DNA of 64,000 nt. Source: an uncultured Oscillospiraceae bacterium (lineage in GTDB: Bacteria; Bacillota; Clostridia; RUG12999). Of this stretch, positions 1-64,000 are shown in pieces. The stretch lies in assembly GCA_964418245.1 (NCBI GenBank), contig CAYQKW010000004.1, forward strand, positions 22-64,021. The letters are read 5' to 3'. The position numbers and the translations under genes are program-made. Within the stretch, counting starts at the first letter, position 1. The number at the start of each line of letters is the position of its first letter. Under the pieces are notes generated by a model. The model was not told the DNA's origin. It searched no databases and saw only the letters and a list, made by a program, of their open reading frames with translations.

Positions 1-76
1 TTCAAGGCTTTTGGAGGACTTTATTAAATCCCTACAAGGTGGCATAACCACCTATAAATTTTTAGGTTTCAAATTT

Positions 77-847
77 TTATTTTTCGCTTATTTTTTTATA
101 CAGCATATTCAACCCGTCTATAGTAATGTTCGGATTGACAATATCAATGAGCTTTGAATCCTCTGAGATGAGACGCGCCAAACCGCCGGTTGCAACAACC
201 TGTGTTTTTTCGCCGAGTTCGTTTTTGAATTTTTCGGCAATATAATCCACACCGCCGACATAGCTGTAAAATGTACCGGATTTCATGGCCTCAACCGTGC
301 TTGCACCAATGACGTGTTCGGGTTTTCCAATATCCACACGCGGCAGTTTTGCCGTGTTTTCGTAAAGTGCTTCAAGCGAAATTTTGACACCGGGGCAAAT
401 TGCTCCGCCCAAATATTCGCCTTTTTCCGAAACCGCACAAAACGTTGTTGCCGTTCCGAAATCTATTATAACAAGCGGTCCGCCGTACAGTTCGTATGCG
501 GCATATGCGTTTACAAGCCTGTCTGCTCCGACCTCTGCGGCGTTTGCATATTTAATCTTCAGCCCGAAATCCATATTGTTGTTTACAACAATTGGGTCTA
601 TGGATAAATATTTTCTTATGGCATGAGTAAGTGAATACATAATCGGCGGAACAACCGACGATATTATGCAGTCGGTTATCAGTTCTTTTTTCAGTTCTTT
701 TATTTTTAAAATATCAATAAGAAATATCCCTATTTCATCGGACGTTTTGTTTTTAACGGTAGACATTCTCCATGTTGCGGCGCGTGTATCCCCGTCGTAT
801 ACACCAAACGCTATATTTGTATTTCCCACATCAACAACAAGCAGCAT
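77..847 (-). CDS. coaX: type III pantothenate kinase
   Basis: 256-aa ORF. N-terminus MLLVVDVGNTNIAFGV and ASKHA-fold motifs (IIDFGTATT, GGLA) are typical of CoaX. Confidence 0.85.
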   Translation of the reverse strand: MLLVVDVGNTNIAFGVYDGDTRAATWRMSTVKNKTSDEIGIFLIDILKIKELKKELITDCIISSVVPPIMYSLTHAIRKYLSIDPIVVNNNMDFGLKIKYANAAEVGADRLVNAYAAYELYGGPLVIIDFGTATTFCAVSEKGEYLGGAICPGVKISLEALYENTAKLPRVDIGKPEHVIGASTVEAMKSGTFYSYVGGVDYIAEKFKNELGEKTQVVATGGLARLISEDSKLIDIVNPNITIDGLNMLYKKISEK

Positions 848-868
848 AACAATTTTCTTCCTTTCTTT

Positions 869-1666
869 TTAATCGCAGTATCCGTATACACCGCGGACAG
901 AAACTTCTCCGCTGTTTATCGCGGCATATCCGCTTTTGGTTTTTATAATAAGATTACCGTTTTCGCCAATATCGACCGCCTCGGCGGTATATTCGCCGCC
1001 GCTGCCGATAATTTTTACGGTTTTGCCAATGTTTACACAATATTTTTTGTATTTTTCTATCATGTTTGCAGTACAGAGATATTTTTCAAATGCAATCAAT
1101 AAATCGGCGGTAAATTTGTTAATATCAAATTTTTTACCGCACACATCGCACAGCGCAACGGCCGGATGCATCGGTTCTTCGCAAAAATGTGAAATTTCTG
1201 TATTTATACCTATACCGACAATACAGAAACGTCTGTTTTCGTGTGAGACAGCGGTTTCGGACAAAACCCCGCATACTTTTTTACCGTTTATCACAATATC
1301 GTTCGGCCACTTGATATTACAGTCAATACCAAGCGAAACAATTGTTTCTGCCGCGGCAACGGCCATTGCAAGACCGGCAAGAGGTGCTTTTTCAAAATCT
1401 TTGCCGGCATTGACACAGACCGACATATAAAGATTTCCGCGCGGAGAAAACCAGGTTCTGCCGCGTCTTCCTCTGCCGGCTGTTTGAGTTTCGGCAACGA
1501 TGACATCGCCGCATTTCAAATCGCTTTTACGTTTCAAGAAAGTGTTTGTAGAGTCTATGGTTTCTCTCACGTCAATACATTTCCACATACTTCCGTCCGT
1601 GAGTGTTGCAATAATCAATTTATCGAGTTTGCCTGTGGGCGGCACTCCGGATTTATACCGTTCCAT
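869..1666 (-). CDS. birA: biotin--[acetyl-CoA-carboxylase] ligase
   Basis: 265-aa ORF with the biotin-protein-ligase signature QTAGRGRRGRTWFSP. Confidence 0.8.
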   Translation of the reverse strand: MERYKSGVPPTGKLDKLIIATLTDGSMWKCIDVRETIDSTNTFLKRKSDLKCGDVIVAETQTAGRGRRGRTWFSPRGNLYMSVCVNAGKDFEKAPLAGLAMAVAAAETIVSLGIDCNIKWPNDIVINGKKVCGVLSETAVSHENRRFCIVGIGINTEISHFCEEPMHPAVALCDVCGKKFDINKFTADLLIAFEKYLCTANMIEKYKKYCVNIGKTVKIIGSGGEYTAEAVDIGENGNLIIKTKSGYAAINSGEVSVRGVYGYCD

Positions 1667-1675
1667 ATCCGCACC

Positions 1676-2140
1676 TCACATTTCTATAACATCGGCTCTC
1701 AAATCGTCTTCAATTTCGATTACGCCGTAGGACGCACCGTACTCTTTGCCGCAACCCGGATTCATAACCAGCATATCGCCGTCAAAGTAACATTCGCTTA
1801 TATGCGTGTGACCGTACAAAACGGCATCAACGCCCTTTTTATGTGCATATTCCGTCAGCCGTTCGACACCGAGTTTCACACTGAATTTATGCCCGTGAAC
1901 GATAAGAAATTTATATCCGGCAAGCTCAAATATTTCTTCGTCGTTGTCAATGAGAGAAAAATCGCAGTTGCCGACTACCGTTTTGTATTCGTAATCGGGA
2001 TATTCTTTCATAATTTCGTTTATATCCCTTGCACAGTCGCCGAGATGAACAATAACGGATATGTCGCGTATTCCGTCAATCGCTTTTTTCATATATTCGG
2101 TATTCCCGTGAGAATCACTGAATATCAAAATTCTGTACAT
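1676..2140 (-). CDS. metallophosphoesterase (YfcE/MJ0936-type phosphodiesterase)
   Basis: 154 aa. Calcineurin-like metal-binding motifs DSHGN, HLGD, GNCD, VHGH, GHTH. Confidence 0.75.
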   Translation of the reverse strand: MYRILIFSDSHGNTEYMKKAIDGIRDISVIVHLGDCARDINEIMKEYPDYEYKTVVGNCDFSLIDNDEEIFELAGYKFLIVHGHKFSVKLGVERLTEYAHKKGVDAVLYGHTHISECYFDGDMLVMNPGCGKEYGASYGVIEIEDDLRADVIEM

Positions 2141-2855
2141 CTGTGTTCCACCCCTTAATATCAGAATTTTTCACCGCATGAAAAATCCTGTCTTTCAATC
2201 CTTTGTTTTCGTAAGCAAGTTTTGCAATCAGGTCTTTCATATATTGTCTTTGTGTATGGCCGTCTGCCGGGCATGGATTGAACACCACCGGTACACGGTT
2301 TGCGGACGAATATCGTTTTATTTCTTTTTCAGGCATATAAATAAACGGACGTATCAGCGTTATTTTCCTTCTGTCAAGATATGTTACGGGTGAAAAACAG
2401 TTTATTCGCGCTTCGTTGAAAAGACATAGAAAAAACGTTTCTATAACATCATCGAAATGATGCCCCAGCGCGACTTTGTTACACCCGAGTTTTATTGCCG
2501 TATCGTGCAATGCACCGCGGCGCATTTTTGCACACAGCGAACACGGATTCGGCTCTTTTCGTATATCAAATACAATTTTTGCGATTTCTGTCGGTTCCAC
2601 AATATATTCAATATCATTTTTGCGGCACAGCTCCGCAATTTCCGAAAAATCCATATCTTCATATCCCATGGAAAGCGTTATGGCAACCAAATCGAATTTT
2701 TTCGGATAAAACCGCTGTAAATTCTTCATGGCAAGCATAAGGGTTAAACTGTCTTTGCCGCCGGAAACGCCTACCGCAATTTTGTCGCCGTCTTCTATCA
2801 TATTGAAATCGTCAACGGCACGTCTTGTATAGCTTAAAATCTTTCTCATAATCAA
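2115..2855 (-). CDS. ttcA: tRNA 2-thiocytidine biosynthesis protein (PP-loop ATPase)
   Basis: 246 aa. PP-loop SGGKDS plus CxxC pairs (CSLC, CPAD), as in TtcA. Confidence 0.75.
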   Translation of the reverse strand: MIMRKILSYTRRAVDDFNMIEDGDKIAVGVSGGKDSLTLMLAMKNLQRFYPKKFDLVAITLSMGYEDMDFSEIAELCRKNDIEYIVEPTEIAKIVFDIRKEPNPCSLCAKMRRGALHDTAIKLGCNKVALGHHFDDVIETFFLCLFNEARINCFSPVTYLDRRKITLIRPFIYMPEKEIKRYSSANRVPVVFNPCPADGHTQRQYMKDLIAKLAYENKGLKDRIFHAVKNSDIKGWNTDVQNFDIQ

Positions 2856-2856
2856 T

Positions 2857-5730
2857 TTATTTTACTATCAGTACGGTTGTTACCACCGATGCCTGTACCG
2901 CGCAAAATATACTGTCCCCCTCGTCTATATCGGATTCTTCGGCATCAAAAACGCCGTTGCCGTTTAATATATAAATGTTTGCCGAGCTTATGTTAAAATT
3001 TCTTTTCCAATCGTTTTCCGCACTTGCTATAATCTTGCCGGGAAATCTGTTTATAACTTTGCCGAAAAATGCCGCAACATCGCCGTACATTCTTGTTTCC
3101 TCGGTGGAAACAGCATTCCCGTAGGTCCATTCATACATGGTTTGCTGACCGCTTTTATACAAAAAGCGTATGTCTGTTATTTCGTTTTTCTCGTCAACGG
3201 CAAACTGAATCACATCGCCTTTTTTGATTTTTTCGCCGCTTCCGTCCGGCGTTAAGCATTTATCGGTATATCCGTCAAAACCTATATTGAGTTTTGCATT
3301 ATCCGGAGATATTATATATGTTTTTTTGGTTCCGCCGATTATACCCGTAACCTCAATTGCGCGGTCTCCGTCGGCATTGAGCGAATATCCCGATGAAGTG
3401 ACTGTGAACGGCGAAGATGCAAACGTCAGAGTGCTGAGTTCGCTGTCTTTTTCGTAGACAACAACAACTTCGGGTTCGTATTTTTCATCGCAGTCATAAA
3501 TTTTTACGTTGTATATCCGCGTGTTTACAATAACATTTTTGTTTTTTGTTTTATATCCGAAATCATATTCGGCGTCCTGCGGAATTATGAATATTTTTGT
3601 TTCGGGTTTTAAAGCGTAAAGCGTGGCGAATGTTCCGGCATAGCAGGTGTTTATTCCCTCAAAATTAAGAGTTGCCGCCGCTATTTCTTTAACAAGTCCG
3701 TCCGACCTTTTTTTGAGTTTGACCAAGTTGCCGGGCACAAGATTATCTTTGCCGCTTGCTGATTTTTCAACCCAAAGAATCTCCGGTTCTCCGCGTTCGG
3801 TAAGCGCTTTTATTTCAATTTCTCCGCTCATACCGTCGGCAACACCGACTTTTATTATATATGCATAGGAATCATTGTTTTTCACATCGCACCAAACAAT
3901 TTGCCTGTCGCGGTCAAAATAGAAATCTCCGCCGTCACCTGGCGACAATACGCAATTGTTTTTAAAATATCGGCTGATTTTATATCCGACAGAATAAATT
4001 GTAATTTCATCATCGGTTATGCTTTCGGCATTGCCGATAACAACGTCGTTTGTTATATCGGCATATACACATTTGCCGCCGAGGCTTTTTGCAATTTGAA
4101 CAACCTCGTTTGCGTATATTTTTGTATCAGAGGTTTCTTCTCCGTCGCGGAAAATACGGACGTATTCCGCGCTTTCGGCGTCAACGCCGAATTTTCCGGA
4201 AAATCTGTCGAAAATATCACCGTCAAGACTTCCGTCGGCTTTGGGCATATAAGTATAATAGCTTTTTATGATTACAAATTCGTCGTCTATGACTTTGATT
4301 TCACCGGAGTGGGGGAGTAAGTCCGAAAAGTTTATATCCGCAATTTTTCCGGCAAATTCGCCGTTGTATATAACACGCATTTCTCTGTTTAAAGCTTTGC
4401 TTTGCGTATCGCTTTTCAATTTCCCGTTTCGATATTCAAGAGAATCCGAGGCGTTGAAAATCGCAGTATCATCCGATTTATCCGTAAAAAATATAACGGT
4501 ATCGTCATTTATGTATATTTCAAGATTATGTCCGAGATATTCCGCAATATTCGGAACGGCATTTTTGTATATTATGTTTCCGCATACAATATTGCCTTTT
4601 AAAATACCGCTTTCACCCACGGTTGATGATATTCCGTTGTCTGTAAGCCGCCCTTTTGCGGTGCTGACGTTAAAAGCATTGTATAAAAGTGTGTTTGTTT
4701 TTTGATATTCCGTGGTTTTGCCGTAAGACACGGCTTCAAACATCTTTGTTTTCAGTGCCTTTGCGAAAAGCCGCGCGGCTTCGCCGCGAGTGAAATTTTC
4801 GGCATATGGCAGGTTAAGTTCGGCGGCAATGCTTAAATATCCGTTCGGGAATCCGCCTTTCAGCTCTGCAAGCGGACCGTATCCCAATATTTTCACAACG
4901 GTTTTTATCGCTTGAGCGTATGTTGTGTTATCTTCCGGACAAAAGTTTTTGTCCTGCGAAACAACAGAAGCCTCGACAAGATAATTCACATAAGGTGCAT
5001 ACCATTCGTCTTTGTTCACATCGGTGAAATATGTATATCCTTTAAGCGATACGGCAAACTCTGCATTCCCTGTGAGTTTAACCGCCGCCGCCGCAAATTC
5101 AGCTCTTGAAACAGGCTCGTCCGGACGGTAGCTTTTATCTTCAAATCCACTCAGAACACCAAGGGTTTTGAGTAATTTAACGTCGTTCTCGTACTTTGTT
5201 CCGATTACGTCAAAAAGGTCTGCTTTTGCGGTTTCAATTCCGCATTTTACGGAACGTATTGCCGGATTCCACGAATTTCCGCTTAAATTCGCAAATTCAA
5301 TTTTCACAAAATGTGTGCCGTACTGCTTTACCGTATAGTCGATTATATACCATTTGCCGGATTCTTTCTCGTGTATTTTTATTTTCGGTTTAACCGCACG
5401 GAAATTTTCGCCGTCATCCGATACATAAAAATTAAAGTGCGATATTGCCTCGCCGTCCCAGAAATATGTGCTGACGGTTAAATTTTCATCTGTTTTGTAC
5501 ACAATCCATTCCGCACCCAAAGCCGTTCTTTGAAAATATGTGAAATCTTCGGTGAAACTGTTTTGTTCTTCGTTTTGGGCAACGGAAGCAACAAGATTTT
5601 CACTTTTTGCATAAAGATTCAAAAAGTCGGTGCAGTCATCTCCGGAAAAAACATCGGTTTCCGCAAAAACAGCATTGCCGCTCGAAACAAGCGTAAATAT
5701 AAAAATCAATAAAAATACAATCTTTTTCAT
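2857..5730 (-). CDS. large secreted S-layer-homology (SLH) domain protein, function unknown
   Basis: 957 aa. Signal peptide MKKIVFLLIFIFTLVSSGNAVFA. Three SLH-like repeats around residues 190-330 (FEDKSYRPDEPVSRAEFAAAAVKL...; FTDVNKDEWYAPYVNYL...; ...NFTRGEAARLFAKAL). Long C-terminal region of unknown function. Confidence 0.6.
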   Translation of the reverse strand: MKKIVFLLIFIFTLVSSGNAVFAETDVFSGDDCTDFLNLYAKSENLVASVAQNEEQNSFTEDFTYFQRTALGAEWIVYKTDENLTVSTYFWDGEAISHFNFYVSDDGENFRAVKPKIKIHEKESGKWYIIDYTVKQYGTHFVKIEFANLSGNSWNPAIRSVKCGIETAKADLFDVIGTKYENDVKLLKTLGVLSGFEDKSYRPDEPVSRAEFAAAAVKLTGNAEFAVSLKGYTYFTDVNKDEWYAPYVNYLVEASVVSQDKNFCPEDNTTYAQAIKTVVKILGYGPLAELKGGFPNGYLSIAAELNLPYAENFTRGEAARLFAKALKTKMFEAVSYGKTTEYQKTNTLLYNAFNVSTAKGRLTDNGISSTVGESGILKGNIVCGNIIYKNAVPNIAEYLGHNLEIYINDDTVIFFTDKSDDTAIFNASDSLEYRNGKLKSDTQSKALNREMRVIYNGEFAGKIADINFSDLLPHSGEIKVIDDEFVIIKSYYTYMPKADGSLDGDIFDRFSGKFGVDAESAEYVRIFRDGEETSDTKIYANEVVQIAKSLGGKCVYADITNDVVIGNAESITDDEITIYSVGYKISRYFKNNCVLSPGDGGDFYFDRDRQIVWCDVKNNDSYAYIIKVGVADGMSGEIEIKALTERGEPEILWVEKSASGKDNLVPGNLVKLKKRSDGLVKEIAAATLNFEGINTCYAGTFATLYALKPETKIFIIPQDAEYDFGYKTKNKNVIVNTRIYNVKIYDCDEKYEPEVVVVYEKDSELSTLTFASSPFTVTSSGYSLNADGDRAIEVTGIIGGTKKTYIISPDNAKLNIGFDGYTDKCLTPDGSGEKIKKGDVIQFAVDEKNEITDIRFLYKSGQQTMYEWTYGNAVSTEETRMYGDVAAFFGKVINRFPGKIIASAENDWKRNFNISSANIYILNGNGVFDAEESDIDEGDSIFCAVQASVVTTVLIVK

Positions 5731-5753
5731 TATGGTTCCCCTTATCCGCCGTT

Positions 5754-6868
5754 TTACATAATCTGTTTGTAATTTGCATACAAAACGGCATATGCAATCA
5801 TAAGAAGTGTGTTGAAAATTATAATTCCGTATCTTGCCGATTTGTTCTTAACCACAATCGCCGCCGCTTGAAACAGCGGTATCAGTGCAGAAAAATATCT
5901 TCCGCCCGAAAGCAACCACGAAGCGCTGTATACGGTGAATATATACGACATACCGTATATCGCAAAGCTTGCTCGCATTCCTTTTTTCAATGCCGTGCAC
6001 ATAACCGTGCAGGCAAGTATAAAAAGGAGTACCTGCGGCAACATTATCTGAAAAGAAAGGTCGCTGCCGTTCAAAACATATTCGACAAATTTTTCTATGT
6101 TGTCGCCCAACCATGACGGTTCTTGATACCATACGTCTTTTTGATATTGCATAAATTCAAATGCATTGCCGAAAGTTATTTTGTTAATGAGAAGATATAT
6201 CCCGAAGCCCAAAACCGGTGAGAGTGCGAAACCGCATTTTTTCTTATCCGATTTAAATATTTCCGCAAGCAGAAATACGGCAAGCAGAACACCCTGAACT
6301 CTTGTGAGTGCCGCAAAGAATGCGGTAATCGCCGCCGCGGCATATCGTTTTTTCAGCGTACAATACATTGTTATTGCCGTGAGCATCACAAACAGGCTTT
6401 CGGTATATACGCCCGACATGAAAAACGCAAACGGAAAAGTATTCATGAGCATCACCGCAAATATTCCGTCGTCTTCGTTTATATCGATTGTGCAGAGCTT
6501 ATAAACATAAATTCCGCCGACTGCCGCACATATGTTGGATATTGCGAGTGCGGAAACCGCATAATCTTTTAAAACAAATGAAAGTATGCGTATCAGCAGA
6601 GGATACAGAGGATAAAAAACAATAAATTCTTTTCCGTCTCCGGTTTTTGCATAACCGTTTTTTGCAATATCGATATAGTGCGGACCGTCCCATATGTTGA
6701 ATATTTCCGGATAGCTTTTTTTTACGGTCAGACATACGGCAAATACAGTGAAAAAACGTATCAAAAGAACACCGAACGCAATTTTTGCACAGTTGTTCGG
6801 TTTTATTTTTTTATTATATTTTTCATATAAAAAACCTGCGGCAAGAACCGCCACAAACATTGCCGTCA
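5754..6868 (-). CDS. polytopic membrane protein, GT-C-like glycosyltransferase candidate
   Basis: Multi-TM ORF. Extracytoplasmic-loop motif WDGPHYIDIAKNGY...FYPLYPLL resembles PIG-V/PMT-like mannosyltransferases. Start assigned to MTAMFV (SD GAAGGCGG); the longer ORF-track start overlaps the upstream gene. Confidence 0.4.
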
Positions 6869-6885
6869 TGTTGCAATCACCGCCT

Positions 6886-7608
6886 TCAAAAAGCTGATAT
6901 GAGGGAATATCCCATAAGTATGAGTGATACCGATTTGACAGCCGCACCCATATATTTGTCGTTTATTTTGCCGAGTGCATATGCATATGCCGGCGCAAAC
7001 AAAACTTTTCCGCCGAATATGCCGCCGAAAATCAATGCCGCCGTACCGTAAAAATACATTGAATATTTTTTCATTTCGGTATGCATTGAGATGATGTATA
7101 CAAGAACGATTGCGGCACGAAAATCCAAAATCACGGCACATGCCGTAAAAATCAGCGACAACAAGAGTTTGTCGGAATATTTCATGGCAAGCACGGCAAA
7201 AAGAAGCACAGCGCCGCCGTCTGAAAAACACAGAAATATAAACGGGTAAAATATGGCATTTTCAAACTCTGCAAGCACAAATCCAAGACAGCACGTACCG
7301 AGTACTGATTTTAAAATATCGGTTTTGTCGTAAAGAACTTTGCCGAGCAAACCGCATATGAAATTATATGTGGCAGAGGAAGTTTCAAAGGCATATGCAA
7401 GCAACGTTCCGTCAAACATTTTGCCGGCATCGATACTTTTGTATATAAATTCGCATACGGCGGCGCAAATCGGTATAAAAAACGCAAGATTAATTTTTTC
7501 GTTTATTTTTATATCGAAATATTTTTTTATGATATTTATCCCGAAAACAAAGAATAAACTTACACAAATTAAACCGACAATCTGTGCCACCGTATTCACT
7601 CCTTTCAA
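6886..7608 (-). CDS. integral membrane protein, unknown function
   Basis: 240-aa hydrophobic multi-TM ORF. Its 3' end overlaps the next gene by about 20 nt in another frame. Confidence 0.45.
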   Translation of the reverse strand: MKGVNTVAQIVGLICVSLFFVFGINIIKKYFDIKINEKINLAFFIPICAAVCEFIYKSIDAGKMFDGTLLAYAFETSSATYNFICGLLGKVLYDKTDILKSVLGTCCLGFVLAEFENAIFYPFIFLCFSDGGAVLLFAVLAMKYSDKLLLSLIFTACAVILDFRAAIVLVYIISMHTEMKKYSMYFYGTAALIFGGIFGGKVLFAPAYAYALGKINDKYMGAAVKSVSLILMGYSLISAF

Positions 7609-7752
7609 TAAATGCCATTAAGCTGAAATTATTCTGCGAGTTTTTTCTCATTTCATTTTCCGCTCAAACTTCGTGATAGCATAATTATGTATTAAATACG
7701 TTCGACCGAATATTGCCGTGCAACGGCAATGCGGCGAACATATTGCGGTTGA

Positions 7753-8934
7753 TTATCTCACTTCATTCATTTTTTCCACAAAATCGGTAAACGTTGTTGT
7801 AAACGTGTAATTCAATATAAGCAAATCATCAACGTTTTCGCTTGCAACAAGCTCCGATACTTTGCCGTTGTAGCTTCGCGGGTCAACCGCAATAACGGTT
7901 TCGTAGCTGTTTGTCAGCAACGGCAACAATGCATTGCCGTATGAATCCTTTATAACACATACGGTTCGGCCGTTTGCAATATCGGTTTTTATTTTGAGAT
8001 ACGAATGGTCGCCGCCCATGAATATATTATATTTCGGTGTTTCGTCGTCGGATGGAATGTTATATATTTTGGTTTTGTAGTCAATATATTTTCCGTTTTC
8101 GTCTTTATCGTTCACGGCAACTTCAAAATTTTCTGTTCTTGTGAACCATTCAATATCATCGGCATATTTTTTCATTATCGGGTTGTTTGCCTGATTATAC
8201 AAATATCCCAAAAATCCGCCGCGTTTGTCTGCGGTTAAATCCGAAAGACTTACGGGGGTCATACCGGCTGCTTCGATGAATTTGCAATATCCGAGATATG
8301 CACCGCGCTGTGTCCAGTGATGGTCGGTTCTGAAATATATATAATCTTCGATATTTTCTTTTAACGTATCATATACGTTTATTTTCTTTATTCTTGCATC
8401 TTCGTTTTTATAAATATTGTCAATTGTTTTTTTCTGATTGTCGCCCATCTGCGGACACTCAAATTCAATTTGTGTCGGTATCAGCATTGAATATATGTTC
8501 ACATTTTTCGGTATTTCCTCAGCATATCCGTTCAACGCTTCCGCATAAAGCTCCGCCGCATTTTTATCCTCTTTATATATTTCCATTATCTTATCATCAA
8601 GGATTATAAGCGAGCCTTTCGAGCTTTGTCCGACACCGAGTCCTTTGTTTACCGAAACAAGCGTACCGTATTTTGAATTGACTCCTTTATACGTATTTAG
8701 TTTTGCCGCAAGTGCCGTGAATTTCCCACGGAATCCCACGTTGTCGGCAAGATAATCTTCAAAATCTTTTGAAAAATCTCCGCTGAACACCGTTTCGGCA
8801 TAAAAATGCGGCATTTGAGCAATTTCACGGTTTTCCTCTTTCACGCTTGCCGCGTCTTTCGGAGCAAAAATGCCGATATACGCAAACAGCGCAAGCATAA
8901 TTAAAAAAGATGATATTGTTATTTTTGAACGCAT
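7753..8934 (-). CDS. DHHW-family protein (AlgJ/DltD-like partner of an MBOAT O-acyltransferase)
   Basis: 393 aa. N-terminal signal/anchor, then FRTDHHWTQRGAY motif. Sits immediately downstream of the MBOAT gene. Confidence 0.7.
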   Translation of the reverse strand: MRSKITISSFLIMLALFAYIGIFAPKDAASVKEENREIAQMPHFYAETVFSGDFSKDFEDYLADNVGFRGKFTALAAKLNTYKGVNSKYGTLVSVNKGLGVGQSSKGSLIILDDKIMEIYKEDKNAAELYAEALNGYAEEIPKNVNIYSMLIPTQIEFECPQMGDNQKKTIDNIYKNEDARIKKINVYDTLKENIEDYIYFRTDHHWTQRGAYLGYCKFIEAAGMTPVSLSDLTADKRGGFLGYLYNQANNPIMKKYADDIEWFTRTENFEVAVNDKDENGKYIDYKTKIYNIPSDDETPKYNIFMGGDHSYLKIKTDIANGRTVCVIKDSYGNALLPLLTNSYETVIAVDPRSYNGKVSELVASENVDDLLILNYTFTTTFTDFVEKMNEVR

Positions 8935-8946
8935 TTTTACCCCTCC

Positions 8947-10335
8947 TTAAAATCTGAAATACAAAAACGGATTATATGTCTGCCCCACAAGCATTGTGAA
9001 GCAAATAAACATCGAAATCATTACCGCCGCCGGAACAATCACGGTTGCCGCTTTTGTTTTTTCAAGCTTTTGATAGCCGATTTTTATTATATTTGTTGAT
9101 GCAACGGCAAGAACCGCAATAAGGAATATATTCGACCATAATATCGAAAGAGCCGATGCATCCGCAAACATTCCGTTACCGCCCACAGCAGCGTGCAAAA
9201 ATGCTCCGAGTCTGGACATATCGGTGAAATAGAACAGCGCCCAGCCGAATATAACCACAAGCATACTGTAAACAACACCGACAGGTGTCGGAAGTTTGAG
9301 CAGTTTTCCGTTGAAGCATTTTTTTTCTATGATGAGAAGTAACCCGTAAAACACTCCCCACAATATGAAGTTCCAGCTTGCACCGTGCCAAAATCCCGTC
9401 AAAAACCACACAACAAAAATGTTTCTTATTTGGTTATGACGGTTTCCGCCGAGCGGAATGTATACATAATCTCTGAAAAACGTACTCAGCGATATGTGCC
9501 ATCTGCGCCAAAATTCCGTTACGCTTTTTGACATATACGGATAGTTGAAGTTTTCAAGGAAATCAAATCCAAAGAATTTGCCCATGCCTATTGCCATATC
9601 CGAATATCCAGAAAAATCAAAATATATCTGGAAAGTATACATGATGATGCCGAGCCACGCACCGAGAACCGAAAGCTCCGACAAATTGCCGTCCAACAGC
9701 ATTGTGGCAACTTTTCCGGCACTGTTTGCAAATATAACTTTTTTGAAAAGTCCCTGTGCAAAACGCACTATTCCCTGTGCAAAAGCTTCTTTTGTAACGG
9801 TTCTGTCGTTAATTTGCTTTTCAATATCAATATATCGCACAATAGGACCGGCAACAAGCTGCGGAAACATTGATACATACGCCATGAATTTCAAAAATGA
9901 GCGCTGTACTTTTATTTCGCCTCTGTACATATCAATTGTATACGAAAGCGTCTGGAATGTGTAAAACGATATTCCGAGCGGCAGCGAAAAAACGTTTGTC
10001 GGAAGATTCGTTTTGAAAATTGCGTTTATATTCTCACAGAAAAATCCGAGATATTTAAACGTCATAAGTATCCCAAGGTTTAAAACAAGCGAACTTATAA
10101 GTGCCGCTTTTGCCTGCCATTTTCCGAAATATTTATCTATAATCAGTCCGTGAATATAGTCTATTCCCGCACTGAACAAAAGTGCGAGAATCCACACAGG
10201 TTCTCCCCATGCATAAAATATAAGCGAGCTTATTACAAGCACCACATTTTTGTATACCATATTTTTTGATGCATAATACAGCACAAGTACAACGGGCAGA
10301 AATATGCACAAAAAAAGCAAACTTGAAAATATCAT
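8947..10335 (-). CDS. MBOAT-family membrane O-acyltransferase (AlgI/DltB/PatA-like)
   Basis: 462 aa, polytopic. Conserved MBOAT His region ...WRRWHISLSTFFRDYVYIPLGGNR...FLTGFWHG. Confidence 0.85.
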   Translation of the reverse strand: MIFSSLLFLCIFLPVVLVLYYASKNMVYKNVVLVISSLIFYAWGEPVWILALLFSAGIDYIHGLIIDKYFGKWQAKAALISSLVLNLGILMTFKYLGFFCENINAIFKTNLPTNVFSLPLGISFYTFQTLSYTIDMYRGEIKVQRSFLKFMAYVSMFPQLVAGPIVRYIDIEKQINDRTVTKEAFAQGIVRFAQGLFKKVIFANSAGKVATMLLDGNLSELSVLGAWLGIIMYTFQIYFDFSGYSDMAIGMGKFFGFDFLENFNYPYMSKSVTEFWRRWHISLSTFFRDYVYIPLGGNRHNQIRNIFVVWFLTGFWHGASWNFILWGVFYGLLLIIEKKCFNGKLLKLPTPVGVVYSMLVVIFGWALFYFTDMSRLGAFLHAAVGGNGMFADASALSILWSNIFLIAVLAVASTNIIKIGYQKLEKTKAATVIVPAAVMISMFICFTMLVGQTYNPFLYFRF

Positions 10336-10351
10336 ATTGTTTAACCTCTCT

Positions 10352-12112
10352 TTAATCAGTCATCTTGAGTATTGAATTTCTTATTTCTTCCGAAATTGTG
10401 GATACGGGATAAGTAATAATAATCAAATCGTCGAATTGTGTTTGTTCGTAAAACTTCTTCAAATCAAAACGTGTGTCTTTGCCGCCGAACCCGTTAAATT
10501 CACGTGGGTCAATCGCATATATCGTTTCGTAATTGTTGACTGACCACGTTGTGAACGCATTTCCGTAGGATTCTTTTATTATCACAAGTGTTTTCCCGTT
10601 TTTCACATCTGTTTCTATCTTCGTTACGGGGTGGTCGCCGCCGATGAAAGATGTGTAGCTGTGATATGCCGAAACAACTTCGCCGGTTCCGGTTTTGTTT
10701 TTCATTTCACCGTCGGAGTAAAAGGTGCATTTTGCATTGACCGACGGATAAAACTTTTCAAATTCATCGGTGTTTGCGGAAAGAATCGTCTCGCCGGGCG
10801 TTCCTGCCGCAAATGCCGCAAAAGACCCCAAATATCCGTATATTTTCTCTGTTTCAAATTCATCGAGCGGAGGGATATACATTCCTTTTTGGTTTGCAAA
10901 TTCGCGATATGCATAATATGCTCCGCGCTGTGTCCAGTGGTGGTCGGTTTTAAAAAATATATGTTCGTCCGCTTTTTCGCAGAGTGCCGCATATGCATTA
11001 ATCGGAGTAACTTTTTTATTCAGTGCTTTATATGCCGCACGAATACCTTTAATCTGCGATACTTTCATGCTTTCGGGAGAATAAAACTCACCGGCGGACG
11101 GAATTATTATGCTGTATACGTTTGTATTTTCGAGAGCGTCGGCGGTTTTGTTTATCATTTCGGCATATTTTTCTGCCGATTTTTCTGATATACCGAGCAG
11201 TTCCATACCAATGCCGTCGGCAATCGTTACGCCGTTATATGTTCCGAAATATTCGGTTTTTCTGTATTTGTCCGACTGTTGTGTGTTTTCAAGGCAATCA
11301 CGTTTATTGAACGAGCTTTCTCTTATATCTCCGTCAATTTCGGTGTCTATGCCCGTTATAAATTCAAATGCATCTGCACTTACAAACAAACGATTGTGAT
11401 AAAAAACAGCCGCGTATTCCGTTTTTTTGCCGCCGGATATGATTTGCTCCGCGGATATTTCGGATTTAACCCCAAATCGTTCGGCGGTAAGAAGTCCGTT
11501 TTCTTCGGATATGCTATATCCGCATCGTTCAAGAACAGAGGCGGCGGAAAGCAAAATTTCACCATTGATTTTTACCGGAACATCATCGATTTTTTTTGTT
11601 ATGCCGTTCAAAACAAATTCGTTTTTGTCGGCATAAAAAAACGCCGTATCGCTTATGTTTTTTTGCACAGTTTCTTTTATCCTGAAAGTTTTGCCCGTGA
11701 TTTTTTTGAACATGGCAACATTGAGGTAAATATGGTCTTCGTGCATTTTTGCCGGCTGATTAAATGAAAATGCTTTTCCTTGGCGGTTCAATATATTGCT
11801 TTCTGCCGAAATACTGCACACTTTGCTGTTTTTCTTCGCGTATAAAGTTTCTGTATCATTATCCCAATCAATGGCAAACCCAAACAGCGGCAGTACCTCG
11901 CCGGCAGAAATATATGTATTTTTGTTATATATAAAAACTTCGTTTTGCAATTTGTGCATTTGACCGTTTGCTTTTAATTCTCTTGTTTGAGGATATATAT
12001 TTACGATGCGGCAACGCAACGCAAAAAAAATGCAGACCGCGGCAAGTAAACATAAACCTGCCGCCGCATAAACGGTTTTCTTTTTCAAAACTACGGTATT
12101 CAATGACAGCAC
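10352..12112 (-). CDS. DHHW-family protein with N-terminal copper-amine-oxidase-like/stalk domain
   Basis: 586 aa. N-terminal TM, about 300-aa N-terminal domain, then C-terminal DHHW module (FFKTDHHWTQRGAYYAY). Confidence 0.65.
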   Translation of the reverse strand: MLSLNTVVLKKKTVYAAAGLCLLAAVCIFFALRCRIVNIYPQTRELKANGQMHKLQNEVFIYNKNTYISAGEVLPLFGFAIDWDNDTETLYAKKNSKVCSISAESNILNRQGKAFSFNQPAKMHEDHIYLNVAMFKKITGKTFRIKETVQKNISDTAFFYADKNEFVLNGITKKIDDVPVKINGEILLSAASVLERCGYSISEENGLLTAERFGVKSEISAEQIISGGKKTEYAAVFYHNRLFVSADAFEFITGIDTEIDGDIRESSFNKRDCLENTQQSDKYRKTEYFGTYNGVTIADGIGMELLGISEKSAEKYAEMINKTADALENTNVYSIIIPSAGEFYSPESMKVSQIKGIRAAYKALNKKVTPINAYAALCEKADEHIFFKTDHHWTQRGAYYAYREFANQKGMYIPPLDEFETEKIYGYLGSFAAFAAGTPGETILSANTDEFEKFYPSVNAKCTFYSDGEMKNKTGTGEVVSAYHSYTSFIGGDHPVTKIETDVKNGKTLVIIKESYGNAFTTWSVNNYETIYAIDPREFNGFGGKDTRFDLKKFYEQTQFDDLIIITYPVSTISEEIRNSILKMTD

Positions 12113-12407
12113 CCCTCCGTTATTATCCCATAATAATTATACTATAAACTTGCGTCATTGTCAACATAAAATAAGATAAATTTCCGCTAAAAATATCTTT
12201 CATTAAAAGAAAATTTTGCCGAGATTTTCGGCAGACAAGGTGAAAAGAGGAAAAAAAGTAAAAATAACAATTCTATTGTATAAAAAAGACAGTTCATGCT
12301 TAAAATCGAAAATGCCCGATGATTTATTTTATTCACCCGGCTATTGAAAAAGAACCGGTACATACGACGCAAACCCACCTGAAAACGGCGGGCTTGTCGA
12401 TAGTATT

Positions 12408-12433
12408 AATCCCGTCTTTTTTGAGACGGGATT
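12408..12433. terminator. bidirectional intrinsic terminator hairpin
   Basis: aatcccgtct-tttttg-agacgggatt (10-bp stem), followed by gtttttggttt on plus and preceded by an A/T tract. Lies 15 nt downstream of the zinc-ribbon gene stop. Confidence 0.5.
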
Positions 12434-12447
12434 GTTTTTGGTTTCAG

Positions 12448-12729
12448 TTATATTTCTTCATCTTTATGCTTTGCATAACATTCGCTGCAATAAACAGGTT
12501 TGCTGTTTTTGGGCTCAAAAGGAACCTGCGCTTCGGCACCACAATCTGCACAATTTATTGTGTACATCTGTCTTTCTCCCCTGATACTGTTTTTGCGAGC
12601 AATTCTGCATTCTTTACATCTTAAAGGCTCATTCTGAAATCCTTTCTCGGCATAAAATTCCTGTTCGCCGGCTGTGAAAATAAATTCATTGCCGCAATCC
12701 TTACAAATTAATGTTTTGTCTTCGTACAT
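12448..12729 (-). CDS. zinc-ribbon domain protein
   Basis: 93 aa with two CxxC...CxxC modules (CKDCGNEF...CKECR; CADCGAE...CSEC). Confidence 0.6.
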   Translation of the reverse strand: MYEDKTLICKDCGNEFIFTAGEQEFYAEKGFQNEPLRCKECRIARKNSIRGERQMYTINCADCGAEAQVPFEPKNSKPVYCSECYAKHKDEEI

Positions 12730-12898
12730 ATTTTCCCCTCACTTTTGTTTTTTATCCTGCCATAAAATTTCCTCAGGCATTTGTGCATTGTGCGTTGCGG
12801 TAAATTTTAAATTTAGGACCTTTTTATTTTTTATAAAGGCACAAAGCCTGTATAACACCTTTGGACACAATCAAGCCGAAGCCGATGTGATTAAAATA

Positions 12899-13525
12899 TT
12901 AATCAAGTATATCTTTGCTGTTTTCAAATTTATGTTTAATTCGTTGCAAAGCATTATCAATTGATTTTATAGGACAATCAAGTTTTTCGGCAATCTCGCC
13001 GTAACTTAAGCCATCCATATAATGCTCTAAAACTTTTTTTTCAAATTTGCTTAATATTTTAAGGATTTTTTCGTCAATATTCTTGTAGCTTTCGGCGATA
13101 ATCAAGCATTCTTCGGGATTTGACCCATAGTCGCATTCAAGCGTATCTATAAGCATTCTGTTGTCGTCGTCTCCGCCTTCTGTGTTATAAAGAGAAACAT
13201 ATGAATTGAGCGGAAGATGTTTTTGACGTGTTGCCGTTTTTATTGCCGTAATGATTTGACGTGTTATGCATAATTCGGCAAAAGCTTTAAAACCTGACTG
13301 TTTATCCGGATTGTAATCTCTTATGGCTTTAACCAGCCCAATCATACCCTCCTGAATAATATCTTCTTTGTCGGCACCGCGAAGAAAATATGTTCTTGCA
13401 CGTGCATTTATACCGACTCTGAATCTGGATGCCAAAACCTCAAAGGCTTTGCTGTCGCCTTTTTTGGCCTCATCCGCAAGGGCTTCATCCGAAACAGCAT
13501 CCAGTTCAGGTATATTTTTTAGCAT
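12899..13525 (-). CDS. sigH: RNA polymerase sporulation sigma factor SigH
   Basis: 208-aa sigma-70 family protein. Region 2/4 motifs (DIIQEGMIGLVKAIRDYNP...; C-terminal HTH) as in Firmicute SigH. Confidence 0.7.
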   Translation of the reverse strand: MLKNIPELDAVSDEALADEAKKGDSKAFEVLASRFRVGINARARTYFLRGADKEDIIQEGMIGLVKAIRDYNPDKQSGFKAFAELCITRQIITAIKTATRQKHLPLNSYVSLYNTEGGDDDNRMLIDTLECDYGSNPEECLIIAESYKNIDEKILKILSKFEKKVLEHYMDGLSYGEIAEKLDCPIKSIDNALQRIKHKFENSKDILD

Positions 13526-13662
13526 TATACCACTCCTCTGCTGTTATATATATTGTACACTAATAATAATTAACTGTCAATACTTTTAAGTATTTTTCTG
13601 CATTTTCACAAAGACAAAAGAATAAAATTTGTATAAAATGCACAACAAATCCAATAAATGTA

Positions 13663-14109
13663 TCATTTGTTGTCGGAGTCAAGAAAAATCGTCACGGGGC
13701 CGTCGTTCAGCAGTTCAACCTGCATATCCGCACCAAAGCTCCCATGTTCGGCACAGCCTGTTTTTTCTTTGCACAGCGAAAGAAAATATTCATACATTTC
13801 GTTGGCGAAATTCGGTTCTGCCGCTTCGGAAAAACCGGGGCGTGTTCCTTTGCGGCAATCCGCATAGAGCGTGAACTGCGACACGGTGAGTATTCTTCCG
13901 CCGACCTGCGATATATTTAAATTCATTTTGCCGTTCTCATCTTCAAAAAGCCGAAGTTTTAAAATTTTGTCAAGCATTTTTTCAGCAATTTCTTTTGTAT
14001 CGCTCGGACCTATACCGAGAAACAGCAGGTAACCTTTTTCAATTTTGCCCGTGACACTACCGTCAACGGAAACCGTGGCATGTTTAACTCTTTGAAGTAC
14101 TATTCTCAT
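13663..14109 (-). CDS. dtd: D-aminoacyl-tRNA deacylase
   Basis: 148 aa. MRIVLQRVKHATVSV...SQFTLYAD... matches the classic Dtd signature. Confidence 0.85.
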   Translation of the reverse strand: MRIVLQRVKHATVSVDGSVTGKIEKGYLLFLGIGPSDTKEIAEKMLDKILKLRLFEDENGKMNLNISQVGGRILTVSQFTLYADCRKGTRPGFSEAAEPNFANEMYEYFLSLCKEKTGCAEHGSFGADMQVELLNDGPVTIFLDSDNK

Positions 14110-15400
14110 TTTTTACAACCTTAACTTTATTTATTTTTTTGTCATCCGCATCGATAATTTCAAAAACGGTATTTTCAAATATTGCTTTTTCCCCCGGTTC
14201 GGGGATTTTATCCATAAGATTTATAATGAATCCGCCAACGGTATCCGTGCCGGAATCTTCTTCGTTTTCTTCCGATAATTCAATATCGGCAAGTTCGCAA
14301 ACGGTGCTCATGGATTCTGCCCCGTCGATATAGAAAGTATTTTCGTCAACAACCTCTGTGCCGGCTTCTTCATCATCATATTCATCCTGAATGTTTCCGA
14401 GAATGAATTCGATTAAATCCTCCATTGTGACAATACCTGCCGTGCCGCCGTATTCATCCACAACGACCGCCATGTGTGATTTGCTTTTCTGCATATCGGA
14501 AAAAAGCTCGTTTGCAAGCTTTGCCTGCGGCACAAAATACGGTTTAATCATAAATTGATTTATATCAAATTCGGACGAAACGTCTTTCACATAGGCAAGA
14601 AGCGATTTTATGTGCAATATTCCTTTTATATTGTCAAGACTTTCTTCATATACGGGTATTCTTGTGTAACCCTCTTCAGACACAACTTCAAGTATTTCTT
14701 CATATGATGAATCATGCGGAATTGCGACCACATCAGTACGGTGCGTCATAATTCTGCTGACAGTTATGTCATTAAATTCAAATACATTGTTTATCATAAC
14801 TTTTTCGGTTTCGGGAATTGCACCTGTTTCTTCGCCCTCTTCAACCATTTGACGTATTTCTTCTTCGGTTACGCTGCCGTCGCCGGCTTTTGGGTCTATA
14901 CCGAATAATCGTAGCAGAATATTTGTTACGTGAGTAACCAAAAAACAAAACGGATTAAGAAACCACATAACGGCATATATCGGTTTTATGAGGACAGCAA
15001 CGGTTTTTTCGGGATTTTTGTACGCAAGCCTTTTCGGAAGCTGAAAAGCCGCAACGGGACCCAGTAACGCGGCAACGGCATATCCGATAAACACCCATGC
15101 TATGTTTTTGTTATATAAAAAGATGCTGAAAACGGCTATGCTTATCACAAAAAACAATTGCGAAATCTGGCGTGCTTTTTCCGGTACAAGTGCGTCGCGT
15201 TCCAAAAGCCTGAAAGCAAAATCCGCTCCGCCGGTATCCTCGTCCGCCATTTTTTTCAGCTGTTTTTCGCCGCAGATTCCCCCGGCATAAGCAACAGCAT
15301 AAAACAAGCCGGAAACAATGAGTAACAAAATAAATAAAATAATCACATATGCCGGAGATATGGTAAAACCGCTCACCGGCACGGTACTGTCAGATAACAT
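14084..15400 (-). CDS. HlyC/CorC (CNNM) family transporter-associated protein (DUF21 + CBS pair + CorC_HlyC)
   Basis: 438 aa. N-terminal TM DUF21 region, CBS pair and C-terminal transporter-associated domain. Confidence 0.75.
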   Translation of the reverse strand: MLSDSTVPVSGFTISPAYVIILFILLLIVSGLFYAVAYAGGICGEKQLKKMADEDTGGADFAFRLLERDALVPEKARQISQLFFVISIAVFSIFLYNKNIAWVFIGYAVAALLGPVAAFQLPKRLAYKNPEKTVAVLIKPIYAVMWFLNPFCFLVTHVTNILLRLFGIDPKAGDGSVTEEEIRQMVEEGEETGAIPETEKVMINNVFEFNDITVSRIMTHRTDVVAIPHDSSYEEILEVVSEEGYTRIPVYEESLDNIKGILHIKSLLAYVKDVSSEFDINQFMIKPYFVPQAKLANELFSDMQKSKSHMAVVVDEYGGTAGIVTMEDLIEFILGNIQDEYDDEEAGTEVVDENTFYIDGAESMSTVCELADIELSEENEEDSGTDTVGGFIINLMDKIPEPGEKAIFENTVFEIIDADDKKINKVKVVKNENSTSKS

Positions 15401-15421
15401 TTCTTTCTCCTTTCGGGATTT

Positions 15422-16168
15422 TCATCCTCTGTCCAAATCTTTGAATAATACTCTTGCGGATAAATGAATATACGGCATAATCCATATCAATCCGATACCG
15501 AGAGTCGGTATGCCGAGAAAAATCCACAATATAAACGACAAATAAAATCTTATGATTCTTCCGCGGTTTTTTGATGATATTCTCAGCGTTTTTCCTATAG
15601 CCATTCCAACGGTCACATTACCGTAGGTTTCAAGAACATATGTAAGCGGTGCGTATGCCGCCAAAGTATATATAATTGCGGCAAGTTCAAGCAGAACGAC
15701 AGCCGCCGCGGCAAGTATTCCGGCGTTCGGAACAAATCTGTATGCCGCAAATGTCAAAACATTCCCCAAAATGCTTTCGGTTATGATGATTCCAAACGGC
15801 ACAGCCGCGGCCGCACCCCTTACGCCCATATTTTTATAGGCACAGAAAATTTTATCCGTTACGGGGTTTTTTTCGTTTATTCTTGCGGCAAAATACATTC
15901 CGTTTCCAACGGCAATCGGCAAATATACAAAAACCACAGCCGCAAGATATAATAACCCGAATATTCCGGAAAAAACACCGTTGTAATTATCGCCCATGTT
16001 TTGTATACACAAAAATTGTGCGGTAAATATGACAAGCAGGGGAGTGCATTTTATTATAAATGCCGCAAATTCCGTTTTCGCACATTGCCCTATATTGCCT
16101 TTATATGTTTTTTTTGCTTGTTGTTTGATTTCTTTAAAAGACATAAACATCAGCCTTTCTGCCCACAA
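15422..16168 (-). CDS. DUF975-family membrane protein
   Basis: 248-aa multi-TM protein with DUF975-like topology. Confidence 0.5.
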   Translation of the reverse strand: MWAERLMFMSFKEIKQQAKKTYKGNIGQCAKTEFAAFIIKCTPLLVIFTAQFLCIQNMGDNYNGVFSGIFGLLYLAAVVFVYLPIAVGNGMYFAARINEKNPVTDKIFCAYKNMGVRGAAAAVPFGIIITESILGNVLTFAAYRFVPNAGILAAAAVVLLELAAIIYTLAAYAPLTYVLETYGNVTVGMAIGKTLRISSKNRGRIIRFYLSFILWIFLGIPTLGIGLIWIMPYIHLSARVLFKDLDRG

Positions 16169-16219
16169 ATATTAAAAATTTCGGTCTGATGTGCCTGTGG
16201 GCAAGCGTTTTTTTCAATT

Positions 16220-16248
16220 CCGCATTTTCGGGCGGAAAGTATCCGCCC
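16220..16248 (-). repeat. recurrent 3'-end hairpin motif (copy A)
   Basis: ccgcattttc-gggcgga-aagta-tccgccc, downstream of rnj. The same core recurs at 20958-20986, 59503-59525 and, degenerately, 27483-27521, always in sense orientation relative to the upstream gene. Confidence 0.5.
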
Positions 16249-16303
16249 ATGCCGACCGCTGACCGCAAAACCTCGTGCAGACATAATTATGCATTGACGT
16301 GGG

Positions 16304-17971
16304 TTACACCTCAATTATAACCGGCAAAATCATTGGGTTGCGTTTTGTTTTGTTATACAAAAATGCGGTAAGGTCGTTTTTAACCTGCATTTTAAAGGTA
16401 GACCAGTCGGTCACGCCGTTCTGTGCACAGCTGCTTACCGAGCCTTTGACAATGTCGCGGATATTCCCCATAAGGTCTTCGGATTCACGCACATATACAA
16501 AACCGCGTGAAATAATATCCGGGTCGGAAACGGCATTTTTTGTTTCGCTCGAAATGGTGATTATAACAACAATCAAACCGTCTTGCGCAAGGTGTTTTCT
16601 GTCTCTCAAAACAATGTTGCCGACATCGCCGACACCAAGACCGTCAACAAGCACACGTCCCGACGGAACGGGCGAGATGAGCCTTGCGTTTTTCTTGTCA
16701 AGTTCAAGCATTTGACCTATATTCATTATAAAAATGTTCTTCTTTGGTATTCCCACTTTTTCCGCAAGCCGTGCATGAGTTTCAAGATGCCTGTATTCCC
16801 CGTGCATGGGAATAAAGAATTTCGGATTTGTCACAGCAAGCATTATTTTGAGTTCTTCCTGACAGGCATGACCGGATACGTGTACTTCGTCAAGAGCCTC
16901 GTAAATTACCTCCGCACCGTGTTTGAACAGTTCATCAATAACGGCGGCAACGGGTTTTTCGTTGCCCGGAATGGGATTTGCGCTGATAATTACCAAATCG
17001 TTGTTGGTGATTTCAACTTTTTTATGTCCGGCAAATGCCATTCTTGTGAGTGCACTCATGGGTTCTCCTTGGCTTCCCGTTGTGCAAAGCACCACCTGGC
17101 TGGGTTTGTATTTATTTATATCGTCAAGCGGTATAAGCGTACCTTCGGGAATATCCATATATCCGAGTGTCATTGCAACATCTACAATGTTTTCCATGCT
17201 TCTGCCGGACACGGCAACTTTTCTTCCGTATTTGACGGCAGAATTTATTACCTGCTGAACTCTGTGAATGTTCGAGGCGAACGTTGCAACAATAATCCTT
17301 TGTCTTGTATGATTTGCAAATATACCGTCGAAAGTTTCGCCGACTGTTGATTCTGACATTGTATATCCTTTTCGTTCAACGTTTGTGCTGTCCGAAAGCA
17401 ACGCCAAAACACCCTCTCTTCCAAGTTCGCCGAGACGTCCGAGGTCAATCATGCTACCGGCTATCGGGGTACAGTCGATTTTAAAATCACCCGTATGAAT
17501 TATAACACCTTCGGGTGTGTGTATGGCAAGTGCCACGGCATCGGCTATGCTGTGATTTGAACGTATAAATTCAACACTGAAATTCCCAAGTTTAACAATA
17601 TCGGAACATTTAACGCACATAAGGGTTACTTTTGAAAGCAATCCGTGTTCTTTGAGTTTTGTTTCGACAAGCCCCAGAGTGAGCCGTGTTCCGTACACGG
17701 GAACGTTCAATTCTTTCAATACATAAGGCAAAGCCCCGATATGGTCTTCGTGACCGTGTGTCAATATTATAGCTCGCACCTTGTCTTTGTTTTTCTTTAA
17801 ATATGTTATGTCCGGAATAACCATATCCACTCCGGGCAATTCATCATCCGGAAATGCCATCCCGGAATCTATAACAATAATGTCGCGTCCGCATTCGTAC
17901 ACGTACATATTTTTACCAATTTCGCCAAGTCCTCCTAACGAAACCAATCTTAATTTTGGTTTTCGTGCCAA
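16304..17971 (-). CDS. rnj: ribonuclease J
   Basis: 555 aa. Metallo-beta-lactamase/beta-CASP motif HGHEDHIG. N-terminus MARKPKLRLVSLGGLGEIGKNMY is typical of RNase J. Confidence 0.9.
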   Translation of the reverse strand: MARKPKLRLVSLGGLGEIGKNMYVYECGRDIIVIDSGMAFPDDELPGVDMVIPDITYLKKNKDKVRAIILTHGHEDHIGALPYVLKELNVPVYGTRLTLGLVETKLKEHGLLSKVTLMCVKCSDIVKLGNFSVEFIRSNHSIADAVALAIHTPEGVIIHTGDFKIDCTPIAGSMIDLGRLGELGREGVLALLSDSTNVERKGYTMSESTVGETFDGIFANHTRQRIIVATFASNIHRVQQVINSAVKYGRKVAVSGRSMENIVDVAMTLGYMDIPEGTLIPLDDINKYKPSQVVLCTTGSQGEPMSALTRMAFAGHKKVEITNNDLVIISANPIPGNEKPVAAVIDELFKHGAEVIYEALDEVHVSGHACQEELKIMLAVTNPKFFIPMHGEYRHLETHARLAEKVGIPKKNIFIMNIGQMLELDKKNARLISPVPSGRVLVDGLGVGDVGNIVLRDRKHLAQDGLIVVIITISSETKNAVSDPDIISRGFVYVRESEDLMGNIRDIVKGSVSSCAQNGVTDWSTFKMQVKNDLTAFLYNKTKRNPMILPVIIEV

Positions 17972-18008
17972 AAAAATACACCTCCGTAAAATTTCAAAAA
18001 ATCATATA

Positions 18009-18034
18009 TCGGGGTGGTTTTACCCCGATTTTTC
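18009..18034 (-). terminator. intrinsic terminator hairpin downstream of feoB
   Basis: tcggggt-ggtttt-accccga, flanked by a T-run on plus and gattttttgaaatttt on minus. Confidence 0.5.
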
Positions 18035-18050
18035 AGTTGTTCCGACCTGT

Positions 18051-20048
18051 TTAAAATATCAGTCCGCATATATTGTATACAACATATGCGGCAAACCATG
18101 CGACAGCGGTTTGATAGCACATTGCCGCAACGGCATTTTTTAATCCGCCAATTTCACGTTTTATAACAGAAAATGCGGCTATACACGGCATATACAAAAG
18201 AGTGAACACAAGAAAAGACATCGCACTTGACGGAGTGAATATATCCGCAAGTGCCGCGGTAAGTACTTCGCCGCCCGTTAAAACCGCAAAAGTGCTTATA
18301 ACAGCTTCTTTTGCAGTTATTCCTGTCAAAAGAGCCGCAACCGCGCGCCAGTCGCCGAAACCCAGCGGTTTGAATATCGGAACGGCTGTTTTACCTATCA
18401 ATGCAAGCAAACTTTCCGATGAATTATCCGTCCAGTTAAAACTCGTATCAAAATTTTGCAGTATCCATATCACGATTGACGCAAGAAATATTATGGTAAA
18501 GGCTTTTTGAATAAAATCCTTTGCTTTGTCCCACATATGCAACAGTACACTGCGCATAGACGGCAGTCTGTATGCCGGCAGTTCCATCACAAACGGCACG
18601 GGATTGCCCTTGAATATGCTGTCTTTAAGCAAAAACCCGGAAATAACCGCCATAATCATTCCGAATACATAAAGCGAAATCATCACAAGTGCATGGTGTT
18701 TGCTGAAAAAGGCGGCTGTAAAAACAGAATATACAGGCAGTTTTGCACTGCACGACATAAACGGAATAAGCATTACCGTCATTTTTTTATCGCGCTCTCC
18801 CGAAAGAGTTCTTGTTGCCATCACAGCAGGCACACTGCACCCAAACCCTATAAGCATCGGCACAAACGATTTGCCCGAAAGCCCTATTTTTCTCAGCAGT
18901 TTATCCATAACAAACGCAACACGTGCCATATATCCGCTGTCTTCAAGCATAGATAAAAAGAAGAACAGCACCACTATTGACGGCATGAAAGACAACACAC
19001 TGCCCACACCGGTGATTATTCCGTCCGTAACAAGCGAATGCAACCACGGACTTATGTTTGCCGCCGTCATTGCGGCATCTGCCGCAAACATAACGCCATC
19101 GACGGCGTTTTCGAGAATACCGTTCAAAAAATTGCCTATAACGCCGAACGTAAGCCAAAACACCGTAAACATAATAATTAAAAACAGGGGCAGTGCAAGA
19201 TATTTATGCGTGAGCAGTTTGTCTATTTTTACCGAACGTATGTGTTCTTTTGTTTCGCTGTGTTTTATAACATTTTTTTCACAAACGTGCTGTATAAATG
19301 AATAACGCATATCGGCAAGTGCCGCTTCTCTGTCTGTGGCAAGCGCGGTTTCCATACCGTCTGTAATATGAGCGATTATTTCTTCTTCGAGTGCGTTTAT
19401 CCCAAGAGTGTTTTTCATGGGTTCATCGCCCTCTACAAGCTTTGTTGCCGCAAATCTCACAGGGATTTTTGCTGCCGCGGCTTTGTCTTCTATGAGATGC
19501 GCCGTCGAATGAATTGCTTTATGTACGGGACCGCTGCAAAAATCCGTTTTTGCAGGCAATAATTTTTGCTGTGCGGTTTTAAATGCACGGTCAATCAGTT
19601 CGCCTATTCCTTCGTTCTTACCGGCGGAAATCGGCACAACTGGCACACCGAGTTCTTGTTCTATCCCTTTTATATCTATGTAGTTTCCGCTTGCTCTGAC
19701 TTCGTCCATCATATTAAGCGCAAGAACCATCGGAAGATTAAGTTCTGTAAGCTGCATGGTCAGATAAAGATTACGTTCTATGTTTGTTGCATCAAGAATG
19801 TTTATAATACCGTCCGGGCAGGATTTTAAAAGAAAATCTCTTGTCACAACCTCTTCTTCGGTATAGGGGGATAAGGAATAAATACCCGGCAAATCCACAA
19901 CAATGTTCCCTTTTCGCCCTTTAATTTCGCCGTCTTTGCGCTCCACCGTAACACCAGGGAAATTACCGACATGCTGATTGCTTCCGGTAAGCGCATTGAA
20001 AAGTGTGGTCTTTCCGCAGTTTTGGTTTCCTATAAGTGCGAATATCAC
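18051..20048 (-). CDS. feoB: ferrous iron transporter FeoB
   Basis: 665 aa. N-terminal G-domain (GNQNCGKTTLFNALTG) plus polytopic permease domain. Confidence 0.9.
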   Translation of the reverse strand: MIFALIGNQNCGKTTLFNALTGSNQHVGNFPGVTVERKDGEIKGRKGNIVVDLPGIYSLSPYTEEEVVTRDFLLKSCPDGIINILDATNIERNLYLTMQLTELNLPMVLALNMMDEVRASGNYIDIKGIEQELGVPVVPISAGKNEGIGELIDRAFKTAQQKLLPAKTDFCSGPVHKAIHSTAHLIEDKAAAAKIPVRFAATKLVEGDEPMKNTLGINALEEEIIAHITDGMETALATDREAALADMRYSFIQHVCEKNVIKHSETKEHIRSVKIDKLLTHKYLALPLFLIIMFTVFWLTFGVIGNFLNGILENAVDGVMFAADAAMTAANISPWLHSLVTDGIITGVGSVLSFMPSIVVLFFFLSMLEDSGYMARVAFVMDKLLRKIGLSGKSFVPMLIGFGCSVPAVMATRTLSGERDKKMTVMLIPFMSCSAKLPVYSVFTAAFFSKHHALVMISLYVFGMIMAVISGFLLKDSIFKGNPVPFVMELPAYRLPSMRSVLLHMWDKAKDFIQKAFTIIFLASIVIWILQNFDTSFNWTDNSSESLLALIGKTAVPIFKPLGFGDWRAVAALLTGITAKEAVISTFAVLTGGEVLTAALADIFTPSSAMSFLVFTLLYMPCIAAFSVIKREIGGLKNAVAAMCYQTAVAWFAAYVVYNICGLIF

Positions 20049-20278
20049 TTCTTTTCCACCTCTTCGATTTCAATAATCATGGCATCTTCTTTGCGAATGG
20101 TGAGTTCATATCCGCGCAGAAAAAGCTCTATCGGGTCGCCGAGCGGAGCGACTTTACGCACCATAACCGTTGTTTTTGGGGTAAGCCCCATATCAAGCAT
20201 ACGCCGTCTGAGTGCGCCGCTTCCGTTTACTTTTGTTATAATTCCGGTGTCGCCGGCTTTGAGTTCGTTTAAATACAT
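20045..20278 (-). CDS. feoA: ferrous iron transport protein FeoA
   Basis: 77-aa SH3-like FeoA (LNELKAGDTGIITKV...). Overlaps the feoB start by 4 nt. Confidence 0.85.
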   Translation of the reverse strand: MYLNELKAGDTGIITKVNGSGALRRRMLDMGLTPKTTVMVRKVAPLGDPIELFLRGYELTIRKEDAMIIEIEEVEKK

Positions 20279-20293
20279 AGTTTCACCCCGTAT

Positions 20294-20809
20294 TTAATAA
20301 CTTGCGGCAGAATCCGCACTTTCGGATATACTGCCGTCAAGAAGTATATCCGAAAATTCGGCATCAATAACCTCTGCAAGCACACGCGGCGAAATTTCTA
20401 TCTGATAACCTATCTTACCGGCACTTACGGCAAAACTTTTCAAATTCTCTGCTTGTTTGTCTATAACGGTTACAAATTGCTTTTTCATACCGACGGGACT
20501 GCATCCGCCCCTTATATATCCTGTTATTTTATTAATATCTTTCACATGAATCATTTCAACGCTTTTCTCGCCCACGCTTTTGGCGGCTTTTTTTAAATCA
20601 AGTTCGCCGTCAACACGAATCACAAACACAAAATAGTTGCCGCTTTTGCCTTTTGTTACAAGGGTTTTATACACCCGTTCAAACGGCAGACCGATTTTTT
20701 TTGCAACACTTATCCCGTCAATATTCTCATCAACGGTGTAGGAGTGTGCTTCAAAAGGTATTTTCTTTGCTTGTAAAATACGAACCGCATTGGTTTTAAA
20801 TTCAGCCAT
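20294..20809 (-). CDS. ybaK: Cys-tRNA(Pro)/Cys-tRNA(Cys) deacylase YbaK
   Basis: 171-aa YbaK/EbsC fold (GGCSPVG motif). Confidence 0.8.
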   Translation of the reverse strand: MAEFKTNAVRILQAKKIPFEAHSYTVDENIDGISVAKKIGLPFERVYKTLVTKGKSGNYFVFVIRVDGELDLKKAAKSVGEKSVEMIHVKDINKITGYIRGGCSPVGMKKQFVTVIDKQAENLKSFAVSAGKIGYQIEISPRVLAEVIDAEFSDILLDGSISESADSAASY

Positions 20810-20957
20810 TATTTATTTCGCCTTTCCGTTCGCGGTATGCGCAAATTACGTGTTTGCCGCGAACCGTCAAACACGCCGATATGTACACAACCGGAGCAAA
20901 GCACCAAAACACAATCAAGAATAAATGATGACTTAAAAACACCGTCACATACTTGTG

Positions 20958-20986
20958 CCGCATTTTCGGGCAGATGTTATCCGCCC
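20958..20986 (-). repeat. recurrent 3'-end hairpin motif (copy B); putative terminator of the kinase-RRE-peptidase cassette
   Basis: ccgcattttc-gggcaga-tgtta-tccgccc. On the transcribed (minus) strand this reads gggcggataacatctgccc with a G-U wobble, then gaaaatgcgg, exactly as in copy A. Confidence 0.5.
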
Positions 20987-21035
20987 GGAAATGCGTAAGT
21001 GTTTTTGTGGTAATTATGCATTCGCAATACCGTAT

Positions 21036-21206
21036 TTACGGATACATGGGAATGTCTTCTCCGGATTTGCTTCGGGAACTTATGTTTTCGGCAAGATTTT
21101 TAAGTTCCTTGATGTTGTTGAATGTTGCGCCGCTCTGTATTATTGTTTCTTGAATGAACGACGGCAATGATTTGAAATACATTTCCGTATCGTTTTCAAA
21201 TTTCAT
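21036..21206 (-). CDS. 56-aa hypothetical protein, candidate substrate/precursor of the upstream kinase-RRE-peptidase genes
   Basis: Not in the ORF track (below 60 aa). Hand translation: MKFENDTEMYFKSLPSFIQETIIQSGATFNNIKELKNLAENISSRSKSGEDIPMYP. SD GAGGTGA lies 7 nt upstream and overlaps the stop of the peptidase gene. Confidence 0.5.
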   Translation of the reverse strand: MKFENDTEMYFKSLPSFIQETIIQSGATFNNIKELKNLAENISSRSKSGEDIPMYP

Positions 21207-21227
21207 AAAGCCTTCACCTCGGCTTTA

Positions 21228-21695
21228 TTATATCCGTTTTTTTCGCCGTTTATTCCTGTGTATTCTTTTCATCGCACATTTCATCATAAAAGGACGCAGA
21301 AATATAAAATTCGTCCATATATGCACAAGAAGATTGTATTTGAAGTCGTTTATGCCGATTATCGAACCGCGTCTTTCAAGTGCTGTTGCCGCCGCAACAA
21401 TCTGATTTTCGTGTATCGGATATTCAATATCCGTCTGATTATCCCCACAAAGTTTAAAATCACCGTTTTTTGTTCCGACTATTCTGTGCAGTACATAATG
21501 CCCGTTGTCACGTTTGTACAATATTATATCATATTTTTTGTATTTGCTTTTGCGTTCAAGAAAAACGCTGTCTCTCTGCTCAATCAGGGTGGGATACATA
21601 CTGTTGCCGCGCACTTTGAATTTAACCCGATTGCCGTTTTTTAAGCTTTCTTCGATAATCGGGATCATTTCCGAAATATCAACTTCATTCTTCAT
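21228..21695 (-). CDS. soluble S26 signal-peptidase-I-like protein (Ser/His, SipW/ER-type configuration)
   Basis: Ser box VRGNSMYPTL. ...HYVLHRIVG has a His where P-type SPases and LexA carry the general-base Lys. No N-terminal TM anchor. Start ambiguous (21668-21767); the ORF-track start would overlap the PqqD gene by 83 nt. Confidence 0.55.
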   Translation of the reverse strand: MKNEVDISEMIPIIEESLKNGNRVKFKVRGNSMYPTLIEQRDSVFLERKSKYKKYDIILYKRDNGHYVLHRIVGTKNGDFKLCGDNQTDIEYPIHENQIVAAATALERRGSIIGINDFKYNLLVHIWTNFIFLRPFMMKCAMKRIHRNKRRKKRI

Positions 21696-21960
21696 ATTCA
21701 ATAATTCCGTTTTTATCCAAAACCGCAATAAATTCGTCTGTATCTTTTCCGGCTTCTTCTTTTTCAACTCCGGTATATTCGTGCATCAAAGCTTCAATAA
21801 GTTCTTCGCGTGTTTTGTGTTCTTTCAAGCATTCCCACAAAAACGCACCGGTCTCGTTGAGTGTTATCATTCCGTTAAAATCGACAAGGTCATTGCCCAT
21901 GGGGATAACAACGTTACTGCCGGCAAGATTTCTCATAACAAATGTACTTTTTATTTTCAT
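21685..21960 (-). CDS. PqqD-family protein (RiPP recognition element)
   Basis: About 91 aa. MKIKSTFVMRNLAGSNVVIPMG...LNETGAFLWECL...EELIEAL...FIAVLDKNGII is a canonical PqqD/RRE fold signature. SD AAGGAG lies 9 nt before the second ATG. The first ATG (21978) overlaps the kinase stop (TAATG). Confidence 0.75.
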   Translation of the reverse strand: MKIKSTFVMRNLAGSNVVIPMGNDLVDFNGMITLNETGAFLWECLKEHKTREELIEALMHEYTGVEKEEAGKDTDEFIAVLDKNGIIEYEE

Positions 21961-21977
21961 TGTAAAATTCTCCTTCA

Positions 21978-22907
21978 TTATTCACCGAAAACCGTATTTT
22001 TCACAAGCTGTGCTGCCTCGTGCGATATGTTGCAGCCAAGCATATATATCGGAACAGAGGTTAAAAGTTCGGAAACGAAATTCAGTGTTTTTTCAAGTTT
22101 ATCTTCAAAAACAGGACGCCGTACTTCTTTTAAAACAAGAAACAAAGCTTCTTGAGCACTCAATCTTCTTATGTTGTTTTTTTCACTGCGACTCAACATT
22201 ACAACAGCTTTTAACGGTGCGGATACATTATGGTTAATGTGCGTTTTGCCGCTCCACGGTGTGCCGTGAACAAAAAAACCGTCCGCTTCTGAACTGAGTG
22301 CCGGGGTGTCGTCGTTAATCATTACAACATCATCTTTAAAGCATTCGCACCAAAGCGATGTGTGGGTTGATTTTCCGGTACCCGACGGTGCGGAAAACAA
22401 AATCCCTTCACCTTTATACATAAGGCTTGACGAATGCATTACAATCCCCGAATGTTCAAGTATAAAATACTTAAAAAGATCCCCAAGCATATTAACGCTT
22501 CTTATATCGTTGCCGACACCGCCGTATTTAACAATATCGACTGCGGACATACGTGCGTTTTTTATATTTTTATCAAACTCAATCGACGCGACGTATTCGT
22601 CTTCGTCGCATATGTCATAAATCCCGAAACCGTCGTCGCGGCTGTAGTACTTTCTGAAATCGTGTTCAAATGCCACCAATTTTCCCGAAGGAGCGTCAAT
22701 TTTTGTTTTTTCGGAATATTCAACCGTTAAATCCGCATTTTCAAACGGGGCAACTTTATATTCCGCAAATTCCCCTCGGGAATATTCGGTATCAATCCCG
22801 GATACCGCAATATTAAAACCGGCAATATTATAATATAACATAAGATTATTCACTCCGAAATACCGACGAAACCAAAGTTGCGCGGCAAAATATTTTGATG
22901 ATTGCAT
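21978..22907 (-). CDS. HPr-kinase/phosphorylase C-domain-like putative peptide kinase
   Basis: 309 aa. C-terminal half has an HprK_C-like P-loop, HSSSLMYKGEGILFSAPSGTGKSTHTSLW...VMINDD. An alternative start at Met23 (22841) has SD GGAGTG. Confidence 0.6.
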   Translation of the reverse strand: MQSSKYFAAQLWFRRYFGVNNLMLYYNIAGFNIAVSGIDTEYSRGEFAEYKVAPFENADLTVEYSEKTKIDAPSGKLVAFEHDFRKYYSRDDGFGIYDICDEDEYVASIEFDKNIKNARMSAVDIVKYGGVGNDIRSVNMLGDLFKYFILEHSGIVMHSSSLMYKGEGILFSAPSGTGKSTHTSLWCECFKDDVVMINDDTPALSSEADGFFVHGTPWSGKTHINHNVSAPLKAVVMLSRSEKNNIRRLSAQEALFLVLKEVRRPVFEDKLEKTLNFVSELLTSVPIYMLGCNISHEAAQLVKNTVFGE

Positions 22908-22923
22908 ATATATCTATATTATA

Positions 22924-22952
22924 TTGTACCACATTCGCATATTTTTGTCAAT
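22924..22952 (-). promoter_or_regulatory. sigma-A-type promoter for the kinase-RRE-peptidase cassette
   Basis: On minus: TTGACA - 17 nt (aaaatatgcgaatgtgg) - TACAAT, 17-20 nt upstream of the first ATG of the kinase ORF. Confidence 0.55.
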
Positions 22953-22961
22953 AATAATTTT

Positions 22962-23312
22962 TCATTCTTGCGGGTAATTTTCGCTCCATACCGCAAGCTC
23001 GCGGAATATCGGCAGCATTGCTTTCCCTTTTTCGGTGAGCGAATATTCCACGTGCGGCGGTATTTCGTTAAACTGCTCGCGATGAACAATTCCGTAATGC
23101 TCTAAATCGCGAAGTGTTGAAGTAAGCATTGTGTTTGTTATTTTCGGCAGAGCTTTTTTCAGTTCTCCGAATCGGCACGACGGTTTTCGGCACAGCTCGT
23201 ATATTATATGAGTACGCCATTTTCCGCTTATCAGTTCAAGTGTTTTTCTTACCGGACAATCGGCTGTCGGTTTTGATGACAGTATTTTGTTCAGATATTC
23301 TTCGGATGTCAT
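22962..23312 (-). CDS. HxlR-family transcriptional regulator
   Basis: 117 aa from MTSEEYL... CPVRKTLELISGKWRTHIIYEL...PHVEYSLTEKG is an HxlR-type winged helix. The upstream part of the ORF-track ORF has no coding signal. Confidence 0.75.
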   Translation of the reverse strand: MTSEEYLNKILSSKPTADCPVRKTLELISGKWRTHIIYELCRKPSCRFGELKKALPKITNTMLTSTLRDLEHYGIVHREQFNEIPPHVEYSLTEKGKAMLPIFRELAVWSENYPQE

Positions 23313-23429
23313 ATGTTTCACCTCCGGTATATTAAAATGTACCAAGTATATTTTATTTTCGTACTTGATATTTATTTCTGTATAAAGTATAATATAAATA
23401 CAATAAAAAGTCAAGAGGAGAGAATTATT

Positions 23430-23873
23430 ATGAAAACTGCTGTTATTTATTATTCGGCGCATCACGGAAATACAAAAAAAATACTTGATGTATTTTGTAA
23501 AAGCGATGATGTTGCGTTGATTGATGCCGCAAAAACCCAAAATGCAAATCTTTCGGAATATGATTTAATCGGATTTGCTTCCGGTATATATTATTCAAAA
23601 TTCCACAAATCCGTATTGAGATTTGCCGAAAATAATCTGCCGGAAAACAAAAAAGTATTTTTTGTCTATACGTTCGGGGCAAAAAAAGACGGATATACAA
23701 AGGCGATAAAAAATGTCGCATTGAAAAAATCCTCTGTTATTTTGGGAGAGTTCGGCTGTTTGGGATTCGATACGTTCGGTCCGTTCAAGCTTATCGGCGG
23801 AATAGCAAAGGGGCATCCGAACAGCGATGATTTAAACAATGCAAAAAAATTTTTTAATGATATTGCAAAATAA
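23430..23873 (+). CDS. flavodoxin-family protein
   Basis: 147 aa from MKTAVIYYSAHHGNTKK (flavodoxin-like FMN loop). Divergent from the HxlR gene. SD GAGGAG lies upstream. Confidence 0.65.
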   Translation: MKTAVIYYSAHHGNTKKILDVFCKSDDVALIDAAKTQNANLSEYDLIGFASGIYYSKFHKSVLRFAENNLPENKKVFFVYTFGAKKDGYTKAIKNVALKKSSVILGEFGCLGFDTFGPFKLIGGIAKGHPNSDDLNNAKKFFNDIAK

Positions 23874-23934
23874 AAAATTGTACGGGTAATTTATCGGGCG
23901 GTAACCAAATCAAACATGAAAAAATTCAAAAGGA

Positions 23935-23972
23935 AACAAGCCGTCGGCAATGGCAGATGACGGCTTGTTTTC
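23935..23972 (+). terminator. bidirectional intrinsic terminator
   Basis: aacaagccgtc-(13-nt loop)-gacggcttgtt, 11-bp stem plus tttt. Lies between the convergent flavodoxin and rlmD genes. Confidence 0.5.
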
Positions 23973-24012
23973 AACCTCCGCAAGCCTGTGCAATGAGGTT
24001 TTGACAACTGTT

Positions 24013-25359
24013 TCATATATGCGACATCAACGCAACGCATTCCACATGATGTGAATGCACAAACATATCCACCGGTTGGATTTTTATACATTTATATCCG
24101 TTGTTTTCCAAAAAAGATATATCACGCGCAAGAGTTGCCGGATTGCACGATACATAAGAAATTTTTGACGAATTTATTTCAAGCAACAGATTCAGCAACG
24201 CATTATCACAGCCTTTTCGCGGTGGGTCAACAATCACACAATCAGGAAAAACCCCGTCGTTCAAAAGTTTTTCTGTTATTTCGGCCGCATCGCCGCACAA
24301 AAATTCCGCATTTTCAATTCCGTTGAGCGTGGCATTTTTTTTCGCATTTTCAACGGCACGTTCAACAATTTCGATACCATATACTTTTTTTGCATATTTT
24401 GCCGCATAAAGTGAAATTGTCCCCGTTCCGCAATACAGGTCGAATACCGTATCGCTATCTTTTATATCCGCATATTCAACGGCATATTTATAAAGCTTTT
24501 CCGCTTGAGGCGTGTTTATTTGATAAAAACTTTCGGGCGAAATTTCAAATTTAAGTCCGCACATTTCATCGGTTATAAAACCTTTGCCGAATATTGTTTT
24601 TGTTTGATTTCCCATAACAATATTGGTGCGCTTTTTGTTAATATTCAGCAGAAAAGCGGTAACCCCGGCATTTTTCAGGCGTTCGCTCAAAATTTCGCAA
24701 TGAGGAAGCTCGCTCCCGTTTATAACCAAAAGCAACATGGTTTCGGTTTTTCCCTCGCGTATGTATATGTGCCGAACAAGTCCGCGGCCGCTGTTTTCAT
24801 CGTATATGCTTATATCAAATTCATTCAGAAAATCCGTTACCGCCGCTGTCAGCCGCGAAGAAAATTCTTTTTGAACACAGCATTTTTCAAACGGAATCAC
24901 TCGGTGAGAATTTTTTGAGAAAAAACCACTGTATATCCTGTCGGATTTCATGAGAGGAACTTGTGTTTTGTTTCTGTATCCAAAAGGTATTTCAGCCGGA
25001 ATAACGGGCAGAATTTCGGCCTCGGATTTGCCTATGCGGCGTACCGCACTTTCAACTTTTTCATATTTGAAACGCAGTTGTTCATCATATGCAAGATGCA
25101 TTATGTCGCAGCCGCCGCATTTCCCGAAAACTCCGCATGGAGGAGTTGTGCGGAAAACCGACGGAGAAATCATTTCTTCAATTTTGCCGTAGGCATAGGT
25201 TTTATGCACTTTCAATATTCGTACCGTCAGCTTATCCCCCTTTGCGCAATACGGCACAAAAACAGGGATTCCGCCGGCTTTGCACACCCCGTATCCTTCG
25301 GTTGTGTACGATATGATTTCGGTTTTGTATATATCGTTTTTTGAAAGCAATTTTTTCAC
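24013..25359 (-). CDS. rlmD: 23S rRNA (uracil-C5)-methyltransferase RlmD/RumA (TRAM + 4Fe-4S + SAM MTase)
   Basis: 448 aa. TRAM domain, Cys cluster (CGVFGKCGGC), SAM-binding DLYCGTG and catalytic DPPR motifs. Confidence 0.8.
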   Translation of the reverse strand: MKKLLSKNDIYKTEIISYTTEGYGVCKAGGIPVFVPYCAKGDKLTVRILKVHKTYAYGKIEEMISPSVFRTTPPCGVFGKCGGCDIMHLAYDEQLRFKYEKVESAVRRIGKSEAEILPVIPAEIPFGYRNKTQVPLMKSDRIYSGFFSKNSHRVIPFEKCCVQKEFSSRLTAAVTDFLNEFDISIYDENSGRGLVRHIYIREGKTETMLLLVINGSELPHCEILSERLKNAGVTAFLLNINKKRTNIVMGNQTKTIFGKGFITDEMCGLKFEISPESFYQINTPQAEKLYKYAVEYADIKDSDTVFDLYCGTGTISLYAAKYAKKVYGIEIVERAVENAKKNATLNGIENAEFLCGDAAEITEKLLNDGVFPDCVIVDPPRKGCDNALLNLLLEINSSKISYVSCNPATLARDISFLENNGYKCIKIQPVDMFVHSHHVECVALMSHI

Positions 25360-27272
25360 TCCAGTAAATCATTAATTTCATTAAGCCAAATATCGGCAGC
25401 GGCATCGCTCGGCATACGCCAGTCGCCGCGCGGCGAAAGCGTTACACTGCCGACTTTCGGTCCGTCAGGCAAACACGAACGTTTGAATTGCTGTGCGAAA
25501 AAGCGGCTGTAAAAATTTTTCAGCCATTTCAGCAGTTCGCTGTTTTTATACAGCCCGTCAAATGTGTATTTTGCGATTCTGTATACTTTTGACGGAGAAT
25601 ATGCACGTCTTATGCCGTAATACAAATAAAAATCATGAAGAATATACGGTCCGACCAAATCTTCGGTTTTTTGCGTTATCTCATCATCTGCCGCGGGAAG
25701 AAGCTCCGGACTTACAGGTGTGTCGAGAATATCGTACAAAATATTTTTCAGTTCCGAATCGGTGCAGGTATCGGCATAATATTTCACAAGATATTTTACG
25801 AGCGTTTTCGGTATTGAAGAATTAACACCGTACATAGACATATGGTCGCCGTTATAGGTTGCCCAACCAAGGGCAAGCTCCGATAAATCGCCCGTGCCTA
25901 TCACCATTCCGCCGTGTTTGTTTGCCATATCCATAAGTACCTGAGTGCGCTCGCGCGCCTGTGCATTTTCATAAGTAACGCTGTGGTCGTTTATGTCATG
26001 GTCTATATCCTTAAGGTGCAGTGTGACACTTTCGGAAAGGTTTATTTCACGGAAAGAAACACCGAGCCGTTCGCACAGTTTTGAAGCGTTTGATTTTGTT
26101 CGTGACGTTGTACCGAAACAGGGCATGGTCACGGCAAGTGCATCTTTGCGGCTGCGATTAAGCAGGTCAAGTGTTTTAACCGTTACCAAAAGTGCCAAAC
26201 AAGAATCAAGCCCCCCGGAAATACCCACAACGGCACATTTTGCCCGACTGCAAACCAAACGTTTTTTCAGTCCCGACGCCTGCATGAGAAGTATATCTCC
26301 GCACCGTTTTGAACATTCGCCGGGAGTTTGCGGAATAAACGGAGTTTGCGAAAATTTTCTTGTCAGTTCGGTTTCGGTTATATCCGTTGAAAACGTAACG
26401 TATTTATAACCGTCTTTGCCATATTCGGCAAACGTATTCATTTTTCTGCGTTCACCGTCAAGAAAATATACGTCCGTTTCACTCACGACAAGTCCGTTTT
26501 CAAAAGGAACGGATTCCGCAAGAATTGTTCCGTTTTCCGCGATAATATTATGCCCGGCAAAAACCGTATCCGTTGTGGATTCCCCGTCGCCGGCATCTGC
26601 GTATATATATCCGCAGACATATTTTGCGGATTGCATCGAAACCAAATTTCGGCGGTATTCCGCTTTCGACACAACCTCGTCGCTTGCGGATAAGTTTATG
26701 ATTATATTGGCACCGTGAACCGCATGACTGCCTGACGGAGAAAGCGGAACCCACAAGTCTTCGCAAATTTCTGCGGCAAAAGAAAATTCCGGCATTTCTT
26801 TGCATGAAAAAATTATATTTTTTCCGAAAGGACATTCCTGCCCGAAACAATTTATATTCACAACATCTTCCGGAGCGGAAGAAAAATGGCGTTTTTCGTA
26901 AAATTCACCGTAATTCGGAATATTTGCTTTCGGCACAACCCCCAAAACGCGTCCTTTAAAAATAACCGCCGCACAGTTATACAGTGTTCCGAAAAGCTTG
27001 AGCGGCACACCTATTGCAAATATAATATCAAGATTTTCGGTTGCTTTTATAATGCGCCGAACTTCGTTATCGGCACTTTCGAGCAGCCGCGGCTGTAAAA
27101 ACAAATCTCCGCAGGTGTAGCCCGTAATGCACAGTTCGGGGAAAACAAGAAGCTTGACCCCCTCTTTTTCGGCATTTATAATAATGTTTAAAATATTTTC
27201 AGCATTGAAAACACAGTCCGCAACACGTATTTCGGGTGTTGCCGCCGCCGTTTTGACAAATCCGTCTTTCAT
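25356..27272 (-). CDS. nadE: glutamine-dependent NAD+ synthetase
   Basis: 638 aa. N-terminal nitrilase-like CN-hydrolase domain (FPELCITGY) plus C-terminal NAD synthetase PP-loop (GISGGLDS). Confidence 0.85.
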   Translation of the reverse strand: MKDGFVKTAAATPEIRVADCVFNAENILNIIINAEKEGVKLLVFPELCITGYTCGDLFLQPRLLESADNEVRRIIKATENLDIIFAIGVPLKLFGTLYNCAAVIFKGRVLGVVPKANIPNYGEFYEKRHFSSAPEDVVNINCFGQECPFGKNIIFSCKEMPEFSFAAEICEDLWVPLSPSGSHAVHGANIIINLSASDEVVSKAEYRRNLVSMQSAKYVCGYIYADAGDGESTTDTVFAGHNIIAENGTILAESVPFENGLVVSETDVYFLDGERRKMNTFAEYGKDGYKYVTFSTDITETELTRKFSQTPFIPQTPGECSKRCGDILLMQASGLKKRLVCSRAKCAVVGISGGLDSCLALLVTVKTLDLLNRSRKDALAVTMPCFGTTSRTKSNASKLCERLGVSFREINLSESVTLHLKDIDHDINDHSVTYENAQARERTQVLMDMANKHGGMVIGTGDLSELALGWATYNGDHMSMYGVNSSIPKTLVKYLVKYYADTCTDSELKNILYDILDTPVSPELLPAADDEITQKTEDLVGPYILHDFYLYYGIRRAYSPSKVYRIAKYTFDGLYKNSELLKWLKNFYSRFFAQQFKRSCLPDGPKVGSVTLSPRGDWRMPSDAAADIWLNEINDLLE

Positions 27273-27541
27273 AATCTATAACCTTTCCGCTCACGGTATA
27301 AGTAAAGTTTGCTGTGCCGTGACGTGAGCTGACACGACATAAAAACAATATCTTCTCTTGTAAATAGTATACCATAATTCGGATAAAATTGCAATACAAA
27401 TTTGAAATAAAAAACGGGTTGCATTATATATAAATACAACCCGTTAAAAATATATCGATAAAATCTTCTGCCGCCGCGGAGCGGGCAAGAATATCCGCCA
27501 CGAACCGCACGGTTCGGCATCAAGTGTAAACCGCATTTGAT

Positions 27542-29554
27542 TTAATTATGCCCGTTGCTTACAAAATATTTGTAAATCATCATCGCCGCGTTTGCGCGCG
27601 TGAGATTTTCTTTCGGGCAAAACAAACCGTTTTCGTCGCCCGAAACCACGCCTTTGCCTTTGAGAATTGCCGCAAATCCAACATTTTCGGTCACATCGGC
27701 AAACGGTGATTTGAAAATATCTGTCCGAGCCAGTTCAAACATACCGTTTCCGAGATTGCAAACCAGAATTTTTGCCGCGTCCTCTTTTGTTATGTATGAT
27801 GTTTCATTCGCTTCAACTTCGGCGTTCTCCGGATTGATAACTTCATAAACGTATTCGGGACTGCCGCCGGAAAGCAATATCAAAAAATCCTTTTGCGTAA
27901 TGTTTTCATCCGGTTTGAAACTTTCTCCGGCAAATCCGTGACCAAGTTCCGCAAGCTCTGTTATTTCTTTTTCCGCATAATGATTTTTTATATCGCCGTA
28001 CTTAATAATATCACTTTGATAAACTTTTCCGTTTTTGAGAAGTTCGCCGGTTACCGCATCGGTGCAAAGAGGTTTTCCGTCCGTAAAATCATACACGGGA
28101 ACAAATTTTTTATCATCTGTTTTAATATATACGGGTTTATAATCAACCTGCGAAAACAAGCTTGTTTCCGCCGATAATTTATCTGCCGCTCCCTCTGCCG
28201 ACGGGAATGAAATATCGGTATGGTTTATGCTGTAGTTTGCGGTCTCACCGGTTGTACGGTTAAGCTCGATGTAGATTTTATCATTTGCAAATTTAATCCC
28301 GTTTATATACCGCACATATGTAAAATACCCGTTTCCGAGATATTCTTCCGGTTTATACTCATTGAATTTCGCACCGGCGAATTTTTTTGCGGTTTCATCT
28401 GCCATGATTTTGAGCTGTTCTTCGGGAAGTGTGGTTTCATCCTCTTTTGTCGGATATTTATCAAAGAATGTAACTTCGCCCGTTGCGGCATCGAGCGTTA
28501 CAAATATATGCCCGGACTTATCGGCTTCTTTCGGCACAAAAGTTATTGTTGCCATGTATCTTACCGGAACATCGGGAAAATAAGAATCTTTGTTTATTCC
28601 GAACCAGTCCGCTTCAAAACCTTCTGTCGGCACACATTCTTTTGCAATGCTTATGAGCTTTTCTTTTGTCAGCAGACCCTCTGCCGCATCAAGTTCCTTT
28701 TGTTCAGCTTCGCTGAAATAACCGGCTTCTTCGGGTTCTGCCGCCGCATCGTTCATGCTTACCCCTGTAGCGGAGTATTTGTGCATTTCGGTATCTGCCG
28801 ACGGTATTACCGTTTCGCCGTCATATGCACTTATTTTTTTATCATTTTTCGCCGTATATTGCAAAAAGAGCGTTCTCTCACGTTTGTGCGTATTTCGGTT
28901 ATAATTGTAATTAAACGCATATTCAAGTTCCATGCCGAGTTTTTCGCTGTATTTTTTTATTGCGTCTTCTCTGCCGATTAAATTATCTGCGGATAAAAAC
29001 TCGTGATTTTCCGTTACCGAAACCTCATAGGTACATATTTTCTCCGCGTTTTTATCAAGCACTATCATTCCGCCGTTGTTCACAACTTCAAGACCGTTTT
29101 TTATTCTTTTTATGTTAAACCTATAGCTGTTGTATACCTCCGGCATTTCAACAATAAGTTCCTCCGCCAGTGACGGATTGAGTCTGTCGGCAAGCTGCTG
29201 TGCTTTTTTCACCGCTTCCTCCGCCGAAATTCTGTTTTGAATAAATTTTATTCCGTAAGACGGATATTCCGCGGAATCATCCGAATATCTTGTGATTATT
29301 CCCGATTGAGTACAATTCACATAAAGCTGTTCGTAACTGTCTTTATTCTTCAGCCACGAAAAGGAATAGACAGTTCCGTCCTCTTCGTCATACATATTAC
29401 TGTTGAAATCCGTGTACGAATCGGTGTTGCCTATGCGTTCCTTAACGGTTTTCAAAACCTCTTCCATCGGCAGTGTTTCCGCATTTACCGCCGACAAACC
29501 AAGTATCATTACAAAAAGTATAAGCGCAGATATGCGTTTTTTCATGGGTAACAT
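27542..29554 (-). CDS. secreted repeat-domain protein with C-terminal SLH domains
   Basis: 670 aa. Signal peptide, PepSY/YcdB-like repeated modules, C-terminal SLH motifs (...GLFCPKENLTRANAAMMIYKYF). Confidence 0.55.
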   Translation of the reverse strand: MLPMKKRISALILFVMILGLSAVNAETLPMEEVLKTVKERIGNTDSYTDFNSNMYDEEDGTVYSFSWLKNKDSYEQLYVNCTQSGIITRYSDDSAEYPSYGIKFIQNRISAEEAVKKAQQLADRLNPSLAEELIVEMPEVYNSYRFNIKRIKNGLEVVNNGGMIVLDKNAEKICTYEVSVTENHEFLSADNLIGREDAIKKYSEKLGMELEYAFNYNYNRNTHKRERTLFLQYTAKNDKKISAYDGETVIPSADTEMHKYSATGVSMNDAAAEPEEAGYFSEAEQKELDAAEGLLTKEKLISIAKECVPTEGFEADWFGINKDSYFPDVPVRYMATITFVPKEADKSGHIFVTLDAATGEVTFFDKYPTKEDETTLPEEQLKIMADETAKKFAGAKFNEYKPEEYLGNGYFTYVRYINGIKFANDKIYIELNRTTGETANYSINHTDISFPSAEGAADKLSAETSLFSQVDYKPVYIKTDDKKFVPVYDFTDGKPLCTDAVTGELLKNGKVYQSDIIKYGDIKNHYAEKEITELAELGHGFAGESFKPDENITQKDFLILLSGGSPEYVYEVINPENAEVEANETSYITKEDAAKILVCNLGNGMFELARTDIFKSPFADVTENVGFAAILKGKGVVSGDENGLFCPKENLTRANAAMMIYKYFVSNGHN

Positions 29555-29844
29555 CTCCTTTTTTAGTATCTGTATAAATAACCGCCGAACACTTTAAAAA
29601 GTTGCACGATTATAATTTTTCGGCATTATACACAAGCATATTCGCCGCTTATTGTATAATTCAACAACAATCCCGTTGAATTTCGGGGTTGTACCGCTTA
29701 AATATAAATATATCATAAATTGCCCGTCATGTCAATACAATAAATTGAAAAATCGTAAAAATACCGAAACGAAATGTTCTTTTATCTGGGTCTGCTCCGA
29801 AAAAAGGAATTAATAAAAAAATTCCGTAAAATTTAAAAAAATGC

Positions 29845-29873
29845 TTGCATATTTGCATCAAATGGTATATAAT
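29845..29873 (+). promoter_or_regulatory. sigma-A-type promoter
   Basis: TTGCAT - 17 nt - TATAAT with upstream TG (tggTATATAAT), about 95 nt upstream of ORF 29968. Confidence 0.45.
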
Positions 29874-29967
29874 AGTATTATAATTGCAATGGGTCGCTTG
29901 CTGTTTTCGGCGAAAGACCGAAAGGCACGGCGTTGCCGCTTATTGAAAAAACAGGAGGTTATGAAGA

Positions 29968-30351
29968 ATGTTCAATATTGATATGGATAAGATAAAAGAA
30001 AAAACACAGACATTCAAAGAAGTTGCATCGGAAACATTTGTTAAAACCGTTAATGCCGCGGAACGTGCCGCGGTTTCCGCAAAAGCCAAATTCAAAATAA
30101 CGTCAAAAGAAATGGATATAAAAAACGAATATAAAGAAATCGGTAAAATCGTTTATTCCGCGTATAAAGAAGATATTGAGGCAGATAACGAAAAAATTGC
30201 CGAAAAATGTGCATTAATCGATAAGCTCAACGCGGAAATCGAAGATTTGAAGGCTTCGGTTTCGGATAAAACCGACGAAACCGACGAACAGAACGTTGTT
30301 TCGGTATCTGAAATCACAGAGGACACAGTGGAGTTTGAAGACGAAAAATGA
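29968..30351 (+). CDS. hypothetical acidic coiled-coil protein
   Basis: 127 aa, Lys/Glu-rich, predicted helical. SD AGGAGG lies upstream. No recognisable family. Confidence 0.4.
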   Translation: MFNIDMDKIKEKTQTFKEVASETFVKTVNAAERAAVSAKAKFKITSKEMDIKNEYKEIGKIVYSAYKEDIEADNEKIAEKCALIDKLNAEIEDLKASVSDKTDETDEQNVVSVSEITEDTVEFEDEK

Positions 30352-30382
30352 TTTTACGGCTCCTTAAATTTGAGGTGAAAAT

Positions 30383-31354
30383 GTGCAAAACACAAGAAAA
30401 ATTTTTAAAGCGGAAATAGATTTTTTAAATACGCTGTTGTGTGCATTTGTTGTGCTGATACATCTTTTTACGCCTGAAATGCTGAAAAATACAATATTTT
30501 ATATATTGCAGAAAATTATGTTTTTTGCAATATTCGGTTTTGTATTTCTTTCGGCGGTAAAGTTTTTTGTGCAAAGTGCAAAACCGTGGAAAATATATGT
30601 TAAATCATGTGTCAAAAAGATAATCGTCCCATACCTTGCGGTAACGGTAATATATTTTATTGTGCTGAAAGGTATGGGTTGTTTAAATGATAATATCAAT
30701 CGTTTACCGTATCTGATTGTTACGGGCGGTCTTTCGGCGCAATTTTATTTTGTACCGATGATTGTACAGTTTTATGTTTTAATGCCGATGATACGCCGCG
30801 CCGCCGAAAAATTTCCGCCGTTATGCGTGATTTCTGCGGCGCTTGTCATTAATGTGTTTACAGTGATATTCTTTTACAAATACGGTTTTTTTAACAGGAT
30901 TTTCGGCAGGTATTTATTATGTTATGTTTTGGGAGCATATGCCGGACTTAATTATAATGCTTTTGTGAAATTTATAAAAGCCGGCACCGTAAAAATATTG
31001 TTTGTATACATCGCGTTACTGATGGTTGATTTATCGATTGATACACCGTTGACGCATCAATTAATAACGGTTATATATATGCCGACCGCCGTTTTGTTCT
31101 GGTATTCCGTATCATTGCACATTACCGAAAAAATGCAAGCTTCGGCAAGAAAATTTTTCGGTTTTGCAAACGGCATTACTTATCAGGTATATTTATGGCA
31201 CGTACTTGCCGTAATAATTGCGGATGTTGTTGCCGGTTCTTTCGATATACCGGTGCCTGTGTATTCAATTCGATTTTTTGCGGCGGCGGTATGTATTTTG
31301 GCAATAGCCGTTTGTTCGGGAGAAAATCACCGCAAAAAGATTGATGAAAGATAA
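30383..31354 (+). CDS. acyltransferase family 3 (OatA-like) membrane protein
   Basis: 323 aa, about 10 TM segments. N-terminal ...NTLLCAFVVLIHL typical of Acyl_transf_3. GTG start with SD GAGGTGA. Confidence 0.65.
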   Translation: MQNTRKIFKAEIDFLNTLLCAFVVLIHLFTPEMLKNTIFYILQKIMFFAIFGFVFLSAVKFFVQSAKPWKIYVKSCVKKIIVPYLAVTVIYFIVLKGMGCLNDNINRLPYLIVTGGLSAQFYFVPMIVQFYVLMPMIRRAAEKFPPLCVISAALVINVFTVIFFYKYGFFNRIFGRYLLCYVLGAYAGLNYNAFVKFIKAGTVKILFVYIALLMVDLSIDTPLTHQLITVIYMPTAVLFWYSVSLHITEKMQASARKFFGFANGITYQVYLWHVLAVIIADVVAGSFDIPVPVYSIRFFAAAVCILAIAVCSGENHRKKIDER

Positions 31355-31618
31355 GTCTGCCGAAGAGTTTGTAATGTTAATAAAAACTCTGCATATATGT
31401 GATTTGAATGTATATGCAGCTGTGTGGGGCGATTAAATCGCCCTTTTTTAATTAACGGCGCTGCGCAAAAAAGCTCGTTGAATATTTTTATATTCGGCAA
31501 ATGCAAATCAATACCGAAAAATCGTTGATTTTCTTAAGCTTATCACAGATTATGCATATTTACTTTTTCCGGTCGATGATATATAATATTTACATAACAA
31601 ATGAGAAAGGGTGGAATT

Positions 31619-33903
31619 ATGTTTGACTGGAAATTGGCATATGCACCGAATTATATATGTAAAAATATGAAATTATCCTCAATTGGCGATATTGAAAAAT
31701 CGGGATTCGATATAGTATCCGCACAGGTACCGGGTAATTTTGAACTTGACCTAATGCGTGACGGCAAAATCCCGGATTTATATTATTCAACCGATACGCT
31801 TGCGGCGCAGAAACTTGAAAATATGCATATATGGTATTATACCGAGTTTGAAATCGACGATATCGATTCGTATATTCATTTTGAGGGAATCGACACAATA
31901 TCCGAAATATATTTAAACGGAAAGCTTGTGTGCGAAACGGACAATATGTTTATTCCGTATGACGTATACGGCGATTTCAAAAAAGGGAAAAACGAGCTTG
32001 TTGTACACATAAAGCCCGTATGCATTGAGGCACGGAAATATGTGTCAACCGCACAGCAGTACGGGCTTAAATATAATTACGCGTCTCAATATATCAGAAA
32101 AGCCGCGCATATGTTCGGCTGGGATATTATGCCGAGGATTGTTTCCGCCGGTATTTGGAAACCTATTGCTGTAAAAAAAATAAAAAAAGATAAGTTTAAC
32201 GAAGTATATTTGACGGCACTGCGTGTCAATACCAAAACGGATACCGCGGAAATGATAGGATTTGTAAACGTTGATATTTCAAAAGATTTTATAACCGATT
32301 ATTCCGTAAAAATATGCGGAAAATGCGGTGAAAGCAAATTTGAAGTCAAAGAAACGCTGTGGCACAACAGCTATCGTTTTGCCTTTGATGTCACAAACTG
32401 CAAATTTTGGTATCCGAAAAATTACGGGGAGTCGAATTTATATGAAACAACCGTTGAATTGTATTACAAAGACGAACTGTGCGATACGTACAAACTTAAT
32501 ATCGGTATACGCACCGTGGAACTTGATATATCACCGACGGAAAGCGAAGACAAAGTCGGGGATTTTTGTTTCAAAGTAAACGGCATATGTGTATTTCTTA
32601 TGGGGACAAACCATGTTCCGCTTGATGCATTTCACTCACAGGATACAAAAAGACTTTCAAAAATGCTTGAGCTTACGGACGACATCGGTTGTAACGCCGT
32701 TCGTATGTGGGGCGGCAATGTATATGAAAACGATGATTTTTTCGATTTCTGCGATAAACACGGAATACTTGTGTGGCAGGATTTTATGATGGCGTGTTCA
32801 ATGTATCCGCGAGATTGTGAATTTGCGGAAAGGCTTGAAAAAGAAGCGGTATATCAGATAAAACGTCTGCGAAACCATGCATCGCTTGCACTTTGGGCGG
32901 GGGACAACGAATGCGATTCCGGCATGATATGCAATTCAACGGGAAATCCGAACGACAACACCATCACACGCGAACTGCTCAAACGGCTGACAGCGGCTCA
33001 CGATTTCACAAGACCGTATCTGCCGAGTTCACCGTATGTGGACGACACGGCATATAAGAACAGATTTACACTGCCGGAGGGTCATCTGTGGGGTCCGCGC
33101 GATTACTTTAAAGGTGATTTTTACAAAAACGCAAAAAGCCGATTTGCGTCCGAAATGGGGTATCAGGGTTTTCCGTCGCGCAATAGCTTGAAAAAATTCC
33201 TTAAAAATCCCGAAAAGATTTTCAAAGATGGAACGAATGTCCCAACAGAAGAATATCTGGTTCATTCCGCATCTCCCGAAGCGTCGGAAAAGTCGCCGTA
33301 TGCTTACAGAATAGGGCTAACATACAGCCAGATACTTAAGCTGTTTGACAAAGCCGAAGAAAATTTTGACGATTTGCTGAAACAAAGCCAAATTTCACAG
33401 GCAGAGGCGAAAAAGTTTTTTATAGAACGAATGCGCATAAAAAATGGGAGTGCACCGGTATTATCTGGTGGAATCTGCTGGACGGCTGGCCACAGATTTC
33501 CGATGCCGTTGTCGATTACTATTTCTGCAAAAAACTTGCATATCATTACATCAAACGTTCGCAGAATCCGTTATGCTTGATGTTCGATGAACCGCGGGAT
33601 AAAAAAATCCGGCTTTATGCAGTAAATGATTTGCAGAGGGATTTTGAGGTTAAATACAAAGTTACGGAAATGTACGGCAAAACCGTTGTCGCACAGGGAA
33701 GCAAAACCGTTCCCGGTGATTCGTCCGTGATGTTCGATTATATCGACATTGACGAAAATGAACAGAAATTTTATTACATAGAATGGGAATGCGGCGGTGA
33801 AAAACATAAAAATCATTATTGCACAAATCTTTTTGAAATAGATTACGGCGAATATTGCAAAGCAATGAAAAAATGCGGATTTGATGAATTTGAGGGGTTT
33901 TAA
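31619..33903 (+). pseudogene. glycoside hydrolase family 2 (beta-mannosidase-like), frameshifted
   Basis: GH2 sugar-binding/TIM-barrel motifs. The reading frame changes within an A-run near 33438-33444 (...FIERMRIKN | KWECTGIIWWNLLDGWPQISD...). Two ORF-track pieces, 31601-33580 and 33577-33903. Confidence 0.6.
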
Positions 33904-34865
33904 ATGAAAGAGAAATTGATTGGATTTGACATAGGCGGCACAAAATGTTCGGTAAGCTTGGGACATGAAGAAAACGGAAAGCTTATGATTGACAGCAAAA
34001 AAGTTATACCGACGGAACTTGATGTTTCGCCATATGAAATGATAGAAAAACTTTGTGGGATTGCAGAGGAATTTAATGCTTGTGCCGGCACGGTCGGCAT
34101 ATCGTGCGGCGGTCCGTTAAATTCGGAAACGGGTGTTATACATTCTCCGCCGAACCTTCGCGGCTGGGAAAATGTAAAAATCATTGAATATGTACAAAAA
34201 AGAATGAACTGCGGTGCATATATTCAAAACGATGCCAACGCCTGTGCCGTTGCGGAATGGAAATACGGCGCCGGCATCGGGATGAGCAGTCTTGTGTTTT
34301 TCACGTTTGGCACAGGGCTTGGTGTAGGGCTGATACTCAACGGAAAATTGTACGGCGGCACGAACGGTATGGCAGGCGAAGCCGGGCATATAAGATTGAG
34401 CCGTTTCGGTCCGGTCGGATACGGAAAAGCCGGGTCTTTTGAGGGCTTTTGTTCGGGAAACGGAATAGCGGAACTTGGAAAAATGTTTGCAAACGAAGCG
34501 TTTCAAACGGGCAGAAGTGTTTCGTATTGTCAAAACAAATCGGAATTTGAGGGAATACCGCAAAAAAAATTGCCGAATATGCCGAACGCGGCGATGCGGA
34601 CGCACTGAAAGTTTTTGATATATGCGCCGAAAAACTCGGTGAGGGATTAGCGGTTATAATTGATATTTTAAATCCCGAAGCCATTATACTCGGAAGTATA
34701 TATCAACGGTGCGAGAATCTGCTGAAAAAACGTATGAACGAAGTGATTGAACGAGAAGCACTTCATTATTCGCAGAGTGTTTGCAAAATACTTCCGGCAA
34801 AATTGAAGGATAATATAGGTGATTATGCCGCACTGTCGGTTGCGGTAACAAAAGGCGGAAGATAA
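33904..34865 (+). pseudogene. ROK-family sugar kinase (glucokinase/GlcNAc kinase-like), frameshifted
   Basis: N-terminal LIGFDIGGTKCSV and CGGPLN motifs. The frame shifts inside an A8 run at about 34558-34565, after which a canonical ROK C-terminus continues (KIAEYAERGDADALKVFDICAEKLGEGLAVIIDILNPEAIILGS...). Confidence 0.6.
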
Positions 34866-35101
34866 TCACGGCAAATACGGCGAAACGGTCAATCCGCTTC
34901 GCCGGACTGCATCGGCAGGTTGCGTAGACATCCTTTTTTGCTCATATTTGACAATTATACTCATCAAATATTTAAGTCGCACTTTTCATACATTTCAAAA
35001 ACGCATTCGGGTGGGCTCGGTTTATCATCAGTATTTTCTAAATTTGTGTTGCAATTTTATCTGAATTATGGTATACTGTTTTTATTGAGTAATCAAAAGG
35101 A

Positions 35102-35929
35102 GTGGATATCGTGAACGGTAAAATGCTTATGAATATCGGGGAACAGCTGAAAGACAAAGATATAATAACGGAAAAACGGCATTTTGCTTTGGGGGACGGT
35201 GCTGTTCCGCATTGGCATGATTATTTTGAATTTGAAATAATTCTTTCAGGCAAAGCCGAACATATATACAACGGCGAAAAATATATTGTTCAAAGAGGCA
35301 GTGCATATCTTTTGTCATACTGTGATTTTCATTCTTTGAAGGCACTCGGCGACTTGGATATGATTAACATACGTTTCGATGAAAATCTTGTAAATTTGGA
35401 TTTGATTCGGTATATAACGCTGAAACCGAACAGGCTGATATATAATTTCGGCGAAAATGAAACCTGCGATATATTAAAAAGTATCGGAACTGTTGAAAAC
35501 GAAATATCAAATCCCGATATATTCGGAAATGTTGTTATATCGGGGATATTATCAAATTTAATCATATCATTGCTAAGATTAACATCGGGCGAAAACAGTC
35601 AATCCGTATCCATGCTGATTCAACGTGCGACAGCTTATATAAATACGCATTTTAGGGACGAAGTTTCACTTTCTCGGCTTGCGGCATATCTTTCGGTATC
35701 CGCAAATTATCTCGGAACGCTTTTTAAAAAACATCTCGGAACATCGTTTAACGATTATCTCAACAACGTGAGGTTGAAATATGCCTGCCGATTGCTCGCA
35801 TCCTCTGATTTGTCCGTTAAAGAAACGGCATATGCTTCGGGCTTCGGGTCAACGGAATATTTTTCGTATGTATTTAAAAAGAAAATTAATGTATCACCCA
35901 CGAATTACCGTGTGCTTGTCAAAACGTAA
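35102..35929 (+). CDS. AraC-family transcriptional regulator (cupin + HTH)
   Basis: 275 aa. N-terminal cupin sugar-binding domain plus C-terminal tandem AraC HTH. Confidence 0.75.
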   Translation: MDIVNGKMLMNIGEQLKDKDIITEKRHFALGDGAVPHWHDYFEFEIILSGKAEHIYNGEKYIVQRGSAYLLSYCDFHSLKALGDLDMINIRFDENLVNLDLIRYITLKPNRLIYNFGENETCDILKSIGTVENEISNPDIFGNVVISGILSNLIISLLRLTSGENSQSVSMLIQRATAYINTHFRDEVSLSRLAAYLSVSANYLGTLFKKHLGTSFNDYLNNVRLKYACRLLASSDLSVKETAYASGFGSTEYFSYVFKKKINVSPTNYRVLVKT

Positions 35930-36009
35930 TTATTCCGTACAATCACTTGACAAATCATAAAATTTGTTGTATATTATATATATGCAGATTAGAAAGGATA
36001 TTGCTGATT

Positions 36010-36864
36010 ATGAATAAAATAAAAATATTTGCGGACAGTCCGGGGGATATTCCGCAGGAACTCGTAAAAAAATACGATATGGGATTTTTGCCCGTAGCAC
36101 TCAATTTTAACGGAAAAGACCACAGGGATTATATTGACATTACACCGCAAGAGTTTTATAAACTTCTGCCGAATATGGAAGAAATACCGACAACGTCGCA
36201 GATTCGCGTTCCGGAATTTGAAGAAGCTTTCAGGGGGGCACTTGAAGACGGATATGATACAATCATTTGTTTCACGCTTGCACAGGAAGCGAGCGGAACG
36301 TTTAATAACGCAAACCTTGCGAAAAATATGTTGCTTGAAGAATATCCGAATGCCGATATAACAATTGTTTCTGGGTCGCTTTCATATATATACGGCAGAC
36401 TTGCGGTTGAAGCGGCAAAACTTGCGTCGGAGGGGGCGGACAAAGATACAATTTTGAATGCCGTGAACGCACTTGCCGAAAACTCCGGGCATTTCTTTGT
36501 TGTAACAACTCTCAAATATCTGAAAAAAGGCGGAAGAATAAGTCCGGCGGTTGCCGGGATAGGCGATATTTTAAACATAAAACCGATACTTGCCGTCAAA
36601 AACGGACTTGTCACCGCCGTCGACAAAGTGCGCGGAAGCAAAAAGGTTATTCCGAAACTCATGTCTTTCCTTAAAGAATCGGGTATTGAGGGTGCAAAAG
36701 AAGTATATATTTTTGACGGAGCCGCCGCCGAAGAGGATATTTCTGCGGTGAAAGCGGCACTTAAAGAAAATTTCGGTATTGAAGATGTTCGCATTTCGGT
36801 TGTGGGACCGGTAATCGGTCTGCATACCGGACCGGGAATATACGGTGTGCTTTTCTTTAAATAA
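36010..36864 (+). CDS. DegV-family fatty-acid-binding protein
   Basis: MNKIKIFADSPGDIP... start, with DegV fold motifs. Confidence 0.75.
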   Translation: MNKIKIFADSPGDIPQELVKKYDMGFLPVALNFNGKDHRDYIDITPQEFYKLLPNMEEIPTTSQIRVPEFEEAFRGALEDGYDTIICFTLAQEASGTFNNANLAKNMLLEEYPNADITIVSGSLSYIYGRLAVEAAKLASEGADKDTILNAVNALAENSGHFFVVTTLKYLKKGGRISPAVAGIGDILNIKPILAVKNGLVTAVDKVRGSKKVIPKLMSFLKESGIEGAKEVYIFDGAAAEEDISAVKAALKENFGIEDVRISVVGPVIGLHTGPGIYGVLFFK

Positions 36865-36874
36865 CGGAGGAATT

Positions 36875-37543
36875 ATGTTTGATAATAAATGGGACGAACT
36901 TTTACGCGAAGAATTTGAAAAACCGTATTACCGAAGTTTGTGCGAATTTTTGACCGACGAACGCGAAAAACACAATATTTTTCCGCCGGAAGAAGATGTT
37001 TTCAACGCTCTGCGATACACGGATTATGATGATGTTAAAGTGCTTATTGTGGGTCAGGACCCATATCATGAAAAAGGGCAGGCTCACGGGCTTTCGTTTT
37101 CGGTTCGTGCGGGAATACCTCAGCCGCCGTCACTTAAAAATATATTTAAAGAATTAAACATGGATTTGGGATGTTACATTCCGAATAACGGCTGTTTGAC
37201 AAAATGGGCAAAAAACGGAGTTATGCTTTTAAACACCGTGCTCACAGTTCGCGAGGGAGAAGCAAATTCGCATAAAAACAAGGGATGGGAGCATTTTACC
37301 GACAAGGTTATATACTGCCTTAACGCACGTGAAAAGCCTGTTGTTTTTCTTCTTTGGGGGGCAAACGCCAAAGAAAAGCTTTCAATAATAACCGGGAAAC
37401 AGCATTATGTGCTTTCAACGGTTCATCCAAGTCCGCTTTCGGCAACAAGGGGATTTTTCGGATGCCGTCATTTTTCAAAAGCGAACGCAATTTTAACCTC
37501 TTTCGGTGAAACTCCTGTGGATTGGCAGATTGAAAATGTATGA
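36875..37543 (+). CDS. ung: uracil-DNA glycosylase
   Basis: LIVGQDPYH and HPSPLSA motifs. SD GGAGG lies upstream. Confidence 0.85.
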   Translation: MFDNKWDELLREEFEKPYYRSLCEFLTDEREKHNIFPPEEDVFNALRYTDYDDVKVLIVGQDPYHEKGQAHGLSFSVRAGIPQPPSLKNIFKELNMDLGCYIPNNGCLTKWAKNGVMLLNTVLTVREGEANSHKNKGWEHFTDKVIYCLNAREKPVVFLLWGANAKEKLSIITGKQHYVLSTVHPSPLSATRGFFGCRHFSKANAILTSFGETPVDWQIENV

Positions 37544-38720
37544 CGAAAAAAAAGCAATTGCGGAAAAACTTTGCCGCATATGCAGGGAACTCAATATTGA
37601 ATATTACGGTTTTGCCGACACACCTGACGGCAGTGCGGCAGTGTTTCTGTTTCCGTACAACACAGGTGTGACGCACGGCAATATATCCAAATATGCCGCT
37701 GTATGCGATTATCATATCGTAATAAAAAAATATCTGACGAAAATCGGCGATTATCTCGGTGTGCCATACAAATGCTATGCCGATGTGTCGCCTTATGACG
37801 AAGTATCGCTTGCATACCGCGCCGGTCTGGGATATATGGGTGAAAACGGACTTATCATAAATAAAAAATACGGGTCTTATGTGTTTATAGGGGAAATTGT
37901 TTTAACAGGTCTTTTTATGAATATCCGTGAAAAACCGCTCGGAACTTGTATGGAATGCGGCAACTGCAAGCAAAAATGCCCCGCCGATGCCATATGTTTC
38001 AAAGAAAGGTGCATTTCGGGAATATCGCAGAAAAAAGGCGAGCTTACAGTAACGGAAATTGAAATTTTGAAAAAAGGCAAACTTATTTGGGGCTGTGACA
38101 TATGCTCCGAGGTATGCCCGATGAATGTCAATGCCGCAAAAACCAATATTCCCGAATTTAAAAATACCGTTAAAACATCGTTATATAAAAGTGAAATAGC
38201 AGGGCTTTCGCAGAAGCGGTTTAAACAAAAATTCCCCGACCGGGCATTTACATGGCGCGGCATAAAACCGTTGCTCAGGAATATGGATATAAAGGAGGCG
38301 GTTGAAATGAAAACCGAAAAATCTTGCGGTGCGGTAATATTTAAATATGAAAACAGAGAACTTTATGTGTTGGTTATAAAACATAAAAAACAAGGACATT
38401 ATTCTTTTCCGAAAGGGCACGTTGAAGGCAGTGAAAACGAAGAAGAAACTGCAAAACGTGAAATTTTTGAAGAAACCGGGCTTAAGGTTTCTTTAGATAT
38501 GGGGTTCAGGTATATTGTTACGTATTCTCCGGCAAAAGGGGTCATGAAAGATGTTATTTATTTTGCGGCATCGCCTGTCGGCGGTGAATTGAAACCTCAG
38601 CCGGAGGAAGTATCGGAAATCAAATGGATTGCGGCAGAAAACGCATTTGACACGGTTACGTTTGATAACGACCGAAAATTGCTTTCGGCGGCATTGCAAT
38701 ATATAAACAAATTGGCGTAA
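37536..38720 (+). CDS. 4Fe-4S protein of the QueG-like/DUF1730 type, continuous in frame with a C-terminal NUDIX hydrolase
   Basis: N-terminal 255 aa with two CxxCxxC(P) ferredoxin motifs (CMECGNCKQKCP; CDICSEVCP). C-terminal 137 aa with NUDIX box GHVEGSENEEETAKREIFEETGL, preceded by an internal SD AAGGAGG + ATG at 38308. Confidence 0.5.
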   Translation: MYDEKKAIAEKLCRICRELNIEYYGFADTPDGSAAVFLFPYNTGVTHGNISKYAAVCDYHIVIKKYLTKIGDYLGVPYKCYADVSPYDEVSLAYRAGLGYMGENGLIINKKYGSYVFIGEIVLTGLFMNIREKPLGTCMECGNCKQKCPADAICFKERCISGISQKKGELTVTEIEILKKGKLIWGCDICSEVCPMNVNAAKTNIPEFKNTVKTSLYKSEIAGLSQKRFKQKFPDRAFTWRGIKPLLRNMDIKEAVEMKTEKSCGAVIFKYENRELYVLVIKHKKQGHYSFPKGHVEGSENEEETAKREIFEETGLKVSLDMGFRYIVTYSPAKGVMKDVIYFAASPVGGELKPQPEEVSEIKWIAAENAFDTVTFDNDRKLLSAALQYINKLA

Positions 38721-38829
38721 TTGCCCCAAAAGAACCAAATAAATTTTGAATCAAATTTAAAGTTGATAAAAAACCTGCCTTTAAGAGTCGGCGGCGGTTT
38801 TTGCCGTAACTCTTAAAGACAGGCATTGT

Positions 38830-40203
38830 TTATTTAAGGAACACTTCAATAACCGGTATAACCGAATTCGGTTTTATAGCCGGCAATTTGAATCCCACGC
38901 TGTTTTTATGTTCACCGTCGCCATAGCCGACAAAATCCGATATATACACAACTTCGCTGCCGTCGTGCAGGAACTGTGCATAATCTATTTTATCCGCAAT
39001 ATCCTCCATTTCAAGAAAAGCAACGGGATATTCCATAAGATGAATATAAAGTTTTTTGCCGTCTTCAGACTGCGTAAGACGTGTACCTCTCGGTGCTTTA
39101 AAGCACGGTTCAGCCATTGTACATCCGTATATCGAACGTGAATTGTATTTCATCCATTCGGCAAACACATCAAGTGCTTTTTCGGCACGGCTGTCTATGT
39201 AACCGCGTGATGTGGGACCGATGTTCATAATCATGTTTCCGCCGACGGAAACGGTGTTTATAAGCAAACCGATAAGCATTTCGGGAGATTTCCAGGTGAG
39301 TTCATCACGGTTATATCCCCAAGAACCAGAAAATGTCTGGCAAGCTTCCCAAGTGATATATTCACCTGTTTTTTCGTCTTTCATCCACTCAAGCATTTGA
39401 TACTGTTCGGGAGTACGCAAATCCTGTTCTATGTCCGTTCTGTCGTTTACGATTATATCGGGCTGCAATTTACGCACAAGCTTGATAAGCTCTTCGGAAT
39501 CCCAATCCTTCATTCCTTTTCCGCCGAAATTGCGCATCCACGGCTGATATTCACGTGCCGTGAACGAATTTTCTTTTGAAAGCGGTGTTGAATTTTTATC
39601 CGCTTCGATTTTTTCAATACCTGTATCGTATGAAAAATCAAACCAGAGAATATCTATTTTTCCGTAGTTTGTCAAAAGCTCGGTAATCTGATTTTTCATA
39701 TATTCGGTATAATTTTTCATATTTCTGTTTTTATCGAGTTCTTCGGCATTATCATCACCTCTTCTCGGATGAAGATAATCAATTGTGTAATCGGGATGAT
39801 GCCAATCGAGCAGGGAATAATAAAAACCTATACGCAACCCCTCTGCACGGAAAGCATCAACATATTCACGAACCAAATCTCTGCCTGCCGGAGTGTTTGT
39901 GCATTTGTAATCCGTATATTTTGAATCGAACATACAAAAACCCTCATGGTGTTTAGTTGTCATAACAACATACTTCATGCCGGCGGCTTTTGCTTTTTTC
40001 GCCCATTCTTTCGGGTCATACATATCGGGGTTGAAATATTTGAAATATTTATCGTAATGTTCCTCGGAAATTTTTTCGTAAGTTTTCACCCATTCGTGCC
40101 TTGCCGGCATTGCATAAAGTCCCCAATGGATAAACATACCGAATCTGTCATGGGTGAACCACGAAGTATCTCCGGGAGTTGCTTTTGTTTTGTATAATGA
40201 CAT
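38830..40203 (-). CDS. alpha-L-fucosidase (GH29)
   Basis: HDRFGMFIHWGLYA...HHEGFCMFDS motifs. No signal peptide. Confidence 0.8.
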   Translation of the reverse strand: MSLYKTKATPGDTSWFTHDRFGMFIHWGLYAMPARHEWVKTYEKISEEHYDKYFKYFNPDMYDPKEWAKKAKAAGMKYVVMTTKHHEGFCMFDSKYTDYKCTNTPAGRDLVREYVDAFRAEGLRIGFYYSLLDWHHPDYTIDYLHPRRGDDNAEELDKNRNMKNYTEYMKNQITELLTNYGKIDILWFDFSYDTGIEKIEADKNSTPLSKENSFTAREYQPWMRNFGGKGMKDWDSEELIKLVRKLQPDIIVNDRTDIEQDLRTPEQYQMLEWMKDEKTGEYITWEACQTFSGSWGYNRDELTWKSPEMLIGLLINTVSVGGNMIMNIGPTSRGYIDSRAEKALDVFAEWMKYNSRSIYGCTMAEPCFKAPRGTRLTQSEDGKKLYIHLMEYPVAFLEMEDIADKIDYAQFLHDGSEVVYISDFVGYGDGEHKNSVGFKLPAIKPNSVIPVIEVFLK

Positions 40204-40310
40204 TAAAAACACAGCCTTTCTTGTTTTTTTATTTCAGTATAACATATTTTTGATATGCCGTACATGGAAAAATATTTTTAAAATATGTACATTTGAGTAT
40301 ATTTTAAAAC

Positions 40311-40799
40311 CTATCGCCGAATAAAGTTATATTCATCGCACAGCCTTGAAAGCTCATATATAAATTCGGCGGTTTCGGGATTAAGCATAAGTATTTTACC
40401 GATAAATTCAACTTTTTTAAGAAACTTTTTATCTATCAAACTTAAATCATCGGCATATGCAACCGGACACATCGGTTCTCCGCGAGGGTCAAGAATAATT
40501 TTAAAATCGCCCTCAACCGAAATATAGGGGAGGAGCGGAAAAATCCTGCACGCAAGCGGACGTAAATCTCTGCTGCATTTGCCGCTGCAAAACATAATCG
40601 GTACGTTTTTGCCAAGCACTTTAAAATTGCTTTCTTTCGTTTCAAAATCCGCCGACATCGGTTTTTCGTGCGGAAACAAATACATTCCGCCATCACCTTT
40701 GCAGCAAGCCGCACCGCAAAGCATTCCGCAGTCTTTTTTAAACGGTGTGGCATCGCCTATTATATCGTTTATTTTTTTATAAAATACTTCGGATTTCAT
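40311..40799 (-). CDS. YkgJ-family cysteine-cluster protein
   Basis: CxxCxxCC motif (CGMLCGAACCKG). Start MKSEVF overlaps the upstream permease stop (ATGA). Confidence 0.5.
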   Translation of the reverse strand: MKSEVFYKKINDIIGDATPFKKDCGMLCGAACCKGDGGMYLFPHEKPMSADFETKESNFKVLGKNVPIMFCSGKCSRDLRPLACRIFPLLPYISVEGDFKIILDPRGEPMCPVAYADDLSLIDKKFLKKVEFIGKILMLNPETAEFIYELSRLCDEYNFIRR

Positions 40800-41749
40800 C
40801 AGCGTTCCTCTCTGAAATAGTTTATTCCGCATCCTTTTGGCTGAGAAAATTCTTTTGATTTTCTCATTGAGGTTGCAATAAGCACTATTGCCGTTATAAC
40901 AAACGGAAGCATATCGTAAATGGCAATCGGTAAAAAGCTTGTGGGAAGATAAAGTCTTAACACTTTAAGTCCGCCGAACAAAATCGAACCGAATATTGCC
41001 GCAATGGGATTCCAGTTTACGAATATTACAAGAGCAACCGCAATCCAGCCCTGACCGCTTACACAGCCGTTATCCCATATTCCGCCGCTGTTTACGAGAG
41101 AAATGTAAACTCCGCCGAGACCGCATATTCCGCCGCCGATTAGAATATGTATATATTTCATTAAATCAACGTTGATTCCGGCAGCATCGGCAGCCGCGGG
41201 ATTTTCGCCCACACTTTTAAGTTTCAGTCCCATATATGTTTTGTTGAGATACAAACCAACGGCAATTGCAATGATTATGCCCACATAAACCATTATGCTG
41301 TGCGAGAACAGCAGCTTTCCGATATACGGAATGTCGCCGAGGAGCGGCAGTGGTTTTTCACTTACAATAGCTTTTATTTTTTCGGGAAGCTGCGGTGCAA
41401 CTTTGTTGTTTGCGGTTATCATAAGCGTACCGAAAAATTTTGCAAATCCGCTTCCGAATATTGTGAGTGCAAGACCCGTAACGGTTTGATTTGCCTTAAG
41501 AGTTACGGTTAAAAACGCATAAATCAACGCACCGAGCGCACCTATGAGAAAAGCACCTATAAGTGCAAGAATAAGGCTTTCGGTTTTATAAGCAAGGAAA
41601 AATCCCATATATGCGCCCATAAATACCATGCCCTCAACACCAAGGTTTAAATTACCTGATTTTTCGGTTAAGCTTTCTCCCGTTGTTCCGAATAAAAGAG
41701 GAAGTCCCGCTTTTATTGCGGCAAAAAGAAAATTTATTACAGTATTCAT
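40799..41749 (-). CDS. ABC transporter permease (BMP/nucleoside uptake system, NupQ/YufQ-like)
   Basis: 316-aa polytopic BPD_transp_2 family protein. Confidence 0.75.
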   Translation of the reverse strand: MNTVINFLFAAIKAGLPLLFGTTGESLTEKSGNLNLGVEGMVFMGAYMGFFLAYKTESLILALIGAFLIGALGALIYAFLTVTLKANQTVTGLALTIFGSGFAKFFGTLMITANNKVAPQLPEKIKAIVSEKPLPLLGDIPYIGKLLFSHSIMVYVGIIIAIAVGLYLNKTYMGLKLKSVGENPAAADAAGINVDLMKYIHILIGGGICGLGGVYISLVNSGGIWDNGCVSGQGWIAVALVIFVNWNPIAAIFGSILFGGLKVLRLYLPTSFLPIAIYDMLPFVITAIVLIATSMRKSKEFSQPKGCGINYFREER

Positions 41750-42813
41750 TTTCCGCCTTCCTTTCTTACAGCTATTTTATAATCTCCGAAGAAATCAAAT
41801 GCAAGTATCACAAAAAGTATAATTCCCTCAAGCACGTTGGCAACCTCTGTTGAAAGTCCCATTGTGCTTTGCATAACATTGCTTCCTTTTTCGAGTATCG
41901 CAAGCAGCATAGATATTACAATACATACGAACGGATTAAGACGAGAAAGCCATGCCACGATAATCGCTGTGAATCCAACGCCGCCGGCAACGCTTTCGCC
42001 CAATGTGAAAGCAACTCCCGAAACCTGTATAACACCTGCAATTCCGCAGATTGCTCCGCTTAAAAACATTGTTCTGATTACGATTTTATTAACGTTCATG
42101 CCGGCATATCTTGCAGTGTTTTTGCTATCGCCGACAACGCTTATTTCATATCCGTTTTTTGTATAATTAAGATATATAAACACAACAACGCAAAGTACGA
42201 GAGCAATTATCCATCCTGCGTGTATTCCGCCGACTTCGGCAAGTCTGGCATTTGTAACAAAAGTGGCTATTTTCTGGAATCCCGTTGATTTTGGGTCTTT
42301 CCAGGGGCCTTGAGTTAAAAATACAATTATGTTTAATGCTATGTAGTTAAGCATAAGCGTGAAAAGTGTTTCGTTGGTATCGTATTTGCATTTGAAATAT
42401 GCCGGTATCGCACCGAGAACACCGCCGCCAACGGCACCTGCCGCAAACATTATGAGCATAAGCGGCAAATGGGGTAAATCCGCATGGAAAAGTGCAAAAT
42501 ACGAAGCGAAAATACCGCCCATTATAATTTGTCCCTCGGCACCGATGTTCCAGAATTTCATTTTGAATGCCAAACTCACTCCGAGTGCCGTTATCAAAAG
42601 CGGAATTGCGATTTTAATTGTTGCAACCGTCGCCATTTTGCTTCTGAAAGCTCCCGAAATAATAGCCGAATACACTTCAATCGGATTTTTGCCTATAAGC
42701 GCAATAAATATTCCGCCGAGCAAAATTGCGAAAACAAACGCAAACGCCGAAAGTGCCGCACGTTTTGTGCTTGAAATGCTCTTACGTTTTACAACATGAA
42801 GTTTTTTATTCAT
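41746..42813 (-). CDS. ABC transporter permease (NupP/YufP-like)
   Basis: 355-aa polytopic protein, 4-nt overlap with the next permease. Confidence 0.75.
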   Translation of the reverse strand: MNKKLHVVKRKSISSTKRAALSAFAFVFAILLGGIFIALIGKNPIEVYSAIISGAFRSKMATVATIKIAIPLLITALGVSLAFKMKFWNIGAEGQIIMGGIFASYFALFHADLPHLPLMLIMFAAGAVGGGVLGAIPAYFKCKYDTNETLFTLMLNYIALNIIVFLTQGPWKDPKSTGFQKIATFVTNARLAEVGGIHAGWIIALVLCVVVFIYLNYTKNGYEISVVGDSKNTARYAGMNVNKIVIRTMFLSGAICGIAGVIQVSGVAFTLGESVAGGVGFTAIIVAWLSRLNPFVCIVISMLLAILEKGSNVMQSTMGLSTEVANVLEGIILFVILAFDFFGDYKIAVRKEGGK

Positions 42814-44326
42814 CTTCGGGTTCCTCCTTTTTTTCGGCAGCTGTCATCATAAGCCCGATTTTTTCTTTTGTGGCTTCGCCGGCTTTCAAAATACCCGTTA
42901 CTTCGCCGTGACAAAGCACCATAATTCTGTCGCAAAGTTCAAGCATAACGTCCAAATCCTCGCCGATGAAAAGAACCGCCGTTCCTTTTTGTTTCTGCTC
43001 GTTAAGTAAATCATATATAAGATAAGAGGAGTTTATATCAAGTCCTCGAACGGGATATGCGGTTATAAGCACATTGGGACATGAACCGATTTCTCTGCCG
43101 AGAAGTACTTTTTGAACATTTCCGCCCGAAAGCGTTTTAACGGGAGTGTATATATCGGGAGTGGATATACTGAGTTCGGACACAAGCTCGTTTGCTGTTT
43201 TTTTAGCTTCTTTTTTGCTTAAAAACGGGCTTTTGCCGTTTGAATAATTCTTAAGCAGCATATTATCGAGTATGCCCATTGAGCCGGCAAGCCCCATTCC
43301 GAGCCTGTCCTCCGGAATGAAACTCATGCTTATTCCGAGATTTATTATTTCCTGCGGAGTTTTGCCGACAATATTTACTTTTTTATGAAGAATTGCACCC
43401 TCATCAACCGGGATAAGTCCGGCAATCGCTTCGCAAAGCTGTTTCTGACCGCTTCCGGCAACACCGGCAACCCCCAGAATTTCGCCGGCATGGAGATTGA
43501 AAGTGACGTCTTTCAAAGCCGTTACGCCATCGCTGTTTTTAACCGTGAGCCGATATATTTCCAAAAGTTTTCCGCTGTGGTTCCGTTTGGGGCGGTCGAT
43601 GGAAAACTCAAGACTTTTGCCCACCATAAGCTCGGCAAGTCCTTTAACATCTTTTTCGCTTGTTTTAACGGTTTCGATACATTCGCCCTTACGCAATACG
43701 GTTACCCTATCGCTGATTTCTTTAACTTCCGCAAGCTTGTGAGTGATTATTATTATCGCACAGCCGTCGTTTTTCATATTTCTTAAAATATCGAAAAGTT
43801 TTGTTGTTTCCTGAGGAGTAAGAACTGCGGTAGGCTCGTCCAAAATAAGGATTTTTGCACCTCTGTACAGAACTTTTAAAATCTCCACGGTTTGCTTTTC
43901 CGATACGGACATATCATATATTTTTTTATTGGGGTCAATATCGAGTTTATATTTTTCACTTAAACGTTTAACCTCGTCTATTCTGCCCTTTTTCAAGAAA
44001 AAACTTTGTTTTGAACCGAGTATGATATTATCTGCCGCCGTGTAGTTTTCAACAAGCTTGAAATGCTGATGTATCATGCCTATTCCGAGTTTTAACGCAT
44101 CTTCCGGACTGTTTATTGCAACGTTTTCGCCGTTTACGGAAATCTCACCGCCGTCCGGTTTATAAATACCGGCAAGAATATTCATGAGCGTTGTTTTTCC
44201 GGAACCGTTTTCGCCCAGCAACGCCAGAATTTCACCGCCGTGTACATCCAAATTGATATTTTTGTTTGCAACGGTTTGTCCGAATGTTTTTGTAATGTTT
44301 TTCAGTTGTATCGAAACATTATCCAT
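42806..44326 (-). CDS. ABC transporter ATP-binding protein with duplicated ATPase domains (NupO/YufO-like)
   Basis: 506 aa, two Walker A motifs (GENGSGKTT; GVAGSGQKQ) plus signature motifs. Confidence 0.8.
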   Translation of the reverse strand: MDNVSIQLKNITKTFGQTVANKNINLDVHGGEILALLGENGSGKTTLMNILAGIYKPDGGEISVNGENVAINSPEDALKLGIGMIHQHFKLVENYTAADNIILGSKQSFFLKKGRIDEVKRLSEKYKLDIDPNKKIYDMSVSEKQTVEILKVLYRGAKILILDEPTAVLTPQETTKLFDILRNMKNDGCAIIIITHKLAEVKEISDRVTVLRKGECIETVKTSEKDVKGLAELMVGKSLEFSIDRPKRNHSGKLLEIYRLTVKNSDGVTALKDVTFNLHAGEILGVAGVAGSGQKQLCEAIAGLIPVDEGAILHKKVNIVGKTPQEIINLGISMSFIPEDRLGMGLAGSMGILDNMLLKNYSNGKSPFLSKKEAKKTANELVSELSISTPDIYTPVKTLSGGNVQKVLLGREIGSCPNVLITAYPVRGLDINSSYLIYDLLNEQKQKGTAVLFIGEDLDVMLELCDRIMVLCHGEVTGILKAGEATKEKIGLMMTAAEKKEEPEDE

Positions 44327-44357
44327 TATTTTGCCTCCTGTCTTTGAGATTTATAAA

Positions 44358-45260
44358 TTACTGTATATTCATACTTAATTGGGTATTTAAATGCAACAGT
44401 TGATTTGTATTGCCGTTTGGAACGTAATTTGTCAACAAAGCTTCTGTCATTGGATTGCGATTTTGCATTTTTGCTCCGATATGATAATAATGCTCTTTTG
44501 TCAATTGATTACAAAACCCCCATATCATATCAATATATTCGTTTTTTCTAAAAGAATTATGTTCCCATGTGGAAAGCATAAATTTTGAGTTTTTTTCTTT
44601 TAAAACAGCACATAATTGCAGTTCTGACGGCTCGTCCCAACTATCGTAATAATCCACATGACGTCCTATATATGGAGGATCACAATAAATAAAACTTTTT
44701 TCATCGGAATCTGATATTGTCTTTTCAAACGATTGACAGAGAAACGTCCAATCATTGTTTTGTAACTTATTTTCAATATATTTAACTTGATTGACAATTT
44801 TGGTTATATATGCTTTTGCAAATCGCTGCGGCTTATGACCGTAAGGAACGTTAAATTTATAGTCTTTATTAAATCTTATCATTCCGTTAAAACAGGAACG
44901 ATTCAGAAAAAGAAAATCAAGGGGATTGTGTGTATTATTAAATCGCTCTCTTACTTCATAGTAATATTCATCATCTTTTTCAGATAATAATGCACCTTCT
45001 TGCTCAAGAAATTCCCGAACAATAAAACTGTTTATTTTTTTATTTTTAATTTGATTGTAAAAATTAATAATATGTATATTGGTATCTGCAAACACAGCAG
45101 TACAAGGAGCTACATTAAAGCCCACAACTCCGGAACCCATAAACGGCTCAACCCAAATAGTATCTCGTTCTAAAATTACGTTTGATTTAATCAAATTAAC
45201 CAACTTGGTTTTTATACCTTGTATTTTTATCGGTGGAATATATACTTTTTCTGTATCCAT
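44358..45260 (-). CDS. Dam-family (alpha class, D12) N6-adenine DNA methyltransferase
   Basis: FMGSG (SAM motif I) and DPPY (motif IV). AT-rich codon usage relative to its neighbours. Confidence 0.8.
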   Translation of the reverse strand: MDTEKVYIPPIKIQGIKTKLVNLIKSNVILERDTIWVEPFMGSGVVGFNVAPCTAVFADTNIHIINFYNQIKNKKINSFIVREFLEQEGALLSEKDDEYYYEVRERFNNTHNPLDFLFLNRSCFNGMIRFNKDYKFNVPYGHKPQRFAKAYITKIVNQVKYIENKLQNNDWTFLCQSFEKTISDSDEKSFIYCDPPYIGRHVDYYDSWDEPSELQLCAVLKEKNSKFMLSTWEHNSFRKNEYIDMIWGFCNQLTKEHYYHIGAKMQNRNPMTEALLTNYVPNGNTNQLLHLNTQLSMNIQ

Positions 45261-45261
45261 A

Positions 45262-46110
45262 TTAGCCTTTTCTTTTTACTCCTTTCGGATTATTTAAACT
45301 TTCCGGTAATCCACGGAATTTGAGGTACTCGCTAAATGAAGAAAGTTTTTTTATTTTCCCGTTTGAATCGGGAATTTCCATTTTGCCGAAGTTCATCCAA
45401 TAATTATCAAACAACTCTTCTCCGGCTTTTGCAAAAACACCGTTGCCGTTTATTATATCGGTAATTCTTTGTATACTGCCAATATTGGCTGTATTTCCGC
45501 TTCCGCTTTTATCACTGGCAATTTTCCATTTTTCTTCTGCAAAAAAAGTGAAATTGTGTATGACAGATGGAATTGTATCAATAGTGTCTACGGTGTAGAT
45601 TTTGGTTTCTTCCGATTTATCAATGGCTGTTCTGCTGTAAATTATTCCTATACAAAAATGTCCGCTGTAGCTGTTGTACGGATATTGAATGTTTTTTGTA
45701 CTTATCCTGTTAATGAAATATTCGCCGTGAGCCCCAAGTGTAAAACCGTTACAAAAATCAGGATACTGTTCCAAACGATATGTGGTTTTTAAATCAACAG
45801 CAAATTTAATATTTCTGTTTAACTTTGAAACAAACGTCAAATCCGGATACCAATTTTGACAAGCTGCCAATTCTATCTCATATCCTATACTTTTTGCAAA
45901 AGCTAAAAAATGAGGGAACAGATGCAACTCCAAAACTTTTGAAATAATCTTTGTATCTGTAGAAATTGTATAAATATTTTTGAATATATCTATAAATCCG
46001 CGAATCGTCCATTCATCATCTTTGGAAATTTTGTTTGCCAACATATTGGCGAATTTTTTTAATTCTACGGTGAAAAACTGCTTCTCTGATGTATATGGCA
46101 ATATTATCAC
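45262..46110 (-). CDS. putative Type II restriction endonuclease (DpnII/MboI-like candidate)
   Basis: 282-aa ORF 2 nt upstream of the Dam-like MTase, same strand, AT-rich, no other family match. Sizes mirror the DpnII R/M pair. A TTG start at 46101 is likely. Confidence 0.45.
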   Translation of the reverse strand: MIILPYTSEKQFFTVELKKFANMLANKISKDDEWTIRGFIDIFKNIYTISTDTKIISKVLELHLFPHFLAFAKSIGYEIELAACQNWYPDLTFVSKLNRNIKFAVDLKTTYRLEQYPDFCNGFTLGAHGEYFINRISTKNIQYPYNSYSGHFCIGIIYSRTAIDKSEETKIYTVDTIDTIPSVIHNFTFFAEEKWKIASDKSGSGNTANIGSIQRITDIINGNGVFAKAGEELFDNYWMNFGKMEIPDSNGKIKKLSSFSEYLKFRGLPESLNNPKGVKRKG

Positions 46111-46144
46111 TCCCTTATAATATAAACTCCAACACCATAAATTT

Positions 46145-46174
46145 ATTATAGCATATATTTTGCGATTTGTAAAT
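46145..46174 (-). promoter_or_regulatory. promoter of the R-M cassette
   Basis: On minus: TTTACA - 17 nt - TGcTATAAT (extended -10), about 30 nt upstream of the REase start. Confidence 0.5.
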
Positions 46175-46214
46175 AAAAAATATATGTTATAATAAGTTCA
46201 TGAATTAAAACTAA

Positions 46215-46241
46215 GCGGACGCCGCACATTCCGGCGTCCGC
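46215..46241 (-). terminator. intrinsic terminator after the BMP lipoprotein gene
   Basis: GC-rich hairpin gcggacgccg-cacattc-cggcgtccgc (10 bp), followed on minus by uuaguuuuaauu. Lies 9 nt downstream of the stop. Confidence 0.65.
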
Positions 46242-46249
46242 AATTATAA

Positions 46250-47428
46250 TTATTTTACTTCAACATTGTTGAAATACCAGTTGATTTTTCCTGTTATTGT
46301 TGCATCGTCAAGAACTTCGTCCGCTTTGCAAACAACATTACCTGCATTGTCTGTTATATCAGCCGATGTAAGAACAGGCTCGTCACCGTTGAATGTCATG
46401 AGTTTACCTTCAAATACTTTGAAAGAACCGTCTTTAATCATAGCACGTGCGGCATCGATTTTTTCTTTTGTGCTTTCAGCACAGTTTTCCGAAAGTTCGG
46501 AAACGTCAACAAGTCCGTCATCCATTCCGCCGAAGTAGTTTTCGTTTGTCCATTTGCCTTCCATTGCTTCTTTTGTAGCTTTTGTATAATATACACCCCA
46601 GTTCCAGATAGGTGCAGTGAGGTGAGCTTTCGGAGCATCTTTTGTCATATCGGAGTTATATCCGCAGCCCCATACGCCCCTTGCCTGTGCTGCAAGCTGT
46701 GGCTGAGCTGTGTCGCAGTGCTGTGCGATAACGTCGCAATCCATATCGAGAAGAGCTTCTGCCATCTGTTTTTCAAGTTCAACGCTGAACCATGTGTTTG
46801 TTACTTTAACGTAAACTTTTGCATCGGGATTAACCGAAGCAACACCCATTGCAAAAGCATCTATTCCGCCTGTTACCTCTGCATTATCGTTACCCATTGC
46901 GGCAACATAACCGATTTTACCGGTCTGTGTTTTAAGACCTGCGGCTATACCCGAAAGGAAACGAGCCTGATATATACGTCCGAAATAGTTGTTGAAGTTT
47001 TTATCGTTTGATTTGTAACCTGTGCCGTGTGAGAATATTACATCGGGATAAGTTTCCGCAAGTTCTTCAACAGTATCCATATAGTTAAAGCTTGTTGCGA
47101 AAATTATTTTACAACCCTCTTCAATACATTCTTCAATTGCCGTTCTTGTTGCCTGTGCATCCGTATCGGGAATGTTGTTTTTACGAACAATTTGGTCATC
47201 GTTCAATTTTAATTCTTTCTGCATTTCCTGAATACCCACATCGTGAGTGTAGCTGTAGCCGGAACCGTCCGCGGGGTCGCCTATGTGGATAACACCTACT
47301 TTGAAGTCCGAGGCGTTTGATACATTGTCCGAAGTTTTTCCGTCATCTTTTTTACCGCATCCGGCAAAAGTGAATGCGCACATTGCCAAAGTCAAGACAA
47401 GTGCAGTGATTTTTGAAATTTTTCTCAT
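46250..47428 (-). CDS. BMP-family ABC substrate-binding lipoprotein (nucleoside-binding, PnrA-like)
   Basis: Lipobox LAMCAFTFAGC, periplasmic-binding-protein type I fold. Confidence 0.8.
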   Translation of the reverse strand: MRKISKITALVLTLAMCAFTFAGCGKKDDGKTSDNVSNASDFKVGVIHIGDPADGSGYSYTHDVGIQEMQKELKLNDDQIVRKNNIPDTDAQATRTAIEECIEEGCKIIFATSFNYMDTVEELAETYPDVIFSHGTGYKSNDKNFNNYFGRIYQARFLSGIAAGLKTQTGKIGYVAAMGNDNAEVTGGIDAFAMGVASVNPDAKVYVKVTNTWFSVELEKQMAEALLDMDCDVIAQHCDTAQPQLAAQARGVWGCGYNSDMTKDAPKAHLTAPIWNWGVYYTKATKEAMEGKWTNENYFGGMDDGLVDVSELSENCAESTKEKIDAARAMIKDGSFKVFEGKLMTFNGDEPVLTSADITDNAGNVVCKADEVLDDATITGKINWYFNNVEVK

Positions 47429-47473
47429 GTGAAAAATCCTCCTTGTTAAAATTTTATTTTAAAGCATTCCGCT

Positions 47474-48049
47474 TTACAGACTTCTGAATACGGCTTGACC
47501 GTTTTCGATGGAATCAATTACCGCAAGAGATTTCAGGTTAATGCCCATATCTCGTATGGTTTGACCGCCGGGCTGAAACCCTTTTTCAATTGCAATTCCA
47601 ATGCCGGCAATCTCTGCCTTTGCTTGATTTGCAATATCCATAAGCCCCATAAGAGCCTTGCCGTTTGCAAGAAAATCGTCAATAATCAATATTTTGTCGT
47701 TTTCGGTTAAATATTCTTTTGCAACACGAATTTTATATGTTTTGTTTTTTGTAAATGAATAGACCTCACTGCAGTAGGTATCGGAACTCAAATTTTTTGC
47801 TTCCGATTTTTTTGCAAAAACAACGGGAACGCCAAATTCCCTTGCCGCCATACAGGCGATTGCAATGCCCGAAACCTCTACGGTGAGGATTTTTGTTATG
47901 TTTATATCGTTAAAAAGTCTTTTAAATTCTTTGCCCATTTCTTCAAGAAGGCGAATGTCTATCATATGATTTAAAAACATATCTACCTTTACTATATCGG
48001 TACCTATAAAAACCCCGTTTTCACGTATCTTTTGTTTTAATAATTCCAT
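47474..48049 (-). CDS. xpt: xanthine phosphoribosyltransferase
   Basis: MELLKQKIRENGV... start, PRPP-binding KILIIDDFLANG. SD AAGAGGTG. Confidence 0.85.
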   Translation of the reverse strand: MELLKQKIRENGVFIGTDIVKVDMFLNHMIDIRLLEEMGKEFKRLFNDINITKILTVEVSGIAIACMAAREFGVPVVFAKKSEAKNLSSDTYCSEVYSFTKNKTYKIRVAKEYLTENDKILIIDDFLANGKALMGLMDIANQAKAEIAGIGIAIEKGFQPGGQTIRDMGINLKSLAVIDSIENGQAVFRSL

Positions 48050-48196
48050 GTCGCACCTCTTTTGAATCAATCATATATAAATATTCTATCAAATAATCGA
48101 AAAAAATACAATACTTTTTATGACATATTCGGATTTTTTGTCAAATTAGTGCAAAATTTTTAATATTTTTATCTAAACATTATGCAATTTCATTAA

Positions 48197-48230
48197 TTCG
48201 ACGCCATACGGCAAGACGTATGGCGTCGAA
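48197..48230 (-). terminator. long perfect hairpin downstream of the RraA-like gene
   Basis: ttcgacgccatacg-gcaaga-cgtatggcgtcgaa, 14-bp perfect stem. Confidence 0.45.
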
Positions 48231-48245
48231 TTGTCAAGCGTGTAT

Positions 48246-49154
48246 TTACAGTGCCGATTGCGTATCGTTCGGGTCGCCGTTTATTGCAAGGTCATACTCA
48301 TGTGTCCAGTCAAGTCCTCTGTATTCCGCTGCACGGTCGTCGTTTTCTATAAATTCCATAAGCAAATCGAGCATATCTTTAGACCACGTGTTTTTATCTA
48401 TCTGCGCCGTTGTGAATTTGTTAAGTGTTATCATTTCAAAACCGAAAAGGTCCTTAACCTGTGTTTTTGCCGCTCCGCCAACAACTTCTTCAACAAGATG
48501 GCTCGGAATGAACAGCACACCGCCGCCGGCACCGAAAACAACGTCGCCCGGCAAACATACGGCATTGCCTATTCTCGTTGCCGTGTTATATCCCGTCATT
48601 ATGAAATCACGAATCGGAGTCGGGTCTATTCCTCTGTAATATACCTGTGTGTTTTCCACTTTTTTCATCTGCTCGGTGTCACGTATTCCGCCCCATATAA
48701 CAGCACCGCCGTTTTCGTTTTTCGTTTTGTTTTTAAGTGCCGTTGTTAAGTTTCCGCCCAGGAATGTTCCTTTATATATCTTATCATACATATCTATTAC
48801 GGGAACGTCGCCCTCAACAAGATTGTCTATAACCCATTGATTATATGTACCCGTTCTGTTTTCGCTTCTGCCGATGTCTTTCACAACCTCGTCCAAATCG
48901 GGACGATACGGGCAATACGTTGCCGTTACGGCTCTGCCGATTAATTTTCTGCCGTCATCATGCAACGTGTGAAAACGTCCCTCGAACTGACTTTCGTATC
49001 CTTTAACGAAAATCGGTTTCCAAACCTCCTCCAGCGTAAGCGTTTTCAATGCTTTTAAATATTTATCATCAACTTTCGGTCTGCCGTCGGCAAATCTTTC
49101 GCCTTTCCATTGCGGAGTAAGCGCAATTATTTCTTCTCTGTCATTAAAATGCAT
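48246..49154 (-). CDS. RraA-family protein (RraA-like / 4-hydroxy-4-methyl-2-oxoglutarate aldolase family)
   Basis: 302 aa. RraA/DlpA-type fold motifs (VVFGAGGGVLFIPSHL). Confidence 0.55.
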   Translation of the reverse strand: MHFNDREEIIALTPQWKGERFADGRPKVDDKYLKALKTLTLEEVWKPIFVKGYESQFEGRFHTLHDDGRKLIGRAVTATYCPYRPDLDEVVKDIGRSENRTGTYNQWVIDNLVEGDVPVIDMYDKIYKGTFLGGNLTTALKNKTKNENGGAVIWGGIRDTEQMKKVENTQVYYRGIDPTPIRDFIMTGYNTATRIGNAVCLPGDVVFGAGGGVLFIPSHLVEEVVGGAAKTQVKDLFGFEMITLNKFTTAQIDKNTWSKDMLDLLMEFIENDDRAAEYRGLDWTHEYDLAINGDPNDTQSAL

Positions 49155-49193
49155 AGTAAATCTCTCCGTTCCAAATTATAATTTTTAATCCGT

Positions 49194-49922
49194 TTATAAT
49201 CTCATTCCGCCGTCAATAATAATTTCCGCACCTGTGATATATCTGCCCTCGTCCGAGCAAAGCAACAGTGCCGACGGGGCAATATCCTCAGGCTCGCCGA
49301 CATATCCGGCAGGAATGCTGCTGATTATTTTTTTATTAAATTCCGCATCGCTAAGTGCCTGCGTGTTTCTCGGTGTATTTATCGCTCCGGGTGCAATGTT
49401 GTTCACGGTTACTCCGAACGGTGCAACATACGGTGCAATGTTTTCAACAAGCTTCTTTTGAGCCGCTTTTGTCACTCCGTAAACCGACAGCTCCGGATGA
49501 TTGTTATATTGATTAACACTGCCGATTGTAACTATTCTTCCCCACTTTTTTTCACACATATGCGGTACGTATTTTTTTATAAGATAATATGTTGATTTCA
49601 AATTGCAATCGATTTGCACATCAAATTCTTCATCGGTATACTCGTCCCATTTTCTTTTATATTGAATGGATGCATTCAAAATGAGTATATCTACGTCCCC
49701 TGTTGTTTTGTAAAGCGTATCTATTTCGTCCCTTTTTGTCAAATCAGCACGTATCGGAACGGAATTTTCAATTTTTTCGCTCGCCTTTTTACATTTTTCC
49801 TCACTCGTTGCACCGTTTACAAAAACTTTTGCACCATGCTCGGCAAGCGTTTTTGCAATCGCAAATCCAATACCTTGCGTCGCACCGGTGACAAGTGCGG
49901 TTTTTCCCGTTAAATCAAACAT
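49194..49922 (-). CDS. SDR-family oxidoreductase
   Basis: TGKTALVTGATQGIG Rossmann motif. Start MFDLTGK. Possibly a mannonate/fructuronate reductase, by context. Confidence 0.75.
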   Translation of the reverse strand: MFDLTGKTALVTGATQGIGFAIAKTLAEHGAKVFVNGATSEEKCKKASEKIENSVPIRADLTKRDEIDTLYKTTGDVDILILNASIQYKRKWDEYTDEEFDVQIDCNLKSTYYLIKKYVPHMCEKKWGRIVTIGSVNQYNNHPELSVYGVTKAAQKKLVENIAPYVAPFGVTVNNIAPGAINTPRNTQALSDAEFNKKIISSIPAGYVGEPEDIAPSALLLCSDEGRYITGAEIIIDGGMRL

Positions 49923-49941
49923 TGAAATAACCTCCTCTGTA

Positions 49942-51282
49942 TTATTCCGATATACCGAACTCCGCATTATCTTCATTAAATACGGCAGTATATTTTTTCA
50001 CACCGTCCGCCGTTTTCACTTCAATTTCATATTCGCCGTAAAAACCTCTGAAAGAATATTCATCATCAGTTACCGCGGTATCTATATTTGTTTTCCACTT
50101 ATGATTTATGAGGTTGTCCAACACTTCGTATGCAGGTTTTTTCGTCATATCAAAATGAACAAGACCTGCACAATACATATTTTCCCCCTCTTCGGAACCG
50201 AGCGGAGCGTATGCCGCATAACCGTCAACCAAATTCCACCAAACAATACTTTTCATATTTCTCGTTGCAAACCATGTGGTATACAAAGTTTCAACAATTT
50301 CGGCCTGAAGAGCTTCGTTTTGCGGAACTTTTCCGTTATAGCTCGGAATTGTGATTTCGGAGATATGCATCGGAAAATCATATGCATCGAATATGTCAAG
50401 AATTTCCAACATAAACTCGGCATTTAAGAATATTTGGTTATTTTCAAATCTTTCTTTCGGCTCGAAAATGTGATACTGAAGTCCGATTTCATCAATAGGC
50501 AGACCTTTTTTTACAAACTCCTTCAGCTGCATATTGAACGCCATATATTTACCTTCGGTAACATAATCGAGCCAAATTGCATTGCCTGTTTCATTAAGAA
50601 TTTTAATGTTGTTCTTAAAATATTTTCCGCCCAATTCCAATGCATATTCGTCCCATTCCTCAAAAAGCGTGTTTTTCCCTATTCTGTAATTCGACGCCGA
50701 TTCGTTCACAACATCAAAAGAGGGAATTGAATCGCCGTAACGGTCGGCGATTTCTTTAAAACGTTTTTCGAGTTTTTGTTTTCTTTCTTCCGTACTGTAT
50801 TTTTCAAGCCATTCGGGGACAAAATTACTCCACGTAAGGCAATGCCCCTTAGGTTCTATGCCATATTCGCGGCAAAAATCCAAAACAATATCCGGTGCCG
50901 GACGTCTGTATATATTTTCGCTGTCTCGGTCAAATCTGGGTTTGCCCTCTTCAGGTTCCAAATCCGACCAATAAAACGGAACTACGGCCTGATTAAAAAT
51001 ATTTGCAAACAATTTTTTAAATTCGGTTTCTTTTTCCGCCTTTTCAAAACTGTTCAGCATAAATCCCGTACATCCGAACAAAAATTTATGCTTTGTCTGG
51101 CGGATTGATACCTGCTTCGCCTCTTTTGTGTTAAATTTTAATTTAAAATTACCTTTTCGATATTTTTCAATTCCCTCGGAATTTCTTTTATCCAAAATAT
51201 CTTTATTTTCGATGTAACTTTTTAAAACTTTTTCTCTTTCAAAAACTTCATACATACTATCACCTGGTTTCTCTTTAATCAA
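49942..51282 (-). CDS. GH10-like glycoside hydrolase (intracellular xylanase-like), paralog 1
   Basis: FDVVNES (acid/base region) and HISEITIPS (nucleophile region) resemble the GH10 WDVVNE/ITELD motifs. No signal peptide. Confidence 0.5.
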   Translation of the reverse strand: MIKEKPGDSMYEVFEREKVLKSYIENKDILDKRNSEGIEKYRKGNFKLKFNTKEAKQVSIRQTKHKFLFGCTGFMLNSFEKAEKETEFKKLFANIFNQAVVPFYWSDLEPEEGKPRFDRDSENIYRRPAPDIVLDFCREYGIEPKGHCLTWSNFVPEWLEKYSTEERKQKLEKRFKEIADRYGDSIPSFDVVNESASNYRIGKNTLFEEWDEYALELGGKYFKNNIKILNETGNAIWLDYVTEGKYMAFNMQLKEFVKKGLPIDEIGLQYHIFEPKERFENNQIFLNAEFMLEILDIFDAYDFPMHISEITIPSYNGKVPQNEALQAEIVETLYTTWFATRNMKSIVWWNLVDGYAAYAPLGSEEGENMYCAGLVHFDMTKKPAYEVLDNLINHKWKTNIDTAVTDDEYSFRGFYGEYEIEVKTADGVKKYTAVFNEDNAEFGISE

Positions 51283-51299
51283 ATCCGGTTTCGTTCGGC

Positions 51300-52628
51300 T
51301 TATACGTCAAGTATTATCTTTCGTACATTTGACGCACATTTTGAAAAATCAACCGATGCCGATACATCTCTGCCGTTTACGGAGGCTGTTATTTTATATT
51401 TGCCGTAGAATCCTCTGAACTTTGCCGTTCCGTCCGAAATCACGGTTTTTTCGTTTGTGGTCCATTCATTTTTAATAAGATTTTTCAGCACCTTATAAGC
51501 TTTCTTTTCGGAATAATCCGGGTCTATCAACCCTATTGACGGAATGTTTTCATCGCCGGCAACGCGTTTGGTTGACATAACACCGTCGTCGGGTAAATTC
51601 CACCATGTAAGCCCCGTTACGGCAGGATGACTGAAACACACTTTGTAAAGCTGTTCCGCAGCCAATGCCTGAAGTTCCTCGTCTTTTCCGTCTTCAAATT
51701 CCGACGGTATACTGATTTCGGAAATGTTGATGGTTTTTCCGAGTGTTGCATAAGTATCCAAAACACAATAAAGCCGTTCCGCATTATATGCATTTTCGGG
51801 GTCTTGTGTCCCCATGTGACATTGCAGCCCGATTTCGTCTATTTCAACACCACGGTTAATCAAATCTTTGAGGTTTAAATAAAAACCACTGTATTTACCC
51901 CTAAATTCATTAAATGATGCCCAAACGGTATCGTTTAAAATAAGTTTATTTGCCGGGAACAGGTTTCTTGCAAGTCTGAACAGCCACACGCAATAGTCAT
52001 CTTCAACAAGCATTGCTCCGTTAAGACGTGTTTTTCTGTCACGCATATACACATCAAATAATCTTGACGGCTCGTTTACAACATCAAAACATTCAATACT
52101 TTTTGAATACCTGGAAGCTATTTCTTCAAACCGTTTAACTATATATTTTTTCAGTTTTCTGTAGTCATTCGGCAACCAGTCCGGAACAAATTCGGTCCAG
52201 AACAGCGGATGTCCTTTCATTCTGAGATTATGATTTTTGCAAAATTCCACAACCTCATCTGCCGGCGGACGCCTGTAAACATCTCTCGGCGTACCTTTGT
52301 CATAACGCAGATAATCTTTTTTGGGTTCGGTTCCCTCCCAGTAAAGCGGCACGGTTGCGGTGTTCATAATTGCGCAGAATTTATCTTCGTATTCTTTGTT
52401 TCTTTCATTTGTTTCATATTCACCGAGCATAAATATATTTGCCCCGAAATTGAAATCCAAATCCGTCATAACCGCATTTATAACCTGCCCGTCCTTAAGC
52501 GGATTCCCGTCTTTATCAATCAATATAAGTTCAAAATCACCTTTGCGGTTATTCTCGATGTCGCGGTCTGTTCTTGTTTTATAGTACGCTTCTCCGTCTT
52601 TTAAATATCCGTAAATATCTTTTCTCAT
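51300..52628 (-). CDS. GH10-like glycoside hydrolase, paralog 2
   Basis: FDVVNEPS and TINISEISIPS motifs. Start assigned to MRKDIYGY (the upstream part of the ORF-track ORF lacks coding signal). Confidence 0.5.
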   Translation of the reverse strand: MRKDIYGYLKDGEAYYKTRTDRDIENNRKGDFELILIDKDGNPLKDGQVINAVMTDLDFNFGANIFMLGEYETNERNKEYEDKFCAIMNTATVPLYWEGTEPKKDYLRYDKGTPRDVYRRPPADEVVEFCKNHNLRMKGHPLFWTEFVPDWLPNDYRKLKKYIVKRFEEIASRYSKSIECFDVVNEPSRLFDVYMRDRKTRLNGAMLVEDDYCVWLFRLARNLFPANKLILNDTVWASFNEFRGKYSGFYLNLKDLINRGVEIDEIGLQCHMGTQDPENAYNAERLYCVLDTYATLGKTINISEISIPSEFEDGKDEELQALAAEQLYKVCFSHPAVTGLTWWNLPDDGVMSTKRVAGDENIPSIGLIDPDYSEKKAYKVLKNLIKNEWTTNEKTVISDGTAKFRGFYGKYKITASVNGRDVSASVDFSKCASNVRKIILDV

Positions 52629-52884
52629 ATTATTTGTTCTCCTCTCGTGATTTAATCGGAACCGGCAGGCTCTGTTCCGCGTTGTTTGCCGATTTGTTAT
52701 CTCATCATTGCCATATATTATATAATATATTTCAAATTGCGGTTCAGCCGCGCGGTATATGCGAATTGAACAAATTTGTCCCGTTTTGTCAAATTCACAT
52801 CGGTCATACCGTAAAATGTTTTGCGACCGCAAACTTCATTGTTTGTACAAGTTTTGATAACAAGTGTTTTTTCTGCCGGTTAAA

Positions 52885-53580
52885 TTAAACGTTTTCAAGT
52901 ATCTCGCAAACTTTGTATTCTTTATTATATTCCATCTCAAATCCGCAGTGTATCTTTGATGTATATGCTTTCGGGTCTTCTGTGTTGCTTTCAAACATTC
53001 CGTAATGCGTTGGTATTCCGACTTTGGGATTGATTATGTTTGTGAGCTTCACAGCTTCATCGGCGTTCATATTGCCGAGCTTTCCGTTGATGCAGATGAA
53101 CATAATATCTATATTGCGGTTTTTCAGGGCTTCAAGCTTTTCGTTATATTCGGTATCACCGGAAAAATACATTGTAACACCGCCGTGTTTTATGATAATT
53201 CCGATTGCCGGGACGCTGTGGTCGGCAAAAACCGCCGTAAGGCGGAAGCCGCCGATTTTAAATTCCGCACCCTCGTCAAAAGGTTTATAATCGGTAACAC
53301 CGCATTTTTTCAGTTCTTTTTCCGCATCACTCGGAGCAAGAAACAGCATATCATCTTTGTGCATAAGCGGAATTGCATCAATATCAACATGGTCGAGATG
53401 GTTGTGAGTGCAAACGACAACATCGCTTTTTAAGTCCTCCGGAGCAAACGGTGCGTCAACCATTCTGCCGCGTTTTGCGATACGGTCAACCACATTGGAA
53501 AGATATGGATCTATGCATATTTCGTTATTTTCATCTTTTAAAATATATCCGTTTTGCCCTATCCATTTTATTTTAAGCAT
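52885..53580 (-). CDS. MBL-fold metallo-hydrolase
   Basis: CTHNHLDHVD metal-binding motif. Start MLKIKW is coupled to the ManD stop (TGATG). Confidence 0.7.
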   Translation of the reverse strand: MLKIKWIGQNGYILKDENNEICIDPYLSNVVDRIAKRGRMVDAPFAPEDLKSDVVVCTHNHLDHVDIDAIPLMHKDDMLFLAPSDAEKELKKCGVTDYKPFDEGAEFKIGGFRLTAVFADHSVPAIGIIIKHGGVTMYFSGDTEYNEKLEALKNRNIDIMFICINGKLGNMNADEAVKLTNIINPKVGIPTHYGMFESNTEDPKAYTSKIHCGFEMEYNKEYKVCEILENV

Positions 53581-54950
53581 CAGCTCCACTCCCTGTCGTT
53601 TGCCCATTCATTATCCCATTGTTCGGTAGATTCCCAAACTCCGGGATATTTTTTGTGTATATGTTCGGCGATAAGTTCGTCGTTAAGTTCGTCAATGCCG
53701 AGACCCGGTTTGTTCGGAACATTTACAAAACCGTCTTTAAAGAGCGGATTGTCAATTCCCACAGCCAAATCATTCCACCACGGAATATCAACCGAGTGAA
53801 ATTCAACAGCCAAAATATTTTGTACAGCCGCCGCCGCATGAATTGCCGCCATGCAGGCAATTGGGCTTTCTGCCATGTGTATTGCCATCGCAACACCGTA
53901 TTTGTCACACATATTTCCGAGTTTTTTTAGTTCGGCAACGCCGCCGACTGTAAGTATATCGGGGTGAACAACCGAAACGCCGCCTTCGCTCATTAAAGGT
54001 TCAAAATTTTCCGCAAGATAAATGTCTTCGCCTGTGCAAACGGGAACGTGGCAAGCGTTTGATATTTTAACATAATGTTTTGTATAATGCCATGGTGCAA
54101 TATCTTCTATCCATGCAATATTATATTTTTCGAGCCGTTTTGCAAACATAATACAGTCTTCTATGCAGATATGTCCGAAATGGTCAATTGCAAGAGGCAC
54201 TTCATATCCAATCACGTCACGCACTTGTTTTACATATTCTTCCAAACAATCCATGCCTTTCTGCGTAAGATGTATTCCGGTTGCATGATGAGGAATGGTA
54301 AATACCTCGTAATTTTTGCCCAGCATCATATCCATGTCAACCGAACCGCTTTGATGTACGATTGCTTTCATTGAATATTTTTTCAAGTCTTCCAAAAAAC
54401 CGGTCGGAGCGTTTAGACAGCCGGGTTCATCATATAATTGTTCAATGCCCAAGTCCATTTTAAGGAAGGTGAATCCCTGTTCCATACGTTTTTTCAGCGC
54501 ATGACCCATGTCTGTTCCCGTATGCTTGCCGTCAACATCGGTATCGCAATACATTCTTACTTTATCACGGAATTTTCCGCCGAGCATCTGCCAAACGGGA
54601 ACGCCCCAAGCTTTGCCCGCCAAATCCCATAAGGCAATCTCAATACCCGAAACGCCGCCGCCCTGACGCGAATGACCGCCGAATTGCTTGATTCTTCTGA
54701 AAAGCTTGTCCACATTGCAAGGATTTTCTCCGATAAGTCTTGATTTTAACATAAGAGCATATGTTGCACTTGATGCATCGCGCACTTCGCCGTAGCCAAC
54801 AATCCCCTGATTGGTATAAATTTTGATAAGCGGACAGTGTTTTGGTGCACCGTTGATGTTTGCAACGCGAATATCTGTTATTTTAAGTTCTGACGGAGAG
54901 GAGTTGATATTTACATTTTCCGATATTCCGTCTTTAATGCTGTTGTTCAT
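53580..54950 (-). CDS. enolase-superfamily D-mannonate dehydratase / galactonate dehydratase-family protein
   Basis: MR/MLE family with ManD-like N-terminal capping domain (NGAPKHCPLIKIYTNQGIVGYGE...GIEIALWDLAGKAWGVPVWQ). Confidence 0.7.
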   Translation of the reverse strand: MNNSIKDGISENVNINSSPSELKITDIRVANINGAPKHCPLIKIYTNQGIVGYGEVRDASSATYALMLKSRLIGENPCNVDKLFRRIKQFGGHSRQGGGVSGIEIALWDLAGKAWGVPVWQMLGGKFRDKVRMYCDTDVDGKHTGTDMGHALKKRMEQGFTFLKMDLGIEQLYDEPGCLNAPTGFLEDLKKYSMKAIVHQSGSVDMDMMLGKNYEVFTIPHHATGIHLTQKGMDCLEEYVKQVRDVIGYEVPLAIDHFGHICIEDCIMFAKRLEKYNIAWIEDIAPWHYTKHYVKISNACHVPVCTGEDIYLAENFEPLMSEGGVSVVHPDILTVGGVAELKKLGNMCDKYGVAMAIHMAESPIACMAAIHAAAAVQNILAVEFHSVDIPWWNDLAVGIDNPLFKDGFVNVPNKPGLGIDELNDELIAEHIHKKYPGVWESTEQWDNEWANDREWS

Positions 54951-55069
54951 AAAAATCCTCCTTGATATTGTGTGATTTACACATTGACATTTTGTTCTTT
55001 CTGTATTATAATATATCATATAAGGCAAGAAAAAGCGACCACTATTTTATTGAATTTGTCCACTATTTT

Positions 55070-55984
55070 ATGATTGGAGATGTAAATGTGAAATACGGCG
55101 AAGCGATTTTAAACGATAAAAAAGGCAATCCCATACTGAGGACGTTCTATTCAACCGTAAGCCGTGGAAAAAGGCAGTATCGGGAACATCATCACACCGA
55201 ATGCGAACTCTCTACAATTATTTCCGGCAGCGGAATTTATACGGTTGCTCAAAAAGAATATGATTTTTCTGCCGGAGATGTTTTTTTGTTCAGCGGCGAT
55301 GAAGTGCATTGCTTGACGGATATATCCGATAAGTTTTTGATTTTGAATGTTCAGTTCAGTCCGCAATTGTTATGGTTTGATACAGATACTTTTTCGGTAT
55401 TGCGCTTGTTTGTTGACCGCAGTGACAAATTTGAGAATAAACTGAAAAAAAATCCGTATACAAATATAATTCACAATAATATAACCTTGCTTCACAAGGA
55501 ATTGTCCGAACAGCGCGACGGTTATGCAATGATGGTAAAATATATTTTGTATTCAATACTTTTGACAATTGTCCGCGAATATGATTATGTTGATTTAAAC
55601 AAGGAGTACATTTATCCGAAAAGTACAATAAAATCAATAAAAGCCGCACTTGATTATATTGATGATAATCTGTTCAGCGCATCATTGAATTTGAATGACA
55701 TAGCCTTTCGGGCGTCAATGTCTCCGACTTATTTTTCAAGTACATTTAAAAAAATGCATTCTGTTTCTCCGTGGGAATATATTACGGTAAAACGGGTGAA
55801 CAAAGCTGTTGAACTTTTGAAAACAACAGAGCTTACAAAACTGGATATTGCCCAAAGATGCGGCTTTTCAAGCTCATCAAATTTTTATAAAGCTTTTTCA
55901 AAAATAACGGGAAAAACTCCGTCTCAAATCTGCCAAACAAACAATTCGCGGTTGGGTGGTTTGCCCGAACGGATTAAAGAGTAG
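55070..55984 (+). CDS. AraC-family transcriptional regulator
   Basis: Cupin N-terminus plus AraC HTH C-terminus (...SPTYFSSTFKKMHSVSPWEY). Divergent from the catabolic cluster. Confidence 0.7.
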   Translation: MIGDVNVKYGEAILNDKKGNPILRTFYSTVSRGKRQYREHHHTECELSTIISGSGIYTVAQKEYDFSAGDVFLFSGDEVHCLTDISDKFLILNVQFSPQLLWFDTDTFSVLRLFVDRSDKFENKLKKNPYTNIIHNNITLLHKELSEQRDGYAMMVKYILYSILLTIVREYDYVDLNKEYIYPKSTIKSIKAALDYIDDNLFSASLNLNDIAFRASMSPTYFSSTFKKMHSVSPWEYITVKRVNKAVELLKTTELTKLDIAQRCGFSSSSNFYKAFSKITGKTPSQICQTNNSRLGGLPERIKE

Positions 55985-56066
55985 GATATAAATAATGACA
56001 CAAAACGCAAAGTTTTAAAAACTGCATAGCATGGGGCAGGGTGTGGTTTCGCCCTGCCCCATGGCT

Positions 56067-56969
56067 TTATTTTTCGGGGAAATCAATTTCGTCAACCAAA
56101 CTTTGCAGGGCTTCGATAAGCTTTGCTCGGTTTGTCGCACCAATCTCATAAAGCGGCGGCCGAAGATTCATACCGGAAAAGCCCATTTCGGAAAGTGCCG
56201 CTTTAACGGGAATTGGATTCACCTCGCAGAACAATGCTTTTATAAGCGGCATAAGCTTAAATTGCAGTTTTTGTGCTTCTTTGATGTTTCCGGATTTGTA
56301 AAAATTGCAAATATCTCCGGTTTCTTTCGGACGTATGTTCGCAACCACCGAAATAACACCGGCGGCACCTATGGAAAGCATCGGAAGAATAATATCATCA
56401 TTGCCCGAATATACATAAAAATCACTGCCGCAAATCTGCCGTATATCCATCGCCGCCGCAATACTGCCGCTTGCTTCTTTAATTCCGCATATATTATCCG
56501 TTTCGCTTAATATGCGGCAGGTTTCGGTTGATATATTCATGCCGGTTCTTGACGGCACGTTATACATGATAATCGGAATATCAACACTTTCCGCAATTTC
56601 GGTATAATGCGAAATCAGCCCACTTTGCGTACATTTGTTGTAATATGGTGTAACAACAAGCAATGCATCTGCACCGACGGCGCAGGCTTCGGCAGAAAGC
56701 TTAACCGCATGTGCTGTGTTGTTGCTTCCTGTTCCGGCAATAACGGGAATCTTCCCCCTAACCTTTTTAACGGCATACCAAACAGCATTAATCCGTTCTT
56801 CATCGGTCATGGAGGAGGATTCCCCGGTTGTTCCGCACACAACAAGTGCGCTTATATTGTTTTTTATTTGAAAATCAATTAATTTATCGAAAGTTTCATA
56901 ATCAATGCCTTTATCGTTAAACGGTGTAACAATGGCTGTCGCCGCCCCCGTAAACACAGGCTTTCTCAT
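56067..56969 (-). CDS. dapA: 4-hydroxy-tetrahydrodipicolinate synthase
   Basis: 300 aa. TPF..G.IDYE and GTTGES motifs. Confidence 0.85.
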   Translation of the reverse strand: MRKPVFTGAATAIVTPFNDKGIDYETFDKLIDFQIKNNISALVVCGTTGESSSMTDEERINAVWYAVKKVRGKIPVIAGTGSNNTAHAVKLSAEACAVGADALLVVTPYYNKCTQSGLISHYTEIAESVDIPIIMYNVPSRTGMNISTETCRILSETDNICGIKEASGSIAAAMDIRQICGSDFYVYSGNDDIILPMLSIGAAGVISVVANIRPKETGDICNFYKSGNIKEAQKLQFKLMPLIKALFCEVNPIPVKAALSEMGFSGMNLRPPLYEIGATNRAKLIEALQSLVDEIDFPEK

Positions 56970-56985
56970 AAACTTTCCTTTCCGC

Positions 56986-58062
56986 TTATATCAATCCTTT
57001 TGCACAAAGAAGTTCCGCAAGAAGCACTCCGCCGCCGGCGGCACCTCTCAGTGTGTTGTGAGATAAGCAAACAAATTTATAGTCATACTGAGTATCTTCT
57101 CTTAATCTTCCGATTGAAACCGCCATACCGTTTTCAAGGTTTCTTTCGGATTTTATCTGCGGTCTGTCGTTTTCTTCAAAATAGTGGAGGAAATGTTTCG
57201 GTGCGCTCGGCAGATTCAGTCTTTGCGCTTCACCCTCAAAATTCTTCCATTTTTCGATGATTTCTTCTTTTGAAACCTTTTTATCGAACGATACAAAAAC
57301 CGCCGCAAGGTGTCCGTCCGATACCGGAACTCTTATGCACTGCGCCGTAAATTCGGGTTTTGATGCATTAACGATTTTTCCGTCTTCAACTTTTCCCCAA
57401 AGTTTAAGCGGTTCCTGCTCCGATTTTTCTTCTTCTCCGCCGATATACGGAATAACGTTGTCTATCATATCCGGCCAAGTATCGAAAGTTTTTCCGGCAC
57501 CAGATATTGCCTGATATGTGCAGCAAAGAACTTTCGACGGTTCATATTCAAGCAGAGGATGAATCGCCGGAACGTAACTCTGGAGTGAGCAGTTGGACTT
57601 AACCGCAATAAATCCTTTTTTTGTTCCGAGACGTTTTTTCTGTGATTCGATAACGTCGGTGTGGTCCGGGTTGATTTCCGGCACAATCATGGGAACATCC
57701 GGGGTTCCGCGGTGTGCGCTGTTGTTCGATATAACCGGACATTCGGCTTTTGCATATGTTTCTTCAAGTTTTTTTATTTCATCTTTTTTCATATCAACGG
57801 CACAGAATACAAAATCAACCTCGGCGGCGATTTTTTCAACGTCTGATTCCGCATCCATAACAACCATGTTTTTGACGGATTCGGGCATTTCGGTCTGCAT
57901 TTTCCATCTTCCCGAAACAGCCTCGGCATATGGTCTGCCGGCACTTCTTGAACTTGCCGCAAGCACCTTTATGTTAAACCACGGGTGATTTTCGAGCAGT
58001 GTTATAAATCGCTGACCCACCATTCCGGTTGCTCCGACTATTCCTACATTATATTTTTTCAT
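56986..58062 (-). CDS. asd: aspartate-semialdehyde dehydrogenase
   Basis: 358 aa. N-terminal NAD-binding VGIVGATGMVGQ and catalytic Cys region (NCSLQS). Confidence 0.85.
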   Translation of the reverse strand: MKKYNVGIVGATGMVGQRFITLLENHPWFNIKVLAASSRSAGRPYAEAVSGRWKMQTEMPESVKNMVVMDAESDVEKIAAEVDFVFCAVDMKKDEIKKLEETYAKAECPVISNNSAHRGTPDVPMIVPEINPDHTDVIESQKKRLGTKKGFIAVKSNCSLQSYVPAIHPLLEYEPSKVLCCTYQAISGAGKTFDTWPDMIDNVIPYIGGEEEKSEQEPLKLWGKVEDGKIVNASKPEFTAQCIRVPVSDGHLAAVFVSFDKKVSKEEIIEKWKNFEGEAQRLNLPSAPKHFLHYFEENDRPQIKSERNLENGMAVSIGRLREDTQYDYKFVCLSHNTLRGAAGGGVLLAELLCAKGLI

Positions 58063-58230
58063 GAAAACTACCTCCGCTTATTAATATTTGCATTATATTA
58101 ATATAATATCATTTTTATTGTGTTGTGTCAATCTGATTATTAACTAATATTTTGAAAAAATTTAAAGGATTTTTTCATATATATGTCGAATTTATTGTTA
58201 TAGACGTATTTTTTGAGAGGTAATAATATC

Positions 58231-59466
58231 ATGAATTTTAAAATATATACGGCAGTGTTTTTTCTTATGTTGCTTGCGTCGTTCAACGCAGCCGCCGTAA
58301 CCGTGGGATTGTATTACGGAAGCTCTGCGCCTTCGGAACTTGAAGTTGCATCGGGAGACGGTCTTGTGTGCGGAGAAACGGTGCTTTCAACCGCAATAAC
58401 GGCAAAAAACGAAAACGGAGTAATAAATATATATGACAATGATAGCGGAAATATTACTGTTTCGGGGAATGATTTGAAAATAACCGCCGGAGGAAATATA
58501 TTCAAACTGAACGGTATCAGATACAGAGGAAGCATTGTTTTGAGTATCGACGGAAACGGAATACGTGCCGTAAACGATGTTGATGTTGACGATTATGTGA
58601 AAGGTGTTGTTCCGAAAGAGGTTTCGGCATCGTGGAATGCGGAAGCGTTGAAAGCACAGGCGGTTATATCGCGAACACTGCTGTATTCTTCTTTTATGGG
58701 CAAACATGACGGGTTTGACGTGTGTGCAACAACAAACTGCCAGGTATACGGCGGTTATGATGTTGAAACGAAAAATACCAATGCCGCGGTTGAGGATACC
58801 GAAGGGCTTATTTTAAAATACAACGGCAAGCCGGCACAAACGTATTTTTCCGCCGGCAACGGCGGATATACCGCCGACAGCTCCGATGTTTGGACGGCGG
58901 CATTGCCGTATCTGACCGAGCGTGAAGACCCATATGAAAGATGGAACGAAATAAAGGGATTGAGCTGGTATGTCAATCTTACAAAAGATGATATAAAAGC
59001 CGCCGTGCAAAAATACGGCGGAAATATTGGTGATATAAGAAGTGTTAAAATAACCGCGGCATCTCCGGCCGGCAGGGTTACCGAACTCACGGTTACGGGA
59101 ACGGATGGGGAATATAAGTTCAAAAAAAATGCCGCCGCATACGCTCTTGGACTGCGCAGTCAGTTTTATGTGTTGACCGGCGGAGAAAATGTGATATATT
59201 CGACCGACGGAGCAATCGGTACGTCTGTTTATGCAATTGATTCGGACGGCAACATAAAATCATCCGGTATCTGTGCGTTGGATTCAACCGGAATTGCGGA
59301 GCTTGAAACAGGTTCGGGAGTATATACGTTTTCGGGGAAAGGATACGGTCACGGTGTCGGTATGAGTCAGTGGGGAGCTTATGAAATGGCAGACCGAGGG
59401 TTTGCGTATAATGAAATTCTTGAATTTTATTATCCCGGTACAACACTTTGCGCAATCGGGGAATAA
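58231..59466 (+). CDS. spoIID: SpoIID/LytB-domain protein (stage II sporulation protein D-like)
   Basis: Signal peptide, then SpoIID-like core (KGVVPKEVSASWNAEALKAQAVISRT...NCQVYGG). Confidence 0.7.
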   Translation: MNFKIYTAVFFLMLLASFNAAAVTVGLYYGSSAPSELEVASGDGLVCGETVLSTAITAKNENGVINIYDNDSGNITVSGNDLKITAGGNIFKLNGIRYRGSIVLSIDGNGIRAVNDVDVDDYVKGVVPKEVSASWNAEALKAQAVISRTLLYSSFMGKHDGFDVCATTNCQVYGGYDVETKNTNAAVEDTEGLILKYNGKPAQTYFSAGNGGYTADSSDVWTAALPYLTEREDPYERWNEIKGLSWYVNLTKDDIKAAVQKYGGNIGDIRSVKITAASPAGRVTELTVTGTDGEYKFKKNAAAYALGLRSQFYVLTGGENVIYSTDGAIGTSVYAIDSDGNIKSSGICALDSTGIAELETGSGVYTFSGKGYGHGVGMSQWGAYEMADRGFAYNEILEFYYPGTTLCAIGE

Positions 59467-59502
59467 AAAGGCGTGTGTCGGGCAGGTTTGAAATATGTTT
59501 TT

Positions 59503-59525
59503 GGGGGGCGGATAATATCTGCCCC
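59503..59525 (+). repeat. recurrent 3'-end hairpin motif (copy C)
   Basis: ggggcggataatatctgcccc, 37 nt downstream of the spoIID-like stop. 18/19 identical to the transcribed-strand sequence of copy B. Confidence 0.5.
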
Positions 59526-59551
59526 ATATTGGTTTGGGTACCGTCGCGAGC

Positions 59552-59776
59552 CTAATCGCCGATTGATAATTCGGTGTTAAACATGTCTGTTCCTGTGAGT
59601 TTCGGCAAAATAACATTTTTTCTCACCTCCGACGGTGAAATTCCGTATTCGTTTGCAAAACTTCGGTTCATTGTTCTCGTACTTCCGAATCCGCTTTCGT
59701 AAGCTATATCGGTGATTGCTTTTTTCGGCGATGAAACACTCCGCCGCCGAAACGTTGAATAACTTTTTTCTGCCAT
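59552..59776 (-). pseudogene. AraC-family HTH C-terminal remnant
   Basis: 74-aa ORF containing only the second AraC helix-turn-helix (AYESGFGSTRTMNRSFANEYGISPSEVRK). No N-terminal domain and no partner ORF upstream. Confidence 0.5.
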
Positions 59777-59894
59777 TTATTGAAAAAGTAAAAGGCTTAG
59801 GCGCAGCGGGTGTACACTGTAGGCTTAAGTCTTTTAAAATAAATATATATTAACAAGTCACCTGTGTGACATGGTTGCAAAAAAGTGGGGGTGT

Positions 59895-59925
59895 GTACCT
59901 TAAGCCGCAAAACGGCTTAAGGTAC
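59895..59925 (-). terminator. intrinsic terminator downstream of htrA
   Basis: gtaccttaagccg-caaaa-cggcttaaggtac, 13-bp perfect stem. A U-rich stretch follows on minus within about 15 nt. Confidence 0.5.
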
Positions 59926-59974
59926 GGTTACACTTTTCAGTGCTTATATATGATAATCTTTAGATTATCCGCAA

Positions 59975-61204
59975 TTAATTGGCGCCTCTTGAAGATGTAT
60001 CTTCAAGCAATGTTACATCAAAAGTTTTTGTTTCGCCGTTTCTGTTTACTTCGATTTTAAGTATTTCTCCGGCTTTGTGTTTATCGCGGATTTCGTTGAT
60101 TTCTTTTACCGATTCAACAATTTTTCCGTCAACAGATGTAATCATATCGCCTTTTTGTATACCGGCTTTTTCTGCTGCTCCGCCTTCGGCAACATAAGCA
60201 ACATAAAGCCCTGACGGCATATCGTTTATTGCCGCAACATCGGGAGAAATTTCTCGTATGGATATACCGATGAGCGGTCTGCCTTTTACATATCCATCTT
60301 TCATAAGGTCCGAAACTATCGGTTTTGCAGTATTTATCGGAATTGCAAATCCAATTCCTTCAACGTTGTTTCCTGAGAACTTCATTGAGTTTATGCCGAT
60401 GACTTCGCCGTATGCATTCACAAGCGCACCGCCCGAATTACCGGGGTTGATTGCCGCATCCGTTTGGATAAGTGCCATGGACGTTCCGTCGTCAGAGGTT
60501 TCGATTGTACGATTAACGGCACTAACAACGCCGACGGTTACCGTGCCGGCAAGTTCCTGACCGAGAGGATTGCCTATAGCAACGGCAAGTTCGCCAACCT
60601 GACATTCGTCAGAATCGCCGAGTGTTGCAACAGGGAGTTCGGTTGCTTCTATTTTCACAACCGCAAGGTCTGTTTTTGGGTCTGTGCCGACAACCTTTGC
60701 ATCATATTCTTTACCGGTGTTTAAAACCACTTTAATGCTTTTTGCACCGTCTATTACGTGATTGTTTGTTACGACATATCCGTCTGCCGTGATTATTATA
60801 CCCGAACCGGAACTTGCCGATTCAATTGCCTGACCGAAAAACGAATATCCAACCGATTTACAGCTTATGCCTACAACGGACGGAGCAACATTTGCCGCAA
60901 TTTCAACCGTTGTCATTGCTTTTCTGTCGCCGGTTGCCATTTTTTCAAATCCGTATGCGCCGTCTTTGCTTCCGACCGAAACAATTCTGTTCACCGATGC
61001 TGTTTTAAGCGGACTTCCGTTCACAAGAACATATCCGGTTGTTGCAACACTTGAAAGCATTATTGCGGCACAAAGCCCGATACCGATTTTTTTCATAACT
61101 TTGTGTTTTTTCTTGTTTTTAACCGTTTCTGTGTAAAACGGCTGCGAAGTCAAGTCCTTCGTTTCTTCTTCATTATACCATTTGTAATCGTTAAAATCCG
61201 ACAT
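59975..61204 (-). CDS. htrA: HtrA/DegP-family serine protease (trypsin-like + PDZ)
   Basis: TM anchor, catalytic region GSGIIITADGYVVTNNHV...GNSGGALVN, C-terminal PDZ. Start MSDFND with SD GGAGGCG. Confidence 0.8.
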   Translation of the reverse strand: MSDFNDYKWYNEEETKDLTSQPFYTETVKNKKKHKVMKKIGIGLCAAIMLSSVATTGYVLVNGSPLKTASVNRIVSVGSKDGAYGFEKMATGDRKAMTTVEIAANVAPSVVGISCKSVGYSFFGQAIESASSGSGIIITADGYVVTNNHVIDGAKSIKVVLNTGKEYDAKVVGTDPKTDLAVVKIEATELPVATLGDSDECQVGELAVAIGNPLGQELAGTVTVGVVSAVNRTIETSDDGTSMALIQTDAAINPGNSGGALVNAYGEVIGINSMKFSGNNVEGIGFAIPINTAKPIVSDLMKDGYVKGRPLIGISIREISPDVAAINDMPSGLYVAYVAEGGAAEKAGIQKGDMITSVDGKIVESVKEINEIRDKHKAGEILKIEVNRNGETKTFDVTLLEDTSSRGAN

Positions 61205-61340
61205 ATTTAACGCCTCCGTATATCTTATCTTTTTTTCTATGCTTTTATTATACAACATAAATTTGAATAAAATGTGAACGAATTATTAAAAATTTTTAAA
61301 TTTATCAATAGTTTTGATTTTAAAAATCCGTGCGAAAACA

Positions 61341-61369
61341 TTGACATATCGGCTTTGTTATGGTATAAT
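61341..61369 (+). promoter_or_regulatory. consensus sigma-A promoter driving the azlCD leader
   Basis: Perfect TTGACA - 17 nt - TATAAT. Confidence 0.65.
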
Positions 61370-61645
61370 AAATGCAGAAAGAATTGCAAAAGCAATTCTT
61401 TACGGACTAACGTCCTTACTGTGCTTCGCACAGCTGCATCATTGACGGCTTCGTAAAAATGCCATTGCAAGCAAGCATTTTTACTTCATGGAAAAATAAA
61501 TGCAGAAAGAATTGCAAAAGCAATTCTTTACGGACTAACGTCCTTACTGTGCTTCGCACAGCTGCATCATTGACGGCTTCGTAAAAATGCCCTTACAAGC
61601 AAGCATTTTTACTTCATGGAAAAATAAATGCAGAAAGAATTGCTT
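61367..61645 (+). repeat. 129-bp tandem direct repeat (2.2 copies) forming the azlCD 5' leader
   Basis: Units at 61367-61495 and 61496-61624 differ at 2 positions; a partial third copy runs 61625-61645. Each unit has a perfect 24-bp palindrome AAAGAATTGCAAAAGCAATTCTTT, two further hairpins and a 12-codon uORF (MQKELQKQFFTD). Confidence 0.8.
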
Positions 61646-61694
61646 TTTGCAACTTATTTTACATAATATAAACAAAATTCAAAGGAACATAAAT

Positions 61695-62390
61695 ATGACA
61701 GATTTCAGAAAAGGTATAATAAGAGGATTGCCCATAGGGCTTGGATATTTTCCGGTATCGTTCACTTTCGGTCTCATGGTGACGTCAAACAGGCTTCCGG
61801 CATGGTTTGCTGTGATTCTCTCTTTAACAAATTTAACGTCTGCCGGGCAGTTTGCCGGCACACAGCTCATTCTCGGCAAGGCGGCACTTGCAGAAATTGC
61901 ACTTGCCACTTTCATAATAAATATACGATATATGCTCATGTCGCTTTCGCTTACGCAAAAGCTTGAAAAAGGTGTTTCAACACGCCAGCGGCTCTTGTTC
62001 GGCTTTGGTGTGACAGACGAAACATTTGCCGTTGCCGCTTGTGAACCGCGCGCATTGTCGGCAAAATATATGTATGGGCTTATAACAATGCCGATTATCG
62101 GTTGGACTTTGGGAACGGCTCTCGGTGCTGTATGCACCGCCTTTCTTCCGCCGGCTGTCGGTGCGGCGATGGAAATCGCGCTTTATGCAATGTTTATAGC
62201 CATAATAATCCCACCGGCAAAAAAATCCAAACCTGTGTTTATATGCATTCTCATTGCCGTTGCAATTTCGTGTATGTTCAGATACATCCGCATTTTCGAT
62301 TTTATCTCGGACGGATTTAAAATAATAATCACAACGCTTATTGCGGCGTGTGCGGCGGCACTGCTGTTTCCGCATACAGAGGAGGAATAA
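61695..62390 (+). CDS. azlC: AzlC-family branched-chain amino acid permease subunit
   Basis: 231-aa polytopic AzlC-like protein. Confidence 0.75.
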   Translation: MTDFRKGIIRGLPIGLGYFPVSFTFGLMVTSNRLPAWFAVILSLTNLTSAGQFAGTQLILGKAALAEIALATFIINIRYMLMSLSLTQKLEKGVSTRQRLLFGFGVTDETFAVAACEPRALSAKYMYGLITMPIIGWTLGTALGAVCTAFLPPAVGAAMEIALYAMFIAIIIPPAKKSKPVFICILIAVAISCMFRYIRIFDFISDGFKIIITTLIAACAAALLFPHTEEE

Positions 62391-62392
62391 AC

Positions 62393-62695
62393 ATGGCATA
62401 TTTAATTTCGGGCATTGTGGTTATGGCACTTGTAACATATATTCCGCGTGTACTGCCGCTTGTCATTTTCAGAAAAGAAATAAAAAGCAAGTTTTTGAAA
62501 TCGGTATTGTTTTATATACCGTATGCGGTGCTTGGCGCACTCACGTTTCCGTCGATTTTTTACGTTACAAAAGACAGCTTTACGGCGGCGGCGGCAACGA
62601 TTGTTTCAATAATCCTTGCATATTTTGAGCAAAGTCTTGTTGTTGTTGCGGTTGCGGCAATTTTGACGGCATATTTATGCGGAATGATTATATAA
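62393..62695 (+). CDS. azlD: AzlD-family branched-chain amino acid transport protein
   Basis: 100-aa hydrophobic AzlD-like protein. SD GAGGAGG. Starts 2 nt after the azlC stop. Confidence 0.7.
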   Translation: MAYLISGIVVMALVTYIPRVLPLVIFRKEIKSKFLKSVLFYIPYAVLGALTFPSIFYVTKDSFTAAAATIVSIILAYFEQSLVVVAVAAILTAYLCGMII

Positions 62696-62746
62696 TACCG
62701 AATTAACTTATTAAATTCATGGTTGAATTAAAGACAGGGGAGAATT

Positions 62747-63913
62747 ATGATGGACGAAGTTGTACTTATAAAAGTCGGAGAAATGATTTTGAAAGGGCAT
62801 AACCGAAAAAATTTTGAAGAAAAATTATTGAACAATATACGTGACGCTTTAAAAAACAAAGGTAACTACAAGGTATGGAAAGCACAGGCAACTTTTTACA
62901 TTCAGCCGCTTGACGAAACGGCGCGTATGTCGGAAGCTGTTGAATGTGCAAAAAAATTATTTGGCATAACAAAAATATGTCCGGCGTATATTGCACAAAA
63001 AAACATGGAAAATATTTATTCGGTAATAGCGAAAAGGCTTGCTCCCGTGCTTGAAAAAGCACACACTTTCAAAGCCGAAGCAAAACGCGCAGACAAGTCG
63101 TTTCCACTGAAATCACCTGAAATTGCCGCAGAAACCGGCGGTTTTATATTAAGCAAGTTCAAAAATCTTAAAGTTGATGTAAACAACCCGGATTTGGTTG
63201 TGAATGTGGATATTCGTGAGGATAACGCTTTTGTGTATTGCGAACGCATAGACGGTGCCGGCGGTTTGCCGACCGGAATGTCGGGCAAATGTTCATTGCT
63301 TTTGTCCGGAGGGATAGATTCGCCCGTTGCCGGGTGGCTTATGGCGAAAAGGGGCGTTAATCTTGAAGCAATAAACTTTTTCAGCTATCCCTACACATCT
63401 CAGCGTGCCAAAGAAAAGGTTATTGCATTGAAAGAAATTCTTGAACAATACGCAGGCGGAATACCGCTGCATATTGTGCCGTTTACCGATATTCAAATGG
63501 AAATAAAAGACAAATGCCCGGCAAGTCAGCTTACTATAATAATGCGCAGATTCATGAACAGAATTGCACAGGAGATTGCATTGAAAAACGGTTCTTCCGC
63601 ACTTGTTACGGGCGAAAGTCTTGCGCAAGTGGCAAGTCAAACTCTTCAAAGCATGGTGGTTACGAACGAAGTTGCAAAAATACCTGTTTTGCGTCCGCTC
63701 GTGGGTCTTGATAAAATAGAAATTATAAATTATGCAAGAAAAATCGGTACGTATGATACGTCTATTCTGCCGTATGAAGATTGCTGCACGATATTTGTGC
63801 CGAAAAATCCCGATTTAAAACCAAAGCTTGACAAAATAAAAGAATCCGAAAGCAAGATTGACGTTGAAGGTCTTGTTAAAGCGGCAGTTGAGGGAACAGA
63901 GACCATTGGATAA
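62747..63913 (+). CDS. thiI: tRNA 4-thiouridine(8) synthase
   Basis: THUMP domain plus PP-loop SGGIDSPVA. Confidence 0.85.
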
Positions 63914-64000
63914 TTATGTATATATTTTAAAGTGTTCCGACGGCACACTTTACACCGGCTGGACAAACAATTTAAAACGGCGCATTGCCGCACATAACGC
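63906..64000 (+). CDS. GIY-YIG nuclease-family protein (UPF0213/YhbQ-like), 5' partial at window edge
   Basis: In-frame ...[28 protein letters not shown] matches the GIY-YIG signature. Start codon uncertain (possible TTG at 63906). Confidence 0.45.

What the first reader, a model, noticed from the sequence alone, without database searches (positions are those of the whole stretch)
20958..22952. Self-contained HPr-kinase-like / PqqD-RRE / soluble SipW-type peptidase / 56-aa ORF cassette with no cyclase, B2 protease, radical-SAM enzyme or exporter: candidate undescribed peptide phosphorylation/maturation system
Seen in the sequence: a minus-strand unit runs from a strong promoter (TTGACA-17-TACAAT, 22924-22952) to a hairpin (20958-20986). 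Its genes, in order, are as follows. (1) A 309-aa protein whose C-terminal half has the HPr kinase/phosphorylase C-domain P-loop (FSAPSGTGKSTHTSLW ... MINDD). (2) A PqqD-family protein, stop/start coupled by TAATG, with the canonical RRE signature (VMRNLAGSNVVIP ... LNETGAFLWE). (3) An S26 signal-peptidase-like protein with Ser box VRGNSMYPTL, a His in YVLHRIVG at the position of the general-base Lys (SipW/ER-type chemistry), and no membrane anchor. (4) An RBS-coupled 56-aa ORF that is invisible to the ORF track. Established knowledge: HPrK-like kinase plus PqqD pairs occur in Firmicute lasso-peptide clusters (paeninodin type), where the kinase phosphorylates the precursor's C-terminal Ser. 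There, however, they accompany an asparagine-synthetase-like cyclase, a transglutaminase-like B2 protease and an ABC exporter. None of those, and no radical-SAM/YcaO/LanB-type enzyme, is present here. The flanks are ybaK/feoAB on one side and an hxlR/flavodoxin pair on the other. An S26-family peptidase as the proteolytic partner of an RRE is, to my knowledge, not a described RiPP architecture. Inference: the cassette may recognise a peptide via the RRE, phosphorylate it and trim it, giving a linear phosphopeptide signal or toxin. Alternatively the kinase-RRE pair may regulate the peptidase.
Basis: partly seen in the sequence, partly recalled or inferred. Interest (0 to 1): 0.8.

Follow-up and report, generated by a model that had tools for sequence, protein, structure and literature searches.

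The report
Minimal phosphopeptide (LPP-type) maturation cassette

Summary
The genes, promoter and hairpin are all present, with corrected starts. The kinase-like protein (287 aa) has an HprK/PEPCK P-loop fold. The 91-aa protein is a PqqD-type RRE. The 155-aa protein is a soluble SipW/archaeal-type Ser-His-acid peptidase.

This kinase-RRE-peptidase order recurs across Clostridia. In 48 well-flanked loci it was often followed by an MsbA-like exporter and an NTP_transf_5 gene, and sometimes joined by a radical SAM enzyme. I saw no lasso cyclase or B2 protease. In 16 of the 48 loci a small YxxP-leader precursor gene lies beside the kinase.

This architecture was published as the LPP (linear polyphosphorylated peptide) RiPP family (Popov et al., Nat Commun 2026, PMC13381572). 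There LppK polyphosphorylates a core Ser, and the SpI-like LppS removes the leader once the RRE LppB presents it.

The window carries only K-B-S. No YxxP precursor, exporter or NTP transferase occurs in its 64 kb. The 56-aa ORF is a real gene. However, it belongs to a widespread small-protein family that is otherwise never found next to such cassettes, so it is probably not the substrate.

All four genes are under purifying selection. Verdict: a new, reduced Clostridial variant of a known kind, probably acting on a precursor encoded elsewhere.

The parts
22923..22951 (-). Sigma-70-type promoter, TTGACA-17 nt-TACAAT with a TG extended -10
   Evidence: 11 of 12 matches, the best site in the region. 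It gives a 5' UTR of about 75 nt before the 287-aa start, which has a GGAG ribosome-binding site.
21978..22841 (-). LppK-like kinase, Pfam PF27840 'ScmC' (287 aa). HprK/PEPCK-type P-loop FSAPSGTGKSTHT, followed by INDD and GTPWSGK motifs. The mechanical ORF runs on to 22907.
   Evidence: 4391 homologs, the listed ones mostly 280-300 aa; invariant P-loop. AlphaFold2 pLDDT 94.7, with PEP carboxykinase and HprK/P as top Foldseek hits (E 6e-6 to 1e-4); best NCBIfam hit ScmC, E = 1.8e-8, below cutoff.
21685..21960 (-). Discrete PqqD-type RiPP recognition element, LppB-like (91 aa)
   Evidence: PF05402, E = 7e-19; best NCBIfam hits are lasso PqqD chaperones; 35% identity (E = 2e-23) to the Dehalobacter RRE next to an SpI in the published dataset; aligns with LppB and keeps N33, Y60, D70 and F74 (here N35, Y62, D73, F77); the 91-aa product is on record.
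21228..21695 (-). LppS-like soluble archaeal/SipW-type serine peptidase (155 aa). Ser32-His70-Glu91 correspond to LppS S29-H68-D93. N-terminal helix, and C-terminal amphipathic basic helices.
   Evidence: Peptidase_S24, E = 3.6e-7; TIGR02228, E = 9e-9; 25% identity to LppS, E = 3e-12, with the catalytic residues aligned; 38% identity to SCH01704.1 (SSN cluster 9 of the paper). G-x-S-M-x-P, LHR and GD...E are invariant; pLDDT 86, LexA/signal-peptidase fold.
21036..21206 (-). 56-aa small protein gene, probably co-transcribed. It belongs to a widespread ~50-aa family and is probably not part of the maturation system.
   Evidence: conserved in four close relatives, with a variable C-terminal tail; dN/dS 0.04-0.13; 140 family representatives; absent from the other kinase loci; 34 other loci with no kinase, RRE or peptidase nearby.
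20959..20995 (-). Strong hairpin at the end of the unit, without a U-tract (a possible terminator or RNA-stabilising element)
   Evidence: -27.1 kcal/mol, z = -5.4, 0 of 200 shuffles fold as well; not called as an intrinsic terminator. A G+C-rich inverted repeat lies at the same place in L088 (sequence printed).

Best explanation
The cassette is a reduced Clostridial relative of the lpp (linear polyphosphorylated peptide, LPP) RiPP biosynthetic cluster. It encodes only the three maturation proteins, in the canonical K-B-S order.

Proposed mechanism, by homology to the experimentally studied Paenibacillus system:
1. The 91-aa RRE binds the [Y/W]xxP motif of a precursor's leader peptide.
2. The 287-aa HprK-like kinase uses ATP to add one or more phosphates to a Ser of the core.
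3. The 155-aa SpI-like Ser-His-acid peptidase docks on the RRE-leader complex through its N-terminal helix and cuts off the leader. This releases a linear phosphopeptide.

Shown here: the identity, fold and conserved catalytic or binding residues of the three proteins; the conserved gene order; purifying selection; and the presence of YxxP-leader precursors next to related cassettes.

Inferred: the chemistry, and the claim that the substrate of this particular cassette is encoded outside the 64-kb window (in trans). No precursor, exporter or NTP transferase is present in the window. The 56-aa gene is most likely an unrelated small protein that shares the transcript.
For: - Protein identities.
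- Direct comparison with the published proteins: peptidase against LppS, E = 3e-12, with S29/H68/D93 aligned to S32/H70/E91. RRE against LppB, with the Tyr-binding D70, N33 and F74 conserved. Closer matches exist to Clostridial SpI and RRE entries in the paper's Supplementary Data 1.
- Conserved K-B-S(-D-N) order in dozens of Clostridial loci. This is the order of the published lppA-K-B-S-D-N construct.
- YxxP-leader precursor genes lie beside the kinase in 16 of 48 well-flanked loci.
- The exporter is MsbA-like and the transferase is NTP_transf_5, as in the paper.
- dN/dS is 0.07-0.22 for K, B and S. The same bare triad sits in at least 8 different genomic contexts.
Against: - No YxxP-type precursor is detectable in the window or in the other triad-only loci, so the substrate is unknown.
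- There is no exporter or NTP transferase, so a secreted product is not assured.
- Similarity to the characterised LppS and LppB is low (25% and 29%). The Clostridial peptidases and RREs fall outside the SSN cluster and the RRE clade that the paper defines as LPP.
- I could not compare the kinase directly with LppK, because no sequence was available.
- The leader motif in Clostridial relatives differs downstream of YxxP from the published YxxPxVLxHQxIxFETxxS.
Confidence: 0.7

Rival explanations
1. One reading: the cassette is self-contained, and the co-transcribed 56-aa protein is the precursor. It would be bound by the RRE, phosphorylated (for example in the NISS motif) and trimmed.
For: - The ORF follows the peptidase gene by 21 nt with its own GAGGTGAAGG ribosome-binding site, and lies before the hairpin.
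- It is conserved in all four close relatives. Its N-terminal 44 residues are conserved and its C-terminal tail is variable, a leader/core-like pattern.
- It is under purifying selection.
Against: - It has no [Y/W]xxP motif (it reads YFKSLP). The precursor model scores nothing in the window better than E = 11, on an unrelated ORF.
- The family has 140 representatives. In 34 metagenome loci none has a kinase, RRE or SpI within 4 kb, and it often occurs as tandem paralogs.
- It is absent from the other kinase loci fetched (about 80), including triad-only loci of other lineages.
Confidence: 0.1
2. The triad is a decaying remnant of a once complete lpp-like cluster that lost its precursor, exporter and transferase. 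It no longer does anything.
For: - Reduced forms grade from K-B-S-D-N through K-B-S and K-B to K alone. This looks like progressive loss.
- No substrate gene was found.
Against: - dN/dS is 0.07-0.22 at dS up to about 1.8.
- All catalytic and P-loop residues are invariant.
- The promoter is near-consensus.
- The same triad is kept in at least 8 lineages with unrelated flanks.
Confidence: 0.07
3. The triad has been co-opted for a cell-internal role. Kinase plus RRE would target a cellular protein or peptide, or regulate the peptidase. The product would stay inside the cell rather than being an exported natural product.
For: - There is no exporter in the triad-only loci, and the flanks are housekeeping genes (ybaK, feoAB, pyr genes, sigma factor).
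- K-B pairs sit next to DUF1846 and GroESL genes in the Christensenellaceae loci, where the neighbouring genes recur from locus to locus.
- The published family has no known biological role either.
Against: - The RRE keeps the residues that hold a YxxP leader.
- The closest relatives with more genes are typical RiPP clusters with small precursors and exporters.
- Nothing points to a specific protein target.
Confidence: 0.13

Closest known systems
LPP (linear polyphosphorylated peptide) lpp cluster of Paenibacillus alginolyticus DSM5050: LppA/K/B/S/D/N (Popov et al., Nat Commun 2026;17:6633, PMC13381572)
   Same: - HprK-like kinase, discrete PqqD RRE and soluble archaeal-type signal-peptidase-like leader peptidase, in the same K-B-S order.
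- The peptidase catalytic positions align (S29/H68/D93 with S32/H70/E91).
- The RRE keeps the Tyr-anchoring Asp, and the Asn and Phe that hold the YxxP motif.
- No lasso cyclase or B2 protease.
- Relatives of the window cassette carry MsbA-like exporters, NTP_transf_5 genes and YxxP-leader precursors, and often lie in capsule or S-layer loci, as the paper reports for Bacilli.
   Different: - The window lacks the precursor, the exporter LppD and the NTP transferase LppN.
- Sequence identity is low (25% to LppS, 29% over 56 residues to LppB).
- The acid of the triad is Glu rather than Asp.
- The Clostridial peptidases and RREs fall in the minor SSN clusters 4 and 9 and the 'RRE others' class, which the paper listed but did not analyse.
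- The Clostridial leader consensus (MKxYxKPxhEVhxLxxxENIA, or MKKxYxxPEIEIxxFxxEDIIT) differs after YxxP from YxxPxVLxHQxIxFETxxS.
Paeninodin/pseudomycoidin-type phosphorylated lasso peptide clusters of Bacillota
   Same: HprK-like kinase that (poly)phosphorylates a Ser, a discrete B1-type PqqD RRE that reads a [Y/W]xxP leader, and (in relatives) an NTP_transf_5 transferase and an ABC exporter.
   Different: There is no asparagine-synthetase-like cyclase and no transglutaminase-like B2 protease, in the window or among the recurrent neighbours in the Clostridial loci examined. Leader removal is by a serine peptidase of the S24/S26 clan instead of a cysteine protease. The product is expected to be linear.
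SynChlorMet (SCM) cassette: ScmC (HprK-like), ScmD (PqqD-like), ScmE/ScmF radical SAM/SPASM (NCBIfam TIGR04248-04251)
   Same: The kinase's Pfam family is named after ScmC, and ScmC is its best NCBIfam hit. It is paired with a PqqD protein. Some Clostridial relatives add a radical SAM/SPASM enzyme whose best hit is ScmE, together with Cys-rich precursors.
   Different: Scores are far below the equivalog cutoffs (34 against 125 bits for ScmC; 19 against 100 bits for ScmD). The window has no radical SAM enzyme. As far as I recall (not checked here), the SCM cassette is not described with an S24-type peptidase.
SipW / archaeal- and ER-type signal peptidase I (S26B)
   Same: Ser-His(-acid) chemistry instead of a Ser-Lys dyad. 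The best NCBIfam model is TIGR02228. LexA/signal-peptidase fold.
   Different: It has no transmembrane anchor. It is cytoplasmic and RRE-dependent, with an N-terminal docking helix and C-terminal amphipathic helices. It cuts RiPP leaders, not Sec signal peptides.

Membership tests
LPP (lpp) RiPP biosynthetic cluster, Popov et al. 2026 | Soluble SpI-like (archaeal-type signal peptidase I) leader peptidase with a Ser-His-Asp triad | tested here: met
   The best NCBIfam hit is TIGR02228, the model that marks all 126 SpIs in the paper. BLASTP against LppS gives E = 3e-12, with S29, H68 and D93 aligned to S32, H70 and E91. These residues are invariant in homologs. The fold is that of the S24/S26 clan. 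The acid is Glu, not Asp.
LPP (lpp) RiPP biosynthetic cluster, Popov et al. 2026 | Discrete PqqD-type RRE encoded next to the peptidase, able to hold a YxxP leader | tested here: met
   PF05402, E = 7e-19. The gene overlaps the peptidase gene. Equivalents of LppB N33, Y60, D70 and F74 are conserved. Binding itself was not tested.
LPP (lpp) RiPP biosynthetic cluster, Popov et al. 2026 | HprK-like kinase (LppK) in the cluster | tested here: met
   P-loop protein with an HprK/PEPCK fold and weak NCBIfam hits to ScmC and HprK-related kinases A and B. It lies directly upstream of the RRE, as lppK does. I had no LppK sequence for a direct comparison.
LPP (lpp) RiPP biosynthetic cluster, Popov et al. 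2026 | Precursor peptide with a conserved YxxP-containing leader (YxxPxVLxHQxIxFETxxS) in or near the cluster | tested here: not met
   Neither the profile search nor the regular-expression search finds one in the 64 kb. Such precursors do occur next to related Clostridial cassettes.
LPP (lpp) RiPP biosynthetic cluster, Popov et al. 2026 | MsbA-like ABC exporter (LppD) | tested here: not met
   Absent from the unit. The only ABC hit in the window (42806-44326, E = 4e-60, against about 1e-200 for true neighbours) has small flanking ORFs and looks like an unrelated import-type ATPase, which I did not verify. The exporter is present in 25 of 48 related loci and is MsbA-like.
LPP (lpp) RiPP biosynthetic cluster, Popov et al. 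2026 | NTP_transf_5 nucleotidyltransferase (LppN) | tested here: not met
   No hit in the window. Present in 9 of 48 related loci.
LPP (lpp) RiPP biosynthetic cluster, Popov et al. 2026 | Peptidase in SSN cluster 1, and RRE in the LPP RRE clade | tested here: inconclusive
   I built no network or tree. By pairwise scores the peptidase is nearer to SCH01704.1 of SSN cluster 9 (38%, E = 6e-34) than to LppS (25%, E = 3e-12). The RRE is nearer to a Dehalobacter 'RRE others' entry (E = 2e-23) than to LppB (E = 1e-5). It probably belongs to a sister group.
LPP (lpp) RiPP biosynthetic cluster, Popov et al. 2026 | Polyphosphorylation of a core Ser and RRE-dependent leader cleavage | not testable with these tools
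   This needs expression and mass spectrometry.
Paeninodin-type lasso peptide cluster | Asparagine-synthetase-like macrolactam cyclase (C) and transglutaminase-like leader protease (B2) | tested here: not met
   The genes next to the cassette are ybaK, feoA/feoB and hxlR/flavodoxin. No cyclase or B2 family stood out among the recurrent neighbours of the related loci. I ran no dedicated cyclase or B2 model, and most of the window's other ORFs were not annotated.
SynChlorMet (SCM) cassette | ScmC and ScmD equivalogs together with the ScmE/ScmF radical SAM/SPASM enzymes | tested here: not met
   ScmC scores 34.1 bits against a cutoff of 125, and ScmD scores 19 against 100. My two radical SAM models hit nothing in the window.
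HPr kinase/phosphorylase (HprK/P) | Match to the Pfam HprK_C domain, and the HprK N-terminal domain | tested here: not met
   No Pfam HprK_C hit at E <= 1. Only the P-loop domain superposes (TM about 0.3-0.5, E about 4e-5). The N-terminal half is a beta-rich domain that the HprK/P matches do not cover.
Housekeeping type I signal peptidase (SipW type) | Membrane anchor placing the active site outside the membrane | tested here: not met
   I ran no transmembrane predictor. By inspection the N-terminus (MKNEVDISEMIPIIEESLKNG...) is hydrophilic and models as a helix followed by the catalytic beta-core. The C-terminal helices are amphipathic and basic.

The most novel reading that the evidence does not exclude
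The bare K-B-S triad recurs in many Clostridia with unrelated housekeeping flanks and with no precursor, exporter or transferase. It may be an autonomous system rather than a fragment of a natural-product cluster. It would be RiPP-type machinery (RRE + HprK-like kinase + cytoplasmic signal-peptidase-like protease) co-opted to phosphorylate and cleave a trans-encoded or non-canonical substrate inside the cell. The substrate could be the co-transcribed small protein or a cellular protein, and the role would be regulatory.
Probability: 0.15. Interest if true: 0.7.

Novelty: new variant of a known kind. Interest (0 to 1): 0.4.

Why it matters
The LPP class is months old. It was characterised in one Paenibacillus strain, its study was limited to Bacilli, and its biological role is unknown.

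This window and its relatives show a much larger Clostridial sister group. The kinase alone has 4391 homologs, mostly from gut and rumen metagenome-assembled genomes. These relatives show architectures the paper did not treat:
- Bare K-B-S and K-B modules.
- Radical SAM hybrids with Cys-rich precursors.
- S-layer or capsule-embedded clusters with long precursors, many ending in Ser.

For RiPP genome mining this supplies new leader motifs and a test case for whether such modules work in trans. For this window itself, the practical result is a confident annotation of three 'hypothetical' genes and removal of the claim that the architecture is undescribed.

Tried and rejected
- **Pfam HprK_C for the kinase.** No hit. 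The relationship shows only through PF27840/ScmC and the fold search.
- **The 56-aa ORF as precursor.** Rejected as the leading idea after the profile search, the context scan of 34 metagenome loci and its absence from the other kinase loci. Pfam and NCBIfam give it no family.
- **A cis precursor in the window and in triad-only loci.** Two leader profiles, a listing of all small ORFs around the cassettes, and a [YW]xxPx[LVIFAM] search found nothing credible.
- **A split lasso cluster.** No cyclase or B2 family appeared among the recurrent neighbours.
- **Surface or SLH proteins as substrates.** I noticed large SLH and secreted proteins next to many cassettes and considered a dedicated sorting system for them. 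I dropped the idea once small YxxP precursors were found in the same loci, and because the paper reports the same capsule-locus neighbourhood.
- **Wasted or failed calls.** The literature search on 'ScmC/SynChlorMet' returned only unrelated acronyms. The RRE-Finder and radical SAM compendium papers do not mention this architecture. The first metagenome scan with the 30-sequence small-protein alignment failed for lack of a conserved stretch. A look-up of P0001 to name the source assembly found nothing. The source organism therefore remains unnamed; the kinase's homologs come mostly from Clostridia metagenome-assembled genomes.


Full report
**Observation**

- A near-consensus promoter, TTGACA-17-TACAAT with a TG extended -10, lies at 22951..22923. 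It scores 11 of 12 and is the best site in the region.
- A strong hairpin closes the unit at about 20959-20995 (-27.1 kcal/mol, z = -5.4). It has no U-tract, and the terminator scan did not call it.
- Between them lie four genes, whose starts need correcting.
  - The kinase-like gene most likely starts at ATG 22841 (287 aa). Its database homologs are mostly 280-300 aa. That start has a GGAG site, whereas the 309-aa ORF would begin only about 9 nt after the expected transcription start.
  - The PqqD gene starts at 21960 (91 aa) behind AAGGAG, and this exact product is on record. It is therefore not TAATG-coupled to the kinase stop.
  - The peptidase gene starts at ATG 21695 (155 aa) and overlaps the PqqD stop by 11 nt.
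  - The 56-aa ORF (21206..21036) follows after 21 nt with its own ribosome-binding site.

**What the proteins are**

*Kinase.* Pfam HprK_C does not hit at E <= 1. Its precomputed Pfam family is PF27840 'ScmC'. The best NCBIfam hits are ScmC (E = 1.8e-8) and HprK-related kinases A and B, all far below cutoff. An alignment of 30 homologs shows an invariant FSAPSGTGKSTH P-loop, an NDD motif and GTPWSGK. An AlphaFold2 model built on that alignment is very confident (pLDDT 94.7). Its top PDB matches are PEP carboxykinases and HprK/P (E 6e-6 to 1e-4). It is therefore an HprK/PEPCK-fold P-loop enzyme with its own beta-rich N-terminal domain.

*RRE.* The 91-aa protein is a clear PqqD domain (PF05402, E = 7e-19). 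It is closest to the lasso-type PqqD chaperones in NCBIfam.

*Peptidase.* The 155-aa protein matches Peptidase_S24 (E = 3.6e-7) and, best of all, archaeal-type signal peptidase I, TIGR02228 (E = 9e-9). G-x-S-M-x-P, L-H-R and G-D-x5-E are invariant in the family. Its model (pLDDT 86) has the LexA/signal-peptidase fold, with an N-terminal helix and two C-terminal amphipathic basic helices, and no membrane anchor.

**Comparative genomics**

The kinase has 4391 database homologs. The few that carry a source name are called 'hypothetical', and they come mostly from Clostridia metagenome-assembled genomes. I fetched 80 genome loci plus contexts for individual homologs. I scored them with my own HMMs.

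Of 48 non-redundant loci with enough flank:

| Gene beside the kinase | Loci (of 48) |
|---|---|
| PqqD gene | 38 |
| S24-type peptidase | 26 |
| ~555-aa ABC exporter | 25 |
| ~400-aa NTP_transf_5 protein | 9 |
| Radical SAM enzyme (SPASM type in the Ruminiclostridium group) | 6 |

- The ABC exporter is MsbA-like (best hit TIGR02203). The NTP_transf_5 protein is PF14907.
- The usual order is K-B-S-D-N.
- I saw no asparagine-synthetase-like cyclase or B2 protease among the recurrent neighbours, though I ran no dedicated model for them.
- The bare K-B-S triad recurs with unrelated flanks in the window, L005, L064, L069, L083, L123, L124 and L125. It is therefore a real, recurrent architecture.

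**Precursors**

In the radical SAM loci, the ~500-bp gap before the kinase holds tandem small ORFs with a shared leader and Cys-rich cores. An example is MKNYIKPVFEAIELKTEERLAGSCGGWNVGSCPVPEE.

A profile built from these found further precursors, nearly all just upstream of the kinase, in many loci:

- 50-67-aa peptides of the form MKxYxKPxhxVhxLxxxENIAAvPkTvYK..., many ending in Ser. These occur in Congzhengia-type clusters embedded among SLH, Wzz, CpsD and VanZ genes.
- Short peptides of the form MKKxYxxPEIEIxxFxxEDIITxSG.

All carry the YxxP motif known from lasso leaders.

None is found in the window (best E = 11) or in the other triad-only loci. A [YW]xxPx[LVIFAM] scan of the window's intergenic ORFs gave only one unconvincing hit, without a ribosome-binding site.

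**The 56-aa ORF**

It is a genuine gene. It is conserved in the four closest relatives, with about 90% identity over the first 44 residues and a variable tail. Its dN/dS is 0.04-0.13.

A profile search shows that it belongs to a broad family of ~50-aa proteins (140 representatives). The consensus reads ..EMQEYFDSLPKFVQESIMQSGVEFNSLEELKSLAENL... It has no Pfam family. In 34 metagenome loci carrying family members there is no kinase, RRE or peptidase within 4 kb, and the gene often occurs as two or three tandem paralogs. It is absent from all other kinase loci. It is therefore most likely a bystander on the same transcript, not the substrate.

**Literature**

[quoted passage not shown] - Its core genes are an SpI-like peptidase (LppS), a discrete RRE (LppB), an HprK-like kinase (LppK), an NTP transferase (LppN) and an MsbA-like exporter (LppD).
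- Its precursors carry YxxPxVLxHQxIxFETxxS.
- Expression of lppA-K-B-S-D-N in B. subtilis gave a precursor with 1-4 phosphates on core Ser3. The phosphates were absent in the lppK deletion.
- Leader cleavage required LppS (catalytic S29, H68, D93) and LppB.
- They state that SpI-like peptidases had not been described in RiPP pathways before.
- The clusters often lie in capsule loci, and the biological role is unknown.

Their Supplementary Data 1 lists Clostridial SpIs in minor network clusters. Cluster 4 holds Dehalobacter and Anaerocolumna entries, and cluster 9 holds an uncultured Ruminococcus entry. Their RREs are classed as 'others' and their precursors as not determined. The paper does not analyse them, and the main text mentions neither Clostridia nor radical SAM enzymes.

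**Direct comparison with the published proteins**

| Window protein | Compared with | Result |
|---|---|---|
| Peptidase | LppS | 25% identity, E = 3e-12; Ser32, His70 and Glu91 fall on S29, H68 and D93; Phe45 falls on the conserved F42 |
| Peptidase | SCH01704.1 (cluster 9) | 38% identity, E = 6e-34 |
| RRE | Dehalobacter RRE | 35% identity, E = 2e-23 |
| RRE | LppB | 29% identity over 56 residues, E = 1e-5 |

The RRE keeps the equivalents of LppB N33, Y60, D70 and F74. D70 is the hydrogen-bond partner of the leader Tyr, and N33 and F74 hold the Pro. This predicts a YxxP-type ligand.

**Interpretation**

The cassette is a reduced Clostridial variant of the LPP-type pathway. The RRE should bind a YxxP leader, the kinase should phosphorylate a core Ser, and the soluble Ser-His-Glu peptidase should remove the leader from the RRE-presented precursor.

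All three genes are under purifying selection (dN/dS 0.07-0.22 at dS up to about 1.8), and they sit behind a strong promoter. A dead remnant is therefore unlikely. No precursor, exporter or NTP transferase lies in the 64 kb. The substrate is most likely encoded elsewhere in the genome. That step is inferred, not shown. The alternatives are the 56-mer as substrate, a cell-internal co-opted role, or decay. I rate these as less likely.

**Verdict**

However, the architecture is now published, the cassette is not demonstrably self-contained, and the 56-aa ORF is probably unrelated. I class the finding as a new variant of a known kind and set interest at 0.4. The remaining value lies in the large, unexplored Clostridial sister group and in the open question of what a precursor-less, exporter-less K-B-S module acts on.

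Noticed in passing
window 21036-21206 (-); L089-L122, e.g. L097 3974-4126, 4161-4355, 4602-4796: The 56-aa ORF belongs to a widespread family of ~50-aa proteins with no Pfam or NCBIfam family (consensus ..EMQEYFDSLPKFVQESIMQSGVEFNSLEELKSLAENL..; 140 clusters at 50% identity). Members occur alone or as two or three tandem paralogs in varied housekeeping contexts. Function unknown.
   Followed up: partly
L016 7608-7939, L032 7615-7917, L036 5839-6042 and 7555-7899, L043 7583-7926: Ruminiclostridium-type relatives combine the K-B-S-D(-N) set with a radical SAM/SPASM enzyme (best NCBIfam hit ScmE). They carry two or three tandem precursors that share the MKxYxKPxFExxxLxxEERxAGSC leader, mostly with Cys-rich cores (the L036 5839-6042 peptide is Gly/Trp-rich). 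This looks like a hybrid of LPP-type and SCM/sacti-type maturation, and the LPP paper does not treat it.
   Followed up: partly
L007-L010, L014, L019, L022, L030, L126 (e.g. L009 4675-15779; L126 6738-14480): Congzhengia-type clusters have the order RRE-(peptidase)-exporter-[secreted 315-570-aa protein]-precursor-kinase-SLH protein-Wzz-CpsD-VanZ. The peptidase model hit only some of these loci. Their 50-67-aa precursors read MKxYxKPxhxVhxLxxxENIAAvPkTvYK..., and many end in Ser. This echoes the capsule-locus association reported for Bacilli.
   Followed up: partly
L015, L023, L051, L053, L067, L070, L071; L027, L037, L040, L044, L049, L055, L058, L065, L075: Still more reduced forms exist. Kinase + RRE pairs without a peptidase lie next to DUF1846 (and, in several, GroES/GroEL) in a group of loci that includes Christensenellaceae genomes. 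Kinase genes with no RRE, peptidase or exporter within 6 kb make up 9 of the 48 loci.
   Followed up: no
L124 4767-5876 (-), L125 4734-5858 (-): In two unrelated triad-only loci a PGA_cap (CapA-like capsule synthesis) gene lies divergently just upstream of the kinase gene.
   Followed up: no
window 20959-20995 (-); L088 about 3430-3460: The unit ends in a long G+C-rich hairpin without a U-tract. A G+C-rich inverted repeat lies at the same position in L088. Whether it terminates transcription or stabilises the RNA is open.
   Followed up: partly
window 21228-21695 (-), residues about 119-155: The peptidase family has a conserved C-terminal pair of amphipathic helices containing an R-P-x-R motif and ending in a Lys/Arg-rich tail. 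This may mediate membrane association or docking on the exporter. It may also relate to the poor solubility reported for LppS.
   Followed up: no

What the first reader, a model, noticed from the sequence alone, without database searches (positions are those of the whole stretch)
44358..46241. AT-rich Type II R-M cassette with its own promoter, wedged between the BMP lipoprotein gene and the ATPase/permease genes of a nucleoside ABC salvage operon
The gene order on minus is xpt - BMP substrate-binding lipoprotein - [strong GC-rich terminator 46215-46241] - [promoter TTTACA-17-TGcTATAAT] - 282-aa unknown ORF - Dam-family (FMGSG/DPPY) MTase - [31-bp gap] - double-ATPase - two permeases - YkgJ. 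In typical bmpA-nupABC operons the SBP is followed directly by the ATPase. Here a two-gene unit with visibly lower GC and different codon usage sits between them, and the ATPase/permease genes have no recognisable promoter of their own. They must therefore be expressed by read-through from the R-M promoter or through the bmpA terminator. The pattern is consistent with a horizontally acquired restriction-modification module (REase candidate + Dam-like MTase; the sizes match a DpnII/MboI-type GATC system) that now transcriptionally couples defence to purine-nucleoside uptake.
Basis: partly seen in the sequence, partly recalled or inferred. Interest (0 to 1): 0.6.

Follow-up and report, generated by a model that had tools for sequence, protein, structure and literature searches.

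The report
EcoRV-type restriction cassette inside transporter operon

Summary
On the minus strand the order is xpt, bmp, hairpin, promoter, R, M, a 31-nt gap, then the ABC ATPase and two permeases. The R-M segment is the lowest-GC stretch of the window (0.313 against 0.405).

The 279-aa ORF is an EcoRV-family nuclease (Pfam E=1e-117). All catalytic residues are conserved, and so is the recognition loop apart from T187A. The methyltransferase is 58% identical to M.EcoRV of plasmid pLG13. The predicted target is therefore GATATC, not GATC.

About 70 related genomes, and the close relatives L089, L090 and L093-L102, have bmp followed directly by the ATPase gene. Two other metagenome samples (L091, L092) carry the same insertion.

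The GC-rich hairpin is host DNA. The cassette replaced the core of a second, conserved hairpin and brought the T-run, the promoter and both genes. R and M are under strong purifying selection (dN/dS 0.04-0.09), and the insertion is old (dS about 0.5).

Homologous cassettes elsewhere sit beside tmRNA genes, one flanked by a perfect 29-nt target duplication.

No terminator-like hairpin was found after M, so read-through into the transporter genes is likely but unproven.

Insertion of R-M units into operon-like clusters is already described (Furuta et al. 2010). This is a new member of a known kind, of modest interest.

The parts
46250..47428 (-). bmp: BMP/PnrA-family ABC substrate-binding lipoprotein gene (host, upstream flank)
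   Evidence: PF02608 E=2.4e-51. DNA homology with L001, L089 and L090 runs up to its stop codon and, in L089 and L090, through hairpin 1.
46215..46241 (-). Hairpin 1: GC-rich stem-loop of 10 bp. It is host-derived, and its loop is inverted relative to the empty-site alleles.
   Evidence: terminator-like site. The same stem is present in the empty sites L089 and L090. Loop reverse-complement match is 5-6 of 7, against 2-3 of 7 read directly.
46211..46214 (-). Left remnant (TTAG) of host hairpin 2, whose core was replaced by the cassette
   Evidence: Empty sites read GCTTATAGGTTAT...; the window reads GCTTAG|TTTTAATT and L091 reads GCATAG|TTTTAAC.
44356..46210 (-). Inserted segment (about 1.86 kb): T-run, promoter, R and M. 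It is absent from the empty-site relatives.
   Evidence: Homology breakpoints against L001, L089 and L090. Lowest-GC stretch of the window. Coding part is 76-77% identical in DNA to cassettes at tmRNA loci.
46145..46173 (-). Cassette promoter: -35 TTTACA (46173-46168), 17-nt spacer, extended -10 TGcTATAAT (-10 hexamer 46150-46145)
   Evidence: 11/12 matches plus TG. ATGnTATAAT is invariant in the window, L091, L081 and L085.
46136..46202 (.). 26-nt inverted repeat (88% complementary) bracketing the -35 element. The left arm, read on the + strand, is a second TGTTATAAT box.
   Evidence: pair I1. L091 has a shorter version. Function unknown.
45262..46101 (-). R: EcoRV-family Type IIP restriction endonuclease, 279 aa from a TTG start preceded by AAGGGAG
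   Evidence: PF09233 E=1.4e-117. PDB EcoRV E=1.5e-38. K38, E45, Q69, N70, D74, D90, K92, G182-T186 and N188 are invariant. dN/dS 0.089 against L091.
44358..45260 (-). M: Dam-family (D12 class) N6-adenine MTase, an M.EcoRV orthologue. Its ATG lies 1 nt after the R stop codon.
   Evidence: PF02086 E=3.4e-46 and TIGR00571 at 200 bits. 58% identity to the pLG13 MTase. dN/dS 0.043.
44327..44355 (-). Right junction: the TATAA remnant of hairpin 2, then the host spacer with the ATPase ribosome-binding site (GGAGG). No terminator.
   Evidence: Homology to L001, L090 and L089 resumes at 44354, 44351 and 44345. No minus-strand terminator-like site here.
40799..44326 (-). Downstream host genes: double-ATPase (42806-44326) and two permeases (41746-42813, 40799-41749) of the BMP-type ABC transporter
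   Evidence: PF00005 twice and PF02653. Contiguous with bmp in about 70 relatives.

Best explanation
This is a compact, integrase-less Type IIP restriction-modification operon of the EcoRV kind. It was acquired horizontally and inserted into the bmp-ATPase spacer of an xpt-bmp-ABC transporter operon in a gut Clostridia lineage.

Anatomy (shown):
- The insertion removed the core of a conserved 19-21-bp intergenic hairpin. Only its outer few bases remain on each side.
- The host's GC-rich hairpin 1 was kept.
- The cassette brought in a T-run, a strong sigma-70-type promoter with an extended -10, R (TTG start) and M (ATG 1 nt after the R stop).

Mechanism (inferred from homology):
- R is a PD-(D/E)XK homodimer that cuts GAT^ATC.
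- M methylates an adenine in GATATC and so protects the host's few sites.
- The two genes are made from one transcript with translational coupling. The weak TTG start on R may help limit nuclease production.

Consequence for the operon (inferred):
- In empty alleles the ATPase and permease genes have no promoter of their own and depend on read-through across the two hairpins.
- In the filled allele, hairpin 1 followed by the new T-run looks like a better terminator.
- No terminator-like hairpin follows M, so transcripts from the cassette promoter should continue into the ATPase and permease genes. Any read-through from bmp should also add to R-M transcription.

History (shown):
- The filled allele has a single origin. 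It is shared with L091 and L092.
- It is old (dS about 0.5), and both genes are under strong purifying selection.
For: Family identity.

Insertion:
- About 70 related loci have no R or M.
- All 22 contigs read for the sister lineage are empty.
- Empty alleles L089 and L090, filled alleles L091 and L092.
- Breakpoints at 46250/46212 and about 44354.
- GC outlier and low GC3.

The cassette is a portable unit with its own promoter: the same R-to-M pair, at 79% amino-acid identity, sits beside tmRNA genes in other genomes, one copy with a perfect 29-nt flanking duplication. TGnTATAAT is invariant in all four copies.

Single origin of the filled allele: the junction and hairpin-1 region are 95% identical between the window and L091 but only 75% identical to L090, and the two filled alleles share an inverted loop.

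Selection: dN/dS is 0.089 for R and 0.043 for M. dS is 0.46 and 0.58, against 0.66 for bmp.

Operon wiring:
- Empty-site spacers consist of two hairpins plus a ribosome-binding site, with no room for a promoter.
- There is no terminator after M.
- The gap is 31 nt.
Against: - No expression, methylation or cleavage data exist. Specificity is inferred from homology, and recognition-loop residue T187 is Ala.
- Weak promoter-like matches inside M (for example 44552-44524, 9/12 plus TG) could drive the ATPase gene independently.
- GATATC depletion cannot be credited to this copy, because the empty-site relatives are equally depleted.
- The bmp tree does not make the two filled lineages sisters (window+L091 in 1 of 300 bootstraps). 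The relationships are star-like. The history therefore includes retained polymorphism or allele exchange by recombination and is not simple vertical descent.
- The right junction in L091 is cut off by the contig end.
Confidence: 0.8

Rival explanations
1. DpnII/MboI-type GATC system: R cuts unmethylated GATC and M is a Dam-like GATC methylase.
For: M belongs to the Dam family (TIGR00571). The host genome is almost free of GATC (4 sites against about 198 expected).
Against: R matches only the EcoRV family, and the GATATC-reading loop GSGNTxN is conserved. M is 58% identical to M.EcoRV but scores only 101 bits against the 441-bit cutoff of the Dam equivalog. GATC depletion is shared by relatives that lack the cassette (L001, L003, L005, L016, L021).
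Confidence: 0.03
2. The gene pair is ancestral to this operon and was lost from the relatives.
For: It is present at the identical position in a second lineage diverged by dS about 0.5-0.66 (L091 and L092). The bmp tree places the empty L090 no further from the window than the filled L091.
Against: About 70 loci across Clostridia lack it. The empty alleles retain an intact, conserved hairpin 2 that the filled allele has lost. Composition is foreign. Close homologues sit in unrelated tmRNA contexts.
Confidence: 0.04
3. The cassette is a decaying or silent relic, or M alone is functional as an orphan methylase. It has no defence role and no effect on the operon.
For: There is no functional data. 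R-M systems often decay. There is no controller protein.
Against: Both ORFs are intact in two lineages, with dN/dS of 0.089 (R) and 0.043 (M). All catalytic residues are conserved. The near-consensus promoter is conserved.
Confidence: 0.08
4. The insertion is polar or neutral for the transporter. The ATPase and permease genes are still expressed only from the upstream operon promoter by read-through, or from a cryptic promoter inside M, and the cassette promoter contributes little.
For: Hairpin 1 is also present in the empty alleles, where read-through must occur. Weak promoter-like sites lie inside M.
Against: The cassette promoter is the strongest consensus match in the region (11/12 plus TG). 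No terminator separates M from the ATPase gene. In the filled allele hairpin 1 has gained a T-run.
Confidence: 0.3

Closest known systems
EcoRV restriction-modification system of E. coli plasmid pLG13 (NC_005019)
   Same: R belongs to the same Pfam family, with 37% identity over the whole fold. Catalytic E45, D74, D90 and K92, the Q-loop Q69 and N70, and the recognition loop G182-T186 plus N188 are conserved. M is 56-58% identical, with FxGxG and DPPY.
   Different: Gene organisation. pLG13 has an HTH controller plus R transcribed divergently from M. Here R and M are tandem, 1 nt apart, under one promoter and with no controller. R has N- and C-terminal extensions and T187A. The location is chromosomal, inside an operon, and not on a plasmid.
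Tandem EcoRV-family R-M pairs of gut Clostridia (L081-L086) and Rhodothermus marinus pRMAR01
   Same: The same R-to-M tandem architecture with a 1-2-nt or overlapping junction. Protein lengths are 279 and 299 aa. R is 79% identical. The promoter type is the same.
   Different: Those Clostridia copies lie directly 3' of a tmRNA gene next to smpB, one with a perfect 29-nt target duplication. The window copy lies inside an ABC transporter operon, has no duplication, and replaced a hairpin.
Mobile R-M units described by Furuta, Abe and Kobayashi 2010 (PMC2853133): insertion with long target duplication, substitution, and insertion of a Type II R-M into an operon-like structure
   Same: Presence/absence polymorphism with conserved flanks, no linked mobility gene, and an intergenic insertion that leaves the neighbouring genes intact (compared).
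   Different: The window shows no target duplication but a small substitution of a palindromic hairpin core. The allele is old and conserved, not recent.
Stable intergenic hairpins after the binding-protein gene of ABC operons, such as the malE-malF REP elements of E. coli (from my own knowledge, not tested here)
   Same: The empty-site spacer consists of very stable hairpins placed between the binding-protein gene and the membrane-component genes.
   Different: No evidence here that they set differential mRNA stability. No sequence relation to REP elements.

Membership tests
EcoRV-family Type IIP restriction endonuclease (PF09233) | Full-length match to the family profile above the curated cutoff | tested here: met
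   391.8 bits against a cutoff of 25, covering profile positions 4-244 of 244. PDB EcoRV E=1.5e-38.
EcoRV-family Type IIP restriction endonuclease (PF09233) | PD-(D/E)XK catalytic residues (EcoRV E45, D74, D90, K92) | tested here: met
   Invariant in the 6-sequence alignment that includes authentic EcoRV. The roles of these residues are from my own knowledge of the EcoRV literature.
EcoRV-family Type IIP restriction endonuclease (PF09233) | GATATC-reading recognition loop (G182-S183-G184-N185-T186-T187-N188) and Q-loop (Q69, N70) | tested here: met
   All conserved except T187 to Ala.
EcoRV-family Type IIP restriction endonuclease (PF09233) | Blunt cleavage at GAT^ATC | not testable with these tools
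   Needs an enzyme assay.
M.EcoRV-type Dam-family (D12, alpha-group) N6-adenine methyltransferase | Family profile above cutoff, with motifs FxGxG and DPPY | tested here: met
   PF02086 at 158.5 bits against 22. TIGR00571 at 200.3 bits against 114.85. FMGSG and DPPY are visible.
M.EcoRV-type Dam-family (D12, alpha-group) N6-adenine methyltransferase | Closer to M.EcoRV than to GATC Dam enzymes | tested here: met
   58% identity over 92% of the length to the pLG13 MTase. Only a partial match to E. coli Dam (E=1e-20, residues 20-198). The Dam equivalog scores 101 bits against a 441-bit cutoff.
M.EcoRV-type Dam-family (D12, alpha-group) N6-adenine methyltransferase | m6A at GATATC | not testable with these tools
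   Needs a SMRT or nanopore methylome.
DpnII/MboI-type GATC R-M system | Nuclease of the DpnII/MboI family | tested here: not met
   The only Pfam hit of R is EcoRV. The PADLOC and PDB results agree.
C-protein-controlled R-M system (as in pLG13 EcoRV) | Small HTH controller gene in the cassette | tested here: not met
   There is no further ORF of at least 60 aa on the coding strand between 44358 and 46249. The antisense ORFs have no Pfam hit at E up to 1.
Mobile R-M unit: insertion into an operon-like cluster (Furuta 2010) | Empty and filled alleles with conserved flanks among close relatives | tested here: met
   L089, L090, L001 and L093-L102 are empty. The window, L091 and L092 are filled.
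Mobile R-M unit: insertion with long target duplication (Furuta 2010) | Direct repeats of target sequence flanking the unit | tested here: not met
   No flanking direct repeat in the window; about 37 nt of hairpin 2 was deleted instead. The feature is met for the homologous cassette in L085, which has a perfect 29-nt repeat.
Integrase- or transposase-linked genomic island | Linked mobility gene | tested here: not met
   The insert holds only R and M. The tmRNA-linked copies also lack an integrase between tmRNA and smpB.

The most novel reading that the evidence does not exclude
Two readings remain open.

1. The integrase-less cassette inserts preferentially at or next to strong hairpins or palindromes. 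It lies just after the tmRNA terminator with a 29-nt duplication in other genomes. Here it sits in the core of a perfect 19-21-bp palindrome, with hairpin 1 flipped.

2. At this locus it has been co-opted as the promoter module for the membrane components of the transporter. Hairpin 1 plus the imported T-run would insulate bmp, and the cassette promoter would drive R, M, the ATPase and the permeases. Loss would then be counter-selected twice: by post-segregational killing and by loss of transporter expression. That would explain in-place retention over dS of about 0.5.
Probability: 0.15. Interest if true: 0.55.

Novelty: new member of a known kind. Interest (0 to 1): 0.3.

Why it matters
As it stands, this is a cleanly resolved textbook-type example of an R-M unit behaving as a minimal mobile element. 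Both the empty and the filled alleles are in hand, the breakpoints are known to within a few bases, and there is evidence of long-term purifying selection.

It corrects the predicted specificity from GATC to GATATC. It also shows that the 'terminator' is a chimera of a host stem and a cassette T-run.

If the transcriptional rewiring were confirmed, it would be an example of a selfish defence cassette becoming structurally embedded in the regulation of a metabolic operon. If hairpin-directed insertion were confirmed, it would bear on the open question of how integrase-less R-M units move.

Tried and rejected
- Exact-sequence look-ups of the window's BMP, ATPase and R proteins found no recorded gene positions. 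I reached strain-level relatives through the 90% cluster of BMP instead.
- A degenerate DNA pattern for the bmp 3' end found nothing in the JGI metagenome contigs.
- No relative of R was found in viral contigs, so there is no evidence for a phage vector.
- Rfam found no riboswitch or other known RNA in 38-50 kb at the gathering threshold. Only chance-level hits appeared at E up to 1. Native control of the operon remains undefined.
- I looked for flanking direct repeats or a target-site duplication in the window and found none.
- I considered using the GATATC depletion (2 sites in 64 kb) as evidence that this copy is active. I rejected that because the empty-site relatives are equally depleted.
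- I considered simple vertical inheritance from a common ancestor of the window and L091. The bmp tree does not support a sister relationship, so I claim only a single origin for the filled allele, based on the shared junction.
- I looked for a hidden controller gene on either strand of the cassette and found none.
Full report
**Observation.**
- The genes are xpt (47474-48070; xanthine phosphoribosyltransferase equivalog at 266 bits against a cutoff of 177), bmp (46250-47428; PF02608), a 282-aa ORF (45262-46110), a 300-aa ORF (44358-45260), an ABC double-ATPase (42806-44326) and two permeases.
- The hairpin at 46215-46241 has a 10-bp stem with 9 G-C pairs.
- The promoter TTTACA-17-TGcTATAAT scores 11/12 and is the best match in the 8.6 kb scanned.
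- The gap from M to the ATPase gene is 31 nt and contains GGAGG but no hairpin.
- The cassette has a GC content of 0.313, lower than any non-overlapping window of the same size in the 64 kb (minimum 0.355, z = -4.8). GC3 is 0.25-0.32 against 0.37-0.42 in the neighbouring genes.

**What the two genes are.**
- The first ORF is an EcoRV-family endonuclease. It scores 391.8 bits on PF09233 over the whole profile, matches the PADLOC model REase_II, and matches EcoRV crystal-structure chains at E=1.5e-38.
- Aligned with authentic EcoRV from pLG13 and four homologues, these residues are invariant: K38, E45, Q69, N70, P73, D74, D90, K92, G182, S183, G184, N185, T186 and N188. Only T187 differs (Ala). 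Their roles as catalytic residues, Q-loop and recognition loop are from my own knowledge of the EcoRV literature.
- Most of the closest homologues are 279 aa, and a Shine-Dalgarno sequence lies 7 nt before the TTG at 46101. The real start is therefore TTG 46101.
- The second ORF is a Dam-family D12-class MTase with FMGSG and DPPY. It is 58% identical to the MTase of pLG13, the classical EcoRV plasmid. It fails the E. coli Dam equivalog cutoff (101 against 441 bits).
- The predicted specificity is therefore GATATC, not GATC.
- The organisation differs from pLG13, which has an HTH controller plus R transcribed divergently from M. Here R and M are tandem and 1 nt apart, with no controller gene on either strand. 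Rhodothermus pRMAR01 has the same tandem arrangement.

**It is an insertion.**
- In about 70 related genome loci the order xpt-bmp-ATPase-permease-permease is uninterrupted, with bmp-ATPase gaps of about 20-400 nt.
- DNA homology with the closest reference genome (L001) stops at the bmp stop codon and resumes 3 nt after the M stop codon. In the window, 1,895 bp replaces 178 bp.
- Through the 90% cluster of BMP I retrieved strain- or species-level relatives. L089 and L090 are empty (gaps of 223 and 110 nt). All 22 contigs read for the P0241 lineage are empty. L091 and L092, from two other samples, carry bmp-R-M at the same position.

**Junctions.**
- The empty sites carry two abutting hairpins. 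Hairpin 1 is GCGGACGCCG-loop-CGGCGTCCGC. Hairpin 2 is a perfect 19-21-bp stem (TTATAGGTTAT...ATAACCTATAA).
- L001 has an analogous perfect hairpin of different sequence, so this is a conserved structured element.
- In the window and in L091 hairpin 1 is retained. Only TTAG (or ATAG) on the left and TATAA on the right remain of hairpin 2. Its core of about 37 nt is replaced by the cassette.
- The T-run after hairpin 1 (GTTTTAA) belongs to the insert. The 'strong terminator' is thus a host stem plus an imported T-run.
- No target duplication is present.
- The hairpin-1 loop in the filled alleles matches the reverse complement of the loop in the empty alleles at 5-6 of 7 positions, against 2-3 of 7 when read directly. 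This suggests a palindrome-associated rearrangement.

**The cassette as a portable unit.**
- The closest R homologues (79% identity) occur as the same R-to-M pair immediately 3' of a tmRNA gene, next to smpB in L081-L083 (the L085 and L086 contigs end first) (tmRNA at 169 and 153 bits).
- In L085 the cassette is flanked by a perfect 29-nt direct repeat of the tmRNA 3' end. This matches the 'insertion with long target duplication' of Furuta et al. 2010 (PMC2853133).
- No integrase lies between tmRNA and smpB.
- The promoter travels with the cassette: ATGnTATAAT is invariant in the four copies.
- No relatives were found in viral contigs.

**Age and selection.**
- Between the window and L091, dS is 0.66 for bmp, 0.46 for R and 0.58 for M. 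dN/dS is 0.058, 0.089 and 0.043. Both cassette genes are under strong purifying selection, and the insertion is not recent.
- The junction and hairpin-1 segment is 95% identical between the filled alleles and 75% identical to L090. That supports a single origin.
- The bmp tree is star-like (informative-site patterns 51/64/66). Neighbour-joining pairs the window with the empty L090 in 238 of 300 bootstraps. Either the polymorphism was retained or alleles were exchanged by recombination across the flanks.

**Consequences for the operon (inferred).**
- The empty-site spacers have no room for a promoter, so the ATPase and permease genes are natively expressed by read-through.
- In the filled allele the cassette promoter is followed by R, M, 31 nt and the ATPase gene, with no terminator between them. 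Read-through from the cassette promoter is the simplest expectation.
- Weak promoter-like sites inside M and residual read-through of hairpin 1 cannot be excluded.
- No riboswitch was detected upstream of xpt.

**Restriction-site avoidance.**
- GATATC occurs twice in 64 kb. The expectation is 13.9 from shuffles, 20 from base composition and 34 from a Markov model.
- The empty-site relatives are equally depleted, so this reflects pressure across the whole clade and not this particular copy.
- GATC is almost absent (4 sites against about 198 expected). CTAG (0 sites) and GGCC (19 against 173 expected) are also depleted.
- The GATC depletion is shared by relatives that lack the cassette.

**Verdict.**
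It is wrong about the enzyme type. The transcriptional coupling is plausible but untested.
- Insertion of a Type II R-M into an operon-like structure is already documented. This is a new member of a known kind.

Noticed in passing
whole window (GATC sites at 21663, 22478, 44678, 53508): Extreme avoidance of several short palindromes. GATC occurs 4 times against about 158-231 expected, CTAG 0 against 7, GGCC 19 against 173, GTTAAC 0 against 10, TTCGAA 0 against 13 and GAATTC 2 against 25. One of the four GATC sites lies in the DPPY codons of the imported M gene. The GATC depletion is shared by several relatives (L001, L003, L005, L016, L021), which points to long-standing restriction pressure on GATC, CTAG and GGCC in this clade.
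   Followed up: partly
L090:3458-3502, L089:3724-3770, L001:5731-5778 (empty-site bmp-ATPase spacers): A perfect 19-21-bp hairpin sits directly after hairpin 1. Its sequence differs in the three lineages but is always fully paired (fold z-scores -7 to -12). It is a conserved structured element of unknown role, and the cassette destroyed it in the window.
   Followed up: partly
window 46222-46234 (loop of hairpin 1): The 7-nt loop in the filled alleles (GAATGTG, AAATGTG) matches the reverse complement of the loop in the empty alleles (CACAATT, CACTTTT) at 5-6 of 7 positions, against 2-3 of 7 read directly. The hairpin seems to have been flipped in the allele that carries the insertion.
   Followed up: partly
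L081:5526-7830, L085:5516-7827 (also L082, L083, L086): Homologous R-M cassettes lie directly 3' of a tmRNA gene, next to smpB in L081-L083 (the L085 and L086 contigs end before any smpB). No integrase lies between tmRNA and smpB. L085 has a perfect 29-nt direct repeat (TCAGCTCCACCATAAAAAAACACGTCACT) of the tmRNA 3' end on both sides, spaced 1944 nt apart. In L081 the downstream copy is diverged.
   Followed up: partly
window 46136-46161 and 46177-46202: A 26-nt inverted repeat (88% complementary) brackets the -35 element of the cassette promoter. Read on the + strand, the left arm is a second extended -10 box (TGTTATAAT) that points antisense into bmp. L091 has a shorter version. It could be an operator, a divergent promoter or a scar of the insertion.
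   Followed up: no
   Followed up: partly
L099:5397-7919; L095:5185-6961: In one sister-lineage contig the ATPase and first permease are called as a single 840-aa fusion. In another the ATPase gene is not called, and that contig contains 68 Ns. These are probably assembly or frameshift artefacts.
   Followed up: no
window 37506-38720: A 404-aa ORF whose N-terminal part has 4Fe-4S-type cysteine clusters and whose C-terminal part looks NUDIX-like (GHVEGSENEEETAKREIFEETG). It may be a two-domain fusion. This was seen only in the translation and was not analysed.
   Followed up: no
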